Shown here: one piece after another, positions 1 to 19,867 of the stretch
Position numbering within the stretch: the stretch's first letter is position 1
Layout of the letters: each line of letters starts with the position of its first letter
Assembly (NCBI GenBank): GCA_963764725.1
Contig: CAVXTM010000014.1
Coordinates: 1 to 19,867 of the forward strand
From: an uncultured Gammaproteobacteria bacterium
Lineage (GTDB): Bacteria; Pseudomonadota; Gammaproteobacteria; JACCXJ01
Direction: 5' to 3'
DNA length: 19,867 nt
The notes under the pieces: generated by a model
Told to the model about the DNA's origin: nothing
Seen by the model: the letters and a program-made list of their open reading frames with translations, nothing else
Databases searched by the model: none
Translations under genes and position numbers: made by a program

Positions 1-17
1 CCCTAGGAGAAAGGTGA

Positions 18-140
18 ATGAGAAAACCAACCGTATTTATCTGTAGTTCGACAGAGGGGTTGCCGATCGCCAACGAGTTCGCGGTGCAGTTGAAGCCGTC
101 CGCAAGCATCCGTTCCGCTCAACGATGCGGGCGCTCGTAG
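18..140 (+). pseudogene. Truncated N-terminus of a TIR-like (Cap12/Pycsar-type) domain protein, 40 aa
   Basis: Not in the ORF track. Hand translation gives MRKPTVFICSSTEGLPIANEFAVQLKPSASIRSAQRCGRS*, with a purine-rich RBS (AGGAGAAAGGTG) upstream. KPTVFIxSSxEGLxIA resembles the first strand/helix of bacterial TIR domains; the similarity fades after ~25 aa. Confidence 0.5.
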
Positions 141-183
141 TCACCGCGCGGGCGGGCGCTGTCTAACCATACAATTCCTCCCC

Positions 184-2346
184 ATGCCTCAGCAGTTCGA
201 CGATGTCGGTGATTGTGTCGACGCCGCGCTCCGGCGTGTCGGCAAGCGCATCGTGCTGGCACTCCCGCTCGCACTCGGCAACCCCGTGCCGCTGGCAAAT
301 GAGTTCTACCGGCGCGCGTTCCGCGATCGGTCGATTACGCTTAAAATTTTCACCGGCTTGAGCCTGCGCAAGCCGCAAGCGTCGGGCGAGCTCGAACGCC
401 GCTTCCTCGATCCGTTCGTCGCACGGGTCTTCGGCAACTACCCGGAGCTCGACTACGTCGCGGCCGTGCGCGCGGGCCAGGTGCCGCCCAACATCGAAGT
501 CATCGAGTTCTTCCTCGAGCCGGGCGCCTATTTGCGTAATGCTTACGCGCAACAGCATTACCTCAGCGCAAACTACACGCATATCGTCCGCGAGCTGCTC
601 GCGCACGGCGTGAACGTCGTGGCGCAGATGATCGCAACGCGGGTGAGCGAGGGGCGCATGGAATACAGTCTGAGCTGTAACCCGGACGTGACCGTCGATC
701 TGCTACCGGAGCTCGACGCCGCCCGCCGCGGCGGGCGCGAGATCGTCACCATCGGCGTGGTGAATCGCCAACTGCCCTTCATGTTCGGCGGTGCCGAGAT
801 CGCGGAGAGCGCTCTGGATTTCGTCGTCGAACATTCGCGTTATGACTACGATCTGTACTGCCCCCCGAACCTCGCCATCGGCACGGTGGATTATTTGATC
901 GGGCTCTACGCCAGCGCCCTGGTGAAGGACGCGGGCACGCTCCAGATCGGCATCGGTGAGCTCGGGGATGCGATCGTCTATTGCCTGCAGATGCGGCATC
1001 AGCACAACGCTACCTGGCGAAGCGTCCTCGACGACTGTCGCGTGCGCGAACGCTTCGGTCCGCAGATCGAGCAGATCGGCGACACGGAGCGGTTCGAGCG
1101 CGGCCTCTACGGCTGCACCGAGATGTTCGTCGACGGCTTTCTGGATCTCTATCGATCCGGAATCCTCAAGCGGCGCGTGTATAGCCACGCGCTTGTCCAA
1201 CGGCTGCTCAACGAAGGCAAGATCACGGAACGCCTCGACTCTCGAACCCTCGCACGGCTACTCGAGGCGGGACTGCCGCCGCTCATCAATGAAGCCGCAT
1301 TCGCATCCTTGCAGCAGGTGGGTATCATTGCGGCCGAGTGCGGTTACGAGAGCGGCCGTATCCGCACTCCACAGGGCGAATGGCTGCCGGCGGACCTCTC
1401 GGACGCGGTGACGCGGGAACGGCTTGCGCACGAGTGTCTCGGCACGCATCTGCGCGAAGGCGTGCTGCTCCACGCTGGCTTTTTCCTGGGACCCAAAGGC
1501 TTCTATGCGGCGCTGCGTGACCTACCCGAAGCCGAGCGGCGGCTTTTCGACATGACCGGCGTGGGCTTCATCAACCAGCTCTACGGTAAGGACGCGGCGC
1601 GGCGCATCGCGCAGCGCCAGCATGCGCGCTTCATCAACACTGCGATGATGATCACGCTCACCGGCGCGGCGGTTTCGGACACCTTGGACGATGGGCAAGT
1701 CGTGAGCGGCGTCGGCGGACAGTACAACTTCGTGTCGATGGCACATGCGTTGCCGGGCGCGCACTCGGTGTTGGCGGTGCGCAGTGTGCGCACCAAGGCC
1801 GGCCGCACGACCTCCAACCTCGTGTTCAGTTCCGGCCACCCCACTATCCCGCGACACCTGCGTGATGTGGTGATCACCGAGTACGGCATTGCGCAACTGC
1901 GCGGCAAGACGGACAGCGAGGTCATCGCAGCGCTGCTCAACATCGCCGATGCGCGCTTTCAGGACAAGCTGTTGCGTCAGGCACAGGTTGCCGGCAAACT
2001 CCCGCGCGACTACCGGATCCCTGAAGCTCACCGCAACAACACGCCCGAAGCGCTGGAGAGGGCGCTCGCGGGACATCGCCGCGCGGGATTGTTCTCGGCG
2101 TTTCCGTTTGGCAGCGACTACACCGCCGAGGAATTGGTGCTGGCCCAGGCGTTGAAGCGGCTGCGCGAGCGGATGGATACGGCGGCCGGCAAGGCCGCGG
2201 CCGTGGCGGCGGCGCTCCTGCGGCCGGGGATTTCGGCGCCCATGCGGCCGTATCTGCAGCGCATGCGGCTCGACCGGCCGCAGAACATGCGCGAAAGGCT
2301 GTTGCAGAGACTGGTGGCGAGCGAGCTTCGGGGGCTTCTGGGATGA
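184..2346 (+). CDS. Acetyl-CoA hydrolase/transferase family protein (long ~720 aa form)
   Basis: 720 aa uninterrupted ORF with GC-rich codons. Motifs LQIGIG, SGVGGQYNFV and VVITEYGIAQLRGK are typical of the acetyl-CoA hydrolase/transferase family. Confidence 0.9.
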   Translation: MPQQFDDVGDCVDAALRRVGKRIVLALPLALGNPVPLANEFYRRAFRDRSITLKIFTGLSLRKPQASGELERRFLDPFVARVFGNYPELDYVAAVRAGQVPPNIEVIEFFLEPGAYLRNAYAQQHYLSANYTHIVRELLAHGVNVVAQMIATRVSEGRMEYSLSCNPDVTVDLLPELDAARRGGREIVTIGVVNRQLPFMFGGAEIAESALDFVVEHSRYDYDLYCPPNLAIGTVDYLIGLYASALVKDAGTLQIGIGELGDAIVYCLQMRHQHNATWRSVLDDCRVRERFGPQIEQIGDTERFERGLYGCTEMFVDGFLDLYRSGILKRRVYSHALVQRLLNEGKITERLDSRTLARLLEAGLPPLINEAAFASLQQVGIIAAECGYESGRIRTPQGEWLPADLSDAVTRERLAHECLGTHLREGVLLHAGFFLGPKGFYAALRDLPEAERRLFDMTGVGFINQLYGKDAARRIAQRQHARFINTAMMITLTGAAVSDTLDDGQVVSGVGGQYNFVSMAHALPGAHSVLAVRSVRTKAGRTTSNLVFSSGHPTIPRHLRDVVITEYGIAQLRGKTDSEVIAALLNIADARFQDKLLRQAQVAGKLPRDYRIPEAHRNNTPEALERALAGHRRAGLFSAFPFGSDYTAEELVLAQALKRLRERMDTAAGKAAAVAAALLRPGISAPMRPYLQRMRLDRPQNMRERLLQRLVASELRGLLG

Positions 2347-3643
2347 GAGCTTGTAAAAAATCTGCTGCGCTCGGGATCTCGCGTTCCGGGTAGTGTCCTA
2401 ATTTGGGCTATAGCATAACTTGACTAATAAAGGAGTTGTGTGCCCTTATGTTATCGGAGGTTGAGAGCAAGGTTACCTTGCGGCTACGCCGGTCGCTCGG
2501 TTCTCAGTCTACTGCTGACTATGAGGAGTGGGCACGTATGGCTTGGACAAAGCCGCAGTATAAGCGCGGTGATGTAGACAGAGCAGGCGATTTTCTTGTT
2601 AATGAACCGTCAATAGCGTCTGGTTTTGCCGAACGCGATGACACAGAAGGTTACATTGAACAAGCGGATCGGGCATACACCATAATCAATAATTGGCGTT
2701 CATCGCATAGCTATCCTCTTCAAGCTATTAAGATGACTTTGCTCATAAGAGCGAAGCGGGTGGATAGTCAAGCTATCATGGCCCAGCGCATCAAGCGCCT
2801 CTCCTCCATTGAGGCAAAACTAAGTCGCAACGAGAACATGAAGCTATCGCAAATGCAGGATTTGGGCGGATGCCGCGCTGTCCTTATCACTTCCCGCCGC
2901 GTTAGCGAGTTAGTCGATATTTACGAAAAAGCCGCAGCAAAGAATCCGCGTGATCGATCAGAGTTTGTTAAGAAATACGACTATATCAAAAACCCTAAAA
3001 CTGACGGTTATCGCAGTGTGCATTTCGTTTATAAGTACAGGACAAATGCCGCAGGCCTGGAGATCTATAACGGACTAAGAATCGAAATCCAGTTGCGTTC
3101 GCGGCTTCAACATGCGTGGGCCACCGCTGTCGAGACGGTATCAACTTTCACGGGCCAAGCATTGAAATCAAATATCGGTGATGAAGCGTGGAAGCGGTTC
3201 TTTGCTCTAATGGGAAGTGCTGTTGCACGTAGAGAAGGAACTCCAACAATTCCCAATACGCCTAAGAACATGAGTGAGCTGAAGGAGGAATTAAGAGAAT
3301 GTGCCCGTCAGCTTGACGTTCAAAACCGATTGAGGATTTATGGTGACGCACTCCAAGGAGTACCAGGCAGGGCGGCTTTCCCAGACGCGAAGTATTTTTT
3401 GCTTGAACTTGACTTAACCGGAAAACGGATTCTCGTAAGAGGCTATAGTGAAGAGCTATTAGAAAAGGCAACGACCGATTATCTGGCGGTAGAAAAGTTA
3501 GAAAAATCAGGCACGGTTACTGACGCCGTATTGGTGTCCGTTGACTCGATGGCTAATCTTCGACGGGCTTATCCAAACTATTTCTTGGACACCCGCGTTT
3601 TTGTTGACGCTGTTAATAAGGCAATTGCGTAATTCACAAGCTC
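2347..3643. mobile_element. Putative non-autonomous IR-bounded cassette carrying the CapRel-like gene
   Basis: GAGCTTGT (2347-2354) and ACAAGCTC (3636-3643) are exact 8-bp inverted repeats. TGA flanks both ends directly (2344-2346, which is the upstream stop codon, and 3644-3646). The interior is visibly more AT-rich than both flanking genes, and there is no transposase inside. Confidence 0.55.
2538..3632 (+). CDS. RelA/SpoT-domain small alarmone synthetase, CapRel-like fused toxin-antitoxin
   Basis: Start chosen at ATG 2538 behind GAGGAG (MAWTKPQY...). SYNTH motifs QRIKRLSSI, MQDLGGCR, DYIKNPKTDGYRSVH and EIQLRSRLQHAWATAVE are present. The C-terminal extension ends in VLVSVDSMANLRRAYPNYF (YXXY motif). 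Confidence 0.88.
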   Translation: MAWTKPQYKRGDVDRAGDFLVNEPSIASGFAERDDTEGYIEQADRAYTIINNWRSSHSYPLQAIKMTLLIRAKRVDSQAIMAQRIKRLSSIEAKLSRNENMKLSQMQDLGGCRAVLITSRRVSELVDIYEKAAAKNPRDRSEFVKKYDYIKNPKTDGYRSVHFVYKYRTNAAGLEIYNGLRIEIQLRSRLQHAWATAVETVSTFTGQALKSNIGDEAWKRFFALMGSAVARREGTPTIPNTPKNMSELKEELRECARQLDVQNRLRIYGDALQGVPGRAAFPDAKYFLLELDLTGKRILVRGYSEELLEKATTDYLAVEKLEKSGTVTDAVLVSVDSMANLRRAYPNYFLDTRVFVDAVNKAIA

Positions 3644-3668
3644 TGAGGCCAGTGTCACATCCGCGTCA

Positions 3669-9240
<5,572 letters not shown>

Positions 9241-9309
9241 GAGAAGTGGCGGAAAGCTAAGGAAGCCGCGAGTATAACGGGCAACGCAGAGCGGAGCACC
9301 GGTGAACGA

Positions 9310-9632
9310 TACGTCGTGCTCGCGCCCAACCGCTGGAAGCTCGGGAAAGCGGTGCGGGTCGTGAACCAGACGCTGAACGGATTAGGGTTGGAACAACATC
9401 CCGAAAAAACGTTTATCGGTAGGATAGAACAAGGCTTTGATTTTTTGGGCTATCACCTTCGTCCAGACAGGCTTGCCGCGGCCAAGACGGTTGAGCGTTT
9501 TCGTTGAACGTGCGAGCCCGCTTTATGAGCGCAAGCCGGGGGAACTTTCGACTCCTCCCGGCTTGGACGGTATGTGCAACGGTGGCTCAGGTAGGCCCGA
9601 GCTGGGTTTCGGAGGGAGTGATAGAAGTGTGA
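9310..9632 (+). pseudogene. 3' remnant of a group II intron-like reverse transcriptase (copy A)
   Basis: Translates VVLAPNRWKLGKAVRVVNQTLNGLGLEQHPEKTFIGRIEQGFDFLGYHL (RT6/RT7 region: HPxKT, GFDFLGY), followed by frameshifted C-terminal sequence. No YxDD motif and no N-terminus. Confidence 0.8.
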
Positions 9633-9730
9633 CCCCATTGCCACAACTATCTCATTGTGGGCGGTGGCTGCCTTGGCACACCTCCATTATTAATCTATCA
9701 AATACCGTTGATTTCTATCCATTGCACTTA

Positions 9731-10030
9731 CTAACAATGGCCACACGGCCAATTGTTATCGATGTTAAATGCTTTGTTGTATATTGCTCTATGCATAGCC
9801 ATTTCTATGGCGTGCGCCATTGTTGGTGATATATAAATTCCCCCTCTGGTCTTATCCAGCTGGATTTCTGTTAATCTCATTTTTATGTTTGAGTCATTAT
9901 TTCGGTCCTGCACCGTTTGGTAACGATGTCTGGTAGAAGTGCTTGATTCATTCGCAGCCACCACTGGTGTTAGGCCTGTGAGGGCGACCATCAGGCTAAA
10001 GGTTGCAATGATATATTGAAGCTGTTTCAT
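9731..10030 (-). CDS. Secreted double-glycine peptide precursor 1 (99 aa)
   Basis: ATG 10030 behind AAGGAGAGAGAA. Signal MKQLQYIIATFSLMVALTGLTPVVAA; pro-region ends LTEIQLDKTRGG; 35-aa core IYISPTMAHAIEMAMHRAIYNKAFNIDNNWPCGHC. Confidence 0.85.
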   Translation of the reverse strand: MKQLQYIIATFSLMVALTGLTPVVAANESSTSTRHRYQTVQDRNNDSNIKMRLTEIQLDKTRGGIYISPTMAHAIEMAMHRAIYNKAFNIDNNWPCGHC

Positions 10031-10266
10031 TTCTCTCTCCTTCAATAATGAACTAACAAACATCGGTACACGATGGTCCCTGCCGGTTCTCTCGCCTCTA
10101 CCACCCAATAAGGAATATTATTTTATATAGAGGCGCTGCCCGGGTCCCAGCTTGCAACGCGAATATAGAGGGTGACCGCAATTTGGTCTGTGAAATATTT
10201 CACGGAAAAAGTGTGAAATATTCACAAAATCTATTGTGGAACACTTCTAATAGAGGGACCATTGAG
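10031..10266 (-). repeat. Conserved upstream module, copy 1 (RBS, 5' leader, promoter)
   Basis: Aligns with 10793-11046, 11863-12095 and 12898-13110. Contains the invariant 32-mer ACGATGGTCCCTGCCGGTTCTCTCGCCTCTAC (10070-10101, + strand). Confidence 0.95.
10162..10226 (-). promoter_or_regulatory. Putative class II CRP/FNR-family-activated promoter for precursor 1
   Basis: TGTGA-AATATT-TCACG (10189-10204) plus TGTGA-N5-TCACA (10212-10226). TATATT -10 on the minus strand (10167-10162). The first site is centred 29.5 bp from the -12 base, i.e. about -41.5. Confidence 0.65.
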
Positions 10267-10276
10267 AAGGAAGCGA

Positions 10277-10474
10277 GTAGGGCGGAAGCCCGCTTTGTCG
10301 GCGTTCCGCCGCATGTGTCCACCTCTGCTCCCAGCCGTGCCATCGATAACGCCATCTCCATCCCGATCGGAAGGGTGGCATCTGTAGGGCCGATGTCCGC
10401 AGGGCGATCCGCCGCACGGGCCGCTTCGGCCGGCAGCCGTGCAGCGGATCGCCAAAAAGCGGCTTCCGCACTAC
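10277..10474. repeat. Cluster of GTAG-type REP-like palindromes (REPIN-like)
   Basis: GTAGGGCGGAAGCCCGCTTTGTCGGCGTTCCGCC at 10277, a degenerate GTAGGGCCGA...GATCCGCC at 10384, and an inverted copy ending at 10474 (minus strand GTAGTGCGGAAGCCGCTTTTTGGCGATCCGC). Confidence 0.65.
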
Positions 10475-10513
10475 CAAACGTAATCTAACGAGTTGTGACC
10501 TTAGGACTAACCA

Positions 10514-10792
10514 TTATTTCCATACAGCTGGCGTCCACTTACCGTCGCCAGGTTTACACAATTGACATCCACCACTACCCAGTATGTTTCGCTGGATAAC
10601 ACCCAGATTTAACATTCCCCCGTGAACCCTGTCCATTTCAATGGATGACAGAATGGATAGTTGAGGCTTTGCTGCGGCCGTTGTTTTAGGGGAATTCATT
10701 GACGTTCGGACTGCATCCGCGGCCACCACTGCTGACAGACCCGTGAGCGCCACTATCAGGCTAAGGGTTGTGATATATTTTCGGCGTTTCAT
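10514..10792 (-). CDS. Secreted double-glycine peptide precursor 2 (92 aa)
   Basis: ATG 10792 behind AAGGAGAGAAAT. Signal MKRRKYITTLSLIVALTGLSAVVAA; pro-region ends LSSIEMDRVHGG; 33-aa core MLNLGVIQRNILGSGGCQLCKPGDGKWTPAVWK. Confidence 0.85.
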   Translation of the reverse strand: MKRRKYITTLSLIVALTGLSAVVAADAVRTSMNSPKTTAAAKPQLSILSSIEMDRVHGGMLNLGVIQRNILGSGGCQLCKPGDGKWTPAVWK

Positions 10793-11046
10793 ATTTCTCT
10801 CCTTCAATATTGCATTAACATACATGGGTGTACGATGGTCCCTGCCGGTTCTCTCGCCTCTACCACCCAATAAGGAATATTATTTGATATAGAGGCGCTT
10901 CCCGGGTCCCATCTTGCAACGCGAATATAGAGGGGTGAGCGGAATTTGGTCTGTGAAATATTTCACAGAAAGAGTGTGAAATATTCACAAAATCTGTTGT
11001 GGAACACTGGGCCAATGGAACACTTTCAATGAGAGGGTCCATTGAG
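10793..11046 (-). repeat. Conserved upstream module, copy 2
   Basis: Invariant 32-mer at 10832-10863. Similarity to copy 3 continues ~90 bp further (to ~11135 vs ~12178). Confidence 0.95.
10924..10989 (-). promoter_or_regulatory. Putative class II CRP/FNR-family-activated promoter for precursor 2
   Basis: Perfect 20-bp palindrome TCTGTGAAATATTTCACAGA (core 10952-10967), second site TGTGA-N5-TCACA (10975-10989), and TATATT -10 at 10929-10924. The first site centres at about -42.5. Confidence 0.65.
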
Positions 11047-11189
11047 CGTGTTTAACTAAATCCAACCTTGCCCTGACTCATTGCGCAAAATGAGGGGGTT
11101 TCCTGAGGGTGGGCATTAGCCTCCTAATCTGTGGACCTCCTGTCGCTCCGACGCTGCGCGTTCCCCTGGAGCCCGCGGGAGGAGACCCC

Positions 11190-11432
11190 ACCAGACGCTG
11201 CACGGATTAGGGTTGGAAAAACAGCCCGAGAAAACGTTTGTCGGAAGGATAGAAAAAGGCTTTGAGTTTTTGGGCTATCACCTTCGTCCAGGCAGGCTTG
11301 CCGTGGCCAAAGACGGTTGAGCGTTTCATTACGTACGAGCGGGCTTTATGAGCGAAAGCCGGGGGAGACACTTTCGAGTCTCCCCGGCTTGGTAGGTACG
11401 TACAACGGTGGTTCAGGTGGGCCCGAGCTGGT
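11190..11432 (+). pseudogene. 3' remnant of a group II intron-like reverse transcriptase (copy B)
   Basis: Nucleotide-level homolog of 9365-9605, reading QTLHGLGLEKQPEKTFVGRIEKGFEFLGYHLRPG... Confidence 0.8.
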
Positions 11433-11583
11433 TATGGTTGCGTGCGCTTGGAGAACGGGGCCAGCCTGGTTTTCGCCTCGCTGAGCGTGAGGTCAAGCTT
11501 CGCCAAACCGTCGCCGAGTATTGACGTGGCCAATTTCTTCAACTCGATCCCTCACAGGTTATGATGATGTGTCCGGTGACCCC

Positions 11584-11862
11584 TCATAGCCCCGCACATG
11601 CTATGTGTCTGCAGGTTACTCCGCGGCCATCGGAACCGTAGGGCGGGGGTGAGGGTTGTTTGTCCTCATTTATCATACCACCATATAATTTGTCCATTTG
11701 CTCGGGCGACAGTCTATGCCCTGGGCTACTCTCGAACTGCCGCGTGTCTGGTTGGATTCGCTCACCACGTGATGTTCTTTCTGCATCCGCCACTACCACG
11801 GGCGACAGACCAATGAGCCCCATTATCATGGTCAAGGCTGTGATATATTGTCGCTGTTTCAT
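11584..11862 (-). CDS. Secreted double-glycine peptide precursor 3 (92 aa)
   Basis: ATG 11862 behind AAGGAGAGAGAA. Signal MKQRQYITALTMIMGLIGLSPVVVA; pro-region ends LSPEQMDKLYGG; 30-aa core MINEDKQPSPPPYGSDGRGVTCRHIACAGL. Confidence 0.85.
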   Translation of the reverse strand: MKQRQYITALTMIMGLIGLSPVVVADAERTSRGERIQPDTRQFESSPGHRLSPEQMDKLYGGMINEDKQPSPPPYGSDGRGVTCRHIACAGL

Positions 11863-12095
11863 TTCTCTCTCCTTCAATAATGAATTAACAAACATGGGTA
11901 CACGATGGTCCCTGCCGGTTCTCTCGCCTCTACTACCCAGTAAGGAATATTTGATATAGGCGCTGGGCCCCGGGTCCCATCTTGCAACGCGAATATAGAG
12001 GGGTGAAAGGATTTGATCTGTGAAATATTTCACGGGAAAAGTGTGAAATATTCACAAGAGCTGTTGTGGAACTCTCTAATAGAGGCACCATTGAG
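11863..12095 (-). repeat. Conserved upstream module, copy 3
   Basis: Invariant 32-mer at 11902-11933; same block order as the other copies. Confidence 0.95.
11992..12056 (-). promoter_or_regulatory. Putative class II CRP/FNR-family-activated promoter for precursor 3
   Basis: TGTGA-AATATT-TCACG (12019-12034), TGTGA-N5-TCACA (12042-12056), and TATATT -10 at 11997-11992. The first site centres at about -41.5. Confidence 0.65.
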
Positions 12096-12203
12096 CGTGT
12101 TTAACTAGGTCCAACGTAGCCCTGACTCATTACGCAATAAGGGATTCCTGAGGTGGGCGCTAGTCTTCTAATCCCTGGATTGGCGGGGGACTTTGTGTCG
12201 TTT

Positions 12204-12391
12204 GTCCAGGCAGGCTTGCCGTGGCCCAAAAGACGGTTGAGCGTTCGTTGAACGTGCGAGCCGGCTTTATGAGCGGAAGCCGGGGGAGGCACTTTCGAGT
12301 CTCCCCGGCTTGGTAGGTACGTACAACGGTGGTTCAGGTGGGCCCGAGCTGGGTTTTCGGAGGGCGTGGTTGAGGTGGGACGCCCCATGCC
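12204..12391 (+). pseudogene. 3' remnant of a group II intron-like reverse transcriptase (copy C, shortest)
   Basis: Nucleotide homolog of 9461-9632 and of ~11286-11432 (GTCCAGGCAGGCTTGCC...GGCCCGAGCTGG). Confidence 0.75.
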
Positions 12392-12621
12392 TCATGACTC
12401 ACGATTCACCTATGTGGCCCATGCCGGTCGGCTCCTGTCGTTAGATCTCTCTGAGTTTCTCAGCTCCAGTTTCGGTGCCGCGCTCGAGATTGTGATCTTT
12501 TAGACCCTCGTGAAGGCCAACCCCGCCGAAGCTGAGGCGGTCAAGTCCCTCATCGGGTGACCTCAGCCCACTCCTAATGCGTGCAGCACGCGAGCGCCTT
12601 GACTATGTTGGTGGGGCTCAG

Positions 12622-12897
12622 TTACATGTTACATGTCATTGTACATGAACCGTTCGAGCAGGTTATACGGATGGCACAAAAAAGCGCTTTTGCGGCCCAT
12701 CCCGGAAGTCCTAGCCCTCCGCCGGTGACTGCGTCCATTTGGTGTGCCGTGAGTTCGATTTTCTGGGGTGGGACGGGTTCGGATTGAGAATGCGCGTGTC
12801 GCACTTCTTCTCCTGCAACATCCGCCGCCACCACTGGCGACAGACCACTGAGGACCACTATCAGGCTAAAGGCTGTGATAAATTGTCGCTGTTTCAT
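12622..12897 (-). CDS. Secreted double-glycine peptide precursor 4 (91 aa)
   Basis: ATG 12897 behind AAGGAGAGAGCA. Signal MKQRQFITAFSLIVVLSGLSPVVAA; pro-region ends LTAHQMDAVTGG; 31-aa core GLGLPGWAAKALFCAIRITCSNGSCTMTCNM (4 Cys). Confidence 0.88.
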   Translation of the reverse strand: MKQRQFITAFSLIVVLSGLSPVVAADVAGEEVRHAHSQSEPVPPQKIELTAHQMDAVTGGGLGLPGWAAKALFCAIRITCSNGSCTMTCNM

Positions 12898-13110
12898 TGC
12901 TCTCTCCTTCGATACGAATTAAAAAAACAGAGGTACACGATGGTCCCTGCCGGTTCTCTCGCCTCTACCACCCAATAAGGAATATTTGATAGACGCGCTG
13001 GGCCCCGGGTCCCATCTTGCAACGCGAATATAGAGGAGTGAGCGGAATTTGGTCTGTGAAATATTTCACAGAATTTGGTGTGGAACACTTTAAATAGAGG
13101 GACCATTGAG
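12898..13110 (-). repeat. Conserved upstream module, copy 4 (only one operator palindrome)
   Basis: Invariant 32-mer at 12937-12968; the second TGTGA site is absent. Confidence 0.95.
13027..13072 (-). promoter_or_regulatory. Putative class II CRP/FNR-family-activated promoter for precursor 4
   Basis: Perfect palindrome TCTGTGAAATATTTCACAGA (core 13055-13070) and TATATT -10 at 13032-13027. The site centres at about -42.5. Confidence 0.65.
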
Positions 13111-13370
13111 CGGGCAGAGCAGTGCCAGGAGTCGCCGCCAGGCTCGGCGCTCCCCGCTACATAAAAGCACGAATGAGAGGTTCCCGCGGATCCCACCGAG
13201 GTATCAGTTGAGATTCTGCATTGGATTTCTTATCCTTTTACTTCGCACAGGGAAAGCTAATGTGTAACCTCAACTATTGCACGCTTGCTGAACGCGTTAC
13301 TGCGCGAGGCGCGGTGCTGACGGCGGGTTGGCGCCCGCCTCGTCCAAGGAGATGCCGCCCGACTTCATTC

Positions 13371-13988
13371 ATGCGAACTTGGATCCCCATTGCTCTGCTC
13401 CTCAGTGCCGCGGCCGGGGCGCCCGTGCGGGCCGTCGAACGGGGGCCGGTTAAATCGCTCCTGGAAATGCGGCGAGATCGAGTGGTGGTTCAGAAGTGGG
13501 ACTTAAGTTGTGGCGCCGCGGCGCTTGCCACTCTACTGAATTACCAGCACGGCGACCCAGTTGCGGAGAGGGAGATCGCGCGGGCGCTGATGCAACGCCG
13601 GGAATACCTGGCCGATCCGTTGCGGGTGCGGGTGCAGCAAGGGTTCTCTCTGCTCGACCTCAAGCGCTACGTCGATAAGCGGGGTTATGAGGGCATCGGC
13701 TACGGCCGGCTTACGCTTCAGGACCTGATCGAACAGGCCCCCATTCTGGTGCCGCTCAGCCTGCACGGTTACAATCACTTTGTCGTGTTCCGCGGCAGGC
13801 GCGGGGATCGGGTACTGATTGCGGATCCCGCCTGGGGGAACCGTACCCTGCGGGTAGAGAGATTCGAGGAGGCCTGGATTGACTCTCCAGAGATCGGTAA
13901 GGTAGGTTTCGTGGTGGTGGGGCGTGAGGGCAGCACGCCGCCTAATCGCCTCGCCCCTCGCGCTAGTGATTTCGTGATGTTGCGGTAA
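13371..13988 (+). CDS. Stand-alone periplasmic C39 family cysteine peptidase (FapD-like)
   Basis: Start at ATG 13371 gives a signal peptide MRTWIPIALLLSAAAGAPVRA. Catalytic motifs QKWDLSCGAAALATLL (Q, C), YNHFVV (H) and IADPAWG (D) are present. No ABC transporter domains. Confidence 0.92.
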   Translation: MRTWIPIALLLSAAAGAPVRAVERGPVKSLLEMRRDRVVVQKWDLSCGAAALATLLNYQHGDPVAEREIARALMQRREYLADPLRVRVQQGFSLLDLKRYVDKRGYEGIGYGRLTLQDLIEQAPILVPLSLHGYNHFVVFRGRRGDRVLIADPAWGNRTLRVERFEEAWIDSPEIGKVGFVVVGREGSTPPNRLAPRASDFVMLR

Positions 13989-14011
13989 GCCATCAATCAG
14001 AAAGGACGCAA

Positions 14012-15289
14012 ATGACACCACCCAGGGGTTCGCGCCAGCTGATGCAAGGCGCGGCCTTAGGCGCATCTTTCGCTTTGGTGGGACTGGTTGTGGCCGGGCC
14101 CCAGACAAAGCAGGCCGGCTCTCATCCTCAGCCGACGATGGAGGAACTGATGCGAAGGCTCGAGGAGCGCGACGCCCTCATTGTTGATCTGCAGCGACGC
14201 GTTGGAGAGCTCGAGCGGCAAATCGCCACGCCGCCCGTTAACCCGCAACCGGTGGCTGCCAAGCCCGTGCCCTCAGTGCCGCCGGTAGCCTCATCGGCTG
14301 AGCAGAAGCCACCGAACGCGGAGCGTCGGAGCGACAGGATGTCGCCGGCCAGTACAGGGACGTACGCATCGACACAAGCCGAAGAGGCTCCAGCGGCTGC
14401 AAGCAGCGCGGCGCCGGCAGCGCCCGGCCAATTCGAGGTCGATGAGGAGGCCGCCGAGCGCGCGCTGGAGCAGACACTGGTCGTGACGGGCGCACTCCTT
14501 CTGCCATTTGGACAGGCCGACATCCAGCCCAGCTTCACCTATATCCGAAGCGAGGAAGAAGCACCTACCCTCTTAGCGCAAGGTGTGGCTGCATCGCAAG
14601 ATGTTCGCCGCAATACCTTCATCGCCGATCTTTTTCTGCGCTTCGGTCTACCCTTCGACTCACAACTGGAGGTCGGCATTCCTTATCGATATGTAGAGAA
14701 GCAAGTGGTCACAGAAGTAGATGTCGGCGCGCGGGCCGAGACGGAGTCTCATGGCTCCGGATTCGGCGATCTCGGTTTCGGCCTGGCCAAGGGGTTGCTG
14801 GAAGAGCGCAACTGGTGGCCGGATCTAATCGGTAGGGTGACATGGGATACTGACTCCGGTGAAACCTCCGATGACGGCTTTTCGCTTGGCGGCGGCTTCC
14901 ACGAGCTCCAGGGTTCGTTAACCATGACCAAGCGCCAGGACCCGCTGGTGTTCATCGGCAGCGCCTCCTATGGGACTACATTCGAAAAGGACGATATCAA
15001 TCCGGGCGACCAGCTTGGTTTCTCGGTCGGGGCGGTGCTGGCCGCCAGTCCTGAGACCTCGCTGCGCGTTGTTCTCAATCAGACATTCGTCAGCGAGCTG
15101 GAGGACGGGGATAGGACCATCAGCGGATCCGATCAGGTGTTCGGAACGCTGAACTTTGGGGCCTCCTCGATCATCGGCCGCGGGAAATTTCTCGACCTGA
15201 CGGCTGGGATAGGTTTGACCGATGAGGCCCCCGATTACTCAGCAGGGATTTCTCTCACGATTAGCTTCGACGTCCCCACTCGCTTCTAG
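14012..15289 (+). CDS. Outer-membrane beta-barrel transporter with N-terminal coiled coil (FapF-like)
   Basis: Hydrophobic N-terminus, heptad segment MEELMRRLEERDALIVDLQRRVGELERQIA, Pro/Ala-rich linker, helix EEAAERALEQTL, alternating amphipathic strands and a C-terminal Phe (SFDVPTRF). Starts 23 bp after the C39 gene. Confidence 0.82.
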   Translation: MTPPRGSRQLMQGAALGASFALVGLVVAGPQTKQAGSHPQPTMEELMRRLEERDALIVDLQRRVGELERQIATPPVNPQPVAAKPVPSVPPVASSAEQKPPNAERRSDRMSPASTGTYASTQAEEAPAAASSAAPAAPGQFEVDEEAAERALEQTLVVTGALLLPFGQADIQPSFTYIRSEEEAPTLLAQGVAASQDVRRNTFIADLFLRFGLPFDSQLEVGIPYRYVEKQVVTEVDVGARAETESHGSGFGDLGFGLAKGLLEERNWWPDLIGRVTWDTDSGETSDDGFSLGGGFHELQGSLTMTKRQDPLVFIGSASYGTTFEKDDINPGDQLGFSVGAVLAASPETSLRVVLNQTFVSELEDGDRTISGSDQVFGTLNFGASSIIGRGKFLDLTAGIGLTDEAPDYSAGISLTISFDVPTRF

Positions 15290-15297
15290 CATTCCTA

Positions 15298-16723
15298 CAT
15301 AGGTCGGATCTTTAAACCTATTGAATTATAAGTGGAACTTACGATGTTTCACTCGATCCCAATGAGCAATCGACCAAGATTAGCTCAAGAAAGGAGAGAC
15401 CGAGTGAAACGTACCAACGCTACCACGGCGGTAGGACGATTCAAGAGAGTATTTTCGGAGCGGGAGTTGAACCGATTGGGCAAAGCGGTGAGGTATTGCC
15501 AGCGTGAACGGGTAGTGACGCCGTTTCGGCTGGTGATGGCGATGCTCTCGACGCTATCGAGTAGAAAGGTCGAGACATTGGCAGATCTCCAACGCGGTTT
15601 CAATGCGTTGTTTGGGGAGAGCTTGGCCTACAAGCCCTTTCACAATCAGCTTTCCAAGCGTGGGTTTGGGGAGTTCATGCGGGCGTGCGTAGAGCGCTTG
15701 GTGGAGAAGCTCGTTCTCAAGGTCTTGAAGATCAAAGAAGGTCACGCCTTTTCGGAATTTCGGCGCATTGTGATCCAGGACGGAAGTTCCTTTGCGGTCA
15801 AGGACAGCTTGCGTGATGTTTTCCCCGGTCGCTTTAAGCGAGTGAGCCCCGCGGCGGTGGAATTGCACGTCAGCATGGATCTCTTGAGCGAGGCGCTCGA
15901 GCATATCACCCTAACCCCCGACACCTTCGGTGAGCGGGCCGAGCTTCCCGACCCTGGGAGTTTATCCGGTTGCCTATTGCTCGCCGACCGCGGTTACTTC
16001 AGCTTGCCCTATGTGGGGGAGATGATAAAGGCGGGGGCGAGCTTGGTGCTGCGGACCAAGACAAACCTCAATCCGTGGGTGGTCAACGCCTATGGGAAAG
16101 CGGGTAAGCGCCTACGCCGGTTGTGTGGGAAGCCGTTGCGGGAAGTGGTCGAACGATTTCCCAAAAAGACCCCGGTAGATCTCGATGTATGCTGGCGGAA
16201 TGCACAGCACCAACTCTCCTGTCGCCTGGTGGTGAGCTTCAATCCGAAGACCCGTGAATTCCGCTACCTCCTCACCAACCTCTCCCGCACCCGCTATGCC
16301 GCCGAGCAGGTCGGTTTGGCCTACAAGCTCCGCTGGCAGATCGAGCTCCTGTTTAAAGAGTGGAAATCCTACGCGAACCTGCATGCCTTCGACACCGGCA
16401 AATCCCGAGATCGCCGAAGGTCTCATCTGGGCCGCCATCGCCGCCGCGACGGTGAAACGTTATCTCGCGCATCTCACCCAGCAGCTTGCCCACGTGGACA
16501 TCTCTACCCGCAAGGTCGCCATGTGTGCGCACCATGTGATGAGCGGCATTGTAAAGGCTCTCCTCGATGGTCGCCTCTCTCGAATTCGTAAGGCAATCAA
16601 CAACGCCGTCGCCTTTCTTGCAACCAATGCCCGCCGGGCACACCCTCAACGCGACAGGCGAAGCGGACGCCTCGAACTGAATTTGGAACCAGTTTTCAAC
16701 GCGGCTTAAGTACCTAACCTATG
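15298..16723 (+). mobile_element. IS4-family insertion sequence (~1.43 kb)
   Basis: Imperfect terminal IRs CATAGGTCGGATCTTTAA / CATAGGTTAGGTACTTAA (13/18 identical). 10-bp direct repeat AGCATTCCTA at 15288-15297 and 16724-16733. Confidence 0.92.
15404..16709 (+). CDS. IS4-family DDE transposase, one +1 frameshift near 16400
   Basis: GTG start behind AAGGAG. IQDGSS, LADRGY and the IS4 YREK signature YKLRWQIELLFKEWK are present. The C-terminus (NPEIAEGLIWAA...) continues in the frame of ORF 16254-16709. Confidence 0.9.
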
Positions 16724-16932
16724 AGCATTCCTATTTTGGCGGATCATCGGCAATTATGTGCGAGTGGACACGTATTTCGGGGTACCCGCGTGCGTTTCCA
16801 AACCAGTGACCTACGACTTGCGCTGAACCAAAGCCAGCCTTTGGGCAATGCGTTTTTATGCCAAGATTGAGCGCATGACGGAGCAACGGTGCAAGGCGAG
16901 GCCGCGGGGTCAGCCCCGGTTAGTCGATAATG

Positions 16933-17433
16933 TCACTGGGCAATCCATCGCTGGACAGGGAGCGCTGGCATTGTAAAAATATCCGAGACTGGCCCCGTTC
17001 GCCCGTTCGCAAGGAAGTCGGTCAGCCTTGATGCCAGGCCCGCCGTGTCTTGGGTTTCGCAGGACCAGATGATCGCGACCGTCCACCCATCGGCTTCGAG
17101 TTCGGCTACTTTCCGTGCATCTCGCTCGACATTTGCGTCGAACTTGCGAGACCAGAAATCCTTGCGGCTCTTCGGCGTGCTGGCAGCCTTACAGCCCGAA
17201 TGCCGATGCCAAAAGCAGCCGTGAACGAAGATAGCTTTTCGTCGGATTGGAAACACTATGTCGGGCGTTCCCGGGAGATCTCGACGATGAAGTCCATATC
17301 GATAGCCAAGGCGATGAAGTAGCCGACGGACGGTCATCTCGGGCTTCGAGTCCTTCGGCCCGATTCGCGACATGAGTGCGCTTCTGTCCGCAGGTGAGAG
17401 AAAATCGGTTTCAATCGGATGTGGGCGGAGCAT
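16933..17433 (-). CDS. vsr: Very short patch repair endonuclease (start uncertain)
   Basis: DFLSPADRSALMSRIGPKDSKPE, DLPGTPDIVF, IFVHGCFWHRH and FWSRKFDANVERD are hallmark Vsr motifs. Confidence 0.92.
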   Translation of the reverse strand: MLRPHPIETDFLSPADRSALMSRIGPKDSKPEMTVRRLLHRLGYRYGLHRRDLPGTPDIVFPIRRKAIFVHGCFWHRHSGCKAASTPKSRKDFWSRKFDANVERDARKVAELEADGWTVAIIWSCETQDTAGLASRLTDFLANGRTGPVSDIFTMPALPVQRWIAQ

Positions 17434-19403
17434 AATCTTCGATCGCTTGAATGATTTCGTGGAGTTTGTCGACGAGATCACGATTACGCATATAGTCTTG
17501 GTACGTTTGGCGAGCCCCCCGTAGAAGCTCTTCATAGAAGACGATGCGCGCATTCTGTACTTTCAGCATGTCGTGGGAACGTGTCTTAGCGGCGTCGCTA
17601 GTCCAATCCGAGGGTTTCTTCCCAAGGAGGACGATGAACTGAATCGGCTCGTGGGCCGATCCTTGTGCTGCCAGAATTCGCTGCATGCCACTCAGATATT
17701 TTTCGATTTGGCCGATTAGCGCTGTCGTGCTGACCGTCCTTTCCGGTCGCTTCAATTCGATAATGACATGTTGGCCGGCCGTTTTCCGATAGGCGATATC
17801 GAGCCTTCCTCTTTTTCATCTTCCGGAAGCTCGGCGTCGATCTCGTTGAACAACGCCGTGACCGGACGCTCCATGATTTCGGTTCCATCTGCGCGCTCCC
17901 ATGCAGGATCGAGCAACCAGAGATGATTGAACAGATACTGCTGGATGGCTTTTTCGAGATCGTTGGAATCGACTTTTTCTTCGAGAGTGCGGATTACCTT
18001 GAATCCGTTGCTGAACAATCTGTCCGTAAAGATTAGCTTCGAGGTTATCGAGCTCCTTGAAAATTTCCAAGGCCGTTTGGATGTTCTCGTCGGTGATATT
18101 CTCGAGCGCGTCCAGGTTCTCTTTGGCCCGATAGAATTCGAATGCTAGCACCGCGTGCTTGATGAGTTGTTTCTGCTCGTTCAGATCGTCAAGCCGGATC
18201 CGGTTGATCTTACCGAGCCATTTTTTGGCCTTCGCCCGGGTGGGCGGGTTGAGTGTCGATCCATCTCTTCACGGCAGGGATCTCTAACGCTTTTTGGGCT
18301 CCTTCCTCGGTACGAAGTCTCTGCCATTCATTTTGGATGTGTTTCAGTTCGCGACCGATGAATCTCTTCAACCCTTGGTAGCGATCATCGTCTTCGACGA
18401 TTTTGTGACGGCTGCTCGTTGCAGCATCATCGTCTTTGGTGGTTCCCGGACCATCGTAGGTATCCAACCCATCGATACGCAGTTCTCCGATGAGATAGCT
18501 CGCATAGACGCCACGCTCCGAAAATTCCGATAGAATCTCCTCTTGTGCCATCTTGCCGCGCACGAAAATCGCGATGCGGTTCAAGTTGTCCCCGTCTTCA
18601 TCCCGTAGGTGACGTACCTCCTTCACCGTGCCTAGCCAGCCGTCGATTTGTGGATCTTTGTCCATGATCGCGCTCGTGCGGTCGAAATGCTGCGCTACCG
18701 AACATAAGCCGATGACTTCGGTCTGGTCGCCATACGTCCAGAGGTACTGAACCTTGTCGTAGTAATCGCGGTCGGCAGAGTAACTTCCTCTTCATCAACG
18801 ATGATGCGGAAACCTTCCGCAGCACCGATGACCGAGAAACGGCGTGCCAACCGTCGTTTGAGTGCCTGTGTCGTGCGGATCGTCTGCCTCTTCCGCAGTT
18901 CGGTCAGTACGATGCGGGTCCCACGCTCGAAGTCGATGCTTGCGACAGGGAGGGGGTCGGGATTGTAAGTCCCTTCCCCACCCGATTGCTCGATCCGCTG
19001 CCGGATATGCTCCAAACGCATTCTGAAGGCGCTTTTCTGCCCACCTTTCACGGTTTCGATATCGACGCATCCGGCGAACGAAAAGAGATACCTCCCGATC
19101 CCCTTGCCTGCCATCGGATGACGGCATTTTCCCGTAACCCCGGGCTGTCCATCGCGACGACGATATCCCACGGTCAGGAAACATCGGTTGACCTCTTCTG
19201 GTGTCATCCCTACCCCTGTATCGCGGATTCCAATCCGGTCATTTGTCCGGTCCCATTCGCATGGACCTCATCGGCGTCGGCATCCCATTCGTTCGCGACG
19301 ATCTCGGACAGAACTGCCGGGACGTTGCTGTAAGGTTGATGCCAGGATGCTCCAGGACGTTGAGGCTGATCGTCAGCGCAAAAGGAGGAGGTGGTTCCGT
19401 CAT
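17411..19403 (-). CDS. GHKL (HATPase_c) ATPase fused to a PD-(D/E)xK nuclease, HgiDII-like restriction endonuclease; many frameshifts
   Basis: Pieces across frames: MTEPPPPFALTISLNVLEH..., NVPAVLSEIVAN-WDADA (N-box), DTGVGMT (G1), GKGIG (G2), GTRI (G3), and near the C-terminus HLWLLDPAWER and GRLDIAYRKTAGQHVIIELKRP. The ATG overlaps the methylase stop (ATGA). Confidence 0.75.
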
Positions 19404-19867
19404 GAATGCCTCTCCAGATGCGCCCTTATGGACCTTGCGACCGCCCGCGCCAACAGGACCGGAACGGCATTCCCGATAAGTTTGCCGACCTTGTTGAAAT
19501 GGACAGTTCGGCCAGGAAGGGTAAACTCGTAGTCACGAGGGAACGACTGGAGGATCGCTCCTTCTCTAGCGAGATCGCCCGATCCTGCTCCGGATGCCAA
19601 GCGACCGTTGCCGAACCCGTAAAACTGGGTCGTGATCGTCGGTGATGGCTCGTCCAGACCATGCGACCGTAAACCGAAGCGTATCCACCCCCGGTCTGCG
19701 CCTTATGACAGTCGGTGACGAGATCGGGGCCCCGTTCTTTCCACGAGCCACCAGGGCGCGCTGCCCGAATGCGTTGGGGTTCTTATCCGATAAGCGGCTG
19801 GATCGGTGTAGAGGATCGATAGGATCGATCTGACCGGCAGATAAGGCGGGAAGATCGCCGATCGCGT
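19400..19867 (-). CDS. C-5 cytosine DNA methyltransferase, 3' part (truncated by window edge, frameshifted)
   Basis: Across frames: SVYGRMVW, PTITTQFYGFGNG, HPEQDRAISL, REGAILQSFP (motif IX) and KLIGNAVPV (motif X). Confidence 0.88.

Follow-up and report, generated by a model that had tools for sequence, protein, structure and literature searches.

A locus combining four short precursors with Sec-like signals and double-glycine leaders with a stand-alone C39 peptidase and a FapF-like barrel: a candidate Fap-type export route for small, diverse peptides

The window analysed here is a stretch of 19,867 nucleotides (contig CAVXTM010000014.1, assembly GCA_963764725.1) from an uncultured gammaproteobacterium. 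Four small genes on its minus strand lie divergently from two genes on the plus strand, which encode a stand-alone C39 cysteine peptidase of 205 aa with an N-terminal signal-like segment (13371-13988) and a FapF-like outer-membrane protein of 425 aa, hereafter the barrel, also with a signal-like N-terminus (14012-15289). The peptidase and barrel genes are separated by 23 bp and form one operon. The small genes encode precursors of 99 aa (precursor 1, 9731-10030), 92 aa (precursor 2, 10514-10792), 92 aa (precursor 3, 11584-11862) and 91 aa (precursor 4, 12622-12897). Re-reading of the sequence returned the six genes and the 23-bp gap where the original prediction had placed them; its gene starts were right too, except that of precursor 3, which is the ATG at 11862 and not 11859. 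Profile searches gave no family match for the remaining ORFs of the locus, and no holin or regulator gene was found in it. No immunity gene is visible in the locus either; bacteriocin loci usually have one. Fragments of transposases and reverse transcriptases surround the locus genes.

All four precursors start with a Sec-like signal: judged by eye and with a home-made heuristic, the N-termini run from K/R through 17-20 uncharged residues to V-V-A-A-D/N. The consensus of double-glycine leaders has hydrophobic residues at -12, -7 and -4 and small residues at -2 and -1, and a leader of this type is present in every precursor. The pro-regions end in L-[ST]-x-x-Q/E-[ML]-D-x3-GG, with the two glycines at residues 63-64, 58-59, 61-62 and 59-60 of precursors 1 to 4, respectively. 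The leader 12-mers quoted earlier, with L at -12 and L/M at -7, were recovered, and the core lengths given for precursors 1 to 4 (35, 33, 30 and 31 aa) are correct. The cores are unrelated to each other; the first three contain two Cys each, located at the C-terminus in precursor 1, and the fourth contains four. The double-glycine motif has also been quoted in the form lv-x-GG (PMC5557850).

Each precursor gene is preceded by its own copy of a conserved upstream module on the minus strand. The module of precursor 1 (10031-10266) combines two GTGAA-N3/4-TTCAC palindromes with a TATATT box and a conserved leader, about 140 nt long, that contains the ribosome-binding site; those of precursors 2 and 3 occupy 10793-11058 and 11863-12110, and that of precursor 4 (12898-13069) lacks the distal palindrome and abuts the divergent peptidase operon. 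The upstream modules of the paralogues are 83% identical, whereas their cores reach only 49%, against 48% for shuffled sequences. Compared with the coding sequence, the promoter/5'UTR/signal module is the more strongly conserved part, which is a new feature of this locus. Since every precursor has its own copy of the conserved promoter and 5'UTR, one regulator probably turns on all four genes at once.

The search for precursor homologues yielded 141 matches, of which 133 were counted after the removal of eight long or multi-domain ones, and 117 of the 133 contain the leader motif. The regular expression used for the leader prescribed L at -12 and D at -6, the class of residue at -7 and the final two positions; positions that it left free nevertheless show a strong bias, with S/T at -11 in 111, Q at -8 in 105 and V/I at -4 in 107 of the 117 leader-bearing homologues. 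About half of the relatives have AG instead of GG. The home-made signal heuristic was passed by 104 of the 117, and the pattern of a positively charged n-region, a hydrophobic h-region and small residues at -3 and -1 of the cleavage site is recognizable by inspection. The number of Cys per core is even (at least two) in 81 homologues, odd in 8 and zero in 28. The core of precursor 3 (type 3) recurs in many metagenomic homologues, some of them with divergent leaders. A composite detector, which required a signal-like N-terminus together with an LxxxxMD-type motif ending in [AG][GAS], found six ORFs in the whole 4.2-Mb genome, all of them precursors of this locus or of its second copy, and it missed the seventh precursor of the genome and therefore has false negatives. 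Only one ORF was found in a control of 1.03 Mb of reversed sequence. The combination of signal and leader in the precursors exceeds chance.

The peptidase belongs to the Pfam C39 family (PF03412; 52.5 bits, cut-off 22, E 5.8e-14). Its best NCBIfam models are FilB (NF050078, 106.4 bits) and the FapD equivalog (NF058616, 92.1 bits), both well under the curated cut-offs of 475 and 330, respectively; the earlier description of a stand-alone, signal-bearing C39 protein holds, with FilB and FapD as the closest models. Among solved structures, the best match by sequence comes from an AMS/PCAT transporter, namely its double-glycine protease domain (6mpz, E 1.3e-5). Residues Q41, C47, H136 and D152 are invariant in an alignment of 38 homologues; we take the Cys and His to be catalytic and the Gln and Asp to be their usual companions. 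Only two C39 domains, both stand-alone, occur in the genome, which is 96.9% complete; it therefore contains no peptidase-ABC exporter (PCAT, C39 fused to ABC transmembrane and ATPase domains), which extends to the whole assembly what had been stated for the locus.

Residues 22-205 of the peptidase were co-folded with residues 26-91 of precursor 4, alongside three controls. The pair scored 0.76, against 0.26 for the best of the three controls; by rough counts, obtained with our own alignments, 58 of 80 solved complexes attain this mark, as do 2 of 110 mismatched pairs. The runs share at least 81% of their contacts, the pLDDT of the partner is at least 60, and the interface joins peptidase residues 44-48 and 134-137 to precursor residues 45-62, which include the glycines at 59-60. 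In the predicted complex, leader and GG region lie on the putative catalytic residues Cys47 and His136, in line with the cleavage proposed originally. Solved structures exist of C39 domains bound to leader peptides, so this result may mirror known complexes and not this particular pair.

The barrel matches Pfam Phenol_MetA_deg (26.5 bits, cut-off 22) and is linked to FapF by phmmer (E 9e-6), although its score with the FapF equivalog model NF058560 is 28.7 bits against a cut-off of 700. An AlphaFold2 model (mean pLDDT 77.8) predicts a coiled-coil helix (residues 43-72), a low-confidence, disordered linker (73-140), a plug-like helix (145-158) and a beta-barrel of about 12 strands. The top 10 Foldseek matches to this model are all FapF chains (E 2.4e-18 to 9.6e-16, target TM-score 0.74-0.83). 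The model thus has a FapF-type fold with coiled coil, linker, plug helix and barrel, which bears out the FapF-like character assigned to the protein.

A second copy of the locus is located on another contig (C4) of the same genome. Its cargo set is partly different: it includes a 97% identical copy of precursor 1 and one leader fragment. Six precursor-bearing metagenome loci were found. In three (L024, L026, L027) a precursor is divergent from a 90% identical peptidase and barrel, in L029 the 3' end of the barrel lies beside two precursors, and L025 and L028 are too short to show the arrangement; because these closest relatives are metagenomic and close to each other, the co-occurrence with short cargo rests on few independent lineages. 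More widely, relatives of the barrel were surveyed in 79 proteobacterial loci. A C39 peptidase is encoded in 72 of them, within 1.5 kb in 67 of the 72, and two loci (L043, L048) have none despite 8 kb of sequence upstream of the barrel. Sec-like ORFs with LxxxxMD...[AG][GAS] are present in 62 of the 72 C39-bearing loci (167 ORFs, 140 of 166 within 3 kb), and the composite detector, with its false negatives, found no precursor in the remaining 10. Homologous peptidase/barrel pairs do co-occur with such precursors elsewhere, as the original prediction had supposed. The usual cargo of this wider family is fibre-like, about 85 aa long, and combines a Sec-like signal with "QMDxVTAG", the leader following directly behind the signal. 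In a quick tree, the barrel falls into a single short-cargo clade of four rows, inside a set that otherwise has long fibre-like cargo.

We consider it fairly probable that the locus performs a two-step, Fap-type export of small, diverse peptides, a scheme in which we infer every step. The precursor would cross the inner membrane by Sec through its conserved N-terminal signal. The periplasmic C39 peptidase would then read the pro-region (L at -12, M/L at -7, D at -6, V/I at -4) and cut after GG, or after AG in the relatives that carry it, and the core of 30-35 aa would leave through the FapF-like barrel of the same operon, whose opening is probably controlled by its coiled coil and plug helix. 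The paired Cys of the cores may be joined in disulfides or coordinate metal, in the periplasm or once the peptide is outside. Against the scheme stands that FapF has been described as passing unfolded chains (PMC5557850); a disulfide-closed peptide may not fit. The earlier proposal of a Fap-type route for small peptides is partly supported; the combination of Sec-like signal and leader is common to a broad proteobacterial family, in which fibre-like cargo prevails. The peptides may act in competition, in signalling or in self-lysis of the Nap type.

Other readings of the same genes differ in how the peptide is released and where it acts. The hydrophobic segment of the precursors might be an uncleaved signal-anchor that keeps them attached to the inner membrane on its periplasmic side, so that the C39 cut after GG would be the sole release before the barrel exports the core. 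A spacer of 20-35 aa separates this segment from the leader motif in the short-cargo family, unlike in the wider family, and this agrees with an anchor; however, the small residues V-A-A-D/A-D-A that follow the hydrophobic stretch are conserved across the homologues and resemble a typical signal peptidase I site, which makes the anchor unlikely. It is also rather improbable that the cleaved peptides act in the periplasm or on the envelope of their producer, in self-lysis or regulation, with the barrel as a minor exit or none. The locus does lack an immunity gene, and the Nap peptides of Neisseria are described as promoting autolysis of the producer, not killing of competitors (PMC11798529). 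Nevertheless, the tight pairing of peptidase and barrel, in one operon here and adjacent in 67 of 72 related loci, argues for the barrel as the exit, and the authors of the Nap study, too, propose periplasmic cleavage followed by exit through the FapF homologue NapF (PMC11798529).

A very different view would regard the small ORFs as decayed, functionless remnants of the fibre-subunit cargo genes of a Fap-like system. The nesting of the four short-cargo barrel rows among members with long fibre-like cargo, the fragments of mobile elements around the genes and the leader fragment in the second copy are compatible with decay, but we find it hardly credible. Complete leaders persist in 117 intact homologues, the type-3 core is nearly unchanged although the accompanying leaders have diverged to 21-28% identity, and the Cys parity is strongly even (81 against 8); in addition, the paralogues have kept their upstream modules while their cores differ at the level of shuffled sequences.

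Returning to two-step export, we propose, at a little under an even chance, that it belongs to a proteobacteria-wide pathway, in which a leader of the approximate form L-[ST]-x-x-Q-M-D-x-V-[ST]-[AG]-G behind a Sec signal would direct a protein to a periplasmic C39 peptidase and a FapF-type pore and mark where it is cut. In this lineage, short, hypervariable peptides that form disulfides or bind metal would have captured the pathway as a cassette-like arsenal, each of them fused to one conserved promoter/5'UTR/signal module. If this is true, Gram-negative bacteria can export bacteriocin- or pheromone-like peptides independently of PCATs, and the long-sought substrate motif of the FapD-type proteases can be named. 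The consulted papers of 2017-2026 still leave the substrate of the FapD class open, and the locus thus supplies a concrete, testable consensus. Tagged peptide, peptidase and barrel make up a three-part module that might serve for the export of small peptides from Gram-negative hosts, and the precursor family is a source of new peptides, with some 100 natural cores that contain paired cysteines. Experiments are possible in cultured relatives with the same machine, for example Nitrococcus mobilis Nb-231, Methylobacter luteus and Sulfuriferula sp. GW1.

According to the textbooks, double-glycine leaders direct cleavage in the cytoplasm by ABC exporters; in the present locus such a leader follows a Sec-like signal, its neighbours are a periplasmic C39 peptidase and a pore of FapF type, and the genome has no PCAT. 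With the PCATs of class II bacteriocins and microcins the locus shares the C39 family and the leader spacing (-12, -7, -4 and Gly at -1). It differs in that the peptidase has its own signal and is not fused to an ABC transporter, in the Sec-like signal that precedes the leader and in position -2, which in the precursor family is Ala as often as Gly. The putative pilus system Fil supplies the best NCBIfam model for the peptidase (FilB), yet FilC (NF050079) matches the barrel weakly (18 bits against a cut-off of 630) and the locus has no pilin or usher genes; our literature search for papers on the Fil system found none.

Closer parallels exist with Pseudomonas Fap (FapA-F). Its C39 peptidase FapD resides in the periplasm, and secretion through FapF requires the catalytic Cys of this enzyme (PMC5557850). 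Shared with Fap as described there are a periplasmic C39 peptidase and a barrel of FapF fold, both probably exported via Sec here, and cargo with Sec-like signals. Unlike Fap, the locus has no FapA, FapB, FapC or FapE genes, and its cargo consists of peptides of 30-35 aa whose cores lack Asn/Gln amyloid repeats. A further likeness is that in near-FapD operons of this class the motif E-L-[ST]-x-x-x-[LM]-x-x-[LMI]-R-G stands right behind the signal of the FapE-like protein in 5 of 10 loci (L112, L113, L115, L117, L118).

The original prediction allowed for an undescribed kind of system. In this respect it was anticipated by the nap island of Neisseria gonorrhoeae, which already combines the GG peptides NapA, NapB and NapC (mature forms of 36, 16 and 31 aa) with the C39 peptidase NapP and NapF, without an ABC exporter (PMC11798529, PLoS Biol 2025), and the locus is accordingly not wholly new. 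In architecture, the locus agrees with the published description of the nap island in its small GG peptides, stand-alone C39 peptidase, FapF homologue and lack of an ABC exporter. The nap island as described also carries the holin-like NapH, proposed for the inner-membrane crossing of the Nap peptides, the regulator NapR and the immunity-like NapI (PMC11798529), and counterparts of these three are missing from our locus. Here each precursor bears a Sec-like signal, whereas the accessible nap text names none on the Nap peptides. Unlike the Nap peptides as described, the cargo of the present locus is hypervariable with paired Cys, and it is this short, hypervariable, Cys-paired cargo that is new here.

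According to our analysis, the window, which is one entire contig (C14, 19,867 bp) of a 4.2-Mb genome in 19 contigs, carries four small minus-strand genes for candidate secreted peptides: precursor 1 (9731-10030, 99 aa), precursor 2 (10514-10792, 92 aa), precursor 3 (11584-11862, 92 aa) and precursor 4 (12622-12897, 91 aa). Their N-termini read M-K-Q/R-x-Q/K, followed by 17-20 uncharged residues up to V-V-A-A-D/N; 34-38 residues beyond this Sec-like signal comes a 12-mer in which L occupies -12, L/M -7, D -6 and GG -2/-1, counted back from the putative cut. The cores behind GG comprise 35, 33, 30 and 31 aa, respectively, with two Cys in the first three and four in the last. Divergently from the precursors, one plus-strand operon encodes a stand-alone C39 peptidase (13371-13988, 205 aa) and, 23 bp 3' of its gene, a FapF-like outer-membrane barrel (14012-15289, 425 aa). 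The coordinates and motifs of the original prediction were right, with the sole exception of the start of precursor 3, which lies at 11862. Pfam and NCBIfam assigned no family to the precursors, and Rfam at the gathering threshold gave zero matches across the whole window.

The combination of a signal with a GG leader is a real pattern and not a product of chance. A detector that required a signal-like N-terminus, judged by a heuristic, and a GG-type 12-mer at most 75 residues further on returned 50 ORFs from the 4.2-Mb genome with a loose motif and six with the strict form LxxxxMD...[AG][GAS]. All six were precursors of the window locus or of its second copy on contig C4, and the detector has false negatives, having missed a seventh precursor; reversed control sequence (1.03 Mb) contained the strict form once. 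The second copy (L003, C4 1920-7206) matches window positions 9049-15310, with identities of 97% for the peptidase and 98.6% for the barrel. Its cargo set differs from that of the window: precursors 1 and 3 are present as copies, together with a fifth precursor (L003 4673-4939), which has a leader ending in AG and a core without Cys, and a stray type-4 leader fragment (L003 2952-3050). Either a true duplication or the presence of two strains in the assembly may explain the two copies.

The precursors form a family that is nearly entirely metagenomic, with two homologues assigned by name, one to a Methylobacter and one to a Burkholderiales MAG. Searched with a profile of the five distinct precursors, a collection of 5.8 billion proteins gave 76; a profile of 48 precursors, run against a library of 1.84 billion, gave 108 representatives, 71 of them with E <=1e-10. 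After the removal of 8 long or multi-domain matches, 133 sequences were counted, and 117 of these bear the leader motif, ending in AG (59), GG (57) or MG (1). The search expression imposed L (-12), [LMI] (-7), D (-6) and the final pair of residues; where it left the choice open, the 117 leaders were strongly biased toward S/T at -11 (111), E at -9 (77), Q at -8 (105) and V/I at -4 (107). The spacing of this predicted leader is the classical double-glycine one. The cores of the motif-bearing homologues have a median length of 37 aa and contain an even number of Cys, at least two, in 81 cases, an odd number in 8 and none in 28. The mostly even Cys numbers point to disulfide bonds or to metal ligands in pairs. 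Four homologues (P0069, P0074-P0076) whose leaders are only 21-28% identical to the query keep a nearly unchanged type-3 core, which argues for selection acting on the core. An ESM Atlas search with precursor 3 reached a best score of 0.79, below the meaningful level.

Two further kinds of sequence were seen among the matches of this family. In one precursor class (P0035, P0038, P0039, P0044, P0045, P0051, P0053, P0317) the core repeats G-R-S-G-Q-P-x-x-V-N-[ST] and ends in G-R-R; a remnant of a core of this type lies 3' of the barrel in the metagenome locus L026 (246-440). The precursor profile also matched P0364, a 481-aa metagenomic protein with seven tandem GG-leader units, each of which joins a cytoplasmic-type leader (I-E-L-S-E-E-D-L-x-A-I-x-G-G) to a short core with Cys, and this protein looks like a polyprotein of GG-leader peptides.

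The peptidase scored 52.5 bits against Pfam C39 (cut-off 22), and its best NCBIfam models were FilB, with 106 bits against a required 475, and FapD, with 92 bits against a required 330; the protein is thus related to both and an equivalog of neither. Its closest solved sequence relative is 6mpz, a double-glycine protease domain of an AMS/PCAT transporter (E 1.3e-5). Residues Q41, C47, H136 and D152 are invariant across 38 homologues, and stand-alone homologues are abundant (5,862 proteins of 112-359 aa at E <=1e-10), many of them with 65-94% identity in metagenomes.

The original prediction had this peptidase cleave after GG, and a co-fold of peptidase residues 22-205 (38-row alignment) with residues 26-91 of precursor 4 (48-row alignment) is compatible with it. 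The co-fold scored 0.76, compared with 0.26 for the best of three controls. Of 80 solved complexes, 58 attained that mark, as did 2 of 110 mismatched pairs; these counts are rough because our own alignments were used. The runs agreed in at least 81% of contacts, with a partner pLDDT of at least 60. The confident interface involves peptidase residues 44-48 (including Cys47), 89-96, 109-115 and 134-137 (including His136), and precursor residues 45-62, which correspond to -15 to +2 around GG at 59-60, so that the model places the GG region at Cys47/His136. This supports leader binding by the peptidase. Solved structures exist of C39 domains bound to leaders, and for this reason the pass may instead reflect likeness to such complexes.

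In sequence, the barrel scored 28.7 bits against NCBIfam FapF (cut-off 700) and 26.5 bits against Pfam Phenol_MetA_deg (cut-off 22), and phmmer matched it to FapF crystal chains at E 9e-6. An AlphaFold2 model built from 48 homologues (mean pLDDT 77.8) consists of a helix (43-72), a low-confidence linker (73-140), a second helix (145-158) and then the barrel. The ten best Foldseek matches of this model, as the original prediction would lead one to expect, were all FapF chains (E 2.4e-18 to 9.6e-16, TM-score on target 0.74-0.83), and the eleventh was the COG4313 channel 4rl8. The predicted layout is the same as that reported for FapF, in which a periplasmic coiled coil and a disordered linker precede the plug and the 12-stranded barrel (PMC5557850).

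Beyond the window and the C4 copy, no C39 domain was found in the genome, which is 96.9% complete. Therefore, no PCAT (peptidase-containing ABC transporter) serves these peptides, and the absence of a PCAT, originally claimed for the locus, extends to the whole genome.

The same neighborhood recurs elsewhere. In three of six metagenome loci with a precursor (L024, L026 and L027, the last two near-identical to one another), the precursor is divergent from a 90% identical peptidase, which is followed by the barrel; in L029 the 3' end of the barrel is next to two precursors, and in L025 and L028, both shorter than 2 kb, precursors alone are visible. The system of L026 is minimal, with a single precursor, peptidase and barrel flanked by housekeeping genes. 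Within the order itself (15 genomes), precursors together with a >80% identical peptidase occur only in the source genome and in G009, a genome flagged unpublished. A precursor-alignment search of genome contigs gave 78 pattern matches, none of which was confirmed. Among the sequencing runs, none held more than 0.12 of the sampled words. Contigs from two metatranscriptome runs of one study, from one run guessed to be RNA and from one DNA run contain sequence related, at 85% likeness, to the peptidase, to the barrel and to parts of the precursor region, which is not a sign of transcription.

The barrel-alignment search reached much wider and led to 79 loci in Gamma-, Beta- and Alphaproteobacteria, including Nitrococcus mobilis Nb-231, Methylotetracoccus oryzae, Methylobacter luteus, M. 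marinus, Nitrosomonas sp. Nm166, Sulfuriferula sp. GW1, Thiohalocapsa sp. ML1 and Noviherbaspirillum massiliense. A C39 homologue is present in 72 of them, at most 1.5 kb from the barrel in 67; five of the seven loci without it end at a contig edge just upstream of the barrel. The expected co-occurrence of C39-barrel pairs with signal-plus-GG/AG ORFs was found in 62 of the 72 loci, each of which has at least one Sec-like ORF with the strict motif. After 9 detector calls on the peptidase itself and 8 unrelated ORFs had been left out, such ORFs numbered 167 (AG ending in 138), and of the 166 situated in loci with a C39, 140 lie within 3 kb of the peptidase or barrel. In these wider loci the leader stands directly behind the signal without a spacer, and the mature parts (n=167) range from 27 to 173 aa with a median of 85, contain much Ala/Gly/Ser/Thr and lack Cys in 115 cases; this cargo looks like fibre subunits. 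Ten of these proteins had no Pfam or NCBIfam family above the cut-off, with sub-threshold matches at chance level only.

Other variants of the arrangement were found as well. Locus L006 of genome G013, which belongs to the same family, encodes an unrelated small protein (592-906) with a Sec-like signal and a leader ending in T-E-G-G, next to a machine made up of a C39 (43-44% identity) and a coiled-coil barrel (24% identity). The picture is alike in G001, G008, G012 and G014, and ORFs like that of L006 were seen in L005, L007 and L010, all from genomes flagged unpublished. Among operons of the class that come near FapD (197-284 bits to its model), 5 of 10 loci encode a FapE-like protein with E-L-[ST]-x-x-x-[LM]-x-x-[LMI]-R-G directly behind the signal, and true FapD had no match over the cut-off in 301 genomes of the class.

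In a quick maximum-likelihood tree of the barrel domain (82 rows, none dropped, midpoint root), the window, the C4 copy, L026 and L032 form a clade (SH-aLRT 97); L032 is from a gammaproteobacterial MAG and has a 36-aa Gly/Pro-rich peptide as cargo. This clade is nested in a set of 15 rows (SH-aLRT 96), whose other members have long cargo (8 rows) or none detected (3 rows). In its simplest reading, the tree suggests that short peptide cargo was gained in this twig by a machine that normally serves fibre-like proteins.

Each precursor gene is preceded by an upstream module (10031-10266, 10793-11058, 11863-12110 and 12898-13069 for precursors 1-4, all on the minus strand), found in this genome solely in front of precursors and conserved also in L003 and in the metagenome loci L024, L025, L026 and L028. 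Among the five paralogues, the mean pairwise DNA identity is 83% in the 230 nt upstream of the start codon, 77% in the signal-peptide codons, 54% in the pro-region and 49% in the core, compared with 48% for shuffled cores. By these values, the module of about 230 nt is conserved more strongly than the coding sequence that it precedes, and the cores are unrelated at the level of shuffled sequence. It consists of two GTGAA-N3/4-TTCAC palindromes, a TATATT box and then a conserved leader of about 140 nt. The proximal palindrome matches TGTGA-N6-TCACA in two copies, and its center is about 41 nt upstream of the start inferred from the TATATT box, a spacing that would correspond to the geometry of a class II activator. 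The 5' leader matched no Rfam family, and RNAalifold on nine copies supported no structure (33 pairs, one with a compensatory change, covariation term +0.38). A sigma-70 and terminator scan of 9200-13400 gave 4 promoter-like sites against 3.4 expected.

The DNA around the export locus is rich in mobile elements. An IS4-family transposase gene (15332-16591, plus strand) with copies on contigs C9, C10 and C12 lies directly 3' of the barrel, and past it there is a gene for a Vsr-type mismatch endonuclease (16933-17553, minus strand). A repeated element stands 3' of precursors 1, 3 and 4 (9226-9605, 11190-11431 and 12201-12394), and these repeats may be relics of an element inserting behind terminators. 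The first copy overlaps a 93-aa ORF with no Pfam match, whose translation resembles the C-terminal end of a reverse transcriptase of the group II intron or retron type. A diversity-generating retroelement was considered for such fragments and ruled out: the cores are unrelated at the shuffled level and are not variants of one template, and the fragment is short and matches no Pfam family. Further along the contig, UvrA or ABC-ATPase domains were seen in four overlapping minus-strand ORFs (3669-5654, 5470-6939, 6813-7925 and 7888-9240), which look like one long UvrA-like gene split by frameshifts or assembly errors; its first ~190 nt belong to the stretch that recurs on C4. At 2436-3632 (plus strand), an ORF of 398 aa that encodes a RelA_SpoT synthetase domain has a GC content of 47%, compared with ~63% in its flanks, and this low-GC patch suggests a horizontally acquired small alarmone synthetase-like gene. 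Positions 107-2340, with an acetyl-CoA hydrolase/transferase-family gene, are 99% identical to C18 710251-712486, either as a repeat or because contig ends overlap in the assembly.

Overall, the best reading is that the precursors would pass through Sec, be cut by the periplasmic C39 peptidase and leave through the FapF-type pore. We regard this route as rather probable, on account of homology, fold, recurrence of the neighborhood, the absence of a PCAT and the co-fold. No immunity gene was seen in the locus; therefore, competition, signalling and self-lysis are all possible roles of the peptides.

Both parts of the machine have known counterparts. In the accessible text on the Fap system, FapD is a periplasmic C39 protein whose catalytic Cys is required for FapC secretion, its target being called unclear and its C39 peptidase class still uncharacterised in 2017; mature FapE is reported without its first ~70 residues, and GG/GA motifs are near that point (Rouse et al., 2017; PMC5557850). 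A 2026 preprint, in its accessible part, describes FapD only as involved in precursor processing (10.64898/2026.10.01.755530). The open-access literature searched did not describe an export tag made of a Sec signal and a GG leader behind it, and it yielded nothing further on FapF/FapD homologues, FilA/FilB/FilC, or periplasmic or stand-alone C39. A close likeness is to Nap of Neisseria gonorrhoeae, with three GG-motif peptides, the C39 peptidase NapP and the FapF homologue NapF, so that GG peptides, a stand-alone C39 and a FapF homologue are common to both systems (PMC11798529). For the crossing of the inner membrane, the accessible description of Nap suggests the holin-like NapH and names no Sec signal, whereas the precursors of the window have a clear Sec-like one (PMC11798529). 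The locus had been put forward as a candidate new export system: the observation is real and the mechanism remains the best reading, but the kind of system is not new; the locus belongs to a broad Fap/Nap-like family. New in comparison are the cargo class of short, hypervariable, Cys-paired cores, the clear Sec-plus-leader design on bacteriocin-sized peptides, the leader consensus, which is sharp across the whole family and has Ala or Gly at -2, and the module of promoter, 5'UTR and signal with a conservation stronger than that of the coding sequence.

Follow-up and report, generated by a model that had tools for sequence, protein, structure and literature searches.

Four minus-strand open reading frames (ORFs) at 9731-12897 of the 19,867-nucleotide stretch of DNA analysed here (hereafter, the window) each encode a small tripartite protein, which consists of a signal, a pro-region and a core. 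Nearby, on the opposite strand, lie the genes for a stand-alone C39 peptidase and a FapF-fold channel. We consider it fairly probable that the four proteins are pre-pro-peptides that are exported by Sec, acquire disulfides in the periplasm, are cleaved by the C39 peptidase and exit through the FapF-type channel as secreted bioactive products. The features are as follows.

9226-9636, plus strand: 3′ remnant of a group-II-intron-type reverse transcriptase (RT) gene, plus about 130 nt
9731-10030, minus strand: pep1 pre-pro-peptide gene, 99 aa; signal at residues 1-26, GG at 63-64
9838-9734, minus strand: pep1 core, with C-x2-C at its end
10031-10265, minus strand: conserved upstream module of pep1, with two palindromes, a candidate −10 element, a 5′UTR of about 140 nt and a ribosome-binding site
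10514-10792, minus strand: pep2 pre-pro-peptide gene, 92 aa; signal at residues 1-25, GG at 58-59
10615-10517, minus strand: pep2 core, containing C-x2-C
10793-11030, minus strand: conserved upstream module of pep2, with a perfect TGTGA-N6-TCACA at 10952-10967
11584-11862, minus strand: pep3 pre-pro-peptide gene, 92 aa; signal at residues 1-25, GG at 61-62
11676-11587, minus strand: pep3 core, containing C-x4-C; member of a 16-member conserved core family
11863-12095, minus strand: conserved upstream module of pep3
12622-12897, minus strand: pep4 pre-pro-peptide gene, 91 aa; signal at residues 1-25, GG at 59-60
12717-12625, minus strand: pep4 core, with 4 Cys
12898-13100, minus strand: conserved upstream module of pep4, with the first palindrome deleted and a perfect TGTGA-N6-TCACA at 13055-13070
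13371-13988, plus strand: C39 (double-glycine) peptidase, standing alone and headed by a signal peptide, divergent from the peptide genes
14012-15289, plus strand: FapF-fold outer-membrane channel, with a signal peptide, a putative coiled-coil helix (43-72), a putatively disordered linker, a helix (145-158) and a beta-barrel (168-420)

Parsing of the ORFs yielded signals of 26, 25, 25 and 25 aa in pep1 to pep4, respectively, pro-regions of 38, 34, 37 and 35 aa (GG included), and cores of 35, 33, 30 and 31 aa with 2, 2, 2 and 4 Cys. These values reproduce the constrained lengths (34-38 aa for the pro-regions and 30-35 aa for the cores) and the Cys counts given in the first-pass annotation, and the signal–pro–mature layout that it proposed is present in all four genes. 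The signal peptides were called by eye and with a hydropathy rule. An AAGGAG ribosome-binding site is located 6-8 nt 5′ of the ATG in each gene. Among five distinct cassettes, the nucleotide identity falls from 0.90 in the 5′UTR and 0.78 in the signal to 0.53 in the core. The description of the signals as near-identical holds. For the cores, the shuffled control gives 0.53 as well, which means that they resemble one another no more than shuffled sequences do. The earlier statement that neither the pro-regions nor the cores share recognisable sequence thus holds for the cores, but not for the pro-regions, which have a leader motif in common in their last 12 residues.

These 12 residues are LTEIQLDKTRGG, LSSIEMDRVHGG, LSPEQMDKLYGG and LTAHQMDAVTGG, in which the L, the D and the GG are invariant. 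The GG motif had been correctly noted as conserved, but the canonical double-glycine leader around it, L-x4-[ML]-D-x3-G-G, had been missed; it ends the pro-region in all four genes. The matching C39 peptidase, predicted to be periplasmic, and the FapF-type channel encoded next to the array had likewise gone unremarked. A signal-like segment (25-26 aa) and a spacer (22-26 aa) stand before the leader, which is consequently not the N-terminus of the precursor.

Could assembly errors have distorted these cores? The first-pass annotation had raised this concern with respect to indels. Both pep1 and pep3 occur in frame again at a second locus, on contig C4 (97% and 98% identity, respectively), and the pep3 core was found in 16 relatives. 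In addition, two 151-nt contigs from run X1, which may be the source sample of the stretch, match pep2 without differences over 10431-10581 and 10608-10758. For the pep4 core we found no independent copy, and no relative among the metagenome relatives collected. The evidence of expression consists of two RNA-library contigs identical over 10281-10558, for which DNA carry-over is possible.

Each peptide gene appears to form its own transcription unit. A search of the DNA 5′ of the four genes detected no promoter matching the sigma-70 consensus, and the pep4 module lies in the intergenic region shared with the divergent C39 gene. Since a conserved upstream module with CRP-type palindromes is common to all four genes, a single activator probably induces them jointly.

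Next, we compared the window peptides with their relatives, about 100 of which have kept the signal together with a site that reads GG or AG. Among 78 metagenome relatives, 70 keep the leader L-x4-[MLI]-D-x3-[GA]-G (GG in 36 and AG in 34), and 8 are truncated or motif-less. The hydrophobic residues at −4, −7 and −12 that define a double-glycine leader are present in the same proportion of relatives (70/78) and in all four window peptides. The core length ranges more loosely than in the window, from 7 to 82 aa (median 35). The 70 cores contain no Cys in 21 cases, one in 3, two in 40, four in 5 and six in 1; the number is therefore even in 46 of the 49 Cys-containing cores. Once the set is dereplicated, the same holds for 19 of the 20 core clusters that contain Cys. 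Among the 15 two-Cys cluster representatives, 8 carry C-x4-C, and Cys is absent before the core in 64/70 relatives.

Clustering placed all of the signal-plus-leader parts in one cluster and divided 65 cores into 32 unrelated clusters, so that core families are counted as at least 32. This result fits the analogy to a toxin or antimicrobial library that had been drawn earlier. Moreover, in 24 pairs of relatives the signal and leader are at least 75% identical and the cores are unrelated, and in 54 pairs the cores are related and the signal and leader are less than 45% identical. Between the two histories previously suggested, duplication with diversification and core swapping, these pairs and the shuffled control favour core swapping: by their sequences, the cores are interchangeable modules, rather than diverged duplicates. 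Diversifying selection is not borne out for one core family, which is well conserved across very different signals; this conservation points to purifying selection on that core. A core family among the relatives is composed of GRSGQP..VNT repeats.

The C39 peptidase comprises 205 aa, with the start picked from the C4 copy. It matches Pfam PF03412 (1.1e-13, 51.6 bits; cut-off 22), and its nearest NCBIfam models are FilB (3.1e-30) and FapD (5.1e-26), although it falls below both equivalog cut-offs (105.5 bits versus 475 for FilB, NF050078; 91.3 versus 330 for FapD, NF058616). It aligns with the double-glycine protease LahT150 (6mpz) such that both catalytic residues, Cys47 and His136, find their counterparts; the two are invariant in 29 sequences. 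The model of the C39–peptide complex has an ipSAE of 0.71, as compared to 0.01 for the best control. Of 157 solved complexes, 116 attain this mark, as do 2 of 215 mismatched pairs. The runs share at least 51% of the contacts, and the partner pLDDT is at least 47, with the peptide's own fold uncertain (pLDDT < 50). In the modelled interface, residues 44-48 and 134-137 of the peptidase, around Cys47 and His136, face peptide residues 47-63, which correspond to leader positions −15 to +1 and include both glycines. The pass of this model may reflect its likeness to solved C39–leader complexes.

The channel scores above the cut-off for PF13557, and FapF PDB chains match it at 9e-6. Its AF2 model (pLDDT 73.9) contains helices at 43-72 and 145-158, separated by a low-confidence stretch (73-141), and 13 strand elements across residues 168-420. 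In Foldseek, FapF chains occupy all ten top places (E 3e-18 to 8e-16, TM 0.78-0.81), and the score against the NCBIfam FapF equivalog (28.7 bits) is below the cut-off of 700. The window peptidase and channel are relatives, not equivalogs, of FapD/FilB and FapF.

These genes are also linked elsewhere. The peptide, C39 and channel genes occur together in all four metagenome loci of at least 2.6 kb, two of which (L015 and L016) are near-identical. In other genomes of the class, a FapF-like gene is located within the fetched 17 kb in 14 of 16 C39 loci. In two of these loci, G191 and G260, the C39 gene is directly preceded by an array of small ORFs (4 and 3, respectively) that carry a signal and an L..MD..TAG leader.

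How would the peptides leave the Gram-negative cell? We propose a two-step exit. First, the N-terminal signal, as its sequence suggests, would direct passage through Sec and then be removed. Second, the core Cys would pair in the periplasm to form one or two disulfide loops, as the even Cys counts suggest. Third, the periplasmic C39 peptidase would read the 12-residue double-glycine leader and cut after the GG (AG in relatives), a step suggested by homology, gene linkage and the complex model. Finally, the FapF-type trimeric barrel would carry the mature 30-35 aa peptide over the outer membrane, in line with its fold and with the Fap and Nap systems. We regard this export route as likely.

In our reading, the products are probably secreted and bioactive, akin to bacteriocins/microcins or to the Nap (autolysis) peptides. 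An antimicrobial or lytic role in particular is possible but somewhat doubtful. No candidate immunity gene was found between the cassettes or in L015, where small unannotated ORFs could escape notice, and no modification, receptor, sensor kinase or regulator gene is present in the locus or L015; the bacteriocin reading is weakened by these absences. In addition, the net charge of the cores among the relatives ranges from −8 to +7, and most cores are therefore unlike cationic membrane-active peptides.

It is unlikely that the peptides are secreted signals of the pheromone or quorum type, rather than toxins. Peptide pheromones also use GG leaders, the lack of a visible immunity gene suits a signal, and the strong conservation of one core family across divergent signals is as for a ligand. 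However, the locus and L015 have no sensor kinase or receptor gene, and competition is the better fit to the several unrelated cores per genome and to the turnover seen when the two loci of a single genome are compared.

We consider it quite improbable that the peptides, as in Fap, build or prime a fibre or matrix outside the cell (as small functional-amyloid or pilus-like subunits), instead of being diffusible bioactives. The peptidase and channel form a Fap-type pair, the GG-leader substrates in related loci are FapB/FapE-like proteins (with the FapB-like matches only in the loci of other genomes), the small proteins of G191 and G260 are rich in Gly/Ala/Ser/Tyr or Asn/Gln, and the GRSGQP..VNT family is repetitive. 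In contrast, the window cores, at 30-35 aa, are short, show no relationship to one another and contain no amyloid or Asn/Gln repeats, the FapA/B/C/E models match no window protein, including the peptides, and 32 unrelated core families on one leader are unlike co-assembling subunits.

Partial copies of the RT remnant lie between the cassettes at 11190-11431 and 12201-12385, and remnants flank three of the four cassettes. A diversity-generating retroelement (DGR) was rejected, as the RT ORF is a 93-aa 3′ piece, no template/variable repeat pair was found, and the repeats that were found exclude the cores. That function or mobility resides in the conserved 5′ module alone, with the tails as meaningless read-through, or that the remnants signify DGR-like core mutagenesis, is very improbable: the 5′UTR is indeed the best-conserved part, RT remnants lie beside most cassettes and 8/78 relatives are defective, but the even Cys numbers, the GG/AG site kept in 70/78 relatives, the core conserved in 16 relatives, the lack of mutual similarity among the cores and the absence of the RT fragment from the eight metagenome loci and two G009 loci searched all stand against it, as do the grounds for rejecting the retroelement.

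If the four genes do encode exported, bioactive pre-pro-peptides, they place a FapD-type enzyme beside Sec-signal substrates with a textbook double-glycine leader. This provides a precise candidate cleavage site, and no natural case would show more clearly which sequence is recognised by peptidases of the FapD type. The Fap-type machinery would then be a general two-step, ABC-independent exporter of small peptides, beyond amyloid subunits, and the cassettes would be a bacterial counterpart of conotoxin-style libraries. As a source of peptides, the family offers at least 32 unrelated disulfide-looped scaffolds that are predicted to be naturally exported, and the compact signal-plus-leader tag might be reusable for small-peptide secretion from Gram-negative hosts.

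Class II microcins and other bacteriocins with double-glycine leaders resemble the window peptides in that leader, which is hydrophobic at −12, −7 and −4, in the small unmodified core, often with a disulfide, and in the several peptide genes per locus. Their export depends on C39-ABC transporters (PCAT), an HlyD-type adaptor and TolC; in such systems the leader is the N-terminus, and the cleavage is cytoplasmic and coupled to ABC export. Here, in contrast, the leader follows a Sec-type signal, the C39 enzyme stands alone and is predicted to be periplasmic, and no ORF within the window encodes an ABC transporter, an HlyD-type adaptor or an immunity protein. Prochlorosins (with Nif11/NHLP leaders) and conotoxin superfamilies likewise combine a conserved leader with a hypervariable core, and the likeness lies in a single N-terminal module, for targeting or recognition, that is attached to many short Cys-rich cores of unrelated sequence. 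Prochlorosins, however, require a modifying enzyme and an ABC-C39 exporter, while the window and L015 have no RiPP modification enzyme, and conotoxins are eukaryotic.

The closest described systems are the Pseudomonas Fap functional-amyloid system and the Neisseria nap island. According to Rouse et al. 2017 (PMC5557850), secretion requires the protease activity of FapD, which is located in the periplasm, and the Fap proteins lack a canonical C39 recognition sequence, while cleavage in C39-ABC systems is cytoplasmic and coupled to ABC export; the FapD target is stated there, and in PMC6173795, as unknown. The window locus shares with Fap, as presented in these accounts, a predicted periplasmic C39 peptidase, substrates predicted to be exported by Sec and a channel of the FapF fold (Foldseek). 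The Fap channel is a 12-stranded barrel with a coiled coil at its N-terminus, followed by a linker and a plug helix, to which the two helices and the low-confidence stretch of the window model may correspond. It differs in its lack of FapA/B/C/E genes and amyloid repeats, and in its substrates, which are 30-35 aa Cys-loop peptides with the canonical leader.

In the account of the nap island (PMC11798529, PLoS Biol 2025), the GG peptides NapA/B/C are encoded with a periplasmic C39 peptidase, NapP, and a FapF homologue, NapF. Its model has periplasmic cleavage followed by exit through the FapF homologue, with the inner-membrane crossing ascribed to the holin-like NapH, and the synthetic Nap peptides inhibited none of the four test strains (PMC11798529). 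The window locus contains the same three parts: GG peptides, a signal-bearing stand-alone C39 peptidase and a FapF homologue. Both units, as far as the published description of nap goes, are small and patchily distributed and have several small GG-site peptides. The Nap pre-peptides, as printed in S1, have long hydrophobic N-termini, without an annotated Sec signal or the canonical L-x4-M-D-x3-GG, and the island as described has NapR, NapI and NapH genes, none of which is present in the window locus. Unlike those of nap, the window peptides have Cys pairs, one conserved signal, leader and promoter module, and exchangeable cassettes. If our proposal is true, it would fill a gap in the nap scheme, namely how the peptides get to the periplasm. 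We tentatively suggest that the window peptides could represent an undescribed class of Gram-negative secreted peptides, in which one promoter–5′UTR–Sec signal–leader module carries dozens of unrelated disulfide-loop cores through an ABC-free Sec, C39 and FapF-type export route.

The window is the complete contig C14 (19,867 nt), one of the 19 contigs of a 4.2-Mb assembly, and proteins at least 90% identical to the acetyl-CoA hydrolase of the window are labelled as Chromatiales, Gammaproteobacteria or Pseudomonadota MAGs. Four peptide genes lie within it:

10030–9731, minus strand: pep1, core of 35 aa with 2 Cys
10792–10514, minus strand: pep2, core of 33 aa with 2 Cys
11862–11584, minus strand: pep3, core of 30 aa with 2 Cys
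12897–12622, minus strand: pep4, core of 31 aa with 4 Cys

The N-termini of the four products (MKQ/R.., a hydrophobic stretch, and ..VVAA followed by D) are read, by eye and by hydropathy, as predicted Sec signals of 25–26 aa. A spacer of 22–26 aa separates each signal from a 12-residue block, which is LTEIQLDKTRGG, LSSIEMDRVHGG, LSPEQMDKLYGG and LTAHQMDAVTGG in pep1 to pep4, respectively. The pro-region thus ends in a canonical double-glycine leader: positions −12, −7 and −4 are hydrophobic and positions −2 and −1 are Gly-Gly, as in the consensus quoted in PMC5557850. The core lengths and Cys counts of the first-pass annotation are right, because our parsing gave the same signal, core and Cys values. 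Neither Pfam nor NCBIfam matched a family to the four peptides, and an ESM Atlas search with pep3 gave a top score of 0.79, under the usable level. A formate-tetrahydrofolate ligase identity proposed by NCBIfam for one peptide was dismissed (E 0.0047; 15 bits vs a cut-off of 652).

Conservation is confined to particular parts of the cassette, the unit of a peptide gene and its upstream module. The conserved block begins about 230 nt upstream of each ATG, spans the 5′UTR and the signal, and then fades; past the signal, only a small conserved island remains at ..QMD..GG, and the core lacks any conservation.

Table. Pairwise nucleotide identity of five distinct cassettes (means; shuffled control in parentheses).
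Promoter part: 0.79 (0.59)
5′UTR: 0.90 (0.58)
Signal: 0.78 (0.57)
Spacer: 0.59 (0.56)
Leader: 0.63 (0.56)
Core: 0.53 (0.53)
150 nt downstream: 0.58 (0.58)

The first-pass annotation had found no recognisable likeness among the pro-spacers or the cores; this is borne out for the cores, whose identity equals the control, and fails at the end of the pro-region, where the canonical leader had been overlooked. The whole upstream module, including the 5′UTR, is also conserved in metagenome loci. For the 5′UTR, RNAalifold proposed a 9-bp stem (CGCCTCTAT/GTAGAGGCG) and a closing stem, and the covariation gave this fold no support (term +0.41; double change in 1 of 34 pairs).

A profile built from five peptides retrieved 78 proteins at E≤0.01 among 3,308 candidates, nearly all of them unnamed metagenome ORFs. 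Among 1.84 billion cluster representatives, the profile search found 108 at E≤0.001 and 72 at E≤1e-10, with a few long repetitive, spurious-looking proteins at the weak end. The leader motif of the window genes extends through the family: L-x4-[MLI]-D-x3-[GA]-G is present in 70 of the 78 relatives (GG in 36, AG in 34), and the other eight are truncated or diverge ahead of the motif. The same is true of the even Cys numbers. The relatives carry 0 (21), 1 (3), 2 (40), 4 (5) or 6 (1) Cys per core, so that 46 of the 49 Cys-containing cores have an even number, and the modal count is even in 19 of 20 Cys-containing core clusters. The commonest spacing is C-x4-C, in 8 of 15 two-Cys cluster representatives. 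Net charges of the cores range from −8 to +7 across the family.

How are the leaders and the cores related? When the 65 cores with 20 aa or more were compared by BLASTP, they fell into 32 unrelated clusters, while their 65 signal-plus-leader parts formed one. Unrelated cores occur in 24 pairs that share at least 75% of the signal and leader, and related cores in 54 pairs in which these parts are less than 45% identical; leader and core are, to judge from these comparisons, uncoupled. The first-pass annotation had proposed either duplication with diversification or core swapping. The cores retain no residual similarity, which argues against duplication followed by point-mutational diversification; of the two routes, core swapping is the better supported. 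The pep3 core type (…YGSDGRGVTCRHIACAGL) is retained in 16 relatives, some with very different signals, which points to purifying selection on it. The much longer protein P0269 (363 aa) starts with the signal of the peptide family but lacks a double-glycine leader in the sequence that follows, so other cargo, too, may carry the signal module. Scanning one genome per species with the peptide profile gave 76 pattern matches, none of them a relative, and the family is present in only 2 of 41 related genomes, the window's own and the unpublished G009; it is therefore rare and patchy.

The assembly itself contains a second locus, on contig C4, whose flanks are 97.8–98.5% identical to the window. 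It contains copies of pep1 (97%) and pep3 (98%), and a fifth peptide with an HAG site. There, a fragment of the pep4 leader is joined to the 5′UTR of the pep1 copy, a fusion that is by its sequence a recombination scar. Window positions 9049–10067 and 13274–15310 match C4 at 98–99%, and a 2.2-kb stretch (window 107–2340 vs C18:710251–712486) is 99% identical to the end of contig C18. C14 and C4 may represent separate loci of a single genome or come from two strains in one bin. C14 may be a variant from another strain or a segment duplicated recently, rather than unique sequence.

Between the peptide cassettes, and antisense to them, lie 5′-truncated copies of the 3′ end of a group-II-intron-type RT gene with about 130 nt of downstream sequence (TIGR04416, 2.3e-6):

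9226–9636, plus strand: RT remnant
11190–11431, plus strand: RT remnant
12201–12385, plus strand: RT remnant

Further copies are located on C4 at about 1956–2510 and 3950–4193 of the fetched locus L001. Rfam gave nothing on the whole window at E≤0.1 and only a chance lncRNA match on 9200–9760 at E≤10, and the fold of the RT-linked repeat is not significant (z = −1.3). The ORF of P0012, a metagenome relative, reads through a similar element. The repeat might be a decayed retroelement inserting behind peptide genes, or a substrate for cassette recombination.

The trust placed in single cores, such as that of pep4, depends on the assembly. A UvrA-like gene of about 5.6 kb (3669–9240, minus strand) is split into four overlapping ORFs (3669–5654, 5470–6939, 6813–7925 and 7888–9240), which implies three frameshifts, either of a pseudogene or from assembly indels, and these bear on that trust. 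No public sequencing run contains more than 14% of the sampled words, and the reads are therefore unable to polish the whole region. Contigs of the sediment run X1 are identical to 10431–10581, 10608–10758 and 11977–12213, and X1 may be the source sample. In the RNA library X7, two contigs are identical over 10281–10558, which comprises the last 45 nt of pep2 and the DNA that follows; the match hints only weakly at transcription, as DNA carry-over is possible. In run X2 (organism A), many contigs cover the GC-rich stretch 10245–10470, between pep2 and the pep1 promoter, to a depth of thousands; the window's genome has one copy of it, and a plasmid search gave no match.

The genes pep1, pep2 and pep3 are each preceded by a pair of palindromes, whose centres we count as about 22 nt apart; pep4 has only the second of the pair. 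The second palindrome, (T/C)GTGA-AATATT-TCACA, resembles the consensus site of CRP-type regulators, TGTGA-N6-TCACA. On the alignment, we count 30 nt from the centre of this palindrome to a TAnnTT element downstream. If TAnnTT is the −10 element, the palindrome would be centred near −41.5, as class II activator sites are. A sigma-70 scan found no site upstream of any peptide gene (4 in the region vs 3.4 expected), which fits activator dependence. The genome contains five perfect TGTGA-N6-TCACA sites, two of them in the window, and five CRP/FNR-family genes above the Pfam cut-off. The 14-mer GTGAAATATTTCAC occurs six times: four in the window, one on C4, and one upstream of a secreted-protein gene on C15. 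The same CRP-type palindrome (C15:303612) precedes, by about 200 nt, a gene for a secreted protein of 273 aa, and a double palindrome in the same arrangement (C5:111340–111390) precedes a short, frameshifted-looking signal-peptide ORF. These C15 and C5 genes may belong to the same regulon as the peptide genes.

Two genes divergent from pep4 form a candidate export pair:

13371–13988, plus strand: C39 peptidase, 205 aa, start taken from the C4 copy
14012–15289, plus strand: channel, starting 23 nt past the end of the peptidase gene

The peptidase begins, on the C4 copy, with the signal-like N-terminus MRTWIPIALL... It matches PF03412 above the Pfam cut-off (1.1e-13), and the best NCBIfam models, both far below their cut-offs, are the putative pilus peptidase FilB (3.1e-30) and FapD (5.1e-26); no paper on FilB/FilC in Acinetobacter was found in the literature searched. 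In an alignment with LahT150 (6mpz, 1.3e-5), a double-glycine protease domain, its catalytic Cys and His are matched, and both residues are invariant in 29 homologues. The stand-alone peptidase family comprises 5,881 proteins at E≤1e-5; of 300 genomes sampled from the class, among them the unpublished G009, G154 and G308, 41 have a member at E≤1e-10.

We predicted the complex of peptidase residues 22–205 with residues 27–92 of a pep3-type peptide, using our own alignments. The ipSAE was 0.71, vs 0.01 for the best of three controls. Of 157 solved complexes, 116 reached this mark, as did 2 of 215 mismatched pairs; the contacts agreed by at least 51% between runs, and the partner pLDDT was at least 47. 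In the confidently predicted interface, peptidase residues 44–48, 89–96, 109–114 and 134–137, which surround Cys47 and His136, contact peptide residues 47–51 and 53–63, a stretch corresponding to leader positions −15 to +1 with both glycines. Structures of C39 domain–leader complexes have already been solved, and the pass may therefore reflect that likeness. The prediction supports recognition of the leader by the peptidase, and is by itself no proof of cleavage.

The channel matches PF13557 above the Pfam cut-off, and its likeness to FapF is weak by sequence (NCBIfam 5.6e-7; PDB 5o65/5o67 at 9e-6). An AlphaFold2 model from only eight sequences (mean pLDDT 73.9, pTM 0.61) has a helix (43–72), a low-confidence linker, a second helix (145–158) and a barrel (168–420), and the best ten Foldseek matches in the PDB are all FapF (E 3e-18 to 8e-16, TM 0.78–0.81).

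The trio recurs elsewhere. A metagenome scan gave eight loci, and in all four of at least 2.6 kb (L013–L016, of which L015 and L016 are near-identical) a peptide gene is divergent from the C39 and channel genes. At L015 the only peptide gene is followed by housekeeping genes, and no gene for modification, immunity, a receptor or a regulator is present. Of the 16 peptidase loci fetched, 14 have a FapF-like gene within 17 kb. Small ORFs that encode a signal and L..(A/Q/D)(L/M)D..(I/V)TAG stand directly upstream of the peptidase gene in G191 (four) and G260 (three); Fap-like operons, with FapB matches, encode FapE-like proteins with a signal and then ..EL..MRGG. A heuristic scan for signal-plus-leader ORFs beside C39 genes, from which many matches inside signal peptides were discarded by eye, gave candidates convincing on our own reading in 6 of the 16 loci (L050, L052, L053, L055, L058 and L064), and FapB-like proteins are found in two further loci. 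The substrates of the peptidase/channel pair therefore seem, in general, to be built with a Sec signal and then a GG leader. At L054 (G310:C10), two stand-alone C39 genes accompany repeated secreted proteins of 122–139 aa, whose leader-like block ends in ..GITGK or ..GISAK, not GG, and whose C-terminus is ..GGF; no FapF-like gene was found within the 12.7 kb fetched.

Among the other genes of the window are a candidate defence gene, fragments of a restriction enzyme and an IS4 transposase:

2436–3632, plus strand: RelA/SpoT-domain protein, 398 aa, PADLOC candidate defence family PDC-S33 (5.9e-115)
15332–16591: IS4-family transposase
16933–19207, minus strand: Vsr mismatch endonuclease, then several short ORFs matching consecutive parts of REase_II (PADLOC)

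The RelA/SpoT-domain gene lies in a low-GC island (47% vs about 63% around it). Copies of the IS4 stretch on C9, C10 and C12 are 92–98% identical over about 1–1.4 kb, and the Vsr gene with the fragmented REase_II is probably a broken restriction-modification system.

We propose the following model, in which each cassette would be transcribed in an activator-dependent manner. From sequence, fold, linkage and the complex prediction, we infer that the peptides would then be exported by Sec with removal of the signal, form their disulfides in the periplasm, be cleaved by the C39 peptidase after GG, and exit via the FapF-type barrel. A bacteriocin-like or Nap-like lytic role would fit the GG leaders and the small disulfide loops, the presence of several unrelated cores at one locus and the turnover from one locus to another, and also the patchy distribution and the gene surroundings. 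Against it stand the lack of an immunity gene and the wide range of core charges, and PMC11798529 reports that none of four test strains was inhibited by synthetic Nap peptides, which counts against a lytic role here. The rival readings are that the peptides are fibre subunits, signalling peptides or meaningless read-through.

Arrays of peptides with a Sec signal and then a GG leader, exported by a FapD/FapF-type pair, are not described in the literature searched, outside which most subscription-journal papers lie. In the Fap system of Pseudomonas, according to PMC5557850 and PMC6173795, FapD is located in the periplasm and secretion depends on its protease activity; what it targets “remains unclear”, and the Fap proteins lack canonical C39 sequences, whereas the window peptides carry a canonical GG leader. 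The nap island of Neisseria, as described in PMC11798529, encodes GG peptides beside NapP and NapF, like the trio of the window; unlike the peptides here, the Nap peptides have no annotated Sec signal, and a holin is invoked for their crossing of the inner membrane.
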